Positions 1 to 64,000 of a DNA stretch of 64,000 bases are shown here, piece by piece; within the stretch, counting starts at the first letter, position 1; each line of letters opens with the position of its first letter. A model generated the notes under the pieces. The model was not told where the DNA came from and did no database searches. It saw only the letters and a program-made list of their open reading frames with translations. Source of the stretch: an uncultured Clostridia bacterium. GTDB taxonomy: Bacteria; Bacillota; Clostridia; TANB77; CAG-508. A program made the position numbers and the translations under genes. The DNA lies in NCBI GenBank assembly GCA_944387425.1, contig CALXEV010000003.1, forward strand, positions 662 to 64,661, written 5' to 3'.

Positions 1-548
1 TCTTATCAGAATTAGTTAATTTGTTCATAATATTTCTTACTGCTAAAGGATGCAAAATAGTATCACTATCTATTGTAATAGTATATTCGGTATTTACTTT
101 TTCTAAACCTTTATTAAGAGCATTTGCTTTTCCTCTATGAGGCATTTCTATAATAGTTGTATTAGAGTCTAGATCCATTGATTGCAATACTTCTAAAGTT
201 TCATCTGTTGACCCATCATCTATAATATTTATATAAATATTTCCACAATATTTTTGATTTTTAATTGACACTAAAGTTTCTTTTATTGACTCTTTTGCAT
301 TATATACTGGTATTAATATAGTAACATCTTCATCTTTTCTTGTACATTGTTTCTTTTCTTTTTTATTTAATAACAAACTAATAAAATTAAATAAAAAAAT
401 AAATCCTGGAATAATAGCTATAAATGTTACTAGATAAATTGCAAGAAAATATCCCCAATAGCATGCTATATCATTAATCCAATTAATATTTATGAATATT
501 GAACAGATGGTAAATAACAATGCAAACATAATTGATATTAAAAACATT
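1..548 (-). CDS. Family-2 glycosyltransferase (IcaA/PgaC-like), N-terminal part; the gene runs off the left edge
   Basis: I translated the minus strand from the ATG (complement of cat at 546-548), which has a gaggtg SD upstream. It reads MFLISIMFALLF..(2 TM)..VTILIPVYNAKESIKETL..INIIDDGSTDETLEVL..ITIDSDT. IPVYN, DDGSTD and DSD are GT2 hallmarks. It is absent from the ORF track because the window edge truncates it. Confidence 0.6.
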
Positions 549-643
549 TTATCACCTCACATTATCATATGAAATTGTGGAAAAATGGTGACAAGTGTCG
601 AAAAATATCTAAATTGAATGTGATAAGTTGAGGTGAATTTAAA

Positions 644-1432
644 TTGCATATAAAAAACAAAGTAATAATATTTTTAATAATTATATGTGTTGTGCTTATT
701 GAAGGATTTATTTTTAATCGCTATAAATATAATGAGCGAGCTGATATTAAAGTACCTGTATTACTGTACCATAATTTTGTAACAGAAGTCCCTGATAGCG
801 ATCCTGATAATTTTAACTATATAAATATACCGGAAAGTTTTGAAGAAAATATAAAAACTTTTTTAGAAAATGGATATACAATAATCTCGATGAAAGAATT
901 AGCAGATGCTGATATAGGAAAAACAAAAATCCCAAGTAAACCACTAATAATAACATTTGATGATGGATATTACAGTAACTATGAGTATATCTATCCTATT
1001 TTAAAAAAATATAATATAAAGGCTTCTATTTTTATAGTAACTGATAAGATTTGTCAAGAAATTGATGGAATAAAATATCTTGGATGGGAAGAATGTTTGG
1101 AAATGCAAAACAGTGGTCTTGTAGAAATATTTAGTCATAGTAAAAAGCACCTTTTTTACAATAAACTTCCTGTACGAGAAATTCGTGATGATGTAAAAGA
1201 ATCATATAAGTTAATAGAGGAACATTTAGGAAAACAAGAGTTAAAAGTATTTGCTTATCCATATGGTGCATATACAAAAGAAACAGTAAGAACTCTACAA
1301 AACAACGGAATAGATTTTCAAATATATGATATAGGAATAAATAATTTTAAAACATTAGATAGAGATTTTATTAAACGAATCAATATACATTGTGAGATGA
1401 CTGGACAAGAAATTATAGAAGAAATATTATAA
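644..1432 (+). CDS. Polysaccharide deacetylase (NodB homology domain), membrane anchored
   Basis: TTG start with a gaggtg SD and an N-terminal TM helix. It has the LIITFDDGY and FSHSKKH NodB-type motifs. It is divergent from a GT2 gene, an IcaA/IcaB-like pairing. Confidence 0.8.
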   Translation: MHIKNKVIIFLIIICVVLIEGFIFNRYKYNERADIKVPVLLYHNFVTEVPDSDPDNFNYINIPESFEENIKTFLENGYTIISMKELADADIGKTKIPSKPLIITFDDGYYSNYEYIYPILKKYNIKASIFIVTDKICQEIDGIKYLGWEECLEMQNSGLVEIFSHSKKHLFYNKLPVREIRDDVKESYKLIEEHLGKQELKVFAYPYGAYTKETVRTLQNNGIDFQIYDIGINNFKTLDRDFIKRINIHCEMTGQEIIEEIL

Positions 1433-1497
1433 AATGAAATCATAGTGATATATACAACTATTTGCAAAACCGGTAATTTGAGCTTTTTTATGAAAAA

Positions 1498-1514
1498 TGT
1501 GAAAGTTTTGTGAA
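1498..1514 (+). promoter_or_regulatory. TGTGAA-N5-TGTGAA direct repeat upstream of the hsp20 promoter
   Basis: Hexamers lie at 1498-1503 and 1509-1514 (11-bp period). The surrounding 25 nt (1490-1514, atgaaaaatgtgaaagttttgtgaa) match the groES upstream site at 23 of 25 positions. Confidence 0.5.
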
Positions 1515-1516
1515 TT

Positions 1517-1559
1517 TTAGCACTCTACTATTGACATTGCTAAAAATAAGATATATAAT
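1517..1559 (+). promoter_or_regulatory. hsp20 sigma-A-type promoter overlapping a CIRCE-like inverted repeat
   Basis: ttagcactc-N9-cattgctaa at 1517-1543, compared with the CIRCE consensus TTAGCACTC-N9-GAGTGCTAA, matches 9/9 in the left half and 7/9 in the right. TTGACA lies at 1531-1536, then a 17-nt spacer, then TATAAT at 1554-1559. Confidence 0.5.
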
Positions 1560-1654
1560 TACCTCAGTAATAGGAATTAACCAAAAGGTTAATACTATAA
1601 ATGTGAAAACCTAAAAGGTGTCAACACATAAAAATTATAAGGAGGTAATGTATT

Positions 1655-2068
1655 ATGATGATGATACCAAGAAGAAATGGATTAGATATTTTTGATGATG
1701 TTTTCAGTGATCCATTTTTCACTCAAAAAGAAAACAAATTAATGAAAACAGATGTCAAAGAAAAAGATGGAAATTACATTTTGGAAATAGACATACCAGG
1801 ATATGATAAAGATGACATCCAAATAGAATTCAATGATGGATATATCACAGTAACAGCAACAAAGAATGAAGAAAAAGAAGATAAACATGCTAAATATCTA
1901 AAGAGAGAAAGATTCTCAGGAGCATGCTCAAGAAGCTATTATGCTGGTGAAAATCTAAAAGAAGAAGATATTAAAGCAAACTTCAAAAACGGAATTTTAA
2001 CAATAGTATTTCCAAAAGAACCAGAACAAAAAATTGAAGAAAAGAAATATATTCCAATCGGAGAATAG
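1655..2068 (+). CDS. Small heat-shock protein, Hsp20/alpha-crystallin family
   Basis: The alpha-crystallin domain pattern is present (DVKEKDGNYILEIDIPGYDKDDIQIEF..GILTIVFPK), with an aggagg SD upstream. Confidence 0.9.
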   Translation: MMMIPRRNGLDIFDDVFSDPFFTQKENKLMKTDVKEKDGNYILEIDIPGYDKDDIQIEFNDGYITVTATKNEEKEDKHAKYLKRERFSGACSRSYYAGENLKEEDIKANFKNGILTIVFPKEPEQKIEEKKYIPIGE

Positions 2069-2071
2069 AAA

Positions 2072-2105
2072 AAAAGATGCTCTAGAAAATAGAGCATCTT
2101 TTATA
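2072..2105 (+). terminator. Rho-independent terminator after hsp20
   Basis: Stem agatgctct (2075-2083) pairs with agagcatct (2091-2099), followed by a T-run. Confidence 0.8.
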
Positions 2106-2154
2106 TTGCCAAAAAACGATTAATATGATATGCTAACAAATCATAGGAGGCAAT

Positions 2155-2793
2155 ATGAAAGTAATAGAATTTATAAGAAAAAATTTGAAATGGTTTATTG
2201 TATTTATATGCTTAATATTAGTAATTGGAATATTAGAAGATGTTTTAGAAGATGAAATTTTAAAACTAGATATTTATGGTTATGATTTAGTATCAAAGTT
2301 TTTAATTTCTGATTTTGTAACACCAATCGCTAAAAATATAACACACTTAGGAGGAGCAATTTTTTTAATTACACTATCATTAATTTTGTTACTAATAATA
2401 AAAAATAAAAAAATTGGAATATTAATTTGGCTTAACCTAGGAATATCAGTGTTATTAAATCAAGCACTAAAATTCATTATACAAAGACCAAGACCAACAG
2501 AATTTAGAATAATAAATGAAAGTGGATATAGCTTTCCTTCTGGACACTCAATGGTAAGTGCAGCTTTTTATGGATTTCTAATTTATTTAATTTATAAAAA
2601 TGTAAAAAATAAATATTTAAAATGGAGCCTAATTACACTATTGAGCCTAGTAATTTTAACAATTGGAATAAGTAGAATTTACTTAGGAGTACATTATACA
2701 AGTGATGTAATTGCAGGATTTTTAATATCAATTTCATATTTAATTATTTTTATTCACTTTGCAAAAGACTTTATGAAAAATGAACAAAAATAA
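2155..2793 (+). CDS. PAP2-family phosphatase (BcrC/undecaprenyl-diphosphatase-like) membrane protein
   Basis: All three PAP2 motifs are present: KFIIQRPRP, PSGHS and SRIYLGVHYTSD. It has multiple TM helices. Confidence 0.8.
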   Translation: MKVIEFIRKNLKWFIVFICLILVIGILEDVLEDEILKLDIYGYDLVSKFLISDFVTPIAKNITHLGGAIFLITLSLILLLIIKNKKIGILIWLNLGISVLLNQALKFIIQRPRPTEFRIINESGYSFPSGHSMVSAAFYGFLIYLIYKNVKNKYLKWSLITLLSLVILTIGISRIYLGVHYTSDVIAGFLISISYLIIFIHFAKDFMKNEQK

Positions 2794-2802
2794 TAAAAAC
2801 TA

Positions 2803-2905
2803 TTGAAAAAACTAGAAAAGTATGGTATTATAAGAATATGTTCAAATAGATTAAAAAAAAACCCAATTTGCAGTTTTTGTTTTAATCTATTTTTTTTATT
2901 TTTAT
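2803..2905 (+). promoter_or_regulatory. pyrG promoter and leader hairpin with a U-tract (candidate attenuator)
   Basis: TTGAAA lies at 2803-2808, then a 17-nt spacer, then TGgTATTAT (2823-2831). A 12-bp stem pairs aaatagattaaa (2844-2855) with tttaatctattt (2881-2892), followed by a T-run and then the pyrG SD. Confidence 0.45.
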
Positions 2906-2933
2906 GCAAATGGGTCAATAGGAGGAAAAATAA

Positions 2934-4541
2934 ATGAACACAAAGTATGTATTTGTAACAGGAGGAGTAGTATCAGGATTAGGAAAAGGAATAACAGCAG
3001 CATCACTTGGTAGATTACTAAAGAATAGAGGGTATAAAGTAACAATTCAAAAATTTGACCCATATATAAATGTAGACCCAGGAACAATGAGCCCATATGA
3101 ACATGGAGAAGTTTTTGTAACAGATGATGGAGCAGAGACTGACTTAGATTTAGGACATTATGAAAGATTTATTGATGAAAATTTAACTCAAAATTCAAGT
3201 GTAACTATGGGAAAAATATATTCAAATGTTATAGAAAAAGAAAGAAGAGGAGATTATTTAGGAAAAACTGTACAAGTTATTCCACATATAACAAATGAAA
3301 TAAAAGAAAAAATATATAGTTTTGAAGATACTGACACAGATATTGTTATTACAGAAGTTGGAGGAACAGTAGGTGATATTGAAGGATTATCAATAATAGA
3401 AGCAATTCGTCAAGTTGGCCTTGAAAAAAATCCAGAAGATGTAGTATATATACATGTAACTTTATTACCATATGTATTTGGTTCAAATGAAATAAAATCA
3501 AAGCCAACTCAACACTCTGTAAAAGAATTACAAAGTCATGGAATAATGCCTAATATATTAGTTTGTAGAACCGAACAAGATATTCCAGATAATATAAGAG
3601 AAAAGCTTGCGCTATTTTGCAATGTTAGAAAAACAAGTGTAATTCAAAATAAAACAGCAGATAACTTATATGCTGTTCCACTAATGTTAGAAGAAGAAGG
3701 ACTAGCAAGAGAAGTATGCAATCACCTTAGATTGGACAAATATGTACCAGATAATAGAGAATGGCAAAAAATGATAGATAACATAAGAGAAATTGGAGAT
3801 GAAAGTGTTAATATTGCAATTGTAGGAAAGTATATTAAATTAGAAGATTCATATCTATCAGTAATAGAAAGTTTACACCATGCAGGATTTGCAAATAAAG
3901 TAAAAGTTAATATAAAACTAATTGATAGTGAAACAATAAACTCAGAGAATGTAAGTAAAAAGCTTGCAGATTTAGACGGAATAATAGTACCTGGTGGATT
4001 TGGAAACAGGGGAATAGAAGGAAAAATAGAAACAATAAGATATGCAAGAGAAAATAATATACCATTTTTAGGAATATGCTTAGGAATGCAAATGGCTGTT
4101 GTAGAATTTGCGAGAAATGTTTTAGGATTAAAAGATGCAAATTCAGCTGAATTTAGTGAAACAACTCAAAATCCAGTAATTCATATAATGGAAGATCAAA
4201 AAGGAATAGACAAAAAAGGTGGAACAATGAGATTAGGAGCATATCCATGCATATTAAAAGATGGAAGTATGGCAAAAGAATTATATGGAACAGAAAAAAT
4301 TTCTGAAAGACATAGACATAGATTTGAATATAATAATGATTATAAAGAAAGATTAGAAAATGCAGGATTTATATGTTCTGGAACATCACCAGATGGAAAA
4401 TTAGTTGAAATTGTAGAATATAGACAACATCCATATTTCATAGCAGGACAATTCCATCCTGAATTAAAATCTAGACCAAATAGACCTGCACCACTATTTG
4501 TGGGACTAGTTAAAGCAGCAAAATCACATAAACAAATATAG
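2934..4541 (+). CDS. pyrG: CTP synthase
   Basis: The N-terminus [26 protein letters not shown] and the glutaminase-domain motif GICLGMQ are present in a full-length 535-aa protein. Confidence 0.97.
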
Positions 4542-4552
4542 GAGATGAGATA

Positions 4553-4987
4553 ATGCAAAATTTAATGGAAGTAGTTGGTTCAATGTTTTTCAAAGATGGA
4601 AAATTACTTATAGATAAACCTCGTTCAAAAAAGACTTTTCAAATGATTGGCGGAAAAGTAGAAAAAGGAGAAACAATAAAAGAAGCTGCTATAAGAGAAT
4701 GCCACGAAGAATTAGGAGAAAAAGCAATTTTTGATGAAGAAAAACTAGAATTTGTAATGGATTTTGAAGAAATTGCAACAAGTGATCCAAGTAGAAAAAT
4801 TCATATGAATATTTTTAGATATAATGGTGAGTTGAAAGGCGAACTAACCGTTTCAGAAGAAATAGAAAAATTTATGTGGTTTGGAGCAGATGACAATAGA
4901 GATTTATTGTCAAACACTTTAAAAAATGAAATAGTTCCATATTGTATAAAAAATGGACTTATAACAAATAAAGAACAAGAAAGATAA
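4553..4987 (+). CDS. NUDIX hydrolase
   Basis: The Nudix box GGKVEKGETIKEAAIRECHEELG is present. Confidence 0.8.
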   Translation: MQNLMEVVGSMFFKDGKLLIDKPRSKKTFQMIGGKVEKGETIKEAAIRECHEELGEKAIFDEEKLEFVMDFEEIATSDPSRKIHMNIFRYNGELKGELTVSEEIEKFMWFGADDNRDLLSNTLKNEIVPYCIKNGLITNKEQER

Positions 4988-4993
4988 AAAAAA

Positions 4994-5030
4994 AAGAGAT
5001 ATTACTAAAATTAAGTAATATCTCCTTTTT
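4994..5030 (+). terminator. Rho-independent terminator after the NUDIX gene
   Basis: Stem gagatattact (4996-5006) pairs with agtaatatctc (5014-5024), followed by a T-run. Confidence 0.75.
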
Positions 5031-5049
5031 AGTTCTAAATGCATAGCAA

Positions 5050-5093
5050 TGTGAATATAATAATTTGAATGAAAAATGTGAATATTTTGTGAA
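5050..5093 (+). promoter_or_regulatory. TGTGAA repeats upstream of the groES promoter
   Basis: TGTGAA occurs at 5050-5055, 5077-5082 and 5088-5093. The last two are 11 bp apart and end 15 nt before the -35. Confidence 0.5.
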
Positions 5094-5108
5094 AATTTAA
5101 TAAAAGTA

Positions 5109-5165
5109 TTGACAAAGGATAAAATAGGGTATATATTATTAGCAGTCAAACAAAAAGAGTGCTAA
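5109..5165 (+). promoter_or_regulatory. groESL sigma-A promoter plus CIRCE (HrcA operator)
   Basis: TTGACA lies at 5109-5114, then a 17-nt spacer, then TATATT at 5132-5137. CIRCE ttagcagtc-N9-gagtgctaa lies at 5139-5165 and matches the consensus at 17/18 positions. Confidence 0.85.
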
Positions 5166-5197
5166 AAACTCTGGATTGTTTAAAGAAAGGAATGTGA

Positions 5198-7155
<1,958 letters not shown>

Positions 7156-7169
7156 AATATAAAAAATAT

Positions 7170-7198
7170 TTGCAAAAAATGTAAATTTATGATATAAT
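7170..7198 (+). promoter_or_regulatory. Near-consensus extended -10 promoter in front of the GC-rich micro-ORF
   Basis: TTGCAA lies at 7170-7175, then a 17-nt spacer, then TGaTATAAT at 7190-7198. A 17-nt palindrome ccaagcaagttgcttgg follows at 7209-7225. Confidence 0.55.
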
Positions 7199-7249
7199 AA
7201 AATTTGAACCAAGCAAGTTGCTTGGACAAATTTTAGGAGGTAAAACACT

Positions 7250-7396
7250 ATGGTAACGGACATCAAGAACATCATGATTGTGGAAATCGGTGGCGTGGAG
7301 TACTATGCTCCGTCGATTCTGCCGACGAACAGGGAATGGTTTGAAGCCGAGAAATTGGCTGCGAGCCTGAACCGTCAGAAGTTCTTCGAAGAGTAA
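7250..7396 (+). CDS. 48-aa hypothetical protein encoded by a compositionally foreign (about 49% GC) micro-ORF
   Basis: I translated this by hand: MVTDIKNIMIVEIGGVEYYAPSILPTNREWFEAEKLAASLNRQKFFEE. AGGAGG lies at 7235-7240, 9 nt before the ATG. I count 72 G+C in 147 nt. Its codons (CTG, CCG, ACG, GGC, GTG, ATC) are ones the neighbouring genes avoid. It is below the ORF-track length cutoff. Confidence 0.45.
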   Translation: MVTDIKNIMIVEIGGVEYYAPSILPTNREWFEAEKLAASLNRQKFFEE

Positions 7397-7402
7397 TACC
7401 TA

Positions 7403-7440
7403 GAAGGAGCCCTGCGTAATGCAGGGGTCCTTCGTTTTAT
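7403..7440 (+). terminator. GC-rich rho-independent terminator after the micro-ORF
   Basis: gaaggagccctgc (7403-7415) pairs with gcaggggtccttc (7421-7433), a 13-bp stem with one mismatch, followed by gttttat. Confidence 0.8.
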
Positions 7441-7469
7441 TCTTTTTTCTCTATATCAATTTATTTGAA

Positions 7470-7555
7470 TTCATTATATATTAATATTTTTTGGCAAAAC
7501 ATATCTAGGGTGTAACAATCAGGGTCTTGCCTTTAAAATATTAATATATAATGAA
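7470..7555. repeat. 86-nt hairpin with 21-bp perfect inverted-repeat arms
   Basis: ttcattatatattaatatttt (7470-7490) is the exact reverse complement of aaaatattaatatataatgaa (7535-7555). An inner 8-bp stem pairs ggcaaaac (7493-7500) with gtcttgcc (7524-7531) with one mismatch. Confidence 0.7.
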
Positions 7556-7668
7556 CTTAAATTATCATATATAGATAAGAAAGATATGTAAAACACTTGC
7601 TTTTTTCCATGTTTTAGAGTATAATCAAATACGTAAAAATCGGACTATTAATAAGGAAGGAAAATAAA

Positions 7669-9423
7669 ATGAAAGCAATTGAAATTAGAAATAAATATTT
7701 AAACTTTTTTAAACAACATGGACATACTATAATACCATCTGCTCCATTAATTCCAGAGAACGATCCATCAGTATTATTTACAACAGCAGGAATGCAACCA
7801 TTAGTTCCATATTTATTAGGTGAACCACATCCAGCAGGACGTAGATTAACAGATTATCAAAAATGTGTAAGAACAAATGACATAGAAGAAGTTGGAGATA
7901 ATCGTCATTTAACATATTTTGAAATGCTTGGAAACTGGTCATTAGGTGACTATTTTAAAGAAGAATCTATCCAAATGAGTTATGACTTCTTAACAAAAGA
8001 ATTAAACATACCAGCTGAAAAAATATCAGTAACATGTTTTGCAGGAGACGAAGATTGCCCAAGAGATACAGTTACTGCAGAATGTTGGAAAAAAGCTGGA
8101 ATACCAGAAGAAAGAATATATTATTTTGGAAAAGATGACAACTGGTGGATAGCAGGAGAAGAAGGACCATGTGGACCAGATACAGAAATGTTTTATGATA
8201 CAGGAAAACCAAAATGCTCTGAACATTGTGATCCATCATGTGGTTGTGGTAAATATGTGGAAATTTGGAATAATGTATTTATGGAATATTTCAAAGACAA
8301 AGATGGAAAATATACAAAATTAAAACAACACAATGTAGATACAGGGCTTGGATTAGAAAGAATGACAATGCTATTACAAGGCAAAGAAACTCCATTTGAA
8401 ACTGAATTATTTGCGCCAGTAATGGACAAACTAATAGAGCTACAAAAAGTTGATAATATAGCAAGTAGAAGAATAATTGCAGAACATTTGCGTTCAAGTA
8501 TGATGATTATATGTGATGGTGGAAGACCAAGCAATATAGATAGAGGATATATTTTAAGAAGATTAATTCGTAGAATGATAAGACATATGAACAAATTACA
8601 AATATCTTTGGAAGAATTATCCACATTAATAGACATAAATGTGGATAACTTAAAAGAAATGTACCCTGCACTTGAAACAAATAAAGAAACTATAAAATCA
8701 GTAATAATAGAAGAAAAAGATAAATTTGTAAAAACTTTAACAAAAGGAGAAAAAGAATTTTACAAAGAAATAGAAAATGTAAAAAAACAAGGAAGCAATA
8801 TTGTACCTGGAGAAATGGTATTTAGATTATATGACACATATGGATTTCCACCAGAAGTTACAAAAGAATTAGCTTCTGAAAATGGAATGGATATTGACAA
8901 AGAAAAATTTGACGAATTATTTAAAAAGCATCAAGAAAAATCAAGAGCAGGAGCTGAACAAAAATTTAAAGGAGGACTTGCTTCAACAGGTGAGATGGAA
9001 ACAAAATATCATACAGCAACACATCTTTTAAATGCAGCATTAAAACAAGTGCTTGGTGCACATGTTCATCAAAGAGGAAGTAACATTACAGCAGAAAGAA
9101 TGAGATTTGATTTTTCACATCCAGCAAAAATGACAGATGAAGAAAAACAAAAAACTGAAGATTTAGTAAATGAATGGATTAAAGAAGCAATTCCAGTAGA
9201 ACATCTAGAAATGAAAAAAGATGATGCAATACGTGCAGGTGCAGAAGCAATGTTCATTGAAAAATATGGAGATATAGTATCTGTATATAAAATAGGAGAT
9301 AAATCAATTGAATTATGTGGAGGCCCTCATGTAAAAAATACATCTGAACTAGGTCATTTCAAAATAAAAAAAGAAGAATCAAGTTCATCAGGAGTTAGAA
9401 GAATAAAAGCTGTTTTAGAATAA
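7669..9423 (+). CDS. alaS: Alanine--tRNA ligase, short form (584 aa, no C-Ala domain)
   Basis: The class II catalytic core is present (LFTTAGMQPLVPYLLG, FEMLGNWSLGDYFK), as are the editing-domain motifs HTATHLL and CGGPHV. The protein ends right after GVRRIKAVLE. A promoter lies upstream: TTGCTT (7597-7602), 17-nt spacer, TATAAT (7620-7625). Confidence 0.85.
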   Translation: MKAIEIRNKYLNFFKQHGHTIIPSAPLIPENDPSVLFTTAGMQPLVPYLLGEPHPAGRRLTDYQKCVRTNDIEEVGDNRHLTYFEMLGNWSLGDYFKEESIQMSYDFLTKELNIPAEKISVTCFAGDEDCPRDTVTAECWKKAGIPEERIYYFGKDDNWWIAGEEGPCGPDTEMFYDTGKPKCSEHCDPSCGCGKYVEIWNNVFMEYFKDKDGKYTKLKQHNVDTGLGLERMTMLLQGKETPFETELFAPVMDKLIELQKVDNIASRRIIAEHLRSSMMIICDGGRPSNIDRGYILRRLIRRMIRHMNKLQISLEELSTLIDINVDNLKEMYPALETNKETIKSVIIEEKDKFVKTLTKGEKEFYKEIENVKKQGSNIVPGEMVFRLYDTYGFPPEVTKELASENGMDIDKEKFDELFKKHQEKSRAGAEQKFKGGLASTGEMETKYHTATHLLNAALKQVLGAHVHQRGSNITAERMRFDFSHPAKMTDEEKQKTEDLVNEWIKEAIPVEHLEMKKDDAIRAGAEAMFIEKYGDIVSVYKIGDKSIELCGGPHVKNTSELGHFKIKKEESSSSGVRRIKAVLE

Positions 9424-9434
9424 AGGAGATAATT

Positions 9435-9782
9435 ATGGAAGATAATTGTGTTTTTTGTAAAATCATAAAAGGAGAAATTCCTTCAAGTAAAGTATATGAA
9501 GATGAAGAAATTATAGCATTTAATGATATAAATCCAGCTGCACCAATACATGTATTAGTAGTTCCTAAAAAACATATAGAATCATTAGCTAAAATGGAAG
9601 AAGGAGACGAAAAAATAATAAGTAAAGTGTATAAAATAATAAATGACATTGCAGAAAAACAAGGTTTTAAAGAAAAAGGATATAGAGTAATTGTTAATTG
9701 TGGAAAAGATGGAGGGCAAGAAGTACCACATTTACACTTTCATTTACTAGCAGGAAAACAATTAGGCGATAAAATTGTATAA
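9435..9782 (+). CDS. HIT-family (histidine triad) nucleotide hydrolase
   Basis: The C-terminal histidine triad HLHFHLL is present, in a HinT-like protein of 115 aa. Confidence 0.9.
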   Translation: MEDNCVFCKIIKGEIPSSKVYEDEEIIAFNDINPAAPIHVLVVPKKHIESLAKMEEGDEKIISKVYKIINDIAEKQGFKEKGYRVIVNCGKDGGQEVPHLHFHLLAGKQLGDKIV

Positions 9783-9848
9783 AAGACTACCAATTTATTC
9801 AAAAATGTGATATAATAGTAATAGAGATTAAAATGGAGGTAAAAAACC

Positions 9849-10517
9849 ATGAATAGTAAATATAGTAGTTTTTTAACAGTACTTTTAGTAATAGTAATAA
9901 TAGCAATAGTAGGAATATTAGGATTTTTAGGATATAGATATTATGAGAGTGTAAGAACAAAAAATACTTCAGAAGACTTTGTGGACACATTTTTGAATGA
10001 TTCAAATAAAGATACAAATACTACAGACCAAAATACAGTTAGTGATGATGAATGGAATGTTAATGTAGATGGGACAAACAATACTGGATCTTCAGCATCA
10101 AATGTTCAAAAGTATGAAGGATTTACAGTAGCAGGTACAATAGAAATTCCAGCAACTAACCTAAAATGTCCTATAATAGCAAGGTCAGAATATTCAAAAT
10201 CAGCATTAGAGAAATCAGTAGTAGAAGTATATGGAGTTGGATTAAATCAAGTAGGAAATACAACTATCGCAGGACATAACTACAGAAATGGAAACTTTTT
10301 CTCAAATAATAAAAGATTAAATACAGGTGATAAAATATATATAACAGATTTAACTGGAAAAAGAGTAGCTTACACAATATATAGTAAATATGAAACATCT
10401 GAAAGTGATGCTGAGTATATGTCAAGAGATACACAAGGAGCAGTTGAAATATCATTATCAACATGTACAGACGATAGTAAAGCAAGACTTATAATCTTAG
10501 CAAGAGCTGATGGCTAA
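9849..10517 (+). CDS. Sortase-family transpeptidase, membrane anchored
   Basis: It has an N-terminal TM helix, the catalytic-His context TIAGHN, the LSTC cysteine motif and a downstream Arg (KARLIILA). Confidence 0.8.
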   Translation: MNSKYSSFLTVLLVIVIIAIVGILGFLGYRYYESVRTKNTSEDFVDTFLNDSNKDTNTTDQNTVSDDEWNVNVDGTNNTGSSASNVQKYEGFTVAGTIEIPATNLKCPIIARSEYSKSALEKSVVEVYGVGLNQVGNTTIAGHNYRNGNFFSNNKRLNTGDKIYITDLTGKRVAYTIYSKYETSESDAEYMSRDTQGAVEISLSTCTDDSKARLIILARADG

Positions 10518-10536
10518 TAAAAATAAAGAAAATTGA

Positions 10537-10582
10537 GACATGTAAGTTATATTAAATATAATTACATGTCTTTTCATATTTT
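10537..10582 (+). terminator. Rho-independent terminator after the sortase gene
   Basis: gacatgtaagttatat (10537-10552) pairs imperfectly with atataattacatgtc (10556-10570), followed by a T-rich tail. Confidence 0.7.
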
Positions 10583-10596
10583 AAAAGGAGAAAACG

Positions 10597-12597
10597 ATGG
10601 ATAAAAAGCAAATAGAAAATAGAATTAAAGAACTTAGAAAATTGGTAGAATATCATGCAAAAAAATATTATGATGATGATAAACCAGAAATTTCAGATTT
10701 TGAATATGATATGATGATGTTAGAATTGAGAACATTAGAAAATGAAAATCCTGAATTTATAACCAAAAACTCTTTGACTCAAAAAGTAGGTGGACATGTA
10801 AAAGAAGGTTTTCAAAAAGTAGAACATGAAGTACCTTTACAAAGCTTGCAAGATGTTTTTGATTTTGAAGAAATAAAAGCATTTGACACTAGAGTAAAAA
10901 AACAAGCAGAAGAAAATGGAATAAAAGAAGTTAAATATGTTGTAGAAACTAAAATAGATGGATTATCGTCTGCACTAGAATATGTTGATGGAAAATTCGT
11001 TAGGGGAGCTACAAGAGGAAATGGACTAGTTGGAGAAGATGTAACAGAAAATTTAAAAACAATAAAAACAATTCCTCAAGAACTACCAGAAAAAATCAAC
11101 ATAACAGTTAGAGGAGAAGTTTTTATATCTAAGGAAAATTTTGAAAAAATGAACCAAGAAAGAGAAGAAAACGAAGAAGAATTGTTCGCAAATGCTCGTA
11201 ATGCTGCAGCTGGTTCATTAAGACAATTAGATAGTAATATTACAAAAAAAAGACCATTAGACATTTATATATTCAATGTTCAAAAAATCGAAGGAAAAGA
11301 ATTTGACTCACATTTTGAGGAATTAGAATACTTAGAAAAATTAGGATTTAATGTAAATCCTGTTAAAATACCATGTAATACAGTAGATGAAGTTATTTCA
11401 GCAATTAATAAGATTGGTGAAGATAGAGAAAAGTTAACATTTGGAATAGATGGAGCTGTTGTTAAAGTTGACAATCTAAAATTAAGAGAGATTTTAGGGA
11501 CAACAAGCAAAGTACCAAAATGGGCAATAGCATATAAATATCCACCAGAGAAAAAAGAAACAATCTTAAAAGATATTGCATTTCAAGTTGGAAGAACAGG
11601 AGTAATAACTCCAATGGCAATATTAGAGCCTGTAAAAGTTGCTGGTTCTACAATTTCTAAAACAACACTTCATAACGAAGATTTTGTTAAAGAAAAAGGA
11701 CTAAAAATTGGAGACACTGTTGTTATTCAAAAAGCAGGAGATGTAATACCAGAAATAGTAGAAGCTGTTACTTCAAAAAGAACAGGTAAAGAAAAAGAGT
11801 TTGTTATGCCAACAAAATGCCCTGTATGTGGAGCAGATGCAATCAGAATAGAAGGAGAATCAGCAGTAAGATGTACAGGAATAGAATGTCCTGCAAAATT
11901 ATATAGGAATTTAGTTCATTTCGTATCAAGAGAAGCTATGAATATTGATGGACTTGGTGAAAATATAATTGGAATTTTGCTAGATAAAAAAATGATATCA
12001 AATATTGCTGATATCTATGACTTAAAATTTGAAGATATTGCATCATTAAAGAAAAATGGAAAAAAATTTGCACAAAACCTAATAGATAGTATTAATGCAA
12101 GTAAACGAAATGATTTATATAGATTAATTACAGCATTAGGAATAAGGCATGTTGGAGTAAAAGCTGCAAAAATCTTGGCGAAGGAATATGATAATATTGA
12201 TAATTTAGCAAATGCAACAGTAGAAAATTTAAGTGAGATAGAGGAAGTTGGACCTATTGTGGCGAATAGTATAAGAGAATTCTTTGACCAAGAACAGACA
12301 AAAGATCTTATAAAAAGACTAAAAAATGCAGGAGTTAATACAACAAGAATAAAAGATGAAACAGCTGATAATAGATTTGAAGGAAAAACTTTTGTATTAA
12401 CAGGAGGACTTGAAAATTATTCAAGAGAAGAAGCAACTAATATAATAGAAAAGTTTGGTGGAAAAACTTCAAGTTCAGTTTCAAAAAAGACAAGCTATGT
12501 TTTAGCAGGAGAAGATGCAGGAAGTAAACTTACAAAAGCACAAAACTTAGGAATAACAATACTAACAGAACAAGACTTTGAGAAAATGATAGAATAG
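10597..12597 (+). CDS. ligA: NAD-dependent DNA ligase
   Basis: The adenylation motif ETKIDGLS, the Zn-finger cysteines (CPVCGA..C..C), the HhH region and a C-terminal BRCT domain (FVLTGGLENYSREEA) are all present. Confidence 0.97.
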   Translation: MDKKQIENRIKELRKLVEYHAKKYYDDDKPEISDFEYDMMMLELRTLENENPEFITKNSLTQKVGGHVKEGFQKVEHEVPLQSLQDVFDFEEIKAFDTRVKKQAEENGIKEVKYVVETKIDGLSSALEYVDGKFVRGATRGNGLVGEDVTENLKTIKTIPQELPEKINITVRGEVFISKENFEKMNQEREENEEELFANARNAAAGSLRQLDSNITKKRPLDIYIFNVQKIEGKEFDSHFEELEYLEKLGFNVNPVKIPCNTVDEVISAINKIGEDREKLTFGIDGAVVKVDNLKLREILGTTSKVPKWAIAYKYPPEKKETILKDIAFQVGRTGVITPMAILEPVKVAGSTISKTTLHNEDFVKEKGLKIGDTVVIQKAGDVIPEIVEAVTSKRTGKEKEFVMPTKCPVCGADAIRIEGESAVRCTGIECPAKLYRNLVHFVSREAMNIDGLGENIIGILLDKKMISNIADIYDLKFEDIASLKKNGKKFAQNLIDSINASKRNDLYRLITALGIRHVGVKAAKILAKEYDNIDNLANATVENLSEIEEVGPIVANSIREFFDQEQTKDLIKRLKNAGVNTTRIKDETADNRFEGKTFVLTGGLENYSREEATNIIEKFGGKTSSSVSKKTSYVLAGEDAGSKLTKAQNLGITILTEQDFEKMIE

Positions 12598-12609
12598 GAG
12601 GGATTAACT

Positions 12610-13407
12610 ATGGAAGCATTTGAAAATTTAAAAAGAAGGTTATTATTGGAAGTTTCTAATAGAGAAGAAATACCAGCAGATGTAACCAAAATGATTAAAG
12701 AAGCAGTAATAAAATTAGAACAATTATATCAACGAAATGGTACTATAAATGGTAGTATAGAACAATATATGGAAGGAACAATTCAAGAAGTTAATGCTCA
12801 TTTAAAAAATAGATATGGTGAAAATAGAAGAACAATGCATTTTACAGATGCACAACAAATTTTAAATGATATTGAAAAAGGTGTTTATACAAGAAACAAC
12901 ATAGAATACGCAGAAATCGGAAGTTCAGAACAACAAAGAGATATGGCAGATAAAACCTGTGAACTTTTAAGAGAAGGATTGATGGATATACGTTCAAGAC
13001 AGAACAGGATTTTAGATGCTAGAGGATTTAGTCAAGGAAGAATTGAACAAATAAATGCTGAAGCAGTTCAATTTATAAGAGAATATATAAGTACACACCA
13101 AGAAGAGGTTGTACAAATGTACCGTGATGATGATAAACAATTAAAACAAGATTTAGTATCACAGTTTGAAATGTATTTGCAAGATAAACAAACAGAGGAA
13201 AAAAGAGAAAATGATAAGAATGAGCAAGAAACCGGAGAAGCTAAAATGAGTGAGTCAAAAGAACAGGATTTTAGAGATTCTATGAGTGCTGGAATAAGCT
13301 TAGAAGAACAAAAAAGAAATGCTGATGAATTTGCTATTCAACAGGAAGAAAATAAAGATAAAGAACCAAAACAAACTTCAGTGTTGAGAGATGACTATAT
13401 AATGTAA
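12610..13407 (+). CDS. Hypothetical soluble, helical, acidic protein (265 aa)
   Basis: A ggaggg SD precedes the start, which lies 12 nt after the ligA stop. There is no TM helix and no motif I recognise. Codon usage is host-like. Confidence 0.6.
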   Translation: MEAFENLKRRLLLEVSNREEIPADVTKMIKEAVIKLEQLYQRNGTINGSIEQYMEGTIQEVNAHLKNRYGENRRTMHFTDAQQILNDIEKGVYTRNNIEYAEIGSSEQQRDMADKTCELLREGLMDIRSRQNRILDARGFSQGRIEQINAEAVQFIREYISTHQEEVVQMYRDDDKQLKQDLVSQFEMYLQDKQTEEKRENDKNEQETGEAKMSESKEQDFRDSMSAGISLEEQKRNADEFAIQQEENKDKEPKQTSVLRDDYIM

Positions 13408-13420
13408 ATAGGAGGATTGC

Positions 13421-13675
13421 ATGCAAGAATATACTTTTGAAGACATGTGGTTAGATTTAAAAAATGGATATCAAATTTATTACACATATGTTAGAAATAG
13501 ATATGTTTTATTTAAAACAGCTAAAAATTGCTATACACAAAAACTATTATCTAATAATTCAAAAAATCCACAACCCAAAATGTCAATGCTTACATTAAAA
13601 AGAGTACAAGAAATTTTTCCGTACATGGAAGACATCGAATACAAATATTCAGAAGATTTAAATTTAAATGATTAG
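13421..13675 (+). CDS. Hypothetical 84-aa protein
   Basis: It has an aggagg SD and is packed tightly between the 265-aa unknown gene and folD. I recognise no family. Confidence 0.55.
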   Translation: MQEYTFEDMWLDLKNGYQIYYTYVRNRYVLFKTAKNCYTQKLLSNNSKNPQPKMSMLTLKRVQEIFPYMEDIEYKYSEDLNLND

Positions 13676-13684
13676 GAGTAAAAA

Positions 13685-14527
13685 ATGGCTATAATAATTG
13701 ATGGAAAAGAACTAGCACAAGAAATTAGAAATGACTTAAAAATAAAATGTAGTGAATTAAAAGAAAAAGGAATAAAACCTAAACTTGCAGTAATTTTAGT
13801 TGGAGATGACAAGGCATCACAAATTTATATAAGAAATAAAAGCAAAGCATGTCAAGAAGTTGGAATAGACTTTGAAGAATATTTATTAAAAAAAGATACA
13901 ACACAAAAAAAGCTTTTGGATTTAATTGAAACATTAAATAATAATCCAAATATACATGGAATATTATTGCAAAGTCCTTTACCTGGACATTTAGACATAA
14001 ATGAAGCTAATATGACTATCTCTCCAAAAAAGGATGTAGATGGATTTAATCCAGTAAATGTAGGAAAATTATGCTTAAATCAAGATACATTTGTATCATG
14101 CACACCATATGGTATAATGAAAATGTTTGAAAAATATAATATAGACCTTACAGGAAAAAATGTTACAATAATCGGAAGAAGCAACATTGTAGGAAAACCA
14201 TTAGTACAATGTTGTATAAATAAAAATGCAACAGTAACAGTATGTCATTCAAAAACAAAAAACTTAGAAGAACATACTAAAAATGCAGATGTAGTAATTG
14301 TAGCAATAGGAAAGCCAAAATTTCTTAAAGAAAACATGATAAAGAAAGATGCTGTAATAATAGATGTAGGCATAAACAGAGATGAAAATGGAAAAGTAGT
14401 AGGAGATGTAGACTTCGAAAATGTTAGCAAAAAAGCAAGCTATATCACACCGGTTCCAGGAGGGGTAGGACCGATGACAATAGCAATGTTAATGAATAAT
14501 GTAATTAAAGCAAGTTCAAATAATTAA
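13685..14527 (+). CDS. folD: Bifunctional methylenetetrahydrofolate dehydrogenase/cyclohydrolase
   Basis: MAIIIDGKELAQEIR, LAVILVGDDKASQIYIRNK, GRSNIVGKP and PVPGGVGPMTIAML are present. Confidence 0.95.
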   Translation: MAIIIDGKELAQEIRNDLKIKCSELKEKGIKPKLAVILVGDDKASQIYIRNKSKACQEVGIDFEEYLLKKDTTQKKLLDLIETLNNNPNIHGILLQSPLPGHLDINEANMTISPKKDVDGFNPVNVGKLCLNQDTFVSCTPYGIMKMFEKYNIDLTGKNVTIIGRSNIVGKPLVQCCINKNATVTVCHSKTKNLEEHTKNADVVIVAIGKPKFLKENMIKKDAVIIDVGINRDENGKVVGDVDFENVSKKASYITPVPGGVGPMTIAMLMNNVIKASSNN

Positions 14528-14601
14528 AAATTGTGAATGGGGGCAATTATAAATTGCCTCTTTTTTTGTCCTATTAAATAATATGAAAGGAAAAGAAATA
14601 T

Positions 14602-15267
14602 ATGCAAATCGAAAAAATATCAATAAATGAAAAAGAATATCCTCAGCAATTAAAAAATATATATGACCCACCTCAATGTTTATATGTTTTAGGAAATAAA
14701 AACATATTAAACCAAAAGGGAATTGCAATAGTTGGTTCAAGAAAATGTACTAATTATGGAAAAGAAATGGCTATTAAAATTTCAGAGGAATTAAGTAAAA
14801 ATAAAATTAATATAATAAGTGGACTAGCAATAGGAATAGATTCATATGCACATTTTGGAAATATAAAAATACAGAACAATAAAAATGAGTATGGAAAAAC
14901 TATTGCCGTTTTAGGAAGCGGAATAGATCAAATTTATCCAAAGCAAAATGTGGAATTAGCAAGAAAAATAATTCAAACTGGTGGATGTATTATTTCAGAA
15001 TATCCAATTGGAACAATGCCTAAAAAAGAACATTTTCCACAAAGAAATAGAATTATTAGTGGACTAAGTTTTGGAGTTGTTATAGTAGAAGCACAAGAAA
15101 AAAGTGGAGCACTTATTACAGCAGATTTTGCAGTAGAGCAAGGAAGAGAGGTATTTGCAATACCAGGTGATATAAATAAAAAGGAAAGTATCGGGAGCAA
15201 TCAATTAATAAAAGATGGAGCAAAAATGGTAACATCTATAATTGATATATTAGAAGAAATGTTTTAA
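14602..15267 (+). CDS. dprA: DNA-processing protein DprA (short, Rossmann core only)
   Basis: IAIVGSRKCTNYG, IISGLAIGIDSYAH and SGALITADFAVEQGREVFAIPG are present. Confidence 0.85.
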   Translation: MQIEKISINEKEYPQQLKNIYDPPQCLYVLGNKNILNQKGIAIVGSRKCTNYGKEMAIKISEELSKNKINIISGLAIGIDSYAHFGNIKIQNNKNEYGKTIAVLGSGIDQIYPKQNVELARKIIQTGGCIISEYPIGTMPKKEHFPQRNRIISGLSFGVVIVEAQEKSGALITADFAVEQGREVFAIPGDINKKESIGSNQLIKDGAKMVTSIIDILEEMF

Positions 15268-15344
15268 AATGCTTGAAATAAAAAATAAAAATGTGTATAC
15301 TAAAAATATAAAAAAGAGAACTTTGATAAAGTGGGGGTAGAAAA

Positions 15345-17171
15345 ATGGAAGAAAATGGACTAGAAGGATTAAGTAATTTAATAAAAAAAATTAAAGTTAC
15401 ACCAGATAATGAAGAACTTATAAGAAAAATAGAAAATCTAATGGATGACGGAAAATATATAGATGCTTTGCCTTTAATTAGAAAGTTAAAAGAAGATGAA
15501 AAAAAAGGGAGAAGAAAAAAAGAAAAAAATACTCCAAAAGTAGAAAATAATGATAGTGACAATGAGGAAGAGACTGTAGAACCAAAAGAAGATGAAGAAA
15601 CAAATGATTATACTAATGAATACGAAGAAGAGGAAGAAGATATAGACTTAGAAATAAAAGAGATATATCCGGAAGAACTTTCAAACATAGAACTTGAAAA
15701 GAAATACATAGGTATGTTACTAAAAAATCCAAAAGCAATATCTATGTATTATATATTATTTGAAGATTGTTATTTTGAAAGTGATTCATTATTAAACTTA
15801 TACAAAAGTATATTATTTACAGAAGGAGAAGAATATGCACCACAAATAGCAAAAAATAACTTTAACTTTGCAAAAGAAACTTATGATGTAAAAAAATTAA
15901 GAGTTAGATTAAAAGAAGAAGCAGCAAAAAGAGAAGATAATTATGAAAAAATTTATCTTGAAACAATGAAATTATTTGAGATTAGAAAAAATTATTTATC
16001 AAACCCAATGAAAGAATTACAAGATAAAATAGTAGGAATACTAAAATATGAATTATATGACCAAATGTCAATTCAAGAAGTAAAAGACGCGATAGAACAA
16101 ATAACTGCCACTGAAAAATTCAAAAGAGCAGTTTTAAATGATGATATTACAGACTTTCTTTTACTAGGAGATAACAACTTGACAAATGGATTAGACTTAC
16201 CATTTCCAATACTTAGTAGTGTATTTAAAGGTGTAAGAAAAGGAGAAACAATGGCATATGCAATGCCATCAAACTCAGGAAAAAGTAGATTTACAATTAA
16301 TTTGGCTGCGTATTTAGCATTTATACATCAAAAGAAAGTATTAATAATATCAAATGAAATGTCAGAAGAGAAAATGCGCTTATGTCTTATAACAACGGTA
16401 TTAAATAATAAAGAAATACAAAAATTACATAAACAACAATTAACCAAAACTGAAGGAGAGTTATTGGAATTCAAATTTAGACCTGATAATAAAGATGATG
16501 TTGAAATTGATGAAGACGGATTTGTACTAAAAAAAGAAGGAGAATCACAAAAAGATTTTGCTAAAAGATTAAGCAAAGTTTCAAGCGAATTTAGAAGTAC
16601 AATTGAAGTTACAAAATGGCTTGATTCTCAAATAAAGAATTCAATCTATTTTGTAAATATAACAAATCACACAAATGACGAATTAGAAAAAGTTATATTA
16701 AATTATTACTATAAAGAAAAAATTGAATATATCTTTTATGATACATTAAAAACAGATACTGAAAATATAGGAAATGGAGAAGAAATAAAGAAAACTGCTA
16801 CAATACTTTCAAACTTAGCTCAAAATTTAAATATATTTATAGCATCATCTCTACAATTAACAGAAAGTTCAACTTTGCCAATTAACTTAAATATAAACGA
16901 CCTAGCTGTAAGTAGAACTGTTAAAGAGGTATTAGATACATTGTGTTTAATAAAACAAGTACATAATGAAGATTTAGATAAATATGAATATTCTCATGAA
17001 GAAGTGGACACTAAATTTTATCCATTAGAAAAATTTAAAGACCCAGATGTTAGATATTATATATGTGTTGTAGATAAAAATAGAGCTGGAGCAAAACCAA
17101 AAGTTATTTTTAGATTAAATTTAGCTTATAATTTCTGGGAAGAATTAGGATATGTCCGTTTAAAATCATAA
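15345..17171 (+). CDS. Divergent DnaB-like hexameric helicase with a ~110-aa charged N-terminal extension
   Basis: A DnaB N-domain-like segment is present (IELEKKYIGMLLKNPKAISMYY..LYKSILF). It has a Walker A motif (AMPSNSGKSRF), a Walker B-like motif (YIFYDTLK) and a DnaB-like VVDKNRAGAKPK. The first ~110 aa are Lys/Glu/Asp-rich. Confidence 0.7.
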   Translation: MEENGLEGLSNLIKKIKVTPDNEELIRKIENLMDDGKYIDALPLIRKLKEDEKKGRRKKEKNTPKVENNDSDNEEETVEPKEDEETNDYTNEYEEEEEDIDLEIKEIYPEELSNIELEKKYIGMLLKNPKAISMYYILFEDCYFESDSLLNLYKSILFTEGEEYAPQIAKNNFNFAKETYDVKKLRVRLKEEAAKREDNYEKIYLETMKLFEIRKNYLSNPMKELQDKIVGILKYELYDQMSIQEVKDAIEQITATEKFKRAVLNDDITDFLLLGDNNLTNGLDLPFPILSSVFKGVRKGETMAYAMPSNSGKSRFTINLAAYLAFIHQKKVLIISNEMSEEKMRLCLITTVLNNKEIQKLHKQQLTKTEGELLEFKFRPDNKDDVEIDEDGFVLKKEGESQKDFAKRLSKVSSEFRSTIEVTKWLDSQIKNSIYFVNITNHTNDELEKVILNYYYKEKIEYIFYDTLKTDTENIGNGEEIKKTATILSNLAQNLNIFIASSLQLTESSTLPINLNINDLAVSRTVKEVLDTLCLIKQVHNEDLDKYEYSHEEVDTKFYPLEKFKDPDVRYYICVVDKNRAGAKPKVIFRLNLAYNFWEELGYVRLKS

Positions 17172-17258
17172 AATAATTTTCTAATTTGTTCTAACAATTT
17201 TGTTTGTAGAATACAATTAAACAAAAAGTATTCCAACAAATAAAGGAGTTAGAACAAG

Positions 17259-17522
17259 ATGAAAAATAGTTCAATTGAAGAGCGTGCAGTAAATTTGGCA
17301 CAATATATTATAGATTCTAAAGATACAGTTAGAGGTGCAGCAAAGAAATTTGGTGTTAGTAAGAGTACAGTACATAAAGATTTAACTGAAAGACTCGCAA
17401 AAATAAATCCAGCATTATCAAGAGATGTACGACAAATTTTAGATGAAAACAAAGCTGAAAGACACATAAGAGGAGGTATGGCAACTAAACTTAAATATTT
17501 AAAAGAGCATCTTGACAACTAG
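17259..17522 (+). CDS. spoIIID: Sporulation transcriptional regulator SpoIIID
   Basis: IEERAVNLAQYIIDSKDTVRGAAKKFGVSKSTVHKDLTERL is the characteristic SpoIIID HTH, in an 87-aa protein. Confidence 0.9.
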   Translation: MKNSSIEERAVNLAQYIIDSKDTVRGAAKKFGVSKSTVHKDLTERLAKINPALSRDVRQILDENKAERHIRGGMATKLKYLKEHLDN

Positions 17523-17564
17523 AATTCAATATTGTAATATTTAATTGAAGGAGCGCATACAAAA

Positions 17565-18419
17565 ATGAAAGTTGAATTAGAAAATAAAAATGTAATTAGC
17601 ACAAAATTAAAAATAGTTTATGGAGTAATAATATTATTTTGTATAATATCAATTATAGTAGCAATAGTATTACAATTCACAAAAGATGATAGTTCTGAAG
17701 AAACACCTAATTTACCATCACTAAGTGAAGAACAAACTATGCAACATGAAACAGAATTTGATAATATATTTGAAAATAAAGTAAACTATCTGGAAAATAA
17801 CAGCTATAAAATAACTAAAATAGAACAAGATAAAGAAATAATTTACACAGGTTATCAAGATAATAATAAGAAAATAAATGATTATGAATTAGATGTAAAT
17901 ATACCATATATAAATATAGGAAATAACGCTTTAATTGACAGTTATAATCAAGAGATAAGAGATGTTTTTGAAACAAAAGCAAAGAGTGTTTTAAATACAC
18001 AAAATAGTAGTATTATATATACTGTAAATTATAGTGCCTATATATCAAATAATATATTATCATTAGTTATAAGATCAACATTAAAAGAAGGAAGTAACCC
18101 TCAAAGAGATATAGTTCAAACTTATAATTATGATTTAGAAACGCAAAAGGAATGTACAATAGATGAATTGTTAGAATTAAAAGGAATATCTAAGCAAGAA
18201 GCAAATAGAAAAATAAGAGATAAAATAAAAGAAGTACAAAAGTCTGTTGATGAACTTGCACAATTAGGATATACAATTTATCAAAGAAATCCTGATGATG
18301 ACATGTATAGTATAAATAATGTATCAGAATTTTTCTTAGGAGCAGACAATGCTTTATATATAATATATGCTTATGGAAATCAAAATCATACTAGTGAAAT
18401 GGATATTGTAATAATGTAA
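17565..18419 (+). CDS. Membrane-anchored DUF4163/DUF3298-like protein (RsiV/PdaC C-domain type)
   Basis: It has an N-terminal TM helix. The pattern YELDVNIPYINIGNNALIDSYNQEI and the C-terminal FFLGADNALYIIYAYG resemble these domains. The assignment is from memory only. Confidence 0.5.
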   Translation: MKVELENKNVISTKLKIVYGVIILFCIISIIVAIVLQFTKDDSSEETPNLPSLSEEQTMQHETEFDNIFENKVNYLENNSYKITKIEQDKEIIYTGYQDNNKKINDYELDVNIPYINIGNNALIDSYNQEIRDVFETKAKSVLNTQNSSIIYTVNYSAYISNNILSLVIRSTLKEGSNPQRDIVQTYNYDLETQKECTIDELLELKGISKQEANRKIRDKIKEVQKSVDELAQLGYTIYQRNPDDDMYSINNVSEFFLGADNALYIIYAYGNQNHTSEMDIVIM

Positions 18420-18457
18420 AAAAGGAAGGCATCAATTTCTTGATGCCTTCCTTTTTG
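18420..18457. terminator. Hairpin terminator in the convergent gap before the htrA 3' end
   Basis: ggaaggcatca (18424-18434) pairs with tgatgccttcc (18441-18451). It is flanked by an A-run and a T-run. Confidence 0.8.
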
Positions 18458-18543
18458 AAAATAAAAGGGGATGTTTATTTTAATCAGTGATTGTTAAAGT
18501 CAACTGACTATACATATAATATAACAATCAAATTTGTTCATTT

Positions 18544-18560
18544 TGTGAACTGTAAGTGAA
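18544..18560 (+). promoter_or_regulatory. TGTGAA-N5-aGTGAA direct repeat at the htrA 3' end
   Basis: Hexamers lie at 18544-18549 and 18555-18560 (11-bp period). They are preceded by TTGTTA (18491-18496), an 18-nt spacer and TATAAT (18515-18520), all pointing into htrA in antisense. Confidence 0.3.
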
Positions 18561-18571
18561 AAGTTGTAAAA

Positions 18572-19828
18572 TTAAGGAGTTTCTTCAAGTGTAACTTTTA
18601 AATCTTTTTCTTCACCATTTCTGTTAATAGTTAATGTTAATACATCACCAACTTTATGAGAATTTTTAATGTCATTTAACTCATTCATTGTAGTTATTGA
18701 TTGACCATCAACTTTTACAATTACATCTCCGGCTTGTAAACCAGCTTTTTGTGCAGGTGAGAAATCTTCTACACTTCTAACATATGCACCAACAACTAAA
18801 TCATATTCTTTAGCAGTTGCTTCATCTAAATCCATTCCTGTGAAACCTATATAAGGTCTAATAACTTTGTTATATTCAATCAAATCATCAATTATATCAA
18901 GAGTAGAATTAATTGGAATTGCAAAACCTATTCCTTCAACACCACTACCAGATAATTTTAAAGTATTTATACCAACAACTTTTCCATCACTATTTACAAG
19001 TGCACCACCACTGTTTCCAGAGTTTATTGCTGCATCTGTTTGAATACAAATGTATTTAGTTCCATCAGATTCGACTTCTCTATTAACAGCACTAATAATG
19101 CCTGAAGTTACTGTTGCGTCTAAACCTAAAGGGCTACCAACAGCCATTACAAATTCTCCTACAACAGCTTCATCAGAATTTGCAAATTCTGCAGCTGTTA
19201 AACCAGTCTTTTCAATTTTTAAAACAGCTAAATCTGTTTGTGAATCTTTTCCGACAATTTTTGCGTCAAAAGTAGCATCATTACCATATGTTCCAGCATT
19301 TAATTTAACTTTTACAGAAGTGGCTTCTGAAATATCATAATATGAATATGAATTACTTGAACTAGTATCAACAACATGATTGTTAGTCAAAATATAGCCA
19401 TCTTCACTAATAATTATTCCAGAACCAGTTGCTGTAGCTGTTGCTGTAGTTGGTTGACCAAATCCAAAAAATGAATTGGATGTTGTAGTATATGTTACTT
19501 CAATACCTACTATAGATGGTAAAATTTTATTAGCGGCAAAAACGGCAGTATTAGAGTAATTAGAAAGTGAAACTAAATTTGCCGTTGTTCCTTCGGCACT
19601 AGGTGTTGATGTTTGAACATAATTTGTATTTTCACCTATAATTTTTTCTTTTATAGATGGAACACCAAAACAAGTTCCAATTACAACAGAACATCCTACA
19701 ATACCACTAAAAAATGGTAAAATTACACTTTTTCCAAAACTATGTCCTTTTTGTTTGAAATTTGCATTTGAAGTTTTACTTGAAATGACTTCAAAATTAA
19801 CATTACTATTATTATTATTTTCTTCCAT
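18572..19828 (-). CDS. htrA: HtrA/DegP-family serine protease with a C-terminal PDZ domain
   Basis: It has an N-terminal TM helix and the trypsin-like triad context (ILTNNHVV, TDLAVLKI, GNSGGALVN). The PDZ segment includes GAYVRSV..AQKAGLQAGDVIVKVDG. Confidence 0.9.
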   Translation of the reverse strand: MEENNNNSNVNFEVISSKTSNANFKQKGHSFGKSVILPFFSGIVGCSVVIGTCFGVPSIKEKIIGENTNYVQTSTPSAEGTTANLVSLSNYSNTAVFAANKILPSIVGIEVTYTTTSNSFFGFGQPTTATATATGSGIIISEDGYILTNNHVVDTSSSNSYSYYDISEATSVKVKLNAGTYGNDATFDAKIVGKDSQTDLAVLKIEKTGLTAAEFANSDEAVVGEFVMAVGSPLGLDATVTSGIISAVNREVESDGTKYICIQTDAAINSGNSGGALVNSDGKVVGINTLKLSGSGVEGIGFAIPINSTLDIIDDLIEYNKVIRPYIGFTGMDLDEATAKEYDLVVGAYVRSVEDFSPAQKAGLQAGDVIVKVDGQSITTMNELNDIKNSHKVGDVLTLTINRNGEEKDLKVTLEETP

Positions 19829-19879
19829 AATAAAGCCTCCTTATGTCTCCTTTTAATCAATAATAGGATACACTATATT

Positions 19880-19896
19880 TGTGAAAATATTGTGAA
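19880..19896 (+). promoter_or_regulatory. TGTGAA-N5-TGTGAA direct repeat in the htrA / pilin-like divergent region
   Basis: Hexamers lie at 19880-19885 and 19891-19896. Read in the htrA direction they are TTCACA repeats 52-68 nt upstream of the htrA ATG. Confidence 0.5.
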
Positions 19897-19984
19897 TATA
19901 ACGTAAAAAAAGAAAAATTTTAAATAAACTTGCAAAAAAACTTGAAAAAGGAAATTGCTATATATATAATATTAATATGGAGGT

Positions 19985-20491
19985 ATGGAGATGAGAAAAC
20001 AAAATGGTATAACATTAATAGCAATAACATTAACTGTAATAGTAATGTTGATTATTGCATCTATAACAGTATATTATGGAACAGACCTAATCCAAAATGC
20101 TAAATTACAAGATTTAAAAACAAATATGTTATTAATACAAGCAAAAACAAAATCAGGAGTAGAAGAAGTTAATTTCCAAAGTCAAAATATAAATGACGGT
20201 TCAAGTTTAGAACAAATCAAATCAGCAAATTTAATAGGTCAAAAACTTGAAGGCTCTGGAGAACCATATAATCAAGCACAACAAACTGGAAAAATAACAG
20301 GAGATATATCACAATATTATTACTTAACAGATCAAAATCTAAATGATATGGGATTAAATGATATAAAAACAGAAGATTATGGATATTTTATTTTAAGATA
20401 TGATATTGATAATATTTCTGTAGAAGTAATAAATACAAAAGGATATGATGGGAATTATACTTTAACAGATATATTAGCATTAGACGAATAA
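19985..20491 (+). CDS. Prepilin-like (class III signal-like) exported protein lacking Glu+5
   Basis: The N-terminus is M(EM)RKQNG-ITLIAITLTVIVMLIIASITVYYG. The start is more likely the ATG at 19991, given GGAGG at 19980-19984. It has its own promoter: TTGAAA (19942-19947), 17-nt spacer, TATAAT (19965-19970). It is a paralogue of 57335..58075. Confidence 0.5.
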   Translation: MEMRKQNGITLIAITLTVIVMLIIASITVYYGTDLIQNAKLQDLKTNMLLIQAKTKSGVEEVNFQSQNINDGSSLEQIKSANLIGQKLEGSGEPYNQAQQTGKITGDISQYYYLTDQNLNDMGLNDIKTEDYGYFILRYDIDNISVEVINTKGYDGNYTLTDILALDE

Positions 20492-20503
20492 AGGAAAATA
20501 AAA

Positions 20504-21130
20504 ATGAAAGAAAATGAAGAACTAAGATTAAAAGAATTAAAAAGACAAGAGGACGAGCTAAGGAACAGAGGTTTTAACATGATTTGCGGAATTGATGAAG
20601 CAGGAAGAGGACCATTAGCTGGTCCTGTTGTTGTTGCAAGTGTTATTATGCCAGCTAATTCTATGATAGAAGGAGTAAACGATTCAAAAAAAATATCTGA
20701 AAAAAAGAGAGAAAAATTATATGACCAGATATTAGAAGAAGCAATTTCATATGGAGTAGGAATTATTGGGCAAGATGAAATAGATGAAATAAATATATTA
20801 AACGCTACTAAAAAGGGATTAACTATGTCTTTAAAAGAATTGACAGTAAAACCAGATTTAATAATTGTTGATGCATTAACACATATTGATACAATGGGAA
20901 TACCATATGAATCAATAATAAAGGGAGATGCAAAATGTTACTCTATTTCTGCAGCTTCAATTATTGCTAAAGTTACAAGGGATAGAATAATGAGAGAATG
21001 GGATAAAATATATCCTGAATATGGTTTTGAAAAACACAAGGGATATGGTACATCAGCACATATTGAAGCCATAAAAAAATATGGACTTTGTCCAATACAT
21101 AGAAAAAGTTTTACAACACATTTTATATAA
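20504..21130 (+). CDS. rnhB: Ribonuclease HII
   Basis: ICGIDEAGRGPLAGPVVVASV, DSKK and SAASIIAKVTRD are present. Confidence 0.93.
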   Translation: MKENEELRLKELKRQEDELRNRGFNMICGIDEAGRGPLAGPVVVASVIMPANSMIEGVNDSKKISEKKREKLYDQILEEAISYGVGIIGQDEIDEINILNATKKGLTMSLKELTVKPDLIIVDALTHIDTMGIPYESIIKGDAKCYSISAASIIAKVTRDRIMREWDKIYPEYGFEKHKGYGTSAHIEAIKKYGLCPIHRKSFTTHFI

Positions 21131-21156
21131 ATTTATATAGAAGAAAGGTTGAAAAT

Positions 21157-22419
21157 ATGAATATATTAGATATAATAGCAAAAAAACGTGATTCCTTAGA
21201 ATTAACAAAAGAAGAAATTGAATATTTTGTAAAAGAATATACAAATGGTAATATACCAGATTATCAAGCATCTGCATTGATTATGGCAATATATTTAAAT
21301 GGAATGAATAGTAGAGAAATTAAAGACTTAACATTAGTAATGGCATATTCAGGAGATGTGTTAGATTTATCTCAATTTGGTCCAAATGTTGTAGATAAAC
21401 ATAGTACAGGTGGAGTAGGAGATAAAGTATCTTTAATACTTTTGCCAACAATTGCATCATTAGGAATCCCTGTTGCCAAAATGTCAGGTAGAGGTCTTGG
21501 TTTTACAGGAGGAACAGTTGATAAATTAGAATCTATACCAGGATATAAAACAAATATTAATATAGACGAATTTATTCAAAATGTAAAAAAAGTCGGAATA
21601 AGTATGATAGGGCAAACTATGAATTTAGCACCAGCAGACAAAAAAATATATGCTTTGAGAGATGCAATATCATGTGTTGAAAATATTCCATTAATAGCTT
21701 CAAGTATAATGAGTAAAAAGATTGCAAGTGGTGCGAATAAAATAGTAATTGATGTAACTGTAGGAAATGGAGCATTTATGAAAAACAAAGAAGATGCACA
21801 AAAACTTGCAGAACAAATTATAGAAATTGGTGAACTTGCAGGAAAAGAAGTTAGATGTGTATTAACACCAATGGATGAACCACTAGGAAATGCTGTTGGA
21901 AATTCTTTAGAAGTTATAGAAGCAATAAATTTTCTAAAAGGAGACATGCCAAAAGATTTAAAAGAAGTAGTACTTGAACTTGGTGCTAATATGATTCAAT
22001 TAGCTGGAGTTGGAAACAATATAGAAGAAAATAAAGAAATGATGCTAGAAAAAATTCAAAATGGTGACGCTTTTAACAAATTCAAAGAAATGGTTCAAAA
22101 TCAAGGTGGAGATGTTTCATATTTAGATGATATAAAGAAATTTAAAAAATCTAAATATACAGTATCAGTTGCTACTAAAAAAACAGGAATTGTTAAAGAA
22201 ATAAATGCAGAAGAAATTGGAAAACTAGCATGTTACCTAGGCTCAGGAAGACAGAGAAAAGAAGATAAAATTGAACCAGAAGTTGGTATTGTTTTAAACA
22301 AAAAAGTTGGAGATTTTGTCGAAGAAAGCGACTTCTTGGCATACATTTGTGCAAATGATGAAAATAAAGCAAGAGAAGCAGTAAATAAAATACTAGAAAT
22401 TTACAAAATAGAAAAATAG
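21157..22419 (+). CDS. pdp: Pyrimidine-nucleoside (thymidine) phosphorylase
   Basis: VDKHSTGGVGDKVSL, SGRGLGFTGGTVDKLESIPG and the YALRD context are present in a 420-aa protein. Confidence 0.93.
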   Translation: MNILDIIAKKRDSLELTKEEIEYFVKEYTNGNIPDYQASALIMAIYLNGMNSREIKDLTLVMAYSGDVLDLSQFGPNVVDKHSTGGVGDKVSLILLPTIASLGIPVAKMSGRGLGFTGGTVDKLESIPGYKTNINIDEFIQNVKKVGISMIGQTMNLAPADKKIYALRDAISCVENIPLIASSIMSKKIASGANKIVIDVTVGNGAFMKNKEDAQKLAEQIIEIGELAGKEVRCVLTPMDEPLGNAVGNSLEVIEAINFLKGDMPKDLKEVVLELGANMIQLAGVGNNIEENKEMMLEKIQNGDAFNKFKEMVQNQGGDVSYLDDIKKFKKSKYTVSVATKKTGIVKEINAEEIGKLACYLGSGRQRKEDKIEPEVGIVLNKKVGDFVEESDFLAYICANDENKAREAVNKILEIYKIEK

Positions 22420-22491
22420 CTATATCCGTTGAAAAATATTTTATTTATGGTATAATATATAAGGAGTATTAATTTAGAGAGGATTGATATA

Positions 22492-22638
22492 ATGAAAAAA
22501 CAAGAAAAACAAAAAATAAAAAATAAAGTAGATAAAAGAACAATTTTTGCTAGAATTATGGCAGGATTTTTACTAGGTATAATGGTACTTGCATCATGTT
22601 CAACATGTATATACTATGTTGTAGCAAACATGAATTAA
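22492..22638 (+). CDS. 48-aa small membrane protein upstream of cdaA
   Basis: I translated this by hand: MKKQEKQKIKNKVDKRTIFARIMAGFLLGIMVLASCSTCIYYVVANMN. It has a basic N-terminus and one TM helix. A promoter lies upstream: TTGAAA (22429-22434), 16-nt spacer, TGgTATAAT. Confidence 0.4.
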   Translation: MKKQEKQKIKNKVDKRTIFARIMAGFLLGIMVLASCSTCIYYVVANMN

Positions 22639-22653
22639 AAGGGGATGCATATA

Positions 22654-23604
22654 ATGAGTAATATAGGAACCATCTTCAGTAATTTTTATGAGCAAAATAT
22701 ATTAGCTTATATAAAATTATGGCAAGAATATCCAATAAAATTAGTATCACTTATTTTGGATATAGCAATAGTAATATTCTTAGCATATGAATTATTAAGA
22801 ATTGTAAAAGATTCTAGAGCGTGGCAACTTGTAAAAGGAATTGCATTTCTAATTATAGCTACAGCATTAAGTAAGTTGCTAAATTTATACATATTAAATT
22901 ATCTATTATCAACAATAATGGATTGGGGAGTAATATTAGTAATTATAATTTTCCAACCAGAAATAAGAAGAGCATTAGAACAACTTGGTGGAACAAATAG
23001 GTTTACTCGATTTTTTGGTTTTGATAAAGACATAATCACAAAAACCAAGGAAGATATATATAAAGTTGTAATTGCTGTTTATGAACTTGCTAAACACAAA
23101 ACAGGTGCTTTGATTGTAATGGAAAGAGATATTGAAATTAAAGACGTAATTGCAACAGGTATTCCAATGGATGCTGATGTATCTCCACAATTATTAGTAA
23201 ATATATTTGTACCAAATACACCATTACATGATGGAGCAGTTGTAATAAGTAATAATAAAATTGCAGCAGCTGCATGTATGTTGCCTTTAGCAAGTGATCA
23301 AGATATAGCAAAAGAACTTGGAACACGTCATAGAGCAGGTATAGGAATTTCAAAAGAATCAGATAGTATTGCAATAATTGTTTCTGAAGAAACTGGAAAA
23401 GTTTCAGTAGCTAAAGACGGAACACTTATAGCAGATGTAAGAGAAGATGTTTTAAAGAAAATCCTAATTAATAATATAGTTACTAAAAGACTAAATGAAG
23501 CAAAAGCAAAAAGTGAAAGAAAAGGTGTTAAAGAATTTTTTGTTAATCTTAAAAACAAAATTTTTAAGAAAAAAACAGAACAAAAAGAAGATAAGAAAAA
23601 CTAA
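22654..23604 (+). CDS. cdaA: Diadenylate cyclase CdaA (DisA_N domain), membrane bound
   Basis: It has three N-terminal TM helices plus GALIVMERD, LHDGAVVI and GTRHRAGIGISKESDSIAIIVSEETG. I prefer the ATG at 22654 over the track start at 22645 because the gggg SD directly abuts 22645. Confidence 0.9.
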   Translation: MSNIGTIFSNFYEQNILAYIKLWQEYPIKLVSLILDIAIVIFLAYELLRIVKDSRAWQLVKGIAFLIIATALSKLLNLYILNYLLSTIMDWGVILVIIIFQPEIRRALEQLGGTNRFTRFFGFDKDIITKTKEDIYKVVIAVYELAKHKTGALIVMERDIEIKDVIATGIPMDADVSPQLLVNIFVPNTPLHDGAVVISNNKIAAAACMLPLASDQDIAKELGTRHRAGIGISKESDSIAIIVSEETGKVSVAKDGTLIADVREDVLKKILINNIVTKRLNEAKAKSERKGVKEFFVNLKNKIFKKKTEQKEDKKN

Positions 23605-23630
23605 AGAGTTGCGAAAGCAACTCTTATTAT
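23604..23630 (+). terminator. Rho-independent terminator after cdaA
   Basis: agagttgc (23605-23612), a gaaa loop, then gcaactct (23617-23624). Confidence 0.7.
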
Positions 23631-23676
23631 GATAAGTAGAGAGATTGGTTTAATCTTCACTTAATAAAGGAGAAAT

Positions 23677-24411
23677 ATGAGAAATATAAAATTAACAATT
23701 GAATATGATGGAAAAGATTTTAATGGTTGGCAAAAGCAACCAAATAAATTAAATATACAAGGAACAATTGAGCAAGCTATAAAAAGTATTACAGGAGAAG
23801 ATGTTGAATTAAATGCATCAGGTAGAACAGATGCTGGAGTACATGCTTTAGGACAAGTTGCGAATTTCAAAACAAATTCACAAATTCCTATTGATAAAAT
23901 GGCAATTGCAATTAATTCAAGATTGAAAAAGTCAATTGTAATAAAAAAAGCTGAAGAAGTTGATGAACGTTTTCACAGTAGATTGAGTTGTAAAAGAAAA
24001 ACATATAGATATGTAATAAACAATTCTCCTGAAGGAACAGCTATCTATAGGTATTTAGAAACACATATTCCTCAAAAACTAGATGTTCAAAAAATGCAAG
24101 AAGCAATAAAGTATTTTGTTGGAGAACACGATTTTAAAGCATTTAAGGCAAGTGGAACAAGTAGTAAAAATAGTGTTAGAACAATTTATGATGCAAAGGT
24201 TGAACAAAAAGATGATAGAATCTTTATAGAGCTTACTGGAAATGGATTTCTTTATAATATGGTTAGAATTATAGCAGGTACATTGGTTGATGTTGGATTG
24301 GGAAAAATCGAACCAGAAAGAATAAAAGAGATAATTGAGCTTGGAAAAAGAGAATTTGCTGGGAAAACTCTTCCACCAAATGGATTATACTTGCTAAAAG
24401 TTGTTTATTGA
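23677..24411 (+). CDS. truA: tRNA pseudouridine(38-40) synthase
   Basis: IEYDGKDFNGWQKQPN, SGRTDAGVHALGQV and FLYNMVRIIAGTLV are present. Confidence 0.95.
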   Translation: MRNIKLTIEYDGKDFNGWQKQPNKLNIQGTIEQAIKSITGEDVELNASGRTDAGVHALGQVANFKTNSQIPIDKMAIAINSRLKKSIVIKKAEEVDERFHSRLSCKRKTYRYVINNSPEGTAIYRYLETHIPQKLDVQKMQEAIKYFVGEHDFKAFKASGTSSKNSVRTIYDAKVEQKDDRIFIELTGNGFLYNMVRIIAGTLVDVGLGKIEPERIKEIIELGKREFAGKTLPPNGLYLLKVVY

Positions 24412-24415
24412 CATT

Positions 24416-24440
24416 GACATTTGGTGCCGGTTCTTTTTTG
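24416..24440 (+). repeat. REP-like 25-nt repeat, copy 1
   Basis: gacatttggtgccggttcttttttg starts 5 nt after the truA stop. Confidence 0.85.
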
Positions 24441-24496
24441 TAACAAAAAATAAATAAAATCATAATATATATCAAAAAACAAAAGGAGATATAGTT

Positions 24497-24898
24497 ATGA
24501 CCCTACTTATATTTTTTGCAATAATTTTTGCAACAATTGTATTATCAATCGTTTTACAAAGGATTATACATTGCCCAATTTTAGTTGGATTTGCATTTTT
24601 TTCAATATTTTTAGTAATAGCAGTAATATTTGCTAGTACTACATTAGTTATAATAGCCATAATTTTAGGAATAATTTCATTTATTTCAGCATTTCTTGAT
24701 TGTATTATTAGGCGCTCAGGATTTTTTAGGAATAATTCTTGTCTGAATTGTGAAGATACATGTTGTAATTGCAATAGAGATAATAATTCAAACAATAATA
24801 ATTGCACAAATAATGAGGACAATAATGGATGTGGTTGTAATAATGAAAATAATACATTACAATTAGGGTGTGGAAGAAACAATAGATATAGGAGATAA
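24497..24898 (+). CDS. Hypothetical membrane protein with a Cys/Asn-rich C-terminal tail
   Basis: An aaggag SD lies 8 nt upstream. Three predicted TM helices are followed by CLNCEDTCCNCNRDNNSNNNNCTNNEDNNGCGCNNENN. The gene is bracketed by REP copies. Confidence 0.45.
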   Translation: MTLLIFFAIIFATIVLSIVLQRIIHCPILVGFAFFSIFLVIAVIFASTTLVIIAIILGIISFISAFLDCIIRRSGFFRNNSCLNCEDTCCNCNRDNNSNNNNCTNNEDNNGCGCNNENNTLQLGCGRNNRYRR

Positions 24899-24899
24899 T

Positions 24900-24922
24900 C
24901 AATTGGTGCCGGTTCTCTTTTG
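24900..24922 (+). repeat. REP-like repeat, copy 2
   Basis: caattggtgccggttctcttttg. Confidence 0.85.
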
Positions 24923-24929
24923 TCATTTT

Positions 24930-24954
24930 GACATTTGGTGCCGGTTCTTTTTTG
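24930..24954 (+). repeat. REP-like repeat, copy 3
   Basis: gacatttggtgccggttcttttttg is identical to copy 1 and abuts the transposase stop. Confidence 0.85.
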
Positions 24955-24955
24955 C

Positions 24956-25732
24956 TCATTTTAATAGTTTTGCTAATTTCCCACGGCTTATTCTGACTAT
25001 TCTTGATAATTGTGAAATATTAGTTCCTTTTATTTGTTCTAATTGTTTTAATCTTTTTTCTTGAATTTGTTTTGATGGAGGTTTGAAAAAAGTTGAAATA
25101 TCTTCGATTTTTGAAATATTAAATTTTTTCATAATTATATTACATACTTGTTCATCTGTTAATTTTTCCAATAACTCATAATCAGCAAGATCTTCTAAGT
25201 CTTGTAAATAATCAGTATTTTTAGTAAATTGTATAAAAGTATCTAAACTATTATTAAAATAATATAGAAGTATCTTTTTGTCTATCAGTTTTTCTTTTTG
25301 TAAATATTCTTTATAGCTACTCCATTGATAATCTTCAGTTTTACATATTCCAGCATTTTCTGGATTTCTATGTACATATCTACAAACTCTTAAGAAGTAA
25401 TCTTTAGTTTCTATATTTTTGCTTTTAAATCTATTTTGAAGTATAGGACCTGTCCTTTTATATTTACTATTGAAATAATGAGCATATCGAATCATTAAAC
25501 TTTGGGCTATTTTTGATAAAAAATCATTTTCACATTTTAAAACTAGATGAATGTGATTATCCATCAAGCAGTATGAATATAGTGAATAATCGAAAATTTT
25601 CTTGGTTTCTAAAATTTGTTTTAAGAAAAAAATTTTATCTTGATTATCATAAAAAATATCTTGATTATCTATGCCTTTGAAAATGACATGATAAGTTTTT
25701 GAATTACTAAAAGTTCTTAATGGTCTTGGCAT
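24956..25732 (-). mobile_element. IS200/Y1-type (REP-associated tyrosine transposase-like) gene with a C-terminal HTH-like extension
   Basis: The HUH motif context YCLMDNHIHLVL and the catalytic-Tyr region VCRYVHRNPENAG are present, with a C-terminal helical segment (NISQLSRIVRISRGKLAKLL). Inverted REP doublets flank the gene. Confidence 0.85.
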
Positions 25733-25821
25733 TAATACCTCACTTTCTTTAATTATTGAATTATATTATAGCACATATTAAAAAAAATACTATATTTTAT
25801 GAACAAATTCTGAAAAAATGG

Positions 25822-25846
25822 CAAAAGAGAACCGGCACCAAATGCC
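25822..25846 (-). repeat. REP-like repeat, copy 4 (inverted)
   Basis: caaaagagaaccggcaccaaatgcc is the reverse complement of the REP core. Confidence 0.85.
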
Positions 25847-25852
25847 AAAATG

Positions 25853-25877
25853 GCAAAAGAGAACCGGCACCAAATGC
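25853..25877 (-). repeat. REP-like repeat, copy 5 (inverted)
   Basis: It is identical to copy 4 and starts 31 nt downstream of it. It ends 13 nt before the asnS 3' end. Confidence 0.85.
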
Positions 25878-25889
25878 CAATTTCCAATT

Positions 25890-27302
25890 CTAAAAATCAC
25901 AATTATTTGGAGTTCTAGGAAATGGAATAACATCTCTAATATTCTCAATACCTGTAATATACATAAGCAATCTCTCAAATCCAAGACCAAAACCAGAATG
26001 TATATCTGTTCCATATTTACGAAGCTCTAGATACCAATAAAGAGGTTCAGTTTCAATACCCATCTCATTCATACGAGCAACCAATTTATCGTAATCTTCC
26101 TCTCTTTGAGAACCACCCATAATTTCACCTGCACCAGGAACTTCAAGGTCAACAGCAGCAACAGTTTTTCCATCTGGGTTTACTTTCATATAATAAGACT
26201 TAATATCTTTAGGCCAATTTTTAACAAAAACAGGGCCATCAAAATATTCTGTAATATATTTTTCATGTTCTTTTGCTAAATCTTCACCATAATCTGGTTG
26301 GAATTCCCACTTTCTATCAGCCTTTTTCAAAATATCAACTACATCTTTATGGTCAATTCTAACAAAATCAGAATCAATTAATTTATTTAATTTTTCAATC
26401 AATCCATTTTGAATAAATTTATCACAAAAAGCCATTTCTTCAGGGCATTTTTCCAAAACAGATTTTACAATATATTTTAAACAATCTTCTTCAATATCCA
26501 TTAAACCATCTAAATCGCAGAAAGAAATTTCAGGTTCAATCATCCAAAATTCATTTGCATGTGTTTTTGTATTAGAATTTTCACTTCTCAAAGTTGGACC
26601 AAAAGTATATATTTTACCAAAAGCTTGTGCAAAAGTTTCACCATGTAATTGGCCAGAACCAGTGATAAAAGCTTTTTTTCCAAATAAGTCTTGTGAATAA
26701 TCTGTTTTTCCATCTTTCATAGGAAGAGGCTTATCAGTGTCTAAAGTTGTTAATTTAAACATTTTAGCAGAACCTTCACAATCAGCACAAGTGATTATAG
26801 GAGTGTTAACATATACATATCCATGAGATTGGAAATATTCATGAATTGCAAATGCAGCAACACTTCTAATTCTAAAAACAGCGTTAAAAGTATTTGTTCT
26901 AGGACGCAAATGTGCTATTGTACGAAGATACTCAAAAGAGTGTCTTTTCTTTTGAAGAGGATAATCAGTAGAACATAAGCTTTCAATTACAATTTCTTTA
27001 GCTTGGATTTCAAATGGTTGTTTAGCATTTTCTGTTATAACTAAAATACCTGTAACTTTAATTGTAGAGCTGATTGTAAGCTTTGTAAGATCTTCAAAAT
27101 TTGATAATTTATCAGTAAAAACTATTTGGACATTTTTAAAATATGAACCATCATTTAATTCAATAAACCCAAAAGTTTTAGAATCTCTAACGGTTTTAAC
27201 CCATCCTTCAACAGTGATTTTTTTATTTGCATAATCGGAAGTATTTACAAATAAATCTTTTAAAACTAAATCTGACATATAAATTCCTTCTTTCTCATTC
27301 AT
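25890..27302 (-). CDS. asnS: Asparagine--tRNA ligase
   Basis: It has an OB-fold N-domain and class IIb motifs (FRIRS, GEIMGGSQRE, GFGLGFERLLMY). The start may be the internal ATG at 27278 (MSDLV), which follows a gaaggaa SD. Confidence 0.95.
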   Translation of the reverse strand: MNEKEGIYMSDLVLKDLFVNTSDYANKKITVEGWVKTVRDSKTFGFIELNDGSYFKNVQIVFTDKLSNFEDLTKLTISSTIKVTGILVITENAKQPFEIQAKEIVIESLCSTDYPLQKKRHSFEYLRTIAHLRPRTNTFNAVFRIRSVAAFAIHEYFQSHGYVYVNTPIITCADCEGSAKMFKLTTLDTDKPLPMKDGKTDYSQDLFGKKAFITGSGQLHGETFAQAFGKIYTFGPTLRSENSNTKTHANEFWMIEPEISFCDLDGLMDIEEDCLKYIVKSVLEKCPEEMAFCDKFIQNGLIEKLNKLIDSDFVRIDHKDVVDILKKADRKWEFQPDYGEDLAKEHEKYITEYFDGPVFVKNWPKDIKSYYMKVNPDGKTVAAVDLEVPGAGEIMGGSQREEDYDKLVARMNEMGIETEPLYWYLELRKYGTDIHSGFGLGFERLLMYITGIENIRDVIPFPRTPNNCDF

Positions 27303-27471
27303 CTTGTTTAAATATTATGTTAAGATTATACAATACTATACAGAAAAAAACAAGAAAAAATAAGAAATTTGAATGAATTTTATAAAAACTATAGAAAAAA
27401 TACATCAAAATGTGATAAGATATAAAGGCAGAATTTTAAATTAAAATATAACCTAAAAAAGGAGGTTAAAT

Positions 27472-28266
27472 ATGGCGAACAAAAAAGTAAGAGCAACTGG
27501 TAGAATTAGCAAGCAAAGAGAGATTGAACAAAAGAAAAGAAAAAGAAGGAGAATAGCAATTATTATTATATCATGTCTTATTATAATAATTGGAATTTGT
27601 GCATATTTATTGAATTCGCCAACATTTAAAATTACGACAATAGACATTAGTGGAAATGTACAATTAACACAAGAACAAGTACAAGAAATGTCAGAAATAA
27701 AAACAGGAGATAGTATATTTTCAACATTTAATATAGTAGTAAAAGTCAAGTTAAAACAACATGGATACATTGAAGAAGCAAAAGTAAGTAAAGAATATCC
27801 AAATACTATAAAAATAGAAATAAAAGAAAGACAAAAGGAATATCAAATTCAAACACCATCTGGACAATATGTATATATTGATGGACAAGGATATCTTTTA
27901 GAAAGTTCAACAGAAAGGTTAGAACTAAAGACAATAACAGGAATGAGTGCTGACGAAAACAGCTTACAAACTCAACATAGATTAGACGAAAATGATTTAG
28001 TAAAAATGGAAAATGTATTACAAATTATTGAAAATTCAAAAGAAATTGGAATTGCTGATAAAATTACACAATTTGATGTACAAGATGAATATATCGTAGA
28101 ACTTGCAAATGATGGAATAAAAATAAACTTTGGGAATGCTACAAATTTAAAAGAAAGAATGTATTATGTTAAAGCAATACTAGATCAAGAAGCAGGACAT
28201 AGAGGTACAATATATGTTAACGGAAATTTAAATGAAGGATTTACTCCATATTTTAGTGAGGGATAG
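27472..28266 (+). CDS. ftsQ: Cell division protein FtsQ/DivIB (POTRA)
   Basis: It has a basic N-terminus and a single TM helix, then a POTRA-like FKITTIDISGNVQLTQEQVQEMSEIKTGDSIF. It sits upstream of DUF881-sbp-ftsA-ftsZ, as in B. subtilis. Confidence 0.8.
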   Translation: MANKKVRATGRISKQREIEQKKRKRRRIAIIIISCLIIIIGICAYLLNSPTFKITTIDISGNVQLTQEQVQEMSEIKTGDSIFSTFNIVVKVKLKQHGYIEEAKVSKEYPNTIKIEIKERQKEYQIQTPSGQYVYIDGQGYLLESSTERLELKTITGMSADENSLQTQHRLDENDLVKMENVLQIIENSKEIGIADKITQFDVQDEYIVELANDGIKINFGNATNLKERMYYVKAILDQEAGHRGTIYVNGNLNEGFTPYFSEG

Positions 28267-28280
28267 AAAGAGAGGTATAT

Positions 28281-29003
28281 ATGAACAACAAAAAAGTAAT
28301 TAGCTTAATAATAGGTTGTATGTGTGTATTATTATCATATGGAATATGTGCACAAATTAAAACAATAAATGCAATTGGAACAACTACAAGTAGTAATGAA
28401 ACAGAAAATGGATTGAGAGATTCAATATTAAGATTAAAAGAAAGATATGATAATCTATATGAAACTCTTGAAAATGCAGAAAAGGAACTAGAAACAGAAA
28501 GGACTAATGCAACACAGAACAATACAGAATTACAAGAATTAGAAAGTAATATAACAGAAGGAAATAAAGCACTTGGTTTAACAGAAGTTACAGGTAGTGG
28601 AGTGATAGTAACATTAAATGATAACCAAAGCATATCTCAGAACAACTTTTTAGGAGATCCTAATGATTTACTAGTACATTATTCAGATATAATAAGAGTT
28701 GTAAATGAACTAAAAAATGCAGGAGCAGAAGCAATTTCAATCAATGGACAAAGAATAGTAGCAAATTCTGTAATTGATTGTGATGGAAGTGTTATAAGAG
28801 TAAATGGAGTTAAAATTGGGGCACCATTTGAAATAAAAGCTATTGGTTTGCAAGAAACACTTGTAATGGTAGATAGATATGGAGGATATCTATGGAGTAT
28901 GAGAGAAGAATGGCTTTTAGAAGCTGAATTAAAAAGAGCTGATAATATAACAATACCTAAATATAGTGGAGTTATAAAATTTGAATATGCAGAAAGTGAG
29001 TAA
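28281..29003 (+). CDS. DUF881 (YlxW/YlxX-like) division-cluster protein
   Basis: It has a TM helix and a coiled coil, then VTGSGVIVTLND..LVNELKNAGAEAISINGQRI. Confidence 0.8.
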   Translation: MNNKKVISLIIGCMCVLLSYGICAQIKTINAIGTTTSSNETENGLRDSILRLKERYDNLYETLENAEKELETERTNATQNNTELQELESNITEGNKALGLTEVTGSGVIVTLNDNQSISQNNFLGDPNDLLVHYSDIIRVVNELKNAGAEAISINGQRIVANSVIDCDGSVIRVNGVKIGAPFEIKAIGLQETLVMVDRYGGYLWSMREEWLLEAELKRADNITIPKYSGVIKFEYAESE

Positions 29004-29015
29004 TGGAGGTAAAAC

Positions 29016-29750
29016 ATGAAACTAAAAATAAAAAAAGAAAAATTAGTAATGTCAATAACAATTGGAATTGCATGTTTTGCTTTAATGCTTGTAATGTTTA
29101 TGCAATTCAAAGTTGTAAAACAGACAGATTTGACGGAAATAGAAAACATGAGAGAAACAGAATTGAGAACAGAATTATCAACTTGGAGGGAACAATATAA
29201 TGCACTAGAAGAAAGATATCAAGAAGTTTCTTCTAAAATAGAAGAATACAAGACGCAAAGTGAATCAAATGAAGAAACAACGAAATTACTAGAAACTGAA
29301 TTAGCACAAATAAATGAAGCTTTGGGAAAAACAGATGTACAAGGCGAAGGTATCATAATAGTTATAACAGACAATGGAGGTACACAATTAGATGATGATA
29401 CTACTGTTCAAAAAATAACAGAACAAGATTTATTATTACTTGTTAATGAATTATTTGCAGCTGGTGCAGAGGCAATATCTATCAATGACAATAGAATTGT
29501 TTCAATGTCAGACATATTTACAATTGGAAGTGGAGAAAGTTCATTTTTACAAGTAAATAGTAAAAGAATAACGTCACCATTTGTTATAAAAGCAATTGGA
29601 AATCAAAGTTATCTAGAAAGTGCTGTTATGGGAAATGGCGGAAAAGCCTATGAATTACAAGAATTAGGCCATAAAGTTGATGTACAGAGAAGTAGAGAAG
29701 TAAAAATCAACAAATATGATGGTCAAATAAGTACAAAATATATGAAATAG
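29016..29750 (+). CDS. DUF881 (YlxW/YlxX-like) division-cluster protein, second paralogue
   Basis: VQGEGIIIVITDN..LVNELFAAGAEAISINDNRI is present. Confidence 0.8.
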   Translation: MKLKIKKEKLVMSITIGIACFALMLVMFMQFKVVKQTDLTEIENMRETELRTELSTWREQYNALEERYQEVSSKIEEYKTQSESNEETTKLLETELAQINEALGKTDVQGEGIIIVITDNGGTQLDDDTTVQKITEQDLLLLVNELFAAGAEAISINDNRIVSMSDIFTIGSGESSFLQVNSKRITSPFVIKAIGNQSYLESAVMGNGGKAYELQELGHKVDVQRSREVKINKYDGQISTKYMK

Positions 29751-29762
29751 GAGGAATAAACG

Positions 29763-30143
29763 ATGATAGTTATAGCAATTATAATTGGATGTATAATAGG
29801 AGCTTTAATAGGTCTAAATGCACCTATAATACCATATACATATTCAACATTTTTAGCAATAGCAGTCGTAGCTGCATTAGATTCTGTTTTTGGTGGAATT
29901 ACATCAGTATTAAAGAAAAATTTTGATTTAACAATATTTATTTCTGGATTTTTCTGTAATAGTATTTTATCAATAGCATTAACATATTTAGGACAAAAAT
30001 TAAACCTAGATATTTATCTAGCAGCATTAGTTGTTTTTGTTGGAAGAATGTTCACAAATTTAACAATTATAAGAAGATATTATATTGAAAAATGGACTGA
30101 ATCAAAGAAGAAAAAGGCCGAAAAAGCAGTCACTCAGGAATAA
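29763..30143 (+). CDS. sbp: Small basic membrane protein (Sbp, DUF1290)
   Basis: This 126-aa multi-TM protein with a basic tail sits between the DUF881 genes and ftsA. Confidence 0.7.
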   Translation: MIVIAIIIGCIIGALIGLNAPIIPYTYSTFLAIAVVAALDSVFGGITSVLKKNFDLTIFISGFFCNSILSIALTYLGQKLNLDIYLAALVVFVGRMFTNLTIIRRYYIEKWTESKKKKAEKAVTQE

Positions 30144-30275
30144 AAAAATAATATTACAAATATATTACACATGTTACAAAAATATTACAGAAATATTTCA
30201 AATTGTATTGACATTTAATTAAAAATGTAATATATATAACACTAGTAAAACATAAAAATAAATGGAGGAATTATT

Positions 30276-31505
30276 TTGGCAATAGGTGATATCATAGTTG
30301 GTATTGATATAGGTACATCTAAAGTATGCACAGTTGTTGGCGAAGTAAACAATTTTGGACAAATTGAAACCATTTGTAGTACATCTTGTAAATGTAGCGG
30401 ATTAAAAAAGGGCAAAATAATAAATGAAGAAGAGATAAGCTTAAGTATAGCAAAAACTATAAAAGATGCCGAGGAAGAAGCAAACTTTAAAATAAACTCA
30501 GCATATGTAACTATTCCGGGGAAATATGTTACAATAGTTCAAAATAGCATAATGAAAGAATTGAAAGATAAATTTGCCGGTATATCACTTAAAGATGTCC
30601 AAAATGCAATTATGCAGGCTAAAGACATAGAAATACCAGAAGGGAAAACAATAATAGACATTGTACCATCAGAAGTAGTACTTGACAATGGAAAAGTAGT
30701 AACTGATCCAGTAGGAAATCTAAGTTCAAGTTTTAATTTAAAAGCAGAAGTTATTTTAGCTAACAAAGACTATGTTAGACAATTGACATCAATATTTAAA
30801 AGAGTTGGTATAGAAATTGATGGAATTGTTCCAACAGCATTAGCTGAAAGAAATTTAATGCTAGATACTAATGAATTATATGACAATGTAATGTTGTTAG
30901 ATATAGGAGCAGGAAATACAGAGATTGGTGTATTTGAAGGAAATATGCTAGTTTATACAAATACTATTCCTCTAGGAGGAGATAACATTACACATGATAT
31001 TTCATTAGTATTAAACATTTCAGAGGAAGAAGCTGAAAAATTAAAAAAACAATATGGACTAGCACTAAAATCTTTTATAGATAATGATAATGAGATAATG
31101 TTAAACACATGCAAAGATGATAACAGAAATAAAGTTATAAAAAGTTCTGAACTAATAGAGATTATAGAAGCTAGAATAGAAGAGATATTTGCAATAATAA
31201 ATAAAGACATAACAAATCAAAATGTAAAATCAAATATAAATACAGTTGTACTTACAGGTAGAGGAATAACAAATATAAACAAGAGTGATGTAGCAGGAAA
31301 AATTAATTTAAACATACCTGTAAAAATGTCAACAGGAAGACTAATAAGTACTGTAAAACCAGAATTTAGAACCAGTTATGCACTTGTAAGATATATTGCA
31401 GCAAGACCTTTTGCTAAATCAGTATCAAGTAGTATTGATTCTCAATCAAATGAAAGTGTATTTAAGGTAATTTTAGAAAGAATAAAAGAGTTTTTTTATT
31501 CTTAA
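30276..31505 (+). CDS. ftsA: Cell division protein FtsA
   Basis: The actin-fold motifs VGIDIGTSKV and LLDIGAGNTEIGVF are present, with a TTG start. Confidence 0.93.
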   Translation: MAIGDIIVGIDIGTSKVCTVVGEVNNFGQIETICSTSCKCSGLKKGKIINEEEISLSIAKTIKDAEEEANFKINSAYVTIPGKYVTIVQNSIMKELKDKFAGISLKDVQNAIMQAKDIEIPEGKTIIDIVPSEVVLDNGKVVTDPVGNLSSSFNLKAEVILANKDYVRQLTSIFKRVGIEIDGIVPTALAERNLMLDTNELYDNVMLLDIGAGNTEIGVFEGNMLVYTNTIPLGGDNITHDISLVLNISEEEAEKLKKQYGLALKSFIDNDNEIMLNTCKDDNRNKVIKSSELIEIIEARIEEIFAIINKDITNQNVKSNINTVVLTGRGITNINKSDVAGKINLNIPVKMSTGRLISTVKPEFRTSYALVRYIAARPFAKSVSSSIDSQSNESVFKVILERIKEFFYS

Positions 31506-31559
31506 AATAAAAAATAAAAAATGTAATTAAAATATAGTTTTATGAGGAGGAAAATCTTT

Positions 31560-32675
31560 ATGATGGAATATGAAGATGTAACAATGATGGATGGTACAGC
31601 TACAATAAAAGTTATAGGTGTAGGTGGAGCCGGAAATAATGCTGTTAATAGGATGATAGAAGCGGGAATAAAAGGTGTTGATTTTATTGCTGTAAATACA
31701 GATAGACAAGCATTACAAAAGTCAAAAGCAGGAACAAAAATTCAAATAGGTGAAAAAATAACAAGAGGGCTAGGAGCAGGAGCAAACCCTGACATTGGAG
31801 CTCAATCAGCAGAAGATAATAAATCAGAAATAGCTGAAACATTAAGAGGAGCAGACATGGTATTTGTTACAGCCGGAATGGGTGGAGGAACAGGTACAGG
31901 AGCTGCACCAATAGTTGCTCAAGCAGCAAAAGAAATGGGAATATTAACAATAGGTGTTGTTACAAAACCATTTACATTTGAAGGAAAGAAAAGACTTTCA
32001 CAAGCCGAAAAAGGAATAGAGAGTTTAAAAGGAAAAGTAGATTCATTAGTTGTAATACCAAATGATAAGTTACTACAAATTATTGATAGAAAAACATCAA
32101 TAAATGATGCATTTAGAATGGCAGATGATGTATTAAGACAAGGTGTACAAGGTATATCAGACTTAATCGCTGTAACAGGAACAGTTAACTTAGACTTTGC
32201 AGATGTTAAAACAATAATGTTAAATACAGGAATGGCACATATGGGTATTGGTAGAGCATCTGGAGAAAACAGAGCAGAAGATGCTGCAAAACAAGCAGTA
32301 CAAAGTCCATTACTAGAAACATCAATCGAAGGAGCAAGAGGTGTTATAATAAATATAACAGGTGGAGAAGACTTAGGACTACATGAAGTAAATACAGCTG
32401 CAGAATTAGTTCAACGTAGTGTAGATCCAGAAGCAAATATCATATTTGGTACAGTAACTGATCCAGACATGAAAGATGAAATCCAAATAACAGTTATTGC
32501 TACAGGATTTGAAAAACCAGAGACAAGAAATGCAACAAGTGTAGATAACTTTGTTAACAAATCATGGGGAGAAAAGAAAGTAAGTTCAATTCCATCATCA
32601 ACAGATATGAATTCTAACTCAGGAGATTTAGACATTCCAGCATTCTTACGTAAAAACAAAAATAAAAATATGTAA
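31560..32675 (+). CDS. ftsZ: Cell division GTPase FtsZ
   Basis: [17 protein letters not shown] and the tubulin signature [12 protein letters not shown] are present. I prefer the ATG at 31560 because the gaggagg SD lies inside the longer track ORF. Confidence 0.97.
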
Positions 32676-32684
32676 TAAACAAAG

Positions 32685-32726
32685 ATATTGTCAAAGGGAC
32701 GGGACCTTTATGGCAATATTTTTTTG
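32685..32726 (+). repeat. Dispersed 28-nt hairpin element, copy A, acting as the ftsZ terminator
   Basis: ttgtcaaagggacgggacctttatggcaa is flanked by atattg/caatat pairing and followed by ttttttt. Confidence 0.75.
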
Positions 32727-32800
32727 GCAAAAAATGAGAATATGAATTCATGTCCTCATTATTATGATATAATTATAATATAAGAAAGGGGGATAGTTTA

Positions 32801-33166
32801 ATGAAAAAAATAATTGTTATAGTAATATTGATTTTTATTTTTGCTTTAATTGGCCTAAATTATATAAATGATAGATTTCAGGATTATGAATTTATAATTA
32901 CAAGCATTGATGAAAATACAATTACTACTGAAGCAAAATCAGGTGAAGATATATCAACAGGTGAGATATTTTATACAAGATACAAATTTTCTGTAAATGA
33001 TGTATTAGTTTTAAATGAGAGCAATAAAAAGATTAATGCTTCTGAATTGCAAGTAGGTGATAAAATATTTGTAATTAACAAGAGAGAAAAGGTAGAAAAT
33101 GATTTATATTCAGATCCTGAATATCTAAATAATGTTAAAATTATTAAGATTCTAAAAACAGATTAA
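32801..33166 (+). CDS. Hypothetical small membrane-anchored protein (121 aa)
   Basis: It has a gggggat SD and an N-terminal TM/signal segment. I recognise no family. Confidence 0.5.
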   Translation: MKKIIVIVILIFIFALIGLNYINDRFQDYEFIITSIDENTITTEAKSGEDISTGEIFYTRYKFSVNDVLVLNESNKKINASELQVGDKIFVINKREKVENDLYSDPEYLNNVKIIKILKTD

Positions 33167-33220
33167 ACTAATTTCAAAATAAGACAGTATTTTCATCAAA
33201 AATATTGTACAATATTTTCG

Positions 33221-34117
33221 GTGGTAAGTGTGACAATATATATAGATGTAATCTTTTTCGAAAATCTTATAATGAACTGCATAATATTATATGCCACATC
33301 AATTATATTAAAAATTAAGGTAAAAGTCATAAGATTACTCATTTCAAGTGCGATAGGAGCACTATATGCTATCATTTTATACATTTCAAAAATGAGTATA
33401 TACAATTCATTAATTTCAAAAACAATATTAGCAGTAATAATGTTATACATAGCATTTAAGCCTCAAAATATAAAAAAGCTATGCAAAGAAATTCTAATTT
33501 TTTACCTGACATCATTTGTATTTGGAGGAGTGGCACTATATTTAATTTATTTTATAAACCCAAAACAAATTTCGATTAAGAATGGAATGTTTGCAGGAGA
33601 AAACGTATTAAAAATAATTATACTTGGGGGAATTGTAGCCTTTATTGTGATAAAAATATCATTTAAAATTATAAAAACAAAAATGAATTCCAAAGATATG
33701 TCTTGTGATATACATATACAAATAGGTGATAAATATATTAGGACAAAAGCAATGCTTGATACAGGAAACCTTGTAAAAGAACCAATTACAAATACTCCAG
33801 TAATAATTGTAGAAAGTAGTTTGTTATATGACATATTACCTAAAGAAATTTTAAATAATTTAGATAATATTTTAAAAGGAGATTTGACCAATATCCCTGA
33901 AGAGATACAAGAACAATATTTACCCAAATTAAGATGTATACCTTTTTCATCTTTAGGAAAACAAAATGGAATGTTGCTAGGAATTAGAGCAGAAAAACTT
34001 GAAGTAAGTAAAGATGATGAAGTGAAAGTTACTAAAAATATTATTGTTGGAATATATGAGAAGTCTTTGACCAAAAGAGGGGAATATAGAGCACTTATAG
34101 GAATTGAACTTGTATAA
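33221..34117 (+). CDS. spoIIGA: Sigma-E processing aspartic peptidase SpoIIGA
   Basis: It has five N-terminal TM helices beginning IYIDVIFFENLIMN and the catalytic motif MLDTGNLVKEP. It sits after ftsZ. The start is a GTG at 33221 or 33230. Confidence 0.85.
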   Translation: MVSVTIYIDVIFFENLIMNCIILYATSIILKIKVKVIRLLISSAIGALYAIILYISKMSIYNSLISKTILAVIMLYIAFKPQNIKKLCKEILIFYLTSFVFGGVALYLIYFINPKQISIKNGMFAGENVLKIIILGGIVAFIVIKISFKIIKTKMNSKDMSCDIHIQIGDKYIRTKAMLDTGNLVKEPITNTPVIIVESSLLYDILPKEILNNLDNILKGDLTNIPEEIQEQYLPKLRCIPFSSLGKQNGMLLGIRAEKLEVSKDDEVKVTKNIIVGIYEKSLTKRGEYRALIGIELV

Positions 34118-34180
34118 AATTTTAAGTTCCATATTTTCAAAAAATTCATATAATATTTATATAGAAAGTAAGGTGGAAAT

Positions 34181-35311
34181 ATGGATACAATATATTTTGA
34201 TAATGCTGCTACAACACCAATAAAAACTGAAGTATTAAATGAAATGATACCATATCTAACAAAAGAATATGGTAATGCATCATCTTTGTACACAATAGGA
34301 AGAAATGCAAAAAGGGCAATCGAAAATGCAAGAAAACAAGTTGCTGAATTAATAAACTGTAAGCCAAATGAAATATTTTTTACAGGCAGTGGGTCAGAAA
34401 GTGATAATACAGCTATAAAAGGTTATGCATATGCAAATAAAGAAAAAGGAAATCATATAATAACATCAAAAATTGAACATCCTGCAGTAATAGAAACATG
34501 TAAAATCTTAGAAAAACATGGATATGAAGTTTCATATATTGATGTAGATGAAGAAGGTATATTAAAATTAGACGAACTAGAAAAAAATATAAAAAATACA
34601 ACTATATTAATAAGCATAATGTTTGCAAATAATGAAATTGGAACAATTCAACCAATAGAAGAAATATCCAAAATAGCACATAGTAGAAATATAACATTTC
34701 ATACAGATGCTGTTCAAGCCTTGGGAAATACACTAATTGATGTGGAAAGACAAAAAATTGACATGCTTTCTCTATCAGGTCATAAAATCAATGCACCAAA
34801 AGGTATTGGAGCATTGTATATTAAGGATGGAATAGAAGTAGAAAAATTTATTAATGGAGGACATCAAGAAAAAAATAAAAGAGCTGGAACAGAAAATGTT
34901 GCAGGAATAGTAGGACTTGGTAAAGCTTGCCAAATCGCAAATAGAAATATGGAAAAACATATAAAATATTTAAAGAAACTAAGAGATTATTATATTGATA
35001 GGCTAAAAAAAGAATTTTCAGAAAAAATAAGAATAAATGGTTCAATGGAAAAAAGATTACCTGGAAATGCAAATATTTCTTTTAAAAATGAAGATTCTTC
35101 TAAAATAATTTATAAATTAGACGAAAAAGGAATATGTGTTTCAAGTGGTTCTGCATGTTCATCTGGTAATACAGAACCATCTCATGTTTTAAAAGCTATA
35201 GCTGTTCCTGAGGAATATATAAATTGTGCAATAAGAACTACTTTTGGAGACAATAATACTTTTGAACAGATAGATTATCTAATAAGATGTCTAAAGAACA
35301 TCATTAAATAA
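34181..35311 (+). CDS. nifS: Cysteine desulfurase (class V aminotransferase, NifS/IscS type)
   Basis: IYFDNAATTP, the PLP-lysine context SLSGHKINAPKGIGALY and the catalytic Cys loop SSGSACSSG are present. Confidence 0.92.
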   Translation: MDTIYFDNAATTPIKTEVLNEMIPYLTKEYGNASSLYTIGRNAKRAIENARKQVAELINCKPNEIFFTGSGSESDNTAIKGYAYANKEKGNHIITSKIEHPAVIETCKILEKHGYEVSYIDVDEEGILKLDELEKNIKNTTILISIMFANNEIGTIQPIEEISKIAHSRNITFHTDAVQALGNTLIDVERQKIDMLSLSGHKINAPKGIGALYIKDGIEVEKFINGGHQEKNKRAGTENVAGIVGLGKACQIANRNMEKHIKYLKKLRDYYIDRLKKEFSEKIRINGSMEKRLPGNANISFKNEDSSKIIYKLDEKGICVSSGSACSSGNTEPSHVLKAIAVPEEYINCAIRTTFGDNNTFEQIDYLIRCLKNIIK

Positions 35312-35431
35312 AAACATAAGTTCGCAAAGCCGCCCAACTGTAAACGAACCTATGTTTTTATTTTTGAAAAAATTTGAAAAAAATTACAAAAAGTACTTGC
35401 AAAATATTAATAAATGTATTATTATTTATTC

Positions 35432-35469
35432 AAAGTGGAGAAAAGTGGTACAAAGTGGTGACAATGTGG
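35432..35469 (+). promoter_or_regulatory. MraZ operator: direct repeats of AAAGTGG
   Basis: AAAGTGG occurs at 35432-35438, 35442-35448 and 35452-35458 (10-bp period), with AATGTGG at 35463-35469. The repeats lie directly upstream of the mraZ SD. Confidence 0.7.
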
Positions 35470-35485
35470 AGAGGAGGAAATTTAA

Positions 35486-35911
35486 TTGTTAATAGGTGAA
35501 TATGAGCATTCTCTAGACGCTAAAGGAAGATTAATAATGCCTGCAAAACTAAGACAAGATGTAGGAGAAAAGTTTATTATTACAAAAGGACTAGACGGAT
35601 GTTTATTTGTATTTTCACAAAATGAATGGTTAAATTTCGAAACAAAATTAAAAGCACTACCACTTTCAGATAAAAATGCCAGAAACTTTGTAAGATTTTT
35701 CTTATCTGGTGCAACAGAGTGTGAAATAGATAAACAAGGAAGATTCTTAATTCCAAACAATTTAAGAGAAGCGGCTAAATTAGAGAAGGATGCAGTTATA
35801 GTTGGAGTTGGGACAAGATTAGAAATTTGGGATAAAGCAACATGGCAAAAATGTGATGAAAATATCTCTGCAGATGAAATTGCAGAAAATATGACAATGT
35901 TAGGTATATAA
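35486..35911 (+). CDS. mraZ: Transcriptional regulator MraZ
   Basis: [14 protein letters not shown] and [14 protein letters not shown] are the duplicated SpoVT/AbrB-type MraZ motifs. The start codon is TTG. Confidence 0.93.
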
Positions 35912-36095
35912 CTTGCAAAAGTTTATATAAAAATACTAAAGACAAAATTACGAAAGACATCAAACAAAAGAAAAAGTTTTAAAATACAAAAGATAAATAA
36001 ACAAAAGAAAAAATAACAAAAGACAAAAAAGAATATACAAAAGATAAAGTAACAAAGTTCAATTCCAAAGATAACAAAAAACAAAAAGATTGAGG
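35912..36095 (+). repeat. A-rich spacer with an iterated ACAAAAGA motif between mraZ and rsmH
   Basis: Perfect ACAAAAGA copies start at 35964, 35986, 36001, 36016 and 36037. The 14-mers atacaaaagataaa and aaacaaaagaaaaa each occur twice. The + strand has very few T residues. Confidence 0.7.
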
Positions 36096-36102
36096 TGGAA
36101 AT

Positions 36103-37032
36103 TTGGAATTTAGTCATAAACCAGTATTATTGGAAGAAACCATAAAAGGTCTTAATATAAAAAAAGATGGAATATATGTAGATGGAACTTTAGGAGGGGC
36201 AGGACATAGCAAGCAAATTTTGAAACAGCTTGATCCTAAAGGTTTACTTATTGGAATAGACAGAGATGAGGATGCACTTAAAGCAGCTAAGGAAAATTTA
36301 AAAGAATTCCAAAATGTAAAATACATACATGGAAATCATGATGAAATCAAAGAAATATTAGAAAATTTGGGAATAGATAAGGTTGATGGAATACTACTAG
36401 ATTTAGGAGTATCCTCTTATCAATTAGACGAAAAAGCAAGAGGTTTTAGCTACATTGGGGATAATGAGCTAGATATGAGGATGGACAAAACTCAAACATT
36501 AACCGCGAAAAATGTCATAAATACATATTCAGAAGAAAGATTAGCAAATATAATTTATGAATATGGAGAAGAAAGATTTTCAAGACAAATAGCAAGAGAA
36601 ATATGCAAAGAAAGAAAATCAAAAGAAATTAAAACTACAAAAGAACTTGTAGAAATAATAGACAAAGCAATTCCATCATTTGCCAAAAAAGATGGACATC
36701 CTGCAAAAAGAACATTTCAAGCAATAAGAATAGAAGTTAATAATGAAATAAAACCATTATATGATACAGTTAAAACATGTATCAGTTTGCTAAAAAGTGA
36801 AGGAAGGCTATGTATAATAACATTCCATTCATTAGAAGATAGAGCCGTAAAAAATGCATATATATCTGCAACAGGAAAATGCACATGTCCTAAAGATCTA
36901 CCATATTGTGTTTGTGGTGCAAAATCTGAAGGAAAGATTGTAAACAAAAAACCTATAATTGCAACAGACCAAGAACAACAAGAAAACTCAAGGTCTAAAA
37001 GTGCTAAACTAAGGATATTTGAAAAAATTTGA
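36103..37032 (+). CDS. rsmH: 16S rRNA (cytosine1402-N4)-methyltransferase
   Basis: HKPVLLEE, YVDGTLGGAGHS, DLGVSSYQLD and ITFHSLEDR are present. Confidence 0.95.
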   Translation: MEFSHKPVLLEETIKGLNIKKDGIYVDGTLGGAGHSKQILKQLDPKGLLIGIDRDEDALKAAKENLKEFQNVKYIHGNHDEIKEILENLGIDKVDGILLDLGVSSYQLDEKARGFSYIGDNELDMRMDKTQTLTAKNVINTYSEERLANIIYEYGEERFSRQIAREICKERKSKEIKTTKELVEIIDKAIPSFAKKDGHPAKRTFQAIRIEVNNEIKPLYDTVKTCISLLKSEGRLCIITFHSLEDRAVKNAYISATGKCTCPKDLPYCVCGAKSEGKIVNKKPIIATDQEQQENSRSKSAKLRIFEKI

Positions 37033-37055
37033 AATATACTAAGGAGGTGAGAGTA

Positions 37056-37577
37056 ATGCCAAGAACTCCATACCAATATGGAACAAGTCCAAGAAAATAT
37101 GAGCCAGAATATACAACAAAAAGAACTACTAAAAGAAAAACAGAAACAAAAAGCAAGCCAAAAAAAGTAATTACTAAAAAGAAAAGTATAAAAACACAAA
37201 ATCAAACTGCTCAAAAAAATAATAGTAGAGTAAAACAAGTAATTGTTGTTATGGCTGTATTCGGCATGCTACTCACAATAAGCTATAGAGAAATAGCAAT
37301 TATGGAAATGTTTAATCAGAAAAAAGACATGGAAACTCAATTAGCAGAAATTGAAAAAGAAAATGGACAAGTAGAAAAAAGTATAAAAGAAGTAGAAAGT
37401 ACATTAGATTGGAATAAAATAAAACAAATAGCTACAGAACAATTAGGAATGCAACAAAAAACAACTACACCTGTTGATTTGGAAAAGACAGATAGTGTTG
37501 AAACTGAAACAAAACTAATTCAAGAAGAAAAAACAAGCTTATTAGAGAAAATTGTTGGTTTTTTTGTAAATAAATAA
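37056..37577 (+). CDS. FtsL-like septum protein (basic N-terminus, one TM helix, coiled coil)
   Basis: The ATG at 37056 follows an aaggaggtg SD. The gene sits after rsmH. It has one TM helix (VIVVMAVFGMLLTISY) and then a heptad-like region. Confidence 0.55.
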   Translation: MPRTPYQYGTSPRKYEPEYTTKRTTKRKTETKSKPKKVITKKKSIKTQNQTAQKNNSRVKQVIVVMAVFGMLLTISYREIAIMEMFNQKKDMETQLAEIEKENGQVEKSIKEVESTLDWNKIKQIATEQLGMQQKTTTPVDLEKTDSVETETKLIQEEKTSLLEKIVGFFVNK

Positions 37578-37610
37578 GATGTTGAAAATATTTACTCAAC
37601 ATCTTTATTT

Positions 37611-38543
37611 TTATACTCTTAATCTTTTTACAATTTTAATTTCTTCATATAATTGCTTTAAAGTTTCTTTTTTGGCTGTATAAGCAGTTAAAACTTCTTG
37701 ATGTAATTCTTCAAAATTGTTAATTGATTCATTTTGTTTTAATAACATTTTGATATATTCATAATTATAATGTTTATCAGCTTCTTTTGTAGCACTATTC
37801 ATTTTTTCAATATAATATTTTATTTTATTATATCTATGTAATTCATTTTTTAAATATTTTACATAATCAGAAGTAAGAACTATTTCATATTCAACATCAT
37901 TAATAACAACTTTAATTAATTTTTTTACAATTAATTTATTTACTTTTCCAGCCTTTGTAAAACCAGTATTTGGTGGGGCATCTGGAGAAGGCTTAGTATT
38001 TTCTATAATTATTTCTAAAGCTTTTGAAATACCAATATGTGTTTTATATTGTCTTTTATGTACTAAAGCATCATACTCATCTGCAACTCTTATAATTTGA
38101 GATTCAAAAGGAATTTTCTTTTTCGTTAATCCTTGTGGATAACCAGTACCATCTAGAGCCTCATGATGATAATAAGGACCAGCATAATATGGCCTCAATT
38201 TTCTATCTTTTAAACACAATCTATAACCTAAAGTAGTATGAGTTTTCATAATTTCATATTCTTCAGGGGTTAATTTTGTTGGCTTTTGAAGAATTTGTGC
38301 AGGAATAAACATTTTCCCTATATCATGTAAATATGCACAAGTAACACAATATTCAGTAAAGTTTTTTGATAAATGTAATTTTTTACATAAGTTACAAGTA
38401 ATTGTTGCAACATTTTCTGAATGCTCTCTTGTATATAAATCAAGAGAATCTAATAAATTCAATTGATATTGAATTGCTTTATCTAAGTTATATGATTTTA
38501 AATATGTTTGGTCATAAAAATTAAAACTCTCTTTAAATTCCAT
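37611..38543 (-). CDS. HD-GYP domain protein (putative cyclic-di-GMP phosphodiesterase)
   Basis: HSENVA, AYLHDIGK and HHEALDGTGYPQGL are present. I prefer the ATG at 38543 (MEFKE) after an aaggag SD. It has a ~120-aa helical C-terminal extension and no receiver domain. Confidence 0.8.
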   Translation of the reverse strand: MEFKESFNFYDQTYLKSYNLDKAIQYQLNLLDSLDLYTREHSENVATITCNLCKKLHLSKNFTEYCVTCAYLHDIGKMFIPAQILQKPTKLTPEEYEIMKTHTTLGYRLCLKDRKLRPYYAGPYYHHEALDGTGYPQGLTKKKIPFESQIIRVADEYDALVHKRQYKTHIGISKALEIIIENTKPSPDAPPNTGFTKAGKVNKLIVKKLIKVVINDVEYEIVLTSDYVKYLKNELHRYNKIKYYIEKMNSATKEADKHYNYEYIKMLLKQNESINNFEELHQEVLTAYTAKKETLKQLYEEIKIVKRLRV

Positions 38544-38660
38544 CTTTTGCTCCTTAAAATAATCTAATAAAATGATAACATAAACAAAGTTAAAGTGCAA
38601 TACTTTTAAATTTAAAAATTTTTCCATATTCTATTGTCGCTTTTTGTCGATGAAAAGTTC

Positions 38661-38689
38661 TTGACAAACATGAAATATGATGTTAACAT
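38661..38689 (+). promoter_or_regulatory. Promoter of the sortase / TasA-like locus
   Basis: TTGACA lies at 38661-38666, then a 17-nt spacer, then TGtTAACAT at 38681-38689. Confidence 0.5.
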
Positions 38690-38780
38690 AGTTATAGATT
38701 TTAATCAAAAAATTAATTCAAATAATTTTTTCTAAAAATTATCAAATTAACAATTAAATAAAAGAGGTGATAGTAAATCT

Positions 38781-39362
38781 ATGTTTAAATTTACTAGAAC
38801 TGGTGTAAATCTTATTAGTTTTTTCATATCGTTATTCATATTTATATTAATTCAAATTTTCATTAATCAATATATCAATGGAATAAAAATGAATGTAGAA
38901 TTAGGTCAAGAAATTATGCAAAAACAAGAAAATGTAATATCAGAGCAAGAAAAAATACAAGAAACTCCAGTCGAAATATGGCAGATAGAAATCGAAAAAA
39001 TATCACTTAAAGCCAATATAGCAGAAGGAACAACTCAAGAAATTTTAGAACAGTATGTTGGACATTTTTCAGAAACACCTAACGAATTAGGAAATGTTGG
39101 ACTTGCTGCACATAATAGAGGATATCCTGTAAATTATTTTGAGAGACTTAAAGAAATTCAAGAAGGTGACAAAATAATATATAGGCATAATGATTTTGAA
39201 AAAATTTACGAAGTTACCAAAAACAAAATAATAGAAGACACAGATTGGGAACCATTAGAAAACACTGAAGAAAATATGTTAACACTTATAACATGTGTAG
39301 AAAACGAACCTAGTTATAGAAGATGTGTACAAGCAGTTGAGCTTGAAGAAAACCAAAGTTAA
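38781..39362 (+). CDS. Sortase-family transpeptidase (second copy), membrane anchored
   Basis: It has an N-terminal TM helix, the His context GLAAHNRG, the TLITC cysteine motif and a conserved Arg (YRRCVQA). Confidence 0.8.
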   Translation: MFKFTRTGVNLISFFISLFIFILIQIFINQYINGIKMNVELGQEIMQKQENVISEQEKIQETPVEIWQIEIEKISLKANIAEGTTQEILEQYVGHFSETPNELGNVGLAAHNRGYPVNYFERLKEIQEGDKIIYRHNDFEKIYEVTKNKIIEDTDWEPLENTEENMLTLITCVENEPSYRRCVQAVELEENQS

Positions 39363-39440
39363 TAATTCCTAAGCAAAAGCGAAGGATTATTATATAAATT
39401 CATATTTTTCTAAAAAACAAAAATAAAGGAGGAATAATAT

Positions 39441-40028
39441 TTGAAGAAAAAAAGCAAAAAACTAATTGGACTATTAGGTATAGCATTAATAGTTCTAACA
39501 TTATGTGTAGGAGGATATACATATGCCAAATACAGAACAGAAGTAAAAGGAGGTGGACAAGTAGACATAGCCAAATGGTCATTTAAAGTTGACGAAAGTA
39601 GTCAGAAAATTGAAACAATCAATTTAAGCGATACTGTTGATGAAACATTATTAGTTAATGGAAAAGTAGCTCCAGGAACAAAAGGAGAATTTACAATTGA
39701 TATTGATGGAACTGGAACAGAAGTAGGAATTAATTATGATGTAAATTTTGCAAATGAAATAAATAAACCAACAAACTTTGTTTATACATATAATGGAGAA
39801 AAATTCAGTTCATTAGCAAAAGTAGCTGAAAAATTAAAAGGTAGTATATTAGCTAATGATGAAGTAAAAACCAAAACACTTACAATAGGATGGCAATGGG
39901 ATTATGAAACAGGTGAAGAAAGTACTGAAATAAATAAAAATGATGTGATAGATACACAAGAAGGAATAGCAAATTTAGATTACACATTTGATGTAATTGT
40001 AACAGGTACACAAATGCCAACAGAATAG
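39441..40028 (+). CDS. Exported TasA/camelysin-like (SipW-type N-terminus) protein, P1
   Basis: It has a TTG start after an aaggagg SD. The N-terminus is MKKKSKK + TM + GGYTYAKYRTE, resembling the GGGT(F/Y)A(Y/F)F motif. It shares the segments VAPGTKGEFTIDI, LTIGWQWDYE and YTFDVIV with P3. Confidence 0.55.
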   Translation: MKKKSKKLIGLLGIALIVLTLCVGGYTYAKYRTEVKGGGQVDIAKWSFKVDESSQKIETINLSDTVDETLLVNGKVAPGTKGEFTIDIDGTGTEVGINYDVNFANEINKPTNFVYTYNGEKFSSLAKVAEKLKGSILANDEVKTKTLTIGWQWDYETGEESTEINKNDVIDTQEGIANLDYTFDVIVTGTQMPTE

Positions 40029-40138
40029 TAATTAAATAAAAAGATTTAGAAAAATATGAAAAAATCAAAAAAGGAGGAAAAAGAAATATAAAATTTATAA
40101 AGAAAAACAAGAAAATAATTCTAATAATTTCAGTAGTA

Positions 40139-40588
40139 TTGATAATTTTTGCATTATTTTGTTTGAAAATAGCATTTGCTAAATTTAAAACAGAAGAAAT
40201 TTTTAATAAAAATCTGGATATTGCAACACCAATATTTATAGTTGAAGGCAATGACAGCACAAAAATCAGTGCAATAAACAACATAGGATATTATGAATTT
40301 AAAGTAAAAAACTTTAATGAAAATCAAATAAGTGAAACTGGTTTTGAATATACAGTAGAGGTAATTGCAGATACAGATGAATCAATAAAATTTGAACTAT
40401 ACAAAGATAATGAACCAATAAAATTAGAAAATTTAAAAAGTGAACAATTAATACTACCAGGAAATGAAAAAACAGAACAAAATTACAAATTAAAAGTAAT
40501 TTACGACAAAAATTTAGGTACTAAAGGAATAGATATCTTAAAAGAAATACAAGTTAAAATTCATTCAGAACAGGGCAAAATAGGATAG
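40139..40588 (+). CDS. Exported protein P2 of the same locus; true start unresolved (frame open from 40040)
   Basis: The track start is the TTG at 40139. The upstream in-frame sequence encodes ..KRNIKFIKKNKKIILIISVVL, which completes a signal peptide ending AFAKFKTEE. No in-frame ATG, GTG or TTG lies near the aggagg at 40072-40077. Confidence 0.5.
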   Translation: MIIFALFCLKIAFAKFKTEEIFNKNLDIATPIFIVEGNDSTKISAINNIGYYEFKVKNFNENQISETGFEYTVEVIADTDESIKFELYKDNEPIKLENLKSEQLILPGNEKTEQNYKLKVIYDKNLGTKGIDILKEIQVKIHSEQGKIG

Positions 40589-40595
40589 TGATGTT

Positions 40596-41180
40596 ATGAA
40601 GAAGAAAATCTATATTATAATAATAATTTTAATTCTAATATTTATAATCCTTAATTTTTATAAATCTAATAAAAACATAATTAATGATATTATGATTTTT
40701 GATCTATGGGAAGATATTGGTATAAAAACTCATAAAGAAAATAATCAAAACACATATGTAATTAATCCTGTAAAACAAGATAATATTCAAATTGATGTTT
40801 ATAAAACAATACAAAATTCTTATGAAGTAAAGGAGGTTATAGATAATTTACAGGGAAATAAAATATATAAAAAAATAGCACCAGGAAGTTATGGGAACTT
40901 TTTAATAAAATTAGAAAGACCATTTAATTCTAAATGCAATATCATAGTAAATGATTTAAATTCTAAACCCGAAAATTTAGTTTTTATATTAGATAATAAA
41001 CAATATAATTCAATAAAAGAAATGCAAAATAAATTGAATGAAATCTTCCAAGTTCAAAATGCAGTTTTAATTCAGTGGGAATGGAAATATGAAAATACAC
41101 AAGAAAATAATTTACAAGATACATATGATGGCGAAAATGTAGAAAACTACAAATTTGAAGTAAAAGCTATAATTGAATAG
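40596..41180 (+). CDS. Exported TasA/camelysin-like protein, P3 (paralogue of P1)
   Basis: It has an N-terminal TM helix. IAPGSYGNFLIKL, LIQWEWKYEN and YKFEVKAII parallel the P1 motifs. Confidence 0.55.
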   Translation: MKKKIYIIIIILILIFIILNFYKSNKNIINDIMIFDLWEDIGIKTHKENNQNTYVINPVKQDNIQIDVYKTIQNSYEVKEVIDNLQGNKIYKKIAPGSYGNFLIKLERPFNSKCNIIVNDLNSKPENLVFILDNKQYNSIKEMQNKLNEIFQVQNAVLIQWEWKYENTQENNLQDTYDGENVENYKFEVKAIIE

Positions 41181-41193
41181 CAGAAAGGAAAAT

Positions 41194-42723
41194 ATGAAAT
41201 TAAAAAAGATAATTATAATAGTATTAATAGCAATTGCAATAATCAATATAAATTCAAAGGTTTTTGCTAAATATGTATTTGAATATACTGAGAAAGCTGC
41301 AATATTGGAAATCGACAGAACTGCTCCAGTTCTAGAAATTATATATTCGACTAAAGATATAACATCTGGTGATGTAGAAGTAAAAATTGTTGCTAATGAA
41401 AAAATACAGGAACTTGAAGGATGGAAACTATTAGATGATGGCAAAACATTAGTAAAGATATATAGCAAAAATCAGGCGGAAAAGGTCATTATTAAAGATT
41501 TAAGTGGAAATGAAACAGATGCCAATATAATAGTAGACAATATAGATAAAGAACCACCAACTGCACAGATTATAAATATTATAAATACTAATAATGGTTA
41601 TGAAAATTATGCTAATAAAACACATAAAATTACTATTAATCTAAAAGTTCAAGATAATAAAAACTTAATTGAACACAATCAAAATTTAAAAATATTTGTT
41701 GGAACAAAAGAAGAAGTATATACAAAAGAGATTAAAGTTTTAGAAGAAAAAGAAAGTTATATAATTTATGAAATACAATTAACAAATGTTTTGGAAAATG
41801 GTAAACTAACATTAGAAGTTTTAGAAAACAGTTATCAAGACAAGGCTGGAAATATGATTTCAAAAACTATACTAGACACAGGAATAACTATTGATAATAT
41901 AAAACCAGAAATTTCATTTCAGCAAAAAAAATTAGATAATGGAAAAATTTTAGCGATAATTAATAGTAATGAAAAAATAAGAGAACCTAATGGATGGAAT
42001 ATAAGTAATAACCAAGATAGTGTTTCAAAAGAATTTATATCAGATATTCAATATGTAAAAGAAATAACTGACTTAGCTGGTAATACAACAATTACAAATG
42101 TTGAAGTAAAAGGAACAACATATTTAAACCTAGAATGTTTAGCACATATTTCAGAAAAAGGTTGGGTAAAAATGCAAGATAATTTTGTAGGAACTATAGA
42201 TCCAACAAACCTGATAAAAATAGAAAGTTTAGCATTTAAAATAAATAATCAAATTCCACAAGATATCTTAAAAGCTTCAGTATTCTCATATACATATTGG
42301 GGAGAAAATTCTTCTGCAAAATCACCAAATACAGGTCTTGTATTTAATTATGGAAAAAATCCAGAAAATGGTTACAAAACAATGGCTAATTCAGAGTTAG
42401 CAATTATTAATGGAGAACAATATATGCAACTAGGATTAGATGGAGCAAATAAGGTAGAATTAACAGATATTAACGGAAACAATCCAATCCCTGCAGGAAT
42501 TGCAAAACAATATTTATATGGTATTTCAGGAATAAGTTTAGAACTAGAAGATAGTGAAAATTCGATAATATATCAATTATATTTTAATGATATAGGATGG
42601 TCGAAAATTTATAAAGATGGAGAAAATGCAAGTATTGCAAATAATAAAATAATAGAAGGACTCCGAATTGCTGTGGTTCCTAAAAGTGAAGTAGAATTTG
42701 TAATTAATGAATGGAGTAAATAG
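41194..42723 (+). CDS. Large exported protein P4: SipW-type N-terminus, Ig-like repeats, C-terminal ChW-like repeats
   Basis: The ATG at 41194 (MKLKKIIII) follows an aaagga SD. The TM helix is followed by VFAKY. Repeat modules have the form DRTAPVLEI..GW..DLSGNET and DNIKPEIS..GW..DLAGNTT. The C-terminal segments AHISEKGWVKMQDNFVGT..IESLAFKI and NDIGWSKIYKDGENAS..IEGLRIAV resemble clostridial hydrophobic-W repeats. Confidence 0.6.
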   Translation: MKLKKIIIIVLIAIAIININSKVFAKYVFEYTEKAAILEIDRTAPVLEIIYSTKDITSGDVEVKIVANEKIQELEGWKLLDDGKTLVKIYSKNQAEKVIIKDLSGNETDANIIVDNIDKEPPTAQIINIINTNNGYENYANKTHKITINLKVQDNKNLIEHNQNLKIFVGTKEEVYTKEIKVLEEKESYIIYEIQLTNVLENGKLTLEVLENSYQDKAGNMISKTILDTGITIDNIKPEISFQQKKLDNGKILAIINSNEKIREPNGWNISNNQDSVSKEFISDIQYVKEITDLAGNTTITNVEVKGTTYLNLECLAHISEKGWVKMQDNFVGTIDPTNLIKIESLAFKINNQIPQDILKASVFSYTYWGENSSAKSPNTGLVFNYGKNPENGYKTMANSELAIINGEQYMQLGLDGANKVELTDINGNNPIPAGIAKQYLYGISGISLELEDSENSIIYQLYFNDIGWSKIYKDGENASIANNKIIEGLRIAVVPKSEVEFVINEWSK

Positions 42724-42791
42724 AGTAAAAATGTATAAAAAAATTAAAAATGGAAAAAATTACAATATAAAACTTCTAAAGGAGTGGTATA

Positions 42792-43127
42792 ATGGAATCA
42801 AGCAATATGAAAAATATAGTTGTGTTAAAAAAACTTCCATCTAATATTATAGATGAAGCTATTATAATTCTAAAAGAAACTTCAAAGGTTAGACAAAAAG
42901 AATTGATTGACAAAGGTGCTAAAACCAATATTGATGAAAGGCAAAGTAAGTCAAAAGATTATATACTAAAAGAAGCTGAAATGCTTGTAACAGATTATAT
43001 CAATAAAATAGAAAAAGGTAAGCAATTACCAGCCTTAAATTTAACTAAAAAATATAATATCTTAAAAAAATATAGTATTATTTCAACTTCACTTTTAATT
43101 ATCAGTTTAATAATAAATTTCATATAA
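42792..43127 (+). CDS. Hypothetical tail-anchored protein (111 aa)
   Basis: It has an aaaggag SD, a soluble N-terminal part and a single C-terminal TM helix (YSIISTSLLIISLIINFI). Confidence 0.5.
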   Translation: MESSNMKNIVVLKKLPSNIIDEAIIILKETSKVRQKELIDKGAKTNIDERQSKSKDYILKEAEMLVTDYINKIEKGKQLPALNLTKKYNILKKYSIISTSLLIISLIINFI

Positions 43128-43207
43128 TAACATAAAACACTTTATACATGCATACATTTAAACAAGTGCATTATAAAGTGTTTTTATTAATTTGTATGGA
43201 GGAAGTT

Positions 43208-44140
43208 ATGGAGAGAGTACTATCAGTTGAAGATAAAATAAGAAGAGCAGAAGAAAGATATTATAGTAAAAGAGAAGGAAATATTCCTGTAGTAAAAAAG
43301 GAAAAGAGTAAAAAAGTGGAAAAAAGGGTAAAAAAATTAATTAAGCAAATTATAATCTGTTTAATTATATATGGAATATTTTACTTAATAATAAATAATG
43401 ATTCTATATTTTCAAAAGATTTTACCAATAAAGCCAGAGAAATTTTAGAACAAGACATAAACTTTGGTGAGTGGTATTCTGCGTTTATTACAAAAATTAA
43501 CGAAATTACAAAAAAGGAAGAAAATGATGGTTCACAAGAAAACAATGCAGAAAACAATGAGGAAAACTTACAAAATAATGATGAAAACATAGGTGGAGCT
43601 ATAGAAGATTTGACTCAAGACAATGTAACTGCACAGTCTGAAATAACCAATCAGCCAGAAACAACTGCGCAACAGCCAGAAGCAATATCATCAGAAACAG
43701 AACCACAAACTGAGTTAAGCCAAATGGAACAGGATGCAAATTATATAAAAAGTACAATTAACTTTATTAAACCAGTAGAGGGAACGATAAGTTCTGAATA
43801 TGGACTTAGAAACCCAACAACACCTACAGTTCCTAAAAATCATACTGGAACAGATATTGCTGCAGTAACAGGCACCAAAATAGTTTCAGCAACAGATGGA
43901 AAAGTGATTTTATCTTCATCAGAAGGAGATTTCGGAAATCATTTAAAAATACAAGTTAATGATGTTATTATTGTATATGCTCATTGTAATAAACTATATG
44001 TAAAAGAAGGAGACACAGTAGTACAAGGACAAGAGATAGCAGAAGTTGGCTCAACTGGTAATACAACAGGACCTCATTTACATTTTGAAATTAGATATCA
44101 AGATAGATATGTTGATCCACAACTTATATTAGAATTATAA
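43208..44140 (+). CDS. M23 (LytM-type) metallopeptidase, membrane anchored, SpoIVFA-position
   Basis: HTGTDIAA and GPHLHFEIRY are present. It has a TM helix and an acidic linker. It lies directly upstream of an M50 site-2 protease. I prefer the ATG at 43208 after ggagga. Confidence 0.85.
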   Translation: MERVLSVEDKIRRAEERYYSKREGNIPVVKKEKSKKVEKRVKKLIKQIIICLIIYGIFYLIINNDSIFSKDFTNKAREILEQDINFGEWYSAFITKINEITKKEENDGSQENNAENNEENLQNNDENIGGAIEDLTQDNVTAQSEITNQPETTAQQPEAISSETEPQTELSQMEQDANYIKSTINFIKPVEGTISSEYGLRNPTTPTVPKNHTGTDIAAVTGTKIVSATDGKVILSSSEGDFGNHLKIQVNDVIIVYAHCNKLYVKEGDTVVQGQEIAEVGSTGNTTGPHLHFEIRYQDRYVDPQLILEL

Positions 44141-44158
44141 AAAAGCAAAGCTAAAATT

Positions 44159-44185
44159 TGTCATAAAGGACCGTCCCTGTGACAA
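44159..44185 (-). repeat. Dispersed 28-nt hairpin element, copy B (inverted)
   Basis: The + strand reads ttgtcataaaggaccgtccctgtgacaa. Its reverse complement, ttgtcacagggacggtcctttatgacaa, aligns with copies A and C. Confidence 0.7.
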
Positions 44186-44205
44186 AAAAGAAAGAGAAGG
44201 GGAAA

Positions 44206-44853
44206 ATGAGAGTTAGAATAGATTTAAAAATAATAATTTTTTTACTTTTATTTTGTTTTACCAAGCAGATTGATATATACTTAACAATTATGTTTTTCTG
44301 TGTTATACATGAATTAGGACACATAATTGTAGGATTGTTACTAAAAATGAAACCAGAAAGGCTAGAACTAATGCCATATGGATTGACAGTTTCTTTTAAA
44401 GTAAATATAAATGATTTAAATAAAAAAATAAAAAAAGGCACTCTACTAGAACTTAAAAAAATAATTGTTGCGTTTTCTGGACCATTACTTAGTTTAGCTT
44501 TAGCAATAATATTTTTGTATATAGACCCAATTTATATAACTAAACAAGATGCAGTTTATTCAAACATATTAATTTTACTTTTTAATTTGTTACCTTTATA
44601 TCCATTAGATGGTGGAAGAATATTAAAAAGTTTATTACATATAGAATTTGGTAGTCAAGAAGCTAAAAAAATAATTAATATAATATCAAATATAGTAATA
44701 ATAATGTTAACAATAGTTGCAAGTATTACTGTTTATTATTTTAAAAACATAGCAATATTTTTAATTTGTATATTTTTGTGGATTATAACAATTCAAGAAA
44801 ATATAAAATTTAAAAATGAAACAAAAATATATGAAATGATTAAAAATAGTTGA
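44206..44853 (+). CDS. M50 site-2 metalloprotease (SpoIVFB-like, no CBS domain)
   Basis: HELGH and the NLLPLYPLDGGRIL motif are present in a multi-TM protein. I prefer the ATG at 44206 after gaagggga. Confidence 0.8.
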   Translation: MRVRIDLKIIIFLLLFCFTKQIDIYLTIMFFCVIHELGHIIVGLLLKMKPERLELMPYGLTVSFKVNINDLNKKIKKGTLLELKKIIVAFSGPLLSLALAIIFLYIDPIYITKQDAVYSNILILLFNLLPLYPLDGGRILKSLLHIEFGSQEAKKIINIISNIVIIMLTIVASITVYYFKNIAIFLICIFLWIITIQENIKFKNETKIYEMIKNS

Positions 44854-44900
44854 TAAATGTGTGATTTCCTGTTATATTATAGTAAAAAAAGAGGTTTCAA

Positions 44901-45794
44901 ATGTTAGATTTAGATAAATTAAAAAAATGTACAATATGTCCACATAAGTGTGGGACTGATAGAACAAAAAATATAGGAAGATGTAAATCAACTGATAAAG
45001 TAAAAATAGCTTTATATTCAACACATAATTTTGAAGAACCATGCATAAGTGGAGAAAAAGGTTCAGGAACAATATTCTTTTCTAATTGTAATTTGAATTG
45101 TGTATTTTGCCAAAATTACGAAATAAGTCAACAAGGAAGAGGAAAAGAAATTGAAATAGAGGAATTAGCTGAAATAATGCTTAAGCAACAAGAAAAAGGA
45201 GTAGAAAACATAAATTTTGTAACACCAACAAGCTACTCTATTCAAATAAAAGAAGCCATTATTATTGCAAAAGAGAATGGATTAAAAATTCCAATAGTGT
45301 ATAACACAAATGGATATGAAAATGTGGAAACACTAAGAGAATTAGAAGGTTTAATAGATATATATTTGCCAGACTTAAAGTATTACTATAATTCTTTAGG
45401 AAAGGAATTTTCAAAAGTAGATAATTATTTCGAAATAGCAACTAATGCAATAAAAGAAATGTATAGACAAGTCGGAAGACCAATATTAAATGAAAAAGGT
45501 GTAATGCAAAAAGGACTAATGGTCAGACATTTAATATTACCTAATAACATTGAAAACAGTAAAAGGTGTTTAAAATGGCTAAAAGAAAATTTTAATGATA
45601 AGATTTATATAAGTTTGATGGCGCAGTATTTTCCTACATATAAGGCAAAAGAAATAAGTGAAATAAATAGAAAACTTACGCCAAAAGAATATGAAGAAAT
45701 TGAAAACTATTTATATGATTTAGACATTGAAAATGGATATATTCAAGAATTAGGAGAACATGAAGAAGAATATGTTCCAAAATGGGAATATTAA
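44901..45794 (+). CDS. Radical SAM protein, PflX/PflA-like activase family
   Basis: The CNLNCVFCQNY cluster motif is present, with an N-terminal Cys pair (CTICPHKCG). Confidence 0.85.
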   Translation: MLDLDKLKKCTICPHKCGTDRTKNIGRCKSTDKVKIALYSTHNFEEPCISGEKGSGTIFFSNCNLNCVFCQNYEISQQGRGKEIEIEELAEIMLKQQEKGVENINFVTPTSYSIQIKEAIIIAKENGLKIPIVYNTNGYENVETLRELEGLIDIYLPDLKYYYNSLGKEFSKVDNYFEIATNAIKEMYRQVGRPILNEKGVMQKGLMVRHLILPNNIENSKRCLKWLKENFNDKIYISLMAQYFPTYKAKEISEINRKLTPKEYEEIENYLYDLDIENGYIQELGEHEEEYVPKWEY

Positions 45795-46112
45795 AATTTA
45801 TACTATATTTGCCTTTTCCTCTGCCAGTCATAATTTGTCGATTATACAAATTGATTGCAGTAGGAAAAGCTTCTTCATTTATTTTTGTATGAACATCTAC
45901 TTTTTTAATTATTTCTTCAGGGTTCATACTCATTCTTATAGTTAATTTACCATTATGTTTTAAAGGTATATGCTATCAACCATCTCAAATTTTGTTTTAT
46001 ATTTTACCCAATCTTAATAAAATATATTAGGCAAAATATTGTAATAACTTCAATTCTATGGTAATATATTGGGAGAAAACTAGAAAGAGGAAAATTAGAA
46101 AGGGGAAAATTT

Positions 46113-47003
46113 ATGGGACTTAAAATTGAAAATGTTAGCAAACGCTATGGTGAAAAAGTAGCAGTTGATAACATAAGCTTAGAAATGAATGAACCAGGCG
46201 TATTTGGACTATTAGGAACAAACGGAGCTGGAAAAACTACAACAATTAGAATGTTATTAGGAATATTAAAAAAAGATAGTGGAGAAATCACTTGGAATGG
46301 AAAAGAAGTAAAAAGAAAAAATGTTAATTTTGGATATTTACCAGAAGAAAGAGGAATTTATCCAAAAGTAAAAATATTTGATCAATTAGTTTATTTTGCT
46401 GAGTTAAAAGGAATGAAAAAACAACAAGCAAAAGAAGAAATAAATTATTGGATGGGAAGACTAAAAGTAGAAGAATATAAAGAAATGTTAGCAGAAAAAT
46501 TATCAAAAGGAAATCAACAAAAGGTTCAATTTATTACAGCAATATTAAATAATCCAGAATTAATAGTATTAGACGAACCATTTAGTGGATTAGACCCAGT
46601 AAATACAGAATTATTAAAAGATGTAATATTAGAATTAGTTAAAAAAGGAAAATACATAATAATGTCAAGTCATCAAATGTCATCAATAGAAGAATTTTGT
46701 AGTGATGTAGTAATTATAAATAGGGGCAAAACAGTATTAAAAGGAAATTTAAAAGAAATAAAAGACTCTTATCCTGCAAAAAGATTAGAAATTGATGCAA
46801 AACAAGATATTACAGCAGATATAGAAAATGCAGGAATGAAAATTGAAAAGAATATAGACAATAATTATGAAATAACTATAGAAAATGAAGATAAAGCACA
46901 TGCCTTATTAAAAACACTTGTAGAAAAAGGTGTAGTATTAGACAAATTTGAACTAAAAAAACCAAGCTTAAATGATATATTTATAGAAAAGGTAGGTGCT
47001 TAA
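46113..47003 (+). CDS. ABC transporter ATP-binding protein (ABC-2/NatA type)
   Basis: Walker A GTNGAGKTT, the signature LSKGNQQK and Walker B LIVLDEPFSGLD are present. Confidence 0.92.
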   Translation: MGLKIENVSKRYGEKVAVDNISLEMNEPGVFGLLGTNGAGKTTTIRMLLGILKKDSGEITWNGKEVKRKNVNFGYLPEERGIYPKVKIFDQLVYFAELKGMKKQQAKEEINYWMGRLKVEEYKEMLAEKLSKGNQQKVQFITAILNNPELIVLDEPFSGLDPVNTELLKDVILELVKKGKYIIMSSHQMSSIEEFCSDVVIINRGKTVLKGNLKEIKDSYPAKRLEIDAKQDITADIENAGMKIEKNIDNNYEITIENEDKAHALLKTLVEKGVVLDKFELKKPSLNDIFIEKVGA

Positions 47004-47004
47004 A

Positions 47005-48246
47005 ATGAAAGATTTATTTACAGTAGCAAGTTTCACAATAAAAGATATGATAAAAAGAAAATCTTTTATAATATCTAATTTGATTATATTAGCAATTATA
47101 GTATTATTATTTAATGTTCCAAATATATTAAATGCAATTATGGGAGATAACACATCATCTCAAAACACAAAAATTTTAATAGTAGATGAAGATAATATAT
47201 TTGAAGGAACATTAGAGCAAATTAACCAAATGGACATAGGTTATGAGGCAACAATAGCAACAGAAACAATAACATTTGATGAAATTAAACAGAAAATTGA
47301 TAATAATGAGATTGATGATGCATTAGTAATCACCAAAAAAGATGGACAAATTAATATGCAATATATAGTTGAAAATTTGGCTATGGTATCACAAATGCCA
47401 CAGAGTTTGACAAATGCAATATCAACAATTTATTCAAACTTAAGTATTTCAAAATTAGGACTAACTCCAGAACAAATTCAAACTCTATCAGGAAACTTTA
47501 ATTTTGAAATGATACAAACAGAAGAAGAGGAAGTTCAAGGAAATCAATTTGCAATGATGATGATGTCACTAGTATTGTTCTACGCAATATATTTCTGTGC
47601 TTATCAAGTATCAAGCTCAATAACAACAGAAAAAACATCAAAGATTATAGAAACATTAGTAACATCAACAAAGCCAAAGACTATTGTATTAGGAAAAACA
47701 ATAGGAATAGGAGTTGTAGGGTTAATTCAAATTGCAGCAATAATAATAACTGCATTAATTTCAAGTGCTTTATTCTTAGAAGAAGGAGCATTAGATGGAA
47801 TAGTTGACTTTTCAACAATAACACCATTCTTAGGATTTATAACAGCTATATACTTTATTTTAGGATATGCTACATATGCATTATTATATGCATTAACAGG
47901 TTCAACAGTAAGCAAACCAGAAGATGTACAATCTGCTAATGGACCTATTGCAATAATTGCAGTAATTGGATTTTACTTAGCATATTTTACAATGATGAAC
48001 CCAACTAGTGAATTAAATAAATTAGCAGCTATATTACCAATATCATCTCCATTCTGTATGCCATTTAGAGTAATGATGGGAATTGCAACAAACTCAGAGA
48101 TAGCAATTTCAATAGCTGTAATGTTAGTTACAATACTAGTTGTAGCACAAATTTCTATAAAAATATATTCACAAGCTATATTAAATTATGGAAGCAAAAT
48201 GAGTTTAAAAGATATTTTCAAAATGTATAAAAATAAAAATGTATAA
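47005..48246 (+). CDS. ABC-2 type permease (NatB-like)
   Basis: An N-terminal TM helix and a large extracytoplasmic loop are followed by five or so TM helices. I prefer the ATG at 47005, 8 nt after aaggtagg. Confidence 0.8.
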   Translation: MKDLFTVASFTIKDMIKRKSFIISNLIILAIIVLLFNVPNILNAIMGDNTSSQNTKILIVDEDNIFEGTLEQINQMDIGYEATIATETITFDEIKQKIDNNEIDDALVITKKDGQINMQYIVENLAMVSQMPQSLTNAISTIYSNLSISKLGLTPEQIQTLSGNFNFEMIQTEEEEVQGNQFAMMMMSLVLFYAIYFCAYQVSSSITTEKTSKIIETLVTSTKPKTIVLGKTIGIGVVGLIQIAAIIITALISSALFLEEGALDGIVDFSTITPFLGFITAIYFILGYATYALLYALTGSTVSKPEDVQSANGPIAIIAVIGFYLAYFTMMNPTSELNKLAAILPISSPFCMPFRVMMGIATNSEIAISIAVMLVTILVVAQISIKIYSQAILNYGSKMSLKDIFKMYKNKNV

Positions 48247-48267
48247 AAACATGAAAGGAGACTAACC

Positions 48268-48939
48268 ATGAAAAAAGTAGGAAATATTTTGTGGGGACTA
48301 GTATTCATAGTATTAGGACTAATATTTGGTTTAAATGCACTAGGAATCACAGATATAAATATATTCTTTAGAGGCTGGTGGACTTTAATCATTATAATAC
48401 CTAGTTTAATAGGAGTAATAAAAGATAGTACAAAGTTTAGTAACTATATTTGGTTACTATTAGGAATAGTATTATTTTTGACTGCACAAGGTATATTAGA
48501 TATAAATAAAGTTGGAAAATTAATATTCCCAGCAATATTAGTTTGTATAGGAATTGCAATAATATTTAAAGATACGATAAGTACAAAAACAAATGATAAG
48601 ATAAAAGAGTTAAATAAAGATGATAAAGAAGAATATTATGCAACTTTTTCGTCAGAAAAAATCACTTTTTCAGGAGCAGAATTTAAAGGTGTTACATTAA
48701 ATTCAATATTTGGTGGAATGGATTTAGATTTAAGAGGAGCTAAAATAGAACAAGACCAAATTATAAATGCAACAGCAGTTTTTGGTGGAATAGATATTTT
48801 CGTGCCAGATGATGTAAATGTAAAAGTAAAATCAACTTCAATATTTGGAGGAATTAGCAACAAATCACAAGAAAAAGAAAATCGACCAACAATATATGTA
48901 AAAGGATTTTGTTTATTCGGAGGAGTTGAAGTAAAATGA
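48268..48939 (+). CDS. LiaF-like (cell wall-active antibiotic response, DUF2154) membrane protein
   Basis: Four TM helices are followed by repeated FGG segments (IFGGMDLDLRGA, VFGGIDIFVP, IFGGISNK, LFGGVEV). Confidence 0.75.
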   Translation: MKKVGNILWGLVFIVLGLIFGLNALGITDINIFFRGWWTLIIIIPSLIGVIKDSTKFSNYIWLLLGIVLFLTAQGILDINKVGKLIFPAILVCIGIAIIFKDTISTKTNDKIKELNKDDKEEYYATFSSEKITFSGAEFKGVTLNSIFGGMDLDLRGAKIEQDQIINATAVFGGIDIFVPDDVNVKVKSTSIFGGISNKSQEKENRPTIYVKGFCLFGGVEVK

Positions 48940-49697
48940 GAAACTTTCAAAAAATAATAAAATATGCTGCTATTGCATTTGGACTTTATCTTGCAGTAAT
49001 GATAATAGGAATAATAGTATCTGTAGTTCTAGCAATAACAACAGGAATATATGGAGTAAAAGTTATAACAGAACAGTCAAATGTACAAGAAATTGATTGG
49101 TCAGAGAAATTTGAAGAATTTACTGAGCTAGATATTGAAGTAGGAGTTGCTAATTTATCAATAATTGCAGAAGGGGAAGAATATAGAGTTGAAACTTATG
49201 ACATTCCTGAAAATGCAATAATAGAAAATAGAAATGGCAAATTAGAAATCAAAGATAAATCTACAATTTTTAGGAGTGGAGAAAGTCGAATAATTGTATA
49301 TATACCAGAAAATACAACTTTAAGAAAAGTAGATTTAGAATTAGGAGCAGGAAATGTTGGTATTGACAATCTAAAAGCAGAAACAGCAAACATTGAATGT
49401 GGTGCTGGTCAAGTAACAATAAGAAATACAGAACTAGCAAATGCCGATATAGATGCAGGAGTAGGAAAATTAGAATTTTCTGGAACACTAAAAGGAAAAA
49501 CAGAAGTGAATTGTGGAATCGGAGAAGTAGTAATAGACCTTCAAGGTGGTAGTGAAATATACACTTTAGATGTTGAAAAAGGAATAGGAGATATAAGTGT
49601 AAACGGAGAAAGTGTTTCAAGCAAAACAGTTATAGGCAACGGAGAAAATAAATTATCAATTGAAGGTGGAATTGGAAAAATTTCAATAAATATGTAA
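48936..49697 (+). CDS. DUF4097 (LiaG-like putative adhesin) protein, membrane anchored
   Basis: It has a TM helix and repetitive beta-strand units (LELGAGNVGI, IECGAGQVTI, IDAGVGKLEF, VNCGIGEVVI). The start overlaps the previous gene's stop (ATGA). Confidence 0.7.
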   Translation: MRNFQKIIKYAAIAFGLYLAVMIIGIIVSVVLAITTGIYGVKVITEQSNVQEIDWSEKFEEFTELDIEVGVANLSIIAEGEEYRVETYDIPENAIIENRNGKLEIKDKSTIFRSGESRIIVYIPENTTLRKVDLELGAGNVGIDNLKAETANIECGAGQVTIRNTELANADIDAGVGKLEFSGTLKGKTEVNCGIGEVVIDLQGGSEIYTLDVEKGIGDISVNGESVSSKTVIGNGENKLSIEGGIGKISINM

Positions 49698-49757
49698 TAA
49701 AAAAGAAAAAACCCCCATATACATTAATAAACAAAAAATGTAGAGGAGGTTTTTTCA

Positions 49758-51323
49758 ATGGACATAAACACAACAAAAGAAACTTTAAAAGTCAATAGAA
49801 TAGTCTGTGAAAGAAAAGAAACAATAAATGTACAAGGTGATATGATAGTTCCAGATTCTAAACCAGATATATTAAGTACAATAAATACAACTGGAAATGT
49901 ATGCATATATAAAAAAGACGTAATGGAAGGGAAAGTAAGACTAGATGGAAATATATTAACATATATCATGTATTTAGCAGATGGAGAAGCTGATAATGTA
50001 AGAGGACTAAGTACAGGATTAGATTTTTCAGAGACAATTAATATTCCAGAACTTGAATTAGGCATGGATGTAGCTATATCAACATCCATAAAATTTATAG
50101 AATGTAAAATTTTAAACGGAAGAAAAATAGGAATAAAAGTAACACTAGATGTTAGTTTGAAGGTTAGTTCTAAAGAAGAAGCGGAAATTGTAACAGACAT
50201 GAACAATCAAGATATACAAGTTTTAAGACAATTAATGAATATAAACTCTATCATAGGAGAAGGAAGTACAAAAGCCAATGTTAAAGAAAATATATCTATT
50301 CCAAGTACAGATAATTTAGTAGAAATATTAAATGCACAAATGTGTTTGGTAGATAAAGATATAAAAATTAGTTATAATAAAATCATTGCAAAATCAGAAG
50401 TAGAAATAAAATTAGTATATTTAACAGAAGATGGAAGAATTTGTGTATCACAAAATAGACTTCCATTAGTAGGTTTTATAGATACGCCAGATGTAAAAGA
50501 AGAAAACATTTGTGAAACAACATTTATGCTAAAAAATATATTGATAAAACCAAATTCAATGGAAGAACATACTGTATATATTGAGTTGGAAGTAGAAATT
50601 TCTTGTACAACATTTGAAGAAAGAGAAATTCAAGTAATAAAAGACATGTATTGCCCAGGAGAAAAAATGCAATTTGATACATGTATGCTAAATACTATGA
50701 CAAATAAGAGCCGTCAGAAAAACTTATGTGAGATAAGAGAAAATATTAATGTTCCAGAATTATCAGAAGGAGAAATAATAGATGTAACCGTAGAGCCAAC
50801 TATCACAAAAGAAAACAGATTAAATAATAAAATTATATTTGAAGGCGAACTTGAGTTAAATTTGTTATTTACAGATAAATCATCAGTTGGAGTAAATACA
50901 AAAAAATTTACAATACCATTTGAACAAACAGTAGATAATATAGAAGTTTCTGAAAATTGCAAAATTAATTCTCAAATAGAAGTAGCTAAAAAAGAATTTA
51001 CAAATAATGCGGGAACAATGAATGTTAATATTGATTTGAATTTTGAAACATCTACATCACAAAACTTAGCAATACCAGTTATAAATAATATTACAGCAGT
51101 GGAAGAAGACTTTTTAGAAGATTATAGTGTAATAATATATGTTGTAAGAAGTGGCGATACTTTGTGGAAAATTGCAAAAAGATTTGGTAGTACAGTAGAC
51201 GATATTGTAAGAGTAAATGGAATTGAAAGACCAGATAAAATAAATGTGGGAGAAAAAATATATATCCCTAAATATGTATTAAAAAGAGCCAAAGAACCAA
51301 TTACATTAAAACAAAATGTATAA
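49758..51323 (+). CDS. DUF3794-repeat protein with a C-terminal LysM domain (sporulation-associated type)
   Basis: The C-terminal LysM is YVVRSGDTLWKIAKRFGSTVDDIVRVNGI..GEKIYIP. The N-terminal repetitive region is typical of DUF3794 by my recollection. Confidence 0.7.
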   Translation: MDINTTKETLKVNRIVCERKETINVQGDMIVPDSKPDILSTINTTGNVCIYKKDVMEGKVRLDGNILTYIMYLADGEADNVRGLSTGLDFSETINIPELELGMDVAISTSIKFIECKILNGRKIGIKVTLDVSLKVSSKEEAEIVTDMNNQDIQVLRQLMNINSIIGEGSTKANVKENISIPSTDNLVEILNAQMCLVDKDIKISYNKIIAKSEVEIKLVYLTEDGRICVSQNRLPLVGFIDTPDVKEENICETTFMLKNILIKPNSMEEHTVYIELEVEISCTTFEEREIQVIKDMYCPGEKMQFDTCMLNTMTNKSRQKNLCEIRENINVPELSEGEIIDVTVEPTITKENRLNNKIIFEGELELNLLFTDKSSVGVNTKKFTIPFEQTVDNIEVSENCKINSQIEVAKKEFTNNAGTMNVNIDLNFETSTSQNLAIPVINNITAVEEDFLEDYSVIIYVVRSGDTLWKIAKRFGSTVDDIVRVNGIERPDKINVGEKIYIPKYVLKRAKEPITLKQNV

Positions 51324-52041
51324 GATTTATTCAAGAAAAAGATTTATATTAAAGCCTTTTTCTACAATAAATTCAAAAAAACCTAGTCCACAAAAAACAA
51401 GACAAAAGAAGAAATTAATTATTTTGCTAACTATATTAACAATTATAGCTATAATAATAAGAGCAGTTTTAAATTATATAGAGCCAATATTTGAAGCAAT
51501 GTGCGAAGAAAAAGTAAAATCAATAGCAACAATAATTACAAATCAACAATCAACAATAGTCATGAATACCTTTAAATATGAAGAATTATATACAATAGAA
51601 AAAGATGAAACTGGGAATACTCTTATAAGAGCAAATGTGGTTCCTATTAATAACTTAATTTCAGATTTAACCGAAAGAATACAAAATGAATTTAATAAAG
51701 TAGAAGAGCCAGAAATAACAATTCCGGTTGGTGCACTCTCAGGATTATATTTTTTATCAGGAGCAGGACCTAATATTTCAATTAAAATTTCAGTTACAGG
51801 TACAGTAGATACTGATATAAAAAGTGAATTTATTGCACAAGGAATTAATCAAACTTTGCATAGAGTATATGTAGTATTTGATTGTAATATGAAAATAATA
51901 ACACCAACTAAAACATATGAAAAACAAGTGTTAAATCAGGTAATAATTGCTGAAAATGTTATTGTTGGAAACATACCAGATTCTTATTATAATTTAGAAG
52001 GATTTTCAAGTCCTGGAGAAACATTAGATTTAATTCATTAA
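51316..52041 (+). CDS. yunB: Sporulation protein YunB
   Basis: It has an N-terminal TM helix plus IPVGALSGLYFLSGAGPNISIKI and INQTLHRVYV. Confidence 0.8.
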   Translation: MYKIYSRKRFILKPFSTINSKKPSPQKTRQKKKLIILLTILTIIAIIIRAVLNYIEPIFEAMCEEKVKSIATIITNQQSTIVMNTFKYEELYTIEKDETGNTLIRANVVPINNLISDLTERIQNEFNKVEEPEITIPVGALSGLYFLSGAGPNISIKISVTGTVDTDIKSEFIAQGINQTLHRVYVVFDCNMKIITPTKTYEKQVLNQVIIAENVIVGNIPDSYYNLEGFSSPGETLDLIH

Positions 52042-52167
52042 AAAACTTAGAAGCAAAACTTCTAGGTTTTTTCAGTTATATCAAAAAATAATACATTTAT
52101 TACAAAAAAAGGAATTTTTATAGATTAAAAAATGGGAGTATAGTATAATAGAATAAAGGAGGTACCA

Positions 52168-52635
52168 ATGAAAATAAAAATAAATACCCAAATAGATAGT
52201 AAATTAGAAAATGACGAAATAGAAATAACAATAAAAGCACCACAGAATTCTGAGATGTTAAATAAAATTATAGAAAACATACAAGCAACATCTGAAAACA
52301 TAGATACAATAGTTGGTACAAGACAAAACAATGTATCTATAATAAATACACAAGATGTAATATGTTTTTTTAGTGAAGCACAAAATAATTATTGTAAAAC
52401 CCAAAATGGAAATTTCAAAATAAAAAAGAAATTATATGAATTAGAAGATTGTCTAGACAAAAAATCTTTTATAAGGATATCAAATTCATGTATAGTAAAT
52501 ATCAAACATGTTGAATGTTTTGATTTAAGTAAAATAGGAAACATAGTCGTAAAATTTCTTGATGGAAGCACTGAATTTGTATCCAAAAGAAGAATTTCAA
52601 ATGTTATGAAATTCTTAAGAGAAAGGGGGAATTAG
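52168..52635 (+). CDS. Stand-alone LytTR-domain DNA-binding protein
   Basis: The LytTR pattern is present (FIRISNSCIVNIKHVECFD, VKFLDGSTEFVSKRR). There is no receiver domain. Confidence 0.8.
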   Translation: MKIKINTQIDSKLENDEIEITIKAPQNSEMLNKIIENIQATSENIDTIVGTRQNNVSIINTQDVICFFSEAQNNYCKTQNGNFKIKKKLYELEDCLDKKSFIRISNSCIVNIKHVECFDLSKIGNIVVKFLDGSTEFVSKRRISNVMKFLRERGN

Positions 52636-52637
52636 AT

Positions 52638-53810
52638 ATGAAAAAGACATTGAAAAACATTATTATATGTATATGCATAATTTATTTCATTCTAAGTTTA
52701 AGCTCTTTACTAATTACTAAAGAATTAATTCACGAAGCATGGTTATCTATTATGGATTTACAAAATGAAGACGAAGTGACAACAATAAGAGAAGGTTACG
52801 ACAAAATGGAAAGTCTTATTAACATAAACTTGACAATATTAGGAACGTCTACATTAATAGGAACAATGTTAGGGTTACTAATATCAATAAAAGAAAGTTC
52901 AATAAAAAGATATATTGTATATTTTATAGTCGGGTTTGTTGTGTATAGTTTGATATGGACAGGAGTAAATTATCTGGTGAACTTAGGGGCAGAAAATGGC
53001 AAATATGTAAAATTTATTGGACTATATCAAGAAATTTTAAAACCAGTGATAATATCATATATTATGCTTTATGTTGCAGTTGTTTCAGGAATTATAATAT
53101 ATAATAAAAATAAAGTAAAAGAGTTAAATGAAACATTGAATAATAAAGATAATAAAATTGAAAAAGAAGGAAAATTACAAAACAGAATTAAATTAAAAAC
53201 AGTAATAAAAATTGTAATAGTAATGGTAGTTTTAGGAATATGTATATTTGTAGCAATAATAACAAGAAAAACAACAATACTTATAAAATATTGTGAAAAA
53301 ATAGCAGAAATTAATAATAGTAATAACTATTATATGAAAGATGAATGGGGTACGGGAGGAGCTACTGAAAGGTATTATAAAGATGGAATAATTGTAATTA
53401 AAGAAGAAAATGAAATAAAGTATGGAAATGGAAAAACAAAAGAGTGGTTGACATATAATTTGGCTAACAAAACAGTTACAGATGGTTCAGAATACTTAAC
53501 TGATGAGGTTTGGAACTCTATTATTACAATAAGAAATGATATAACAGGAAATAACAGATATGTTGGAAAATTAATGCTATTATTAAGATCATTTGAAATG
53601 AAAATATATACAGAAGAAGTGGATGGCAGAGAATGTTATGTATTTGATTATAAAAGAAGTGATAGAAAATTATACATAGATAAAGAAACATTCTTAGAAC
53701 TTAAAAGTGTAAGTTATGATTCATTACGTAAAGAAGAAAGTGTATTAAATTATACATATGAAATAGGAACAGTTACAGATGAAGATGTAGCAAAACCAGT
53801 ATTTGATTAA
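52638..53810 (+). CDS. Multi-TM membrane protein with a C-terminal extracytoplasmic domain, coupled to the LytTR gene
   Basis: It starts 3 nt after the LytTR stop. It has about five TM helices and a ~170-aa soluble C-terminal domain. I recognise no family. Confidence 0.6.
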   Translation: MKKTLKNIIICICIIYFILSLSSLLITKELIHEAWLSIMDLQNEDEVTTIREGYDKMESLININLTILGTSTLIGTMLGLLISIKESSIKRYIVYFIVGFVVYSLIWTGVNYLVNLGAENGKYVKFIGLYQEILKPVIISYIMLYVAVVSGIIIYNKNKVKELNETLNNKDNKIEKEGKLQNRIKLKTVIKIVIVMVVLGICIFVAIITRKTTILIKYCEKIAEINNSNNYYMKDEWGTGGATERYYKDGIIVIKEENEIKYGNGKTKEWLTYNLANKTVTDGSEYLTDEVWNSIITIRNDITGNNRYVGKLMLLLRSFEMKIYTEEVDGRECYVFDYKRSDRKLYIDKETFLELKSVSYDSLRKEESVLNYTYEIGTVTDEDVAKPVFD

Positions 53811-53816
53811 ACACCA

Positions 53817-53848
53817 AAAAACCTCGGAAATAAAATTCCGAGGTTTTA
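53817..53848. terminator. Bidirectional hairpin terminator shared with rpsI
   Basis: cctcggaa (53822-53829) pairs with ttccgagg (53836-53843). It is flanked by an A-run and a T-run. Confidence 0.85.
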
Positions 53849-53854
53849 TAAATA

Positions 53855-54256
53855 CTATCTCTTTGAGAATTGTGGTGCTTTTCTTGCTTTTTTAAGACCG
53901 TATTTTTTTCTTTCTTTCATACGTGGATCTCTTGTTAAGAATCCATTAGCTTTTAAAACAGGTCTATATTCTGAATTAGCTTCATTTAAAGCTCTAGCAA
54001 TACCATGTCTAATAGCTCCAGCTTGACCAGAAACTCCACCACCATGTACAGAACAAATAACATCATATTTTGATAATGTATTTGTAGCTGTTAATGGTTG
54101 TCTAACAATAACTTTTAAAGTTTCTAAATCTAAGAATTCATCTATATCTTTACCATTAATAGTAATTTTTCCTGTTCCTTCTACTAATCTAACTCTAGCT
54201 ATTGAACTTTTTCTTCTACCTGTACCGTTGTATACTATCTTATTTGACTTAGCCAT
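53855..54256 (-). CDS. rpsI: 30S ribosomal protein S9
   Basis: [14 protein letters not shown] and the C-terminal [12 protein letters not shown] are present. Confidence 0.97.
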
Positions 54257-54275
54257 TATTATAGTTCCTCCTTAA

Positions 54276-54710
54276 TTAAAAATTCCAATTTTCTGGTTTT
54301 TGTGCTTGAAGATTATGTTCGCTTCCAGCAAATACTCTTAATTTTGTTGCCATTTTTCTACCTAAAGAATTATGTGGTAACATTCCTTTTACAGCTAATA
54401 ACATAGCTTTTTCAGGATTTTTTTCAAGCATAACTGCTGCTGGAGTTTCTTTCATTCCTCCAATATAACCTGAATGATGTCTGTAAATTTTAGAATTCAT
54501 TTTATTTCCTGTTAATACAACATCTTTACAATTGATAATAATAACATTATCACCTGTATCAATATTTGGTGTGAAAGTTGGTTTATGTTTTCCTCTTAAT
54601 AATCTAGCTGCTTCTGTTGCAACTCTACCTAATGGTTTGTTAGCAGCATCAATTATATACCATTTTCTTTCAACTGTTTCTTTTTTTGCACTATATGTAA
54701 CGTTATTCAT
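54276..54710 (-). CDS. rplM: 50S ribosomal protein L13
   Basis: [34 protein letters not shown] is present. Confidence 0.97.
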
Positions 54711-54969
54711 GGTAATATTTACCCTCCTATTTATTTATATCTAATTTATTTATATGAAATTTAAATCTAAAACTACCGGGGAGAAGTTTCATATTTAAAT
54801 CATATCCTAACATAATACCCAATAATTTTAATACAAAAAGCGTAATTTGTCAATAAAATTGGCAAAAGTTATTGATAAATTTTGCAAAAATATATATAAT
54901 GTTTAAGCAATAATTAATAAAAATGGGATAAAAAACATAAAATTTAATATAAATTAATATGGAGGGAAT

Positions 54970-56589
54970 ATGGCAAAAGGAGCAGTAAGAAAAGAAAGTT
55001 TTATGCAAGGTGTGGTAACAATAATGTTCTCACAGATTGCAATAAAAGTTTTAGGATTAATATATACATTATATTTAACAAATAGAGATGGTTTTGGAGA
55101 TGCTGGAAATGCAATATATGCAAGTGGATATCAAATATATGCATTATTACTTACAATATCGTCAATAGGAGTTCCAAATGCAATTTCAAAATTAGTAGCA
55201 GAAAGATTAGCTATAGGAGATAATAGAGGTGCAAACAAAATATTTAAAGTTGCACTTGCAACATTCGGCTGTATAGGAGCAATAGGAACAATGCTATTAT
55301 TTTTTGGTGCACACACAATATCATATAGTTGGCTACAAATTCCTGAATCTGAATTAACATTAATTGCTTTATCACCTGCAATATTTTTTGTATCTATTTC
55401 TTCTGTATTTAGAGGATATTTTAATGGAAGAAGAAGTTTAAAAACAACAGCAAGAGCACAAACTCTTGAACAAATATTTAAAACAGTATTAACTATTATT
55501 ATTGTGGAAATAGTAGCACATATCACATCAACATCAACAGAACTAATGGCTGCAGGAGCAACAATAGCAACAACAATAGCAACATTTTCAAGCTTTGCTT
55601 ATTTGTTTATTTATTATAGAATAAGAAGAAGAGAAATCGGAAACGAAATACAACAATCAATAAATTATAAATATGAGAATGTAAAAACTATAATAAGAAG
55701 AATATTGATGGTGTCAATACCATTAACATTAAGCTCAATAATGACATCATTTAATAAAAATATAGATTCTTTTACAGTAAAAAGAATTTTAAGTACATAT
55801 ATGGCTTCTGATACAGCACAGACTCTTTATGGACAACTGGCAGGAAAGGTAGATACATTAACTAATTTACCACTTGCTATAAATATAGCTTTTGCAACAG
55901 CATTAGTACCTGCAATATCATCAGCAAAAGCAAAAAATGACAAAGAAACAGCAACAAAAAGAACATCATTTTCATTATTAACATCAATGTTAATTGGATT
56001 GCCTTGTGTTATAGGAATGATTATTTTTGCACAGCCGATATTAAACTTATTATATCCAAATGCAAATGAAGGTGCTTTGCTATTACAATTAATTTCTATA
56101 TCAGTAATATTTTCAATATTAGATCAAACAATAAATGGAGCATTACAAGGCTTTGGAAAAGTCATTGTTCCAGCAATTGCTCTTGGAGTTGGTTGTATAG
56201 TAAAATTGATTTTGAATTTAATATTATTACGAATACCAACTTTAAATGTATATGGAGCTGCAATTGGTTCAATAGCATGCCATGCAGTTGCTTTTACTAT
56301 AGTATTTAATGTATTAAAGAAATATGTAAAATTAGACTTACCATTTAGAAAGTTTGTACTAAAACCAGCATTAGCGACAGCGATTATGGGTGTATGCTCA
56401 TATACAATATTTTTAGTTTTAAATAGTATAATTCCTGGAAATAAGGCAACAATAATATCAATGTTATCAGCTGTAGCAATATATTTAATGTCAGTGATAG
56501 CACTAAAAATTTATAATAAAGAGGACATTTATATGTTACCAAAAGGTCAAAAAATCTATGAATTTTTAGAAAGAATAAAAATATATTAA
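54970..56589 (+). CDS. MOP-superfamily flippase (SpoVB / MurJ-like polysaccharide biosynthesis protein)
   Basis: This 539-aa protein has about 14 TM helices and an N-terminus (FMQGVVTIMFSQIAIKVLGLIYTLYLTN) typical of SpoVB-type proteins. Confidence 0.8.
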   Translation: MAKGAVRKESFMQGVVTIMFSQIAIKVLGLIYTLYLTNRDGFGDAGNAIYASGYQIYALLLTISSIGVPNAISKLVAERLAIGDNRGANKIFKVALATFGCIGAIGTMLLFFGAHTISYSWLQIPESELTLIALSPAIFFVSISSVFRGYFNGRRSLKTTARAQTLEQIFKTVLTIIIVEIVAHITSTSTELMAAGATIATTIATFSSFAYLFIYYRIRRREIGNEIQQSINYKYENVKTIIRRILMVSIPLTLSSIMTSFNKNIDSFTVKRILSTYMASDTAQTLYGQLAGKVDTLTNLPLAINIAFATALVPAISSAKAKNDKETATKRTSFSLLTSMLIGLPCVIGMIIFAQPILNLLYPNANEGALLLQLISISVIFSILDQTINGALQGFGKVIVPAIALGVGCIVKLILNLILLRIPTLNVYGAAIGSIACHAVAFTIVFNVLKKYVKLDLPFRKFVLKPALATAIMGVCSYTIFLVLNSIIPGNKATIISMLSAVAIYLMSVIALKIYNKEDIYMLPKGQKIYEFLERIKIY

Positions 56590-56709
56590 AATTTTATATA
56601 AAAAAAGGAGGATTTTAATATATTTTGGAGAATAAGATAAAATAGAAGTACAGATATTGTAAAACTACAATAGAGGTACATATACAAAATTTATAGGAGG
56701 TAATGTATA

Positions 56710-56985
56710 ATGAACAAAGCTGAATTAGTAGCAGCTATCGCTGCAAAAACAGGTGAATCAAAAAAAGCAACAGAAGTAGCAGTTAACGCATTCGTAGAAG
56801 TTGTAGCTGATGCATTAAAAGGAGGAGACAAAGTTCAATTAGTTGGATTTGGTTCTTTCGAAGTTAGAAAAAGAGCTGCTAGAAAAGGTAGAAATCCTCA
56901 AACAAAAGAAGAAATAAAAATACCTGCATCTAAAGCCCCAGTATTCAAAGCTGGTAAAGCATTAAAAGATTTAGTAAACGGATAA
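56710..56985 (+). CDS. hup: DNA-binding protein HU
   Basis: MNKAELVAAIA..GFGSFEVRKRAARKGRNPQT is present. Confidence 0.95.
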   Translation: MNKAELVAAIAAKTGESKKATEVAVNAFVEVVADALKGGDKVQLVGFGSFEVRKRAARKGRNPQTKEEIKIPASKAPVFKAGKALKDLVNG

Positions 56986-57013
56986 TAATTATAAAAATAT
57001 ATAAATATATGAG

Positions 57014-57045
57014 AAGAGCTAGTGTAAAACTAGCTCTTTTTTTCA
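57014..57045. terminator. Bidirectional terminator after hup
   Basis: aagagctag (57014-57022) pairs with ctagctctt (57030-57038), followed by a T-run. Confidence 0.8.
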
Positions 57046-57200
57046 GGTTTATTTTTTGGTACAATTATATTTTTTGGGTTTTTGTCTTTTGATTTTGGCT
57101 TAGCTGCACTAATATGTTCATATACAGGTGATATCTCTAAATTTGAACCATCACCACTAATAACTTCAATTTCAGGTTTTGTATCATTTTCTTCAGACAT
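57030..57200 (-). CDS. 56-aa hypothetical protein (acidic N-terminal half, Lys/Pro-rich C-terminal half)
   Basis: I translated this by hand: MSEENDTKPEIEVISGDGSNLEISPVYEHISAAKPKSKDKNPKNIIVPKNKPEKKS. An aaggag SD lies 8 nt upstream. A plausible promoter is TTACAA, 16-nt spacer, TGgTAAAAT. It is below the ORF-track cutoff. Confidence 0.4.
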   Translation of the reverse strand: MSEENDTKPEIEVISGDGSNLEISPVYEHISAAKPKSKDKNPKNIIVPKNKPEKKS

Positions 57201-57334
57201 AAATGCCACTCCTTTTTCTTTTTTTATAATTTTACCATAAAAAGATAAAATTGTAAATAAAATTAAAATTAAAACTATTGATTTTATTGATAATATATAA
57301 GTATAAAAACAAAAGTTGAGAAAGAGGAATTTAA

Positions 57335-58075
57335 ATGTTCAAAGGAAAATCAGGAGTAACACTAATATCACTAGTTGTTACAATAATAGTTTTAATAATA
57401 TTAGCGAGTATATCAGTATATTCAGGATTAGCATCAATAAAAAGCAGTAGATACACTAGATTTCAAAATGAATTAGAAATAATGCAAGCACAAGTTAATC
57501 TATTATATGAGAGATATCAAGAACAAATATTAAAAGGAACAGAAATAACGGAAGTTGGAAAAGATATATCAATAGCAGATGCAAACAAGGTTTCAACAGC
57601 ATTTTCTGGAGCAGGAGAAACTGATAGTAGTGGATATAGATATTTTGATAAAGAAACAATAAGAAATCTTGAAATAGATGGAATAAACGGAGAATTTTTA
57701 GTAAATATTGCAACAAGGAATGTAATTTCTTTGGACGGATACGAATATGAAGGTATAAAATATTATACACTACAACAGATAAATGGAGAAAGTGCAGAAA
57801 TTGGTGGATTAGATAGAGGAAATATAACCGTTGGAAGTGTAACATATGAGGAAATGGAAAAAGGTTATAAAATAAAAATAGAAAATGTACAATGTTCTAA
57901 GTATTCTGGATGGTATAGTATAAAATATAGAGAAGAAAAAATGGGGATGTATTTAACACTTGAAAAAAGAGAAACAAATGCAAATTATGAATTTGAAGTA
58001 AAATCAGAAGGAACATATCACATTTTAATTACAGATTCTGCAGGAAAAACATACGAAACAACAATAGAGATATAG
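57335..58075 (+). CDS. Prepilin-like exported protein lacking Glu+5 (paralogue of 19985..20491)
   Basis: The N-terminus is MFKGKSG-VTLISLVVTIIVLIILASISVYSG. The shared post-TM helix is LEIMQAQ here and LLIQAK in the paralogue. Confidence 0.5.
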   Translation: MFKGKSGVTLISLVVTIIVLIILASISVYSGLASIKSSRYTRFQNELEIMQAQVNLLYERYQEQILKGTEITEVGKDISIADANKVSTAFSGAGETDSSGYRYFDKETIRNLEIDGINGEFLVNIATRNVISLDGYEYEGIKYYTLQQINGESAEIGGLDRGNITVGSVTYEEMEKGYKIKIENVQCSKYSGWYSIKYREEKMGMYLTLEKRETNANYEFEVKSEGTYHILITDSAGKTYETTIEI

Positions 58076-58112
58076 CTTTTAGGCTAATCTCTTATTTTTT
58101 TTGAATAAAATA

Positions 58113-58176
58113 TTGCAAACTTTAATAATATTATATATAATAAAAACAAATTCTAGAAATATAATTATATTTCTAG
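58113..58176 (+). promoter_or_regulatory. Promoter plus perfect 24-bp palindrome upstream of the symporter gene
   Basis: TTGCAA lies at 58113-58118, then a 17-nt spacer, then TATAAT at 58136-58141. The palindrome ctagaaatataattatatttctag lies at 58153-58176. Confidence 0.6.
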
Positions 58177-58204
58177 TTACCTTTAATTGAAAAGAGGTAG
58201 TATT

Positions 58205-59479
58205 ATGAAAAAATTTTTATCAAATTACAAAACCACGATAATTTTATTAGTTGCTATTATCGTTGGTGCAATCGTAGGAATTATTTTCCAAGAAAAAGCA
58301 ACTATACTTAAACCCTTAGGGGATATATTTTTAAATCTTTTACTAGTAATAGTAGTTCCACTCATTTTTTTAACAATTACAACATCAATATCAAAAATGC
58401 AATCACCAAAAAGGTTAGGCAAAATTATTTTTACAATAATAGGTGTATTTGTTTTTACATCAATTATAGCCGTACTAATAGGTTTTGCAAGTACATATTT
58501 TGTAGAATTAATAGAACCAGAAGATGGTGAAAAAATTAGAGAAACATTACAAGAAAGTGATGAAACTACAGAAACAGAAGAAGATGATGCAACAATTGCA
58601 GATAGAACAGTAGATTTATTGACAGTAGATGATTTTTACAAATTATTATCTAAAGAAAATATCATAGCATTACTAATTGCATCAGTAATAGTTGGTTTAG
58701 CTATAAATATGAGTGGAGAAAAAGCTAAACCAGTAAAAGAACTTTTAGTCTCAGCAAATGAGGTCGTAAACAATGTAGTAAAAATAATAATGTATTATGC
58801 ACCAATTGGATTAGGATGTTATTTTGCATCTTTTGTAGGTAGTTTTGGAGAGACAATAGTAGTTGGATATCTAAAAACATTTATCATATATTTAGTTGTA
58901 ACTGTAGCATTCTATTTCATAATGTATACATTCTATGCATTTTTAGCAGGAGGAAAGATAGGTGTAAGAAGATTTTGGAAAAATGCTTTAACGCCAACAG
59001 TTACAGCATTGGGAACATGTTCAAGTGCAGCATGTATCCCTTCAAATATACAAGCAAGTAAAAATATAGGAGTTCCATCAGATATAGCAGAAACAACAAT
59101 ACCATTAGGTTCAAGTTTTCATAAAGATGGCTCTATAATAGGTTCAGTGTTTAAAATAATGTTTCTTATAGGACTATTTGGCACAAGTATATCAACAACA
59201 GGAGATATTTTGGGAGTACTTGGAGTTGCTCTACTTGCAAACTTATTAATTACAGCAGTACCAATAGGAGGAGGCACAATATCTGAAATGCTTATAATAA
59301 GCATGATGGGATATCCAGTTGCAGCATTACCAATATTAACAATAATTGCAACAATTATAGATGCTCCAGCCACAATGTTAAATGTTGTAGGAGATACAGT
59401 TTCATCAATGATGGTAACAAGAGTTGTAGATGGAAAAGATTGGATTGCCAAAGGGACGGTCCTTGATGACAAAAAATAA
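58205..59479 (+). CDS. Dicarboxylate/amino acid:cation symporter (DAACS, GltP/SstT-like)
   Basis: It has multiple TM helices plus TCSSAACIP, and PLGSSFHKDG and IDAPATMLNVVGD segments typical of the family. I prefer the ATG at 58205. Confidence 0.85.
   Translation: MKKFLSNYKTTIILLVAIIVGAIVGIIFQEKATILKPLGDIFLNLLLVIVVPLIFLTITTSISKMQSPKRLGKIIFTIIGVFVFTSIIAVLIGFASTYFVELIEPEDGEKIRETLQESDETTETEEDDATIADRTVDLLTVDDFYKLLSKENIIALLIASVIVGLAINMSGEKAKPVKELLVSANEVVNNVVKIIMYYAPIGLGCYFASFVGSFGETIVVGYLKTFIIYLVVTVAFYFIMYTFYAFLAGGKIGVRRFWKNALTPTVTALGTCSSAACIPSNIQASKNIGVPSDIAETTIPLGSSFHKDGSIIGSVFKIMFLIGLFGTSISTTGDILGVLGVALLANLLITAVPIGGGTISEMLIISMMGYPVAALPILTIIATIIDAPATMLNVVGDTVSSMMVTRVVDGKDWIAKGTVLDDKK
59445..59472 (+). 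repeat. Dispersed 28-nt hairpin element, copy C, embedded in the last codons of the symporter gene
   Basis: ttgccaaagggacggtccttgatgacaa encodes ..IAKGTVLDDK. Confidence 0.7.
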
Positions 59480-59649
59480 ATAATTGAAAAATGAAATATT
59501 AGTAAAAGTTTAAAAGTGGTGAAAAACAATCAAAGTTTTTCACCTTATTCTTTTTTCGAAAATTTTTTGACCAATAATTATAATAGGATTGAAAAAAATA
59601 AGAAAAAACGATATAATGTAAATGCAAAAAAAGAAGAAGGAGTTTACCG

Positions 59650-60558
59650 ATGAGAATTGTTGCTAGTAGCAGTTATTTACCAAGTAAAAAAATATTAAAT
59701 GAAGAAATAGAAAAAAAATTAAATCTTGAAACAAATTATATAGAAAAACGCACAGGAATAAAACAAAGATATTTTGTTCAAAACGAAACAATTGAAGAAA
59801 TGTCCATAAAAGCTATAGAAAAATTAATTAATGAAACAAAGATTGATGTACAAGAAATAGATATGATAATAGTTGCAACAACAACCACAAATAGTTTAAT
59901 GCCAGGAATATCTAATTACATACAAAAATATTTTGATATAAAAAAATGTATCAGTTTTGATATTTTAGCAGGATGTAATGGATATATAAATGCATTAGAT
60001 ATTGCACAAATGTATATAAAAAGTGGAAAAGTAAGTAAAGGAATAGTTGTTGGAGTTGATATTTTATCAAAATACACAGATGAGAAAGATGTAGGAACAG
60101 CAATTATATTAGCAGATGGAGCAGGTGCAACTTTAGTTGAAAAATCAGAAAATGAATATTTTTCGAATATTGAAGCAATACCTGATAAAGATGACATTTT
60201 AACAATAAAGTCAAATGAAAAAATATTTATGGATGGAATATCTGTATATAAATATGCAGTAACAGAAACAGTAAAGAATATAAATCAATTATTAGAAATG
60301 TCAAATGAAAAAATAGAAAATATAAAATATATAGTTCCACATCAATCAAATCTAAAAATTATTAAAGCAATTTCAAATAGGCTTGGAACAGAAAAAATGT
60401 ATACAAATATACAAAGTGTAGGAAATACCTTTTGTGCAAGCATTCCAATAGTTTTGGAAGAAATGCAAAAGAAAAATTTATTAAAAACAGGAGATAAGAT
60501 TATATTACTAGGATATGGAGGAGGATTAAATACAGGTTCTATATTGCTAGAAATATAA
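59650..60558 (+). CDS. fabH: 3-oxoacyl-ACP synthase III
   Basis: The Cys context ILAGCNGY, the His context VPHQSN and the Asn context GNTFCASIP are present. Confidence 0.85.
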   Translation: MRIVASSSYLPSKKILNEEIEKKLNLETNYIEKRTGIKQRYFVQNETIEEMSIKAIEKLINETKIDVQEIDMIIVATTTTNSLMPGISNYIQKYFDIKKCISFDILAGCNGYINALDIAQMYIKSGKVSKGIVVGVDILSKYTDEKDVGTAIILADGAGATLVEKSENEYFSNIEAIPDKDDILTIKSNEKIFMDGISVYKYAVTETVKNINQLLEMSNEKIENIKYIVPHQSNLKIIKAISNRLGTEKMYTNIQSVGNTFCASIPIVLEEMQKKNLLKTGDKIILLGYGGGLNTGSILLEI

Positions 60559-60572
60559 AGAATGGAGGAAAA

Positions 60573-61643
60573 ATGAAAAGAAAAAAATCTTTTGAAATTA
60601 ATTTTGGAACTTTTTTTATAATATTAATTGTTTTATTTGCAGTTGTATTTGTAATCGCACGTTTTACAGGAAAAGAAAAAAATGAAAATACAGCAGAAAA
60701 TGAGAATACTGTGCAAAGCCCTCAAGTGGAACAAACAGAGTCAAAACTATATTCTAATAATATAATAACAGTAGACATAGGGAAACTTTCAGATAATTGG
60801 CAAGTTGTTGAAAGACCATATGGTTCAATTCAATTTTATATTCAAGGACCACAAGTGGAGAATGAAGATGGAACTAAAAATGATATAAGAATTAATTTCT
60901 ATATAGAGCAAAGTGAACAAACAAATGAAGAATTGAAAACACAAATGCTAGAACATTCAATATATTCAACAATAGAATATACAAAGGTTCAAGAAATTAA
61001 TTCATTACAATGGATGGAATTCGAAGCTGAAAACAAAGGTGTAAAAGCCAAAATATTAACATTGATGAGAGATGGATATATGATTGCTGCAGAAATTGTT
61101 GGAGAAACAAGCATTTATGATCAATATTATAATGAAGCAATGAGAACAGTAATGGCAATTCAAATATCAGAAAAAATTCCTACAGAAACAGCATCAGAAG
61201 TCATTTATCAATATGATACATTAGCAAATATAAAAAATGGTGGAACACAATTTGTATTAACAAGTCTAAAATTACCAGAAACAATGGAACAAACACCAGA
61301 AAATACTAATTTACCTGAAGAATACAAAGATTATGTTTGGACAGGAATAAAATATAGTGATTTTTATGATGCAATGACAAAATACATGACAGAGGATATT
61401 TTAAAAAGCCAATTTAGTGAATTTATTGAATATAATGATTGTTTATTTATTAAAAAAGTTAACGGTAATCAAATTGATTATATGATAGAGGAAGTAAATC
61501 CAATTTCTATAAAGGGAAATGAAACAACATATGAAGTTGTAAAAACAGGAACAAACAATTTTATAACATATAGACAAAACATAACTTTAAAATACGAAGA
61601 TGGAAAATGTGTGGTTTCTGGTGTCGATGAACAGGTTCAATAA
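60573..61643 (+). CDS. Hypothetical membrane-anchored protein (356 aa) inside the fab operon
   Basis: An atggagg SD precedes the start, which lies 14 nt after the fabH stop. It has one N-terminal TM helix. I recognise no family. Confidence 0.55.
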   Translation: MKRKKSFEINFGTFFIILIVLFAVVFVIARFTGKEKNENTAENENTVQSPQVEQTESKLYSNNIITVDIGKLSDNWQVVERPYGSIQFYIQGPQVENEDGTKNDIRINFYIEQSEQTNEELKTQMLEHSIYSTIEYTKVQEINSLQWMEFEAENKGVKAKILTLMRDGYMIAAEIVGETSIYDQYYNEAMRTVMAIQISEKIPTETASEVIYQYDTLANIKNGGTQFVLTSLKLPETMEQTPENTNLPEEYKDYVWTGIKYSDFYDAMTKYMTEDILKSQFSEFIEYNDCLFIKKVNGNQIDYMIEEVNPISIKGNETTYEVVKTGTNNFITYRQNITLKYEDGKCVVSGVDEQVQ

Positions 61644-61727
61644 CTAATCTGACCATTCATTCTAATAGAAAAATATTAGAAAATGTTATATAAATATATA
61701 GTAAAAAAGCAAAAAAAGGAGAAGAAA

Positions 61728-62660
61728 ATGAAAACAGCATTTTTATTTACAGGTCAAGGAAGCCAAACAGTTGGAATGGGAAAAGATATATATGAAAAAT
61801 ATGAAACAGCAAGAAAAGTTTTTGACAAAGCAAGTGAAATATCAGGAATAGATGTAAAAAATATTTGTTTTAACGGACCAGAAGAAGAACTAAACAAAAC
61901 AGAAAATACACAAATAGCAATATTAACAACAAGTTTGGCATTATTAAAGATTTTAGAAGAAAACGGAAAAAAAGCAGAAATAGCAGTTGGACTAAGCTTA
62001 GGAGAATATGCGGCATTAATTTATGGTGGTTATATAACATTTGAAGATGGAATAAAATTAATTCAAAAAAGAGGTTATTATATGGGTAACTTCTTACCAG
62101 AAGAAGAATATTCAATGGCTGCAATAATAGGATTAGACAGTGAAAAAATTGAGAAAATATGTGAAGAAATTAGACAAGATGGCAAATTTGTTGTTCCAGC
62201 AAATTACAATTGCAAAGTGCAAACAGTAATTTCAGGAACAAGTGAAGCAATAGATATAGCAATAGAAAAACTTAAAGAAGCAGGAGCTAAAAGAGCAATA
62301 AAATTAAAAACAAGTGGACCATTCCACACAGAAAAACTAAAACAAGCAAGTACATTATTTGCAAAAGAACTTGAAAAAGTTCAATTTCAAAAAGGAAATG
62401 GTATTAAAGTAATAAAAAACATAGATGGAAAATTCTACACAGATCAAGATAATATAAAAGAAATACTTGCAAAACACATAATAAGTCCAGTTAAATTTGC
62501 ACAAGCAATACAACTTATGAAAAATGAAGGAATTGAAAGATTTGTAGAAATAGGACCAGGAAAAGCACTAACAGGATTTATTAAAAAAGATTATCCAGAA
62601 GCTGAATTGTACAATATTAATAATGTAGAAAGCTTGGAAAATTATTTAAAAATTGATTAA
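61728..62660 (+). CDS. fabD: Malonyl-CoA:ACP transacylase
   Basis: AFLFTGQGSQ and the active site GLSLGEYAAL are present. I prefer the ATG at 61728 after aaggag. Confidence 0.93.
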   Translation: MKTAFLFTGQGSQTVGMGKDIYEKYETARKVFDKASEISGIDVKNICFNGPEEELNKTENTQIAILTTSLALLKILEENGKKAEIAVGLSLGEYAALIYGGYITFEDGIKLIQKRGYYMGNFLPEEEYSMAAIIGLDSEKIEKICEEIRQDGKFVVPANYNCKVQTVISGTSEAIDIAIEKLKEAGAKRAIKLKTSGPFHTEKLKQASTLFAKELEKVQFQKGNGIKVIKNIDGKFYTDQDNIKEILAKHIISPVKFAQAIQLMKNEGIERFVEIGPGKALTGFIKKDYPEAELYNINNVESLENYLKID

Positions 62661-62675
62661 GAAAGGAAATGTGAA

Positions 62676-63416
62676 ATGGAAGAAAAGAAAGTAGTTGTAG
62701 TTACAGGAGCTTCAAGAGGAATTGGAAAAGAAATTGCATTAAAATATGCAGAAAATGGATATAATGTTGCAATTAACTATGTTTCAGATAAAACAAATGT
62801 AGAAGAATTGGAAAAAGAGTTTAAAGATAAAGGTGCAGAAGCACTAATCGTTAAAGCTGATGTATCAAAATCAGAGCAAGTACAAGAATTTATAAAAGCA
62901 GTTATAGAAAAATATGGCAAAATAGATGTATTAGTAAATAATGCAGGAATAACAAGAGATATGTTATTAATGAGAATGAAAGAAGAAGACTTTGATAAGG
63001 TTATAGAAATAAATCTAAAAGGAACATTTTTAGTAACAAAAGAAGTTGTTCCATATATGATGAAAAAAAGAGATGGAAAAATAATAAGTTTATCATCAGT
63101 AGTTGGAGTAACTGGAAATGCAGGACAATGCAATTATTCAGCATCAAAAGCAGGAATAATAGGATTCACAAAAAGTATAGCAAAAGAATTAGCATCTAGA
63201 AATATAAGAGCGAACGCAGTAGCACCAGGATTTATAGACACAGATATGACAAATGTATTATCAGATGAGGTAAAGGAAAACATAAATAAACAAATCCCAA
63301 TGAGAAGAATGGGAACAGCTAGAGAAATTGCAAATGTTGTATATTTCTTAGGAAGTGAAGAAAGTTCATATATTACAGGTCAAGTTATAAATATAGATGG
63401 AGGTATGGTTTGTTAA
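62676..63416 (+). CDS. fabG: 3-oxoacyl-ACP reductase
   Basis: VTGASRGIGKEIA, NNAGIT, YSASKAG and ITGQVINIDGGM are present. Confidence 0.95.
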   Translation: MEEKKVVVVTGASRGIGKEIALKYAENGYNVAINYVSDKTNVEELEKEFKDKGAEALIVKADVSKSEQVQEFIKAVIEKYGKIDVLVNNAGITRDMLLMRMKEEDFDKVIEINLKGTFLVTKEVVPYMMKKRDGKIISLSSVVGVTGNAGQCNYSASKAGIIGFTKSIAKELASRNIRANAVAPGFIDTDMTNVLSDEVKENINKQIPMRRMGTAREIANVVYFLGSEESSYITGQVINIDGGMVC

Positions 63417-63417
63417 A

Positions 63418-64000
63418 ATGGAAAGAAGAGTAGTAATAACAGGTTTAGGAGCAATAACACCAATAGGAAACAATGTTGAAGAATTCTGGAAAGGAATAAA
63501 AGAAGGAAAATGTGGAATTGATGAAATAACAGAATTTGATACAACAGATTTTAAAGTAAAATTAGCTGGAGAAGTTAAAAATTATAATCCAGAAGACTAT
63601 TTTGACAGAAGAGAAGCAAAAAGAATGGACAAATTTTCACAATTTGCAATAGTTGCTGCAAGAGAAGCTTGGAAAGACAGCGGATTAGACAAAGAAAAAG
63701 AAGATATGACTAGAGTTGCAGTAATTGTAGGTTCAGGAATTGGTGGACTTGCAACAATCGAAAAAGATAATAGAACACTAGTAGAAAAAGGACCTGATAG
63801 AGTATCTCCAATGTATATACCAATGTGTATAGGAAATATGGCAACAGGAAATGTTGCTATAGATTTAGGAGCAAAAGGTGAATCAATATCAATAGTAACA
63901 GCTTGTGCAACTGGAACACATTGTATTGGAGAAAGCTATAGAATGATAAAACATGGATATCAAGATATAGCAATAGCAGGAGGAACAGAAGCATCAATTA
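63418..64000 (+). CDS. fabF: 3-oxoacyl-ACP synthase II, N-terminal part (runs off the right edge)
   Basis: I translated this by hand: MERRVVITGLGAITPIGNNVEEFW..RRMDKFSQFAIVAA..VGSGIGG..TACATGTHCIGE (active-site Cys). Confidence 0.93.
   Translation, partial: MERRVVITGLGAITPIGNNVEEFWKGIKEGKCGIDEITEFDTTDFKVKLAGEVKNYNPEDYFDRREAKRMDKFSQFAIVAAREAWKDSGLDKEKEDMTRVAVIVGSGIGGLATIEKDNRTLVEKGPDRVSPMYIPMCIGNMATGNVAIDLGAKGESISIVTACATGTHCIGESYRMIKHGYQDIAIAGGTEASI

Follow-up and report, generated by a model that had tools for sequence, protein, structure and literature searches.

The stretch of DNA considered here, a 64,000-nucleotide window from an uncultured Clostridia bacterium, includes the gene order pyrG, NUDIX gene, groES, groEL, alaS, HIT gene, sortase gene, and ligA, with phage genes not found nearby. 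The spacer between groEL (stop at 7155) and alaS (start at 7669) is 513 bp long and contains a compact predicted expression unit around a 48-codon open reading frame (Table 1). An earlier note, made from the letters of the sequence, had described this unit as a compositionally foreign micro-gene cassette, and its coordinates for the spacer, promoter, palindrome, Shine-Dalgarno (SD) sequence, ORF, and terminator, together with its G+C count, all hold.

Table 1. Predicted features of the groEL-alaS unit, in positions of the window.
Feature	Position	Strand	Details and basis
Promoter	7170..7198	+	-35 TTGCAA 7170-7175; 17-nt spacer; extended -10 TGATATAAT 7190-7198
5'-proximal stem-loop	7209..7225	+	CCAAGC AAGTT GCTTGG, 17-nt palindrome CCAAGCAAGTTGCTTGG; sequence, MFE fold
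Shine-Dalgarno	7235..7240	+	AGGAGG, 9 nt 5' of ATG (7250)
48-codon ORF and stop codon	7250..7396	+	MVTDIKNIMIVEIGGVEYYAPSILPTNREWFEAEKLAASLNRQKFFEE; ORF list; predicted cytoplasmic, short strands then helix
Long hairpin within CDS, codons 11-25	7280..7322	+	RNAalifold consensus, 18 pairs
Shorter second CDS hairpin	7338..7367	+	RNAalifold helices 4 and 5, 10 pairs; weaker support than first
Intrinsic terminator	7403..7448	+	13-bp GC-rich stem 7403-7415/7421-7433, loop GTAAT, T-rich tail

The cassette promoter scores 10/12 with the TG extension in a promoter scan. Its elements, TTGCAAAAAAT...TGnTATAAT, lie at the same position in all cassette-bearing relatives, with promoter identity of 83-96% even where the ORF is unalignable, and the control elements are host-like, as had been described. 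The 5' stem-loop begins about 3 nt past the predicted transcription start. In a sister allele it reads UCAAGC...GCUUGA, so that the outer pair has changed from C-G to U-A in a compensatory manner, and a different hairpin is found at the same place in other alleles. Since the position of the palindrome is kept while its sequence varies and one pair covaries, an RNA stem-loop is likelier than an operator, and from knowledge of Bacillus 5' stem-loops it can be regarded as a putative mRNA stabilizer. A GGAGG followed at similar spacing by ATG is kept in every allele family. The terminator stem carries a single G.G mismatch in the window where most other strains pair G with U, and because of this mismatch it was overlooked by a consensus terminator scan. 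The stretch from the groEL stop to the cassette promoter contains no terminator, and the cassette terminator therefore probably also stops read-through from groESL. Two further candidates were rejected. An alaS leader peptide or attenuator is separated from alaS by the strong terminator, a spacer of about 160 nt, and a distinct conserved alaS promoter (7597-7625), and a possible antisense promoter on the minus strand (7592-7564) is at chance level (7 sites in the scan vs 4.5 ± 2.1 expected).

The base composition of the ORF, with 72 G+C in 147 nt (0.49), departs far beyond chance from that of the window as a whole (27.5%; sd 4.9% in 120-nt windows). Sliding-window analysis bears out the earlier ranking of this unit as the sharpest anomaly of the window: positions 7211-7460 form the only GC island whose 120-nt maximum exceeds 0.44, reaching 0.53, while another, within ftsZ, just touches 0.44. 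The extra GC resides at third codon positions only. GC1/2/3 of the ORF are 0.47/0.31/0.69, of which the first two are host-like, and GC3 in 54 long host ORFs is 0.123 ± 0.021 with a maximum of 0.17. The host-atypical codons noticed by eye are confirmed by a codon adaptation index of 0.143 vs 0.709 ± 0.054 for host genes, the lowest value among 2000 host segments of 48 codons being 0.459, and 23 of the 45 degenerate codons in the ORF are used by the host at less than 10%, compared with 2.5 ± 1.6 (maximum 9) in host segments. High GC3 is common to all alleles (0.5-0.7 vs 0.12 for the genome). Under a two-state neutral model, even a GC3 of 1.0 at the split of the A1 and A2 alleles would have decayed to 0.37-0.50 today, whereas these alleles now have 0.69 and 0.63-0.66; by this estimate, a GC3 as high as 0.69 would have been lost without selection. 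The GC-rich synonymous sites look selected, not left over from a recent transfer, and the third-position excess is most simply accounted for by selection on the mRNA.

Three explanations had been offered for this composition: a very recently acquired or engineered micro-gene, a structured sRNA with a chance ORF, and an assembly artefact. The last has only the odd composition in its favor and deserves practically no weight, as the cassette is identical base for base, with the same junctions, in more than 30 contigs from independent metagenome assemblies of different studies and different assemblers. Several features of the sequence indicate that the ORF is protein-coding. The SD, ATG, and open frame are preserved in every diverged allele (six or more), including those that are 48% and 27% identical. 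Indels between alleles are multiples of 3 (the A1-A2 gaps are 18 and 12 nt), and in a 38-codon core the differences at codon positions 1, 2, and 3 number 13, 9, and 23. Comparison of the window ORF with the allele of locus L098 gives dN 0.33 and dS 1.37, and dN/dS for the ORF is roughly 0.24-0.28, a value that is only approximate because dS is saturated; pN is likewise below pS (0.27 vs 0.63 and 0.33 vs 0.66). An amino acid motif common to A1, A2, and A3, G..YYA..P....W.EA...A..LN[RK], is written with different codons, and the orthologues bearing it are 58 and 45 aa long.

A structured non-coding RNA with a fortuitous ORF would explain why a GC island with a strong fold and covarying helices (see below) is found in an AT-rich genome. 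This reading is nonetheless very improbable, given the confinement of the GC excess to codon position 3, the retention of the translation signals and frame across alleles, gaps in multiples of 3, and the conservation of the motif through different codons. Searches of Rfam (15) with positions 6900-7900 at E up to 10 returned noise only (best 12-18 bits vs thresholds of 39-245), the whole window gave 0 matches at the gathering score, and a tRNA/tmRNA scan found none. The Rfam search, which according to the earlier note could have shown the coding call to be wrong, did not overturn it. What survives of the sRNA option is a structural element, namely an unusually structured mRNA with a CDS hairpin bearing compensatory changes. 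On these signatures the unit is a genuine protein-coding micro-gene rather than a known RNA, and the third-position GC excess, the kept translation signals, the indel lengths, and the relation of pN to pS likewise uphold the micro-gene part of the first option.

Relatives show what else may lie between groEL and alaS. The spacers of relatives, which the earlier note had singled out for comparison, include an orthologous cassette at the same place with a strongly diverged ORF. Such orthologues are found in two sister lineages, L098-L100 (AlaRS 95% identical) and L101/L102 (AlaRS 93%), where peptide identity falls to 54% and 27%, respectively, and these cassettes share with the window the promoter, hairpin position, SD, and terminator loop. 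Lineages with diverged orthologues at this site are separated by host dS of 0.36-0.6. Another ORF family occurs in the same expression frame in L016, L017, L038, and L105-L116, and the ORFs of the slot span 45-64 codons. The A family looks somewhat like the B/C/D family by eye, but hhalign detected no homology between them, and the ORF must therefore have been replaced at least once rather than have diverged in place. In L015 the spacer is empty, the 144 bp between groEL and alaS consisting of the groEL terminator and the alaS promoter; the cassette is absent from this locus and from most of the clade. A strict search for the architecture in 93 loci plus the window found it at the groEL-alaS spacer only. 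To judge from these sequences, the groEL-alaS slot is a conserved, predicted expression frame holding an ORF that is hypervariable both between and within species.

The variation within species is most pronounced in a neighboring species, where strains with identical AlaRS carry alleles that are 48% identical between identical flanks. For L105 and L106 the dS of alaS is 0.012 and that of groEL is 0.014, whereas the cassette ORF has dS 1.57 and dN 0.44; the divergent block of this pair extends from just past the -10 element through the stop codon, so that the 5' UTR diverges too. The L111 allele is a mosaic. These highly diverged alleles between identical flanks, together with the mosaic, are read here as traces of homologous recombination that exchanged alleles by way of the conserved promoter and terminator, with diversifying or relaxed selection on the protein. 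Two mutational mechanisms were considered and rejected. Hypermutation of the diversity-generating retroelement (DGR) type is contradicted by allele differences that comprise indels and all kinds of substitution instead of changes at adenines alone, and a second copy of the ORF was not found in the 64-kb window. Transcription-associated hypermutation is at odds with the transcribed terminator, which is identical between hyper-diverged alleles.

Within the species of the window, polymorphisms in the ORF number 6 nonsynonymous and 1 synonymous, vs 3 and 16 in alaS (Fisher p = 0.002-0.004), an excess of nonsynonymous polymorphism that fits relaxed constraint equally well as diversifying selection. 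Together with the extremely fast evolution of the peptide and the patchy presence of the cassette in the clade, this excess could be taken to mean that the unit is a neutral by-product, an orphan pair of strong promoter and terminator over a fast-drifting segment that encodes functionless peptides. Against this stand an ORF that has remained open behind a perfect SD in all of the diverged alleles, a pN that is lower than pS, the motif shared by A1, A2, and A3, and a GC3 held against mutation pressure, and such a neutral origin is considered quite improbable.

Extensive searches for a donor were without result. No source of the cassette was found among some 15 billion proteins, and collections of phages, plasmids, and viruses did not contain one either. 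Specifically, the peptide and its family profile recovered only the peptide itself and protein P0002 from a 5.8-billion protein database, and a 1.84-billion representative library yielded P0002 only, P0003 and P0004 being repeat noise. Nothing significant was obtained by tblastn against phages and plasmids, nor from IMG/VR with the peptide, a degenerate WFEAEKLA pattern, and the B, C, and D peptides; INPHARED phages and PHROGs contain no relative of the peptide, and when the family profile was run over JGI metagenomes, all hits came from the same species. These results bear on the possibility that a gene from a GC-richer donor was recently inserted at groEL-alaS in the manner of a phage moron and has yet to be ameliorated. 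The strongest points for such a cassette are compositional (GC3 of 0.69 vs 0.12; codon adaptation index of 0.14), supplemented by the empty site in L015, the unrelated ORF families held in the slot by sister species, and the within-species allele swaps, which amount to DNA entering the slot by recombination. The diverged orthologues at the same site in long-separated lineages, the lack of any relative in the databases, the host-like GC1 and GC2, the host-like and positionally conserved promoter, and a neutral decay estimate incompatible with long unselected residence all point the other way, and recent foreign origin is judged unlikely. For the same reasons (diverged orthologues in the slot, no donor found, host-like GC1 and GC2, and a GC3 that is too high), the qualifiers "very recent, foreign or engineered" of the first option are not sustained. 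An unsampled GC-richer reservoir, phage or plasmid, with the same flanks may be the source of alleles.

The comparison with morons, using criteria from the concept of Hendrix and Juhala as summarized in PMC2920897, is instructive. Like a moron, the unit adds one ORF that brings along a promoter and a terminator (as predicted from the sequence) and has deviant base composition; it is inserted between genes that are adjacent in L015 (144 bp vs 513 bp with the cassette), and the hotspot holds different inserts from one genome to the next. It differs in lying in the core chromosome, where groEL and alaS flank it and no phage genes were detected nearby, and in being inherited and diverging in place, with no copy found in a phage, plasmid, or other taxon. 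The compositional shift also differs, being limited to synonymous sites and apparently maintained, not imported.

Folding of the mRNA provides a possible reason for the maintenance of GC at these sites. The full transcript folds with z = -5.4. Among three diverged lineages only, and with the structure predicted from the same alignment, the hairpin at 7280-7322 has six pairs changed on both sides with 88% of cells paired, while the second has double changes at 2 of its 10 pairs. In the terminator, 7 of the 13 pairs are changed on both sides across alleles and the loop is constant. Relative to synonymous recodings the native ORF has folding z scores of -2.35 to -2.56 for the window, -2.5 to -2.9 for L098, and -2.4 to -3.2 for L101, where host genes used as a null have a mean of +0.6 (sd 1.27); measured against this null, the native ORF folds better than its recodings in 4 of 6 alleles. 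Recoding with host-like codons cuts the folding energy by half, from -45.4 to -24.3 kcal/mol. In D-family alleles (z = -0.2 to -1.3) the arrangement of codons gives no excess structure despite high GC3, and hence GC for the sake of structure is unproven as the general cause.

The same evidence raises the possibility of a dual-function RNA, in which a transcript of about 240 nt would encode the peptide and also act as a structured regulatory RNA, as SR1/SR1P of Bacillus does. The unit stands alone, has a promoter and terminator to itself, and is of sRNA-like size; the transcript is strongly folded, and synonymous sites are arranged for structure, with compensatory pairs inside the CDS. SR1 homologues are comparable at 200-230 nt, with peptides of 37-42 aa (PMC3526287). 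Yet the transcribed sequence is hypervariable, which argues against a conserved single-stranded seed, no Rfam match was obtained, and D alleles are without excess structure; a regulatory role alongside the coding one is accordingly rated unlikely. The resemblance to SR1/SR1P, dual-function sRNAs in Firmicutes (PMC3526287; reviewed in PMC12612679), extends to a predicted independent transcript, about 200-240 nt long, that runs from a strong promoter to an intrinsic terminator, pronounced secondary structure, a peptide of about 40-50 aa, and a conserved intergenic position. SR1 and SR1P are, however, highly conserved over long evolutionary distances, unlike the hypervariable ORF of the micro-gene, and there is no sequence or Rfam similarity between the two systems. 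The peptide of the window is without Cys, in contrast to the Cys-rich SR1P, and the GC3 and rare-codon signature of the unit is not a feature of SR1.

The encoded peptide is acidic and hydrophilic and contains no Cys. A single-sequence AF2 model (pLDDT 70) places strands at residues 2-5, 8-13, and 16-21 and a helix, predicted to be amphipathic, at 28-47. No hydrophobic stretch was found, in agreement with the earlier statement that the peptide has no transmembrane segment, and a type I toxin or other small membrane peptide was rejected on these properties. Membership in a recognized family had also been denied, and the peptide of the window and five other alleles indeed have no match in Pfam, PHROGs, PADLOC, or NCBIfam. 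PDB sequence profiles gave nothing significant, and the best E-values from Foldseek of the AF2 model against PDB and BFVD were 2.7 and 0.39. TcdA repeats appear among the PDB profile matches at a non-significant E of 0.8-3.7, corresponding to a single repeat copy. The resemblance is to one 20-residue repeat of the cell-wall-binding/CROP type (PF01473-like; TcdA), as in (D/G)G.EY(Y/F)AP of the window and DGLKIYYADG...GYW of L101, but with only one repeat here and no Pfam match it is a lead only.

Taken together, the unit is best understood, with a probability of roughly 0.55, as a native gene that is restricted to its lineage and encodes a small cytoplasmic protein, located in a conserved slot that a small clade of AT-rich, uncultured Clostridia from the gut possesses. 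The slot has a near-consensus extended -10 promoter, a 5' stem-loop, a strong SD, an ORF, and an intrinsic terminator; this frame is conserved and its ORF hypervariable, and ORF alleles would be exchanged by recombination through promoter and terminator. Third-position GC, which roughly doubles the folding stability of the mRNA, would be kept by selection on that mRNA, and in the family of the window synonymous GC supports the CDS hairpin retained by compensatory changes. The GC excess also fills the ORF with codons that the host almost never uses. Beyond the anatomy, the conservation of the frame, the variability of the ORF, the codon-position pattern, and the excess RNA structure, all of which the sequences show, the mRNA is predicted to be strongly transcribed, resistant to nucleases, and slowly translated. 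Most speculatively, the mini-protein might have a conflict-type role and bind a partner that itself evolves fast, for example a factor from a phage or a competitor.

A bolder version of these ideas is doubtful. It regards the locus as a chromosomal expression socket, a fixed frame of promoter, 5' hairpin, SD, and terminator within the core genome, where homologous recombination swaps in alleles of a tiny ORF that diversify in an arms race, while GC at synonymous sites is held high in the face of a strong mutational bias to AT. If this were correct, the mRNA would be unusually folded and nuclease-resistant, or its translation would depend on the decoding of rare codons, as for a message that remains functional, or becomes functional only, while host RNA or tRNA is under attack by a phage or toxin. 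The pherotype peptides ComC, ComX, and AgrD are encoded by polymorphic allelic cassettes under balancing selection with conserved flanks. The comC, comX, and agrD genes and the present unit have in common highly diverged small-ORF alleles within a species, near-identical flanks, and mosaic alleles. The unit differs in having housekeeping neighbors, with no gene for a cognate receptor, processing, or transport beside it, and in encoding a peptide without a leader or signal sequence.

The locus also has more general implications. Standard gene callers skip the ORF on every long contig and pick it up solely where contigs are about 500 bp long, so that micro-genes of this kind are systematically missing from gut-microbiome catalogues. 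A spacer of the core genome can harbor a compositional island that is native and selected, not horizontally transferred, which bears on calls of foreign DNA that are based on composition. The locus also offers a compact natural system in which selection on synonymous sites, whether for mRNA structure or for rare codons, is combined with diversifying selection on small proteins. Should a role in conflict prove true, the micro-gene would give an abundant, uncultured lineage of the gut a new kind of minimal determinant for defense or immunity.

The groEL-alaS spacer carries an unannotated promoter-to-terminator unit (the cassette), and each of the elements that the earlier note had listed from the sequence, including the 48-codon ORF and the 513-bp spacer, was found at its place. 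The sharp compositional anomaly described there is likewise borne out. The window has a GC content of 27.5%, and positions 7211-7460 form its sole island with a 120-nt GC peak above 0.44 (peak 0.53); one other island, inside ftsZ, just touches 0.44 in 120-nt windows. The codon adaptation index of the cassette ORF is 0.143, versus 0.709 ± 0.054 for a reference of 54 long host ORFs. Host usage is below 10% for 23 of its 45 degenerate codons, where 48-codon segments of host genes hold 2.5 ± 1.6 such codons (maximum 9). GC by codon position 1/2/3 is 0.47/0.31/0.69, the first two values being host-like (groEL 0.53/0.36, alaS 0.45/0.34) and the third standing against a host GC3 of 0.123 ± 0.021 (maximum 0.17).

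Features of the cassette and its surroundings (positions in the window)
Feature	Position	Strand	Remarks
NUDIX gene	4553-4987		144 aa; between pyrG and groES
CIRCE TTAGCAGTC-N9-GAGTGCTAA	5139-5165		Upstream of groES, with TTGACA promoter (region 5109-5165)
groEL-alaS spacer	groEL end 7155, alaS start 7669		513 bp; ORF list
-35 TTGCAA	7170-7175	+	Then 17-nt gap
Extended -10 TGATATAAT	7190-7198	+	Promoter scan 10/12 including TG extension
Palindrome CCAAGCAAGTTGCTTGG	7209-7225	+	Read from sequence
Shine-Dalgarno (SD) AGGAGG	7235-7240	+	9 nt upstream of ATG at 7250
Cassette ORF	7250-7396	+	48 codons
Terminator stem, GC-rich, 13 bp	7403-7415 pairing 7421-7433	+	Then T-rich tail
Imperfect inverted repeat	7441-7584		Arms 7441-7490 and 7535-7584
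alaS promoter	7597-7625		About 40 nt upstream of ATG
alaS	7669-9423		

An assembly artefact, one of the options raised earlier, is refuted by the occurrence of the unit in more than 30 contigs from various independent studies and assemblers, retrieved by exact look-up of the peptide and of the window's GroEL and AlaRS; these share the same junctions, and their 513/514-bp spacers are essentially identical. The organism belongs to an uncultured gut Clostridia lineage that shares about 91% AlaRS identity with its nearest species representatives. The gene caller of the public collection found the micro-gene on no more than three contigs, each about 500 bp long, and missed it on every long contig (L004-L013, L098-L125), presumably owing to its non-host codon usage, so that protein databases and searches greatly under-sample the family.

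A structured small RNA with a chance ORF had also been proposed. No Rfam model matches anywhere in the window at gathering score, and around the locus even a limit of E = 10 yields only noise (12-18 bits). A structured RNA would not explain the three-base periodicity, since the GC excess is confined to codon position 3. Orthologues lie in the same place on two short contigs (L094, L095) and on long contigs of relatives with AlaRS 95% identical (L098-L100), reading M(K/E)NHSKKHESNSNVMLVKVDGMEYFAPSISPLKAGWFEAEKLASELNKKALQKLGFAR, and in L101 and L102 (AlaRS 93%), reading MVQVKSFDCDGLKIYYADGTPIDKGYWEARDKAVRLNREEVEKIA. All three peptides of this A family share the motif G..YYA..P....W.EA...A..LN[RK] via different codons. 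Within a 38-codon core, differences number 13, 9 and 23 at codon positions 1, 2 and 3, allele gaps are 18 and 12 nt, and pN is below pS (0.27 vs 0.63); every allele keeps the SD, ATG and open frame. Because of the codon-position GC, shared motif, frame-keeping gaps, retained signals and pN < pS, we conclude from sequence comparison that the ORF is probably translated, and the non-coding reading is unlikely.

The earlier suggestion of a very recently acquired or engineered micro-gene thus holds for the coding micro-gene itself, given the GC3 periodicity and conserved frame, and is not supported for its recent foreign origin. The three A-family alleles have in common the promoter, the SD, the position of a 5' hairpin (outer pair C-G in one allele, U-A in another) and a terminator whose loop GTAAT is kept while 7 of 13 pairs are altered on both sides; the cassette therefore predates the split of these lineages, between which host dS is 0.36 (groEL) and 0.54-0.61 (alaS). 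Under a simple two-state model with equilibrium at the host GC3 of 0.123, even a GC3 of 1.0 at the split would have decayed to 0.37-0.50; observed values are 0.69 (window), 0.63-0.66 and, in L101, 0.48. A search for a donor in a 5.8-billion protein database and a 1.84-billion representative library returned only the clade's own copies, and phage, plasmid and viral collections yielded no match. With an old shared cassette, GC3 above neutral decay and no donor found, recent transfer is not supported, and the high GC3 reflects either selection or supply from an unsampled reservoir.

The whole cassette transcript has a folding z of -5.4. Compared with synonymous recodings holding the peptide and the third-position G/C class, native ORFs fold more stably in the window (z = -2.35, -2.56), L098 (-2.5), L101 (-2.4) and L017 (-4.05), with a lesser effect in L016 (-1.2) and L038 (-0.7); 40 host-gene segments, serving as the null, average +0.6 (sd 1.27), and a single one of them scores below -2.3. 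For the three A lineages, RNAalifold gives a predicted hairpin of 18 pairs within the coding sequence (7280-7322), 6 of them altered on both sides; the pairs were counted in the alignment of only three independent lineages that had also served for the prediction. The folding energy of the window ORF is halved (-45.4 to -24.3 kcal/mol) when its codons are replaced by host-like ones ending in A/T. In D-family alleles, part of the second family in this slot, GC3 is high although the arrangement of codons adds no excess structure. Structure accounts for part of the GC signal, not demonstrably all.

Among 80 related species fetched via AlaRS, groEL adjoins alaS in only a few. L015 has a bare 144-bp spacer comprising the groEL terminator and alaS promoter. 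L016, L017 and L038 hold other small ORFs (57-63 aa) within the same frame of TTGCAAAAAAT...TGnTATAAT promoter, 5' hairpin, GGAGG, ORF and terminator, with GC3 raised to 0.28-0.62 versus 0.11-0.13 in alaS. These ORFs align as one family (motif WP..G...NE.G.MI) with no similarity detected to the window's family, and the cassette promoter is 83-96% identical across types with unalignable transcribed parts. L105 and L106, among contigs encoding an exactly identical AlaRS (P0079), have virtually identical spacer flanks and low dS in alaS (0.012) and groEL (0.014); their cassette ORFs share 48% identity (dS 1.57, dN 0.44), the divergent block running from just 3' of the -10 to the stop codon, with an identical terminator. 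Such hyper-diverged ORFs between identical flanks, together with a mosaic allele in L111, point to allele exchange by homologous recombination via the conserved flanks. The P0079 contigs bear what appears to be the signature of old, highly diverged alleles maintained in a population. One allele predominates in the window's species, with six nonsynonymous changes (E12K, E12G, A20V, A33V, R42H, H42Y) to one synonymous, versus 3:16 in alaS (Fisher p = 0.002-0.004). A different small ORF (71 aa, GC3 raised to 0.42, apparently of two-helix membrane type) lies directly 3' of groEL in L071, a more distant relative (1140-1355; AlaRS 75%), and the groEL-downstream position may thus commonly host small accessory genes across this group.

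The surroundings vary as well. No terminator separates groEL from the cassette promoter in the window (7156-7169), so heat-shock transcription of the CIRCE-controlled groESL operon should continue through the cassette as far as the cassette terminator; the groEL terminator is also absent in L098 and L017 and kept in L015, L016, L038 and L101. The inverted repeat following the cassette (50-nt arms, 82% complementary; 44-nt core, GGCAAAAC...GTCTTGCC) is single-copy in the window, present in L094 and L098 (partly duplicated there) and absent from L095, which makes it a MITE-like indel. In L097 (region 1279-1350), from the window's species, 21 nt (GTAATTAAGAAGGAGTGATTT) are inserted into the 5' UTR of the cassette, ahead of the hairpin, and the peptide of this strain carries E12G. 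Bacterial AlaRS usually has about 870 aa; the alaS product is 583-585 aa clade-wide (L014-L125; Pfam tRNA-synt_2c and tRNA_SAD) and so seems to lack the C-terminal domain. No T-box-sized leader precedes alaS. The NUDIX gene, also in L004, L005, L007 and L010, is missing from other strains encoding identical GroEL (L006, L008, L009, L011-L013), so that about 440 bp within this core region are polymorphic for presence or absence. In L012, another strain of the species, an IS200/IS605-type Y1 transposase gene (PF01797; 451-909) is inserted upstream of pyrG, where it parts an HSP20 gene from a PAP2 gene.

Phage morons are defined by criteria including their own promoter and terminator, deviating composition and insertion between genes adjacent in relatives (PMC2920897). 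The cassette has all three, its promoter and terminator being predicted from sequence, but lies outside any phage and is found nowhere else. It is similar in size and layout to the dual-function sRNA SR1/SR1P (PMC3526287), which is highly conserved whereas the cassette is hypervariable. In population pattern it is like polymorphic peptide loci under balancing selection, but without an adjacent partner gene. We therefore class it with small-protein genes or moron-like units, under an unusual evolutionary regime and in no named family.

We give slightly better than even odds (about 0.55) to the reading that a native micro-gene, hypervariable and so far unannotated, occupies an expression slot that is itself conserved, and that selection holds its synonymous sites GC-rich. 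By sequence, the unit joins a conserved promoter close to the extended -10 consensus with a strong SD, an ORF full of codons scarce in the host and a strong terminator. The unit would be designed for abundant, long-lived mRNA: its palindrome stem-loop lies about 3 nt from the predicted transcript 5' end, and Bacillus mRNAs are stabilised by 5'-proximal stem-loops. What keeps the synonymous sites GC-rich may be mRNA folding or nuclease resistance, slow translation of the rare codons, or the two together. As the earlier note had supposed, the peptide falls outside recognised families, with no match in Pfam, PHROGs, PADLOC, NCBIfam, PDB or Foldseek; the sole lead is that (D/G)G.EY(Y/F)AP resembles a single clostridial CROP/cell-wall-binding repeat at a non-significant E = 0.8 (PDB profile). 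A single-sequence AF2 model (pLDDT 70) has short strands followed by a helix at 28-47. The product would be a cytoplasmic mini-protein and, given its hypervariable surface and allele swapping, may bind a partner that itself evolves fast, for instance a factor from a phage or a competitor, from which we would infer a function in conflict.

Follow-up and report, generated by a model that had tools for sequence, protein, structure and literature searches.

TasA-like exported proteins and a sortase at one locus of an uncultured Clostridia bacterium: probably two independent surface modules

Genes and features of the locus

The window analysed here, a stretch of 64,000 nucleotides from an uncultured Clostridia bacterium, carries on its plus strand a sortase gene followed by five genes referred to as P1 to P5. 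Ahead of the sortase gene lies a sigma-A-type promoter-like site (38661-38689, plus strand; TTGACA-17-TAACAT, 10 of 12 matches, with an upstream TG). An earlier note on this DNA placed a single promoter at this position, and the site is indeed the top plus-strand match between 38500 and 45000; however, promoter-like sites of this kind are not enriched in this AT-rich region, numbering 59 against 48 +/- 6 in shuffled sequence. From the promoter-like site to position 45000, no terminator-like site was found on the plus strand. Since none separates the sortase gene from P1, the two may be co-transcribed in this genome.

The sortase gene (38781-39362, plus strand) encodes a membrane-anchored protein matching PF04203 (E 8e-22; 77.8 bits, the cut-off being 26.6; profile positions 1-122 of 125), and its catalytic residues, the His of LAAHN, the Cys of TLITC and the Arg of YRRC, can be read directly and are all intact, as the earlier note had claimed. 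The protein is class D-like while falling under every class cut-off, its best scores against the NCBIfam sortase class models being about 63 bits where the cut-offs are 140-165. Thus, it remains below both class D models (NF033746, 53.9 against 165; NF058671, 64 against 140) and does not reach the class C, pilin-specific model (63 bits against 160). The nearest solved structure is 4D70 (E 4e-12), which was deposited as a 'sortase family protein' and which we take to be SrtD of Clostridium perfringens.

Behind the sortase gene and a spacer (39363-39440, plus strand), P1 (39441-40028, plus strand) encodes a putative major fibre subunit with a basic N-terminus, a transmembrane helix, the sequence GGYTYA-KY with a predicted SipW cut between A and K, and a beta-sandwich. 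P2 (40056-40588, plus strand) encodes a small subunit related to P1 (phmmer E 1e-4). Its frame is open from 40040. Since an A-run at 40067-40072 is A6 in this assembly, as opposed to A7 in conspecific assemblies, the ATG at 40056 falls into another frame; P2 is intact, at 177 aa, in three of the four conspecific assemblies, the fourth (L097) having ATA as its start codon. P3 (40596-41180, plus strand) is a paralogue of P1 with an N-terminal transmembrane segment and no A-K(Y/F) junction. In P4 (41173-42723, plus strand), a SipW-type junction (VFA-KY) precedes a strand-like segment that is disordered, a run of three or four Ig-like domains and, at the C-terminus, a ChW-like domain. P5 (42792-43127, plus strand), a 111 aa protein with a C-terminal transmembrane segment, accompanies the locus solely in the subclade that has M23 and M50 genes downstream.

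Exported proteins with SipW-type junctions

The P1 family is large, comprising 4369 cluster representatives (50 % identity, E<=1e-3), and no model in Pfam or NCBIfam describes it. The paralogy of P1 and P3, first noticed from shared motif pairs, held up in a search of all 4094 ORFs of the genome (phmmer E 1.6e-6 and 5e-7), and the motif pairs themselves align with each other. Equally well founded was the observation that P1, P2 and P4 have a transmembrane segment followed by (Y/F)A-K-(Y/F), as the junctions YTYAKY, AFAKF and VFAKY are present here and conserved in relatives; in this genome, P1, P2 and P4 are their only carriers. In alignments of P1 and P4 homologues, both the Lys directly after the predicted cut and the aromatic residue at mature position 2 are invariant (K33 and Y34 of P4 across 39 homologues), and the P2 junction is kept in relatives as G(Y/F)SM(A/G)K. 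By contrast, just two of 73 P3 homologues have the junction motif. A regular-expression scan and direct reading found no C-terminal sorting signal (LPXTG plus hydrophobic tail) in any of P1 to P4, in agreement with the earlier note.

The likeness to TasA and camelysin that the note had proposed, to be checked by structure prediction and profile searches, was borne out in part. An AF2 model of P1 (pLDDT 75), in which residues 24-42, after the predicted cut, are disordered in the monomer, finds TasA at ranks 1-3 in Foldseek (E 4.6e-4 to 1.7e-3, probability 0.97-1.0), the best being 5of2/5of1 (E 4.6e-4, probability 1.0); the structural match is nonetheless weak, with TM only 0.33-0.36 overall and 0.35 for the best. 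In hhalign, the P1 family aligns with clostridial Peptidase_M73 proteins such that the transmembrane helix and GGxTYA-KY fall over the G-ATMA-WF of canonical GGATMAWFT signals (probability 85.6 %, E 5.5e-6), and a greedier alignment extends into the mature domain (149 columns, E 1e-4, probability 56 %). What did not stand is membership at the level of sequence models: PF12389 (Peptidase_M73) finds nothing in P1-P4 at E<=0.1, with a genome-wide maximum of 12.6 bits, TIGR04088 (the NCBIfam model for the SipW-cognate signal) has no match at E<=0.1, P1 belongs to none of the TasA, CalY and BsaA models of Pfam and NCBIfam at that threshold, and a profile search of the PDB returned no TasA. Based on Foldseek, the junction alignment and strong genomic linkage to SipW in relatives, P1 to P3 appear to be exported proteins of the TasA type that bear SipW-type N-termini. 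For P4, the Ig-like modules that had been read from the sequence are confirmed by a structure model (pLDDT 91) whose Foldseek matches are strings of Ig domains. The proposed ChW-like repeats fared less evenly: Pfam ChW does not match P4, yet residues 436-512 align with the repeat units of genomic paralogues (BLASTP E about 1e-6), and the one paralogue that was scanned, C27, matches PF07538 at E 4e-130.

The only SipW-type peptidase of the genome lies on another contig (C22; TIGR02228, 86 bits), so there is none in the window, just as the earlier note had stated. Across 61 genomes of the same family, SipW co-occurs strongly with the P1 family, being present in 21 of 22 genomes with P1 vs 7 of 39 without it (Fisher p=1.8e-9), and in 17 of the 22 the two are no more than 3 kb apart. 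In five species (L061, L068, L069, L073 and L077) sipW sits between P1 and P2, and the two copies that were scanned, those of L061 and L068, exceed the TIGR02228 cut-off; in the genus studied here, the gene is unlinked to the P operon.

Deletion of the TED gene beside the sortase

Thioester-domain (TED) adhesins with sortases of their own are known from streptococci, for example Cpa, and the usual partner of the present sortase is of this kind, consisting of a TED, SpaA-type stalk domains and an LPxTG motif and being encoded beside a dedicated sortase. Unlike a canonical cell-wall sorting signal, its LP(V/I)TG has one further residue before the stop: each of the 13 complete TED genes read terminates in LP(V/I)TG(M/R/Y)-stop, and neither a hydrophobic segment nor a basic or otherwise charged tail follows the motif or is encoded downstream in any frame. 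A sortase orthologue occurs in 58 of the 61 same-family genomes, whether or not P1 is present (association p=1.0), and a TED gene adjoins it in 52 of the genomes surveyed. About 37 genomes have the sortase without any P1 homologue, and TED is adjacent in most of them.

Where Srt-TED does adjoin the P operon, as in 13 of 82 fetched loci, it does so in two different arrangements. In close relatives TED stands between the sortase gene and the P operon (Srt-TED-P1-P2-P3-P4), and five relatives (L009, L010, L013, L015 and L029) share the order RsmH-FtsL-HD(-)-Srt-TED-P1..P5-M23-M50. Alignment with L004, L009 and L010 indicates that the sortase-P1 spacer of the window is homologous to the TED-P1 spacer of these relatives, and hence that the TED gene was lost cleanly. 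The usual neighbour of the sortase has thus been deleted in this species, and three independent conspecific assemblies, as well as one sister species, show the junction without TED. A TED paralogue ending in LPVTGY is encoded on contig C13 of the same genome. The fallback offered in the earlier note, that the sortase acts on substrates encoded elsewhere, is supported.

A probable donor-strand fibre and a sortase with its own partner

Taken as a whole, the locus is probably best explained as two independent surface modules, P1-P2-P3-P4 on the one hand and the sortase on the other, with P1 to P4 likely forming a SipW-processed donor-strand fibre and the sortase serving a TED adhesin encoded elsewhere. 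On this reading, the P genes are a conserved operon belonging to a TasA-like branch of exported proteins that lacks annotation. P1, P2 and P4 would leave the cell by Sec, with cleavage between the small residue at the end of G-(Y/F)-(T/S)-(Y/M)-(A/G) and the K-(Y/F) behind it, the cutting enzyme presumably being the genome's single archaeal-type signal peptidase, of the SipW type, on its other contig. The freed N-terminal strand (K-Y...) may then slot into the beta-sandwich of the following subunit, giving a P1 fibre by donor-strand complementation as in TasA, BsaA and AbpX. P3, which keeps its N-terminal transmembrane segment without a cut site, is a candidate membrane-anchored base or nucleator. 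P4, with a donor strand but no acceptor domain, followed by an Ig-like stalk and a ChW-like end, may cap the fibre, serving either as its tip adhesin or as a wall anchor. The sortase is the family-wide partner of the TED adhesin ending in LP(V/I)TG plus one residue; the loss of TED left it directly ahead of P1, and its most likely substrate is the paralogue on C13.

Several characterized systems resemble parts of this arrangement. The tapA-sipW-tasA system of Bacillus subtilis (PDB 5of1/5of2, 8aur) likewise has an exported beta-sandwich subunit, in this case the protein that the P1 model matches best in structure, a transmembrane segment followed by a G-x-T-aromatic-A junction, a dedicated archaeal-type signal peptidase and an accessory protein for anchoring or nucleating the fibre. 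However, neither Peptidase_M73 nor TIGR04088 matches P1-P4 at the level of sequence, an invariant K-(Y/F) comes after the junction in place of the A-F-N-D of TasA, there are four subunit genes, and sipW is unlinked in this genus. In C. perfringens, a sortase gene, srtB, flanks the TasA-like matrix operon sipW-bsaA-bsaB-bsaC, whose main subunit also lacks LPXTG, and in experiments has proved dispensable for BsaA polymers (PMC7395162; 10.1101/2024.11.04.621531). There, sipW is in the operon, whereas here it is absent from it, and the sortase is divergently oriented with a BsaB-like LPXTG partner in most strains, whereas the partner here is the deleted TED adhesin. The AbpA, TafE and AbpX fibres of archaea and bacteria, which are donor-strand fibres of the TasA superfamily, are comparable in their co-localized TIGR02228-type peptidase and N-terminal amphipathic donor strand, although the SipW seen here is of the ordinary short form; their loci also encode a tip adhesin and a membrane anchor, and the aromatic residue at mature position 2 agrees with the 'aromatic clamp' at that position in AbpX-type donor strands (10.64898/2026.01.04.697558). 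Finally, the Elr pilus of Enterococcus faecalis combines donor-strand exchange, a primer anchored in the membrane, a tip adhesin and anchoring that depends on a sortase (10.64898/2026.10.17.759780), a layout like that proposed for P3, P1 and P4. Yet, its proteins belong to different families (WxL, DUF916), its base subunit has an LPxTG whereas P1-P4 have none, and a sortase link is here unsupported by co-occurrence.

An unlikely alternative is that P1 to P4 are SipW substrates that form no fibre, being instead monomeric or oligomeric wall-associated proteins, e.g. a ChW-anchored adhesin complex, that share only the jelly-roll fold of TasA. The weak structural match (TM 0.35) and the want of a sequence model would fit this, as would the fact that the P1 N-terminal module also begins large surface proteins of many domains that carry Flg_new or GLUG repeats, where it may be a simple anchor. 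Against it stand the conserved four-gene layout, which includes one major subunit, one paralogue lacking the cut site and one large donor-only protein, together with the disorder of the N-terminal strand in the P1 model, the invariant aromatic at mature position 2 and a dedicated SipW, which is typical of the donor-strand fibres of this superfamily (10.64898/2026.01.04.697558). Extremely improbable is the main idea of the earlier note, that the sortase takes the place of SipW and processes or polymerizes P1-P4 in some uncharacterized way, and it is largely refuted by comparative data. In its favour, the sortase gene opens the cluster and sipW is missing from the window. Against it, a SipW is encoded in this genome, relatives carry sipW within or next to the operon, P1-P4 lack any sortase motif, the presence of the sortase is unrelated to that of P1 (p=1.0), and the present gene order came about when the real partner gene of the sortase was deleted. 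That the sortase stands where SipW normally does, and so marks a new variant of assembly, is not supported, and the combination named beforehand as refuting the idea, sipW at the locus in relatives with sortase adjacency not conserved, is what was found.

The remaining question is whether the modules act as one. Sortase-P1 linkage among genomes with close P1 orthologues exceeds chance expectation, with the sortase within 3 kb of P1 in four of nine genomes, the four belonging to different genera, and with two different arrangements in which it stays near the operon; this counts against the two-module reading. The sortase might then covalently join the tail-less TED adhesin, or the fibre, to a P-protein, possibly using as acceptor the Lys exposed after the Ala-Lys cut, to yield a donor-strand fibre with a sortase-ligated thioester adhesin or wall anchor. 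In favour are the adjacency of Srt-TED to the P operon in the 13 loci and in those four of nine genomes, the invariant Lys right after the predicted cut, a TED sorting signal without a membrane-retention tail, and the precedent for a pilus uniting donor strands and a sortase (10.64898/2026.10.17.759780). Even so, such a machine is improbable. Srt-TED is maintained in most of the sortase-bearing genomes that have no P1 homologue, so the sortase needs no P protein as acceptor; of the 22 P1-bearing genomes, only four have the sortase no more than 3 kb from P1, and 18 keep it elsewhere; the K-(Y/F) junction is conserved equally where no sortase is near; and the neighbouring sortase of C. perfringens has no effect on BsaA polymers (PMC7395162). 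A conserved class C sortase beside the subunit genes, a trait of sortase-assembled Gram-positive pili, is not seen here.

P1-P4 and the sortase are most likely a variant of known systems, unannotated yet widespread. In a broader and very improbable formulation, the P1 family would be a class of donor-strand fibres not described before, processed by SipW and widespread in gut Clostridia. P3 would form the membrane base and P1 the shaft, P4 would be a cap that only donates a strand and ends in ChW, and wherever Srt-TED adjoins, the sortase would ligate the tail-less LPVTG TED onto the Lys-first N-terminus of a subunit. If true, this would be the first fibre to join non-covalent strand exchange to a sortase-attached, covalent-binding tip.

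Organization and history of the locus

Between 38.6 and 44.9 kb of the window, the genes all run in one direction. The sortase ORF (Srt; 38781-39362, +) is followed by those of the exported proteins P1 (39441-40028, +), P2 (+, in a frame that is open from 40040 and closes with the stop codon at 40588), P3 (40596-41180, +) and P4 (41173-42723, +). Next come P5 (42792-43127, +), a protein of 111 aa whose C-terminus has a TM segment; a gene resembling M23 peptidases (43148-44140, +); and one for an M50 site-2 protease (44179-44853, +). Both mraZ-rsmH-ftsL and a divergent HD-domain gene lie 5' of the sortase. The window comes from a MAG of 1.4 Mb and 97% completeness, whose relatives are uncultured gut Clostridia, e.g. 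Clostridium sp. CAG:575. The last three genes (42792-44853) accompany the operon in one subclade only, and the M23/M50 pair is reminiscent of spoIVFA-spoIVFB. The promoter that the earlier note placed at 38661-38689 is present as a pattern; however, it is statistically undistinctive in such AT-rich DNA (G+C 23-30%).

Close relatives have the order RsmH-FtsL-HD(-)-Srt-TED-P1-P2-P3-P4-P5-M23-M50, in which TED is a thioester-domain adhesin, and in three other relatives Srt-TED is located past M50. Within the window, the TED gene is missing between Srt and P1, the 78 nt that separate Srt from P1 are homologous to the relatives' TED-P1 spacer, and the same TED-less junction occurs in three independent conspecific assemblies and one sister species. 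The TED-P1 spacer of one relative (L004:7930-8000) holds TTGATA-16-TATAAA, and the matching bases of the window (39363-39440) have decayed to TTATTA ... CTAAAA, so that expression of P1-P4 in the window's species may rely on the sortase promoter.

P2 lacks an in-frame start in the window because the A-run at 40067-40072 is A6. Its counterpart is A7 in four conspecific assemblies, in three of which the ATG at 40056 opens an intact 177-aa P2 (MKKSKKGGKRN...), the fourth (L097) having ATA at that start codon. A programmed -1 frameshift at A_AAA_AAG was rejected given these A7 runs and the three intact ORFs; the A6 is either a miscall in the homopolymer or a variant of this strain, and is no evidence of programmed frameshifting.

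A conserved four-gene module linked to SipW

The paralogy of P1 and P3 asserted in the earlier note is borne out (E about 1e-6), with the quoted motif pairs lining up in the alignment, and P2 is a more distant P1 paralogue (E 1e-4). As had also been described, the N-termini of P1, P2 and P4 pass from a basic segment through a TM helix to YTYAKY, AFAKF and VFAKY, respectively, and a C-terminal sorting-signal scan of P1-P4 found no LPXTG-type signal; VTGTQxP at the P1 C-terminus was rejected as a sorting signal, being the last beta-strand. Pfam and NCBIfam scans of P1-P5 returned no family, the sole match being a weak VCBS repeat, and a profile search recovered many unnamed P1 homologues (4369 cluster representatives at E<=1e-3). 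The order P1-P2-P3-P4 is near-universal across 80 species-level loci and four from metagenome contigs. Large surface proteins, the longest of 3136 aa, likewise begin with the P1-type module of signal, A|KY junction and beta-sandwich (e.g. P0168, P0201, P0217 and P0226). Three such proteins with Pfam matches (570-957 aa) carry Flg_new/InlB-type B-repeats or GLUG motifs, and LPXTG is absent from all five full sequences read.

The central proposal of the earlier note, that a sortase stands in for the archaeal-type signal peptidase SipW, is not supported. The window indeed has no SipW gene; however, the genome encodes a single SipW-type peptidase on another contig, C22, and it is to SipW that P1 is linked, the sortase being independent of it. 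Across 61 genomes of the window's family, 22 have the P1 family, and a SipW-type peptidase is encoded in 21 of these, compared with 7 of the 39 P1-less genomes (Fisher p=1.8e-9), with the P1 and SipW genes <=3 kb apart in 17 of the 22. Orthologues of the window's sortase, by comparison, occur in 58/61 family genomes with no association with P1 (p=1.0). In five species an archaeal-type signal peptidase gene even lies between P1 and P2, and a scan of two of these copies gave 75-80 bits for TIGR02228 (cut-off 52). P1-P4 are a conserved module tied to SipW rather than to sortase, and the window's genus is exceptional only in where its SipW gene is placed. On C22 (L001:1-3420), that gene is flanked on one side by a two-component system and on the other by the gene of a 177-aa membrane protein, a long way from the presumed substrates. 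The A|K-(Y/F) junction, the predicted SipW cut site, is confined within this genome to P1, P2 and P4, which makes these three the obvious candidate clients of the C22 enzyme.

The sortase does not do SipW's job, and the apparent oddity of the locus is gone. Among nine genomes with close P1 orthologues, the sortase does lie <=3 kb from P1 in four different genera, in some of which SipW is also near the pair. This proximity could reflect inherited synteny or a functional tie, and a hybrid model in which the sortase would join the TED adhesin, or a fibre itself, to a P protein is therefore retained, albeit as a very improbable one. The precedent of Clostridium perfringens speaks against a role in polymerization, as the sortase that flanks sipW-bsaABC there is dispensable for BsaA polymers (PMC7395162; 10.1101/2024.11.04.621531).

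Resemblance to TasA and a proposed division of labour

The likeness to TasA suggested in the earlier note shows, weakly, in the structure model of P1 but not in sequence models. P1-P4 are unmatched by PF12389 and the NCBIfam SipW-substrate models, a PF12389 search of the whole genome gave nothing significant, and the profile of the P1 family, run against the PDB, found no TasA, only a chance-level fimbrial match (E 0.9). By sequence, P1-P4 are not TasA-family members. On the other hand, the AF2 model of P1 is a beta-sandwich (pLDDT 75; residues 24-42 disordered) whose best three PDB matches are all TasA (E 4.6e-4, prob 1.0), although the TM is only 0.35. In profile-profile comparison, the P1 signal peptide and junction pair with canonical clostridial Peptidase_M73 signals (GGxTYA-KY versus G-ATMA-WF, prob 85.6%); a greedier alignment, for which the P1 profile was made more diverse, spans 149 columns and pairs the APGT hairpin with the NPGD hairpin, but at a prob of only 56%. 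The invariant aromatic of the P1 family at position 2 after the predicted cut matches the 'aromatic clamp' that AbpX-type donor strands have, and dedicated TIGR02228 peptidases are typical of the AbpX/TasA superfamily (10.64898/2026.01.04.697558). Because of the matching signal and junction, the top structural match, this aromatic and the typical SipW, we interpret P1-P4 as a putative divergent branch, one that would work like TasA, BsaA and AbpX.

The cut-site motif is present in just 2 of 73 P3 homologues, which retain the TM segment and P1-like domain; because of this combination, P3 may be a membrane-bound acceptor or nucleator. P4 has the invariant K-Y junction and then a disordered segment, lacks a P1-like domain, and continues as Ig-like domains (model pLDDT 91), for which Foldseek returned generic Ig-domain strings only. 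Its C-terminal region aligns with the ChW repeats of genomic paralogues (PF07538 E 4e-130 in the one scanned), the ChW assignment in P4 resting solely on that similarity. Since it would thus offer a donor strand without an acceptor domain, followed by Ig-like and ChW-like regions, P4 is a putative donor-only cap, acting as tip adhesin or wall anchor. TapA, archaeal tip-and-anchor loci (10.64898/2026.01.04.697558) and the Elr pilus (10.64898/2026.10.17.759780) offer parallels to these proposed roles.

The sortase and its adhesin partner

The sortase is, as first described, intact in its His, TLITC and Arg (PF04203, E 8e-22). It scores under every NCBIfam class cut-off, and the nearest solved structure is PDB 4D70, which we take to be C. 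perfringens SrtD. The genome has three sortases; the two others adjoin their own substrates with ordinary tailed signals, LPKAG and LAYTG at C10:23506-25513 and LPKTG at C33:6993-8763.

A TED gene lies next to the sortase orthologue in 52 of the 58 sortase-bearing family genomes. All 13 complete TED partners read (C13:19316-20962, -, locus L006; L004:6881-7921; and 11 other loci) share one ending: a Pro/Glu/Lys-rich linker, LP(V/I)TG, a single further residue (M, Y or R) and then the stop codon. None of them has the hydrophobic stretch or the charged tail with which a canonical sorting signal continues. A hidden tail past the stop was considered and rejected, none being encoded in any frame. 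The paralogue on contig C13 of the window's genome stands alone, has two SpaA-type stalk domains and ends in KLPVTGY; it is the best candidate substrate of the window's sortase. The fallback of the earlier note, namely that the sortase acts on substrates encoded elsewhere, is supported.

Both the P1-P4 family and the sortase-adhesin pair are variants of known systems, not new principles. The former is a large and so far unannotated family of TasA-like surface proteins in uncultured small-genome gut Clostridia, recognizable by its A|K-(Y/F) junction. Its four genes keep a conserved layout, from which a concrete, testable fibre model of base, shaft and cap follows. The latter is family-wide and, with a signal of only LP(V/I)TG plus one residue, calls into question the textbook requirement for a hydrophobic retention tail.
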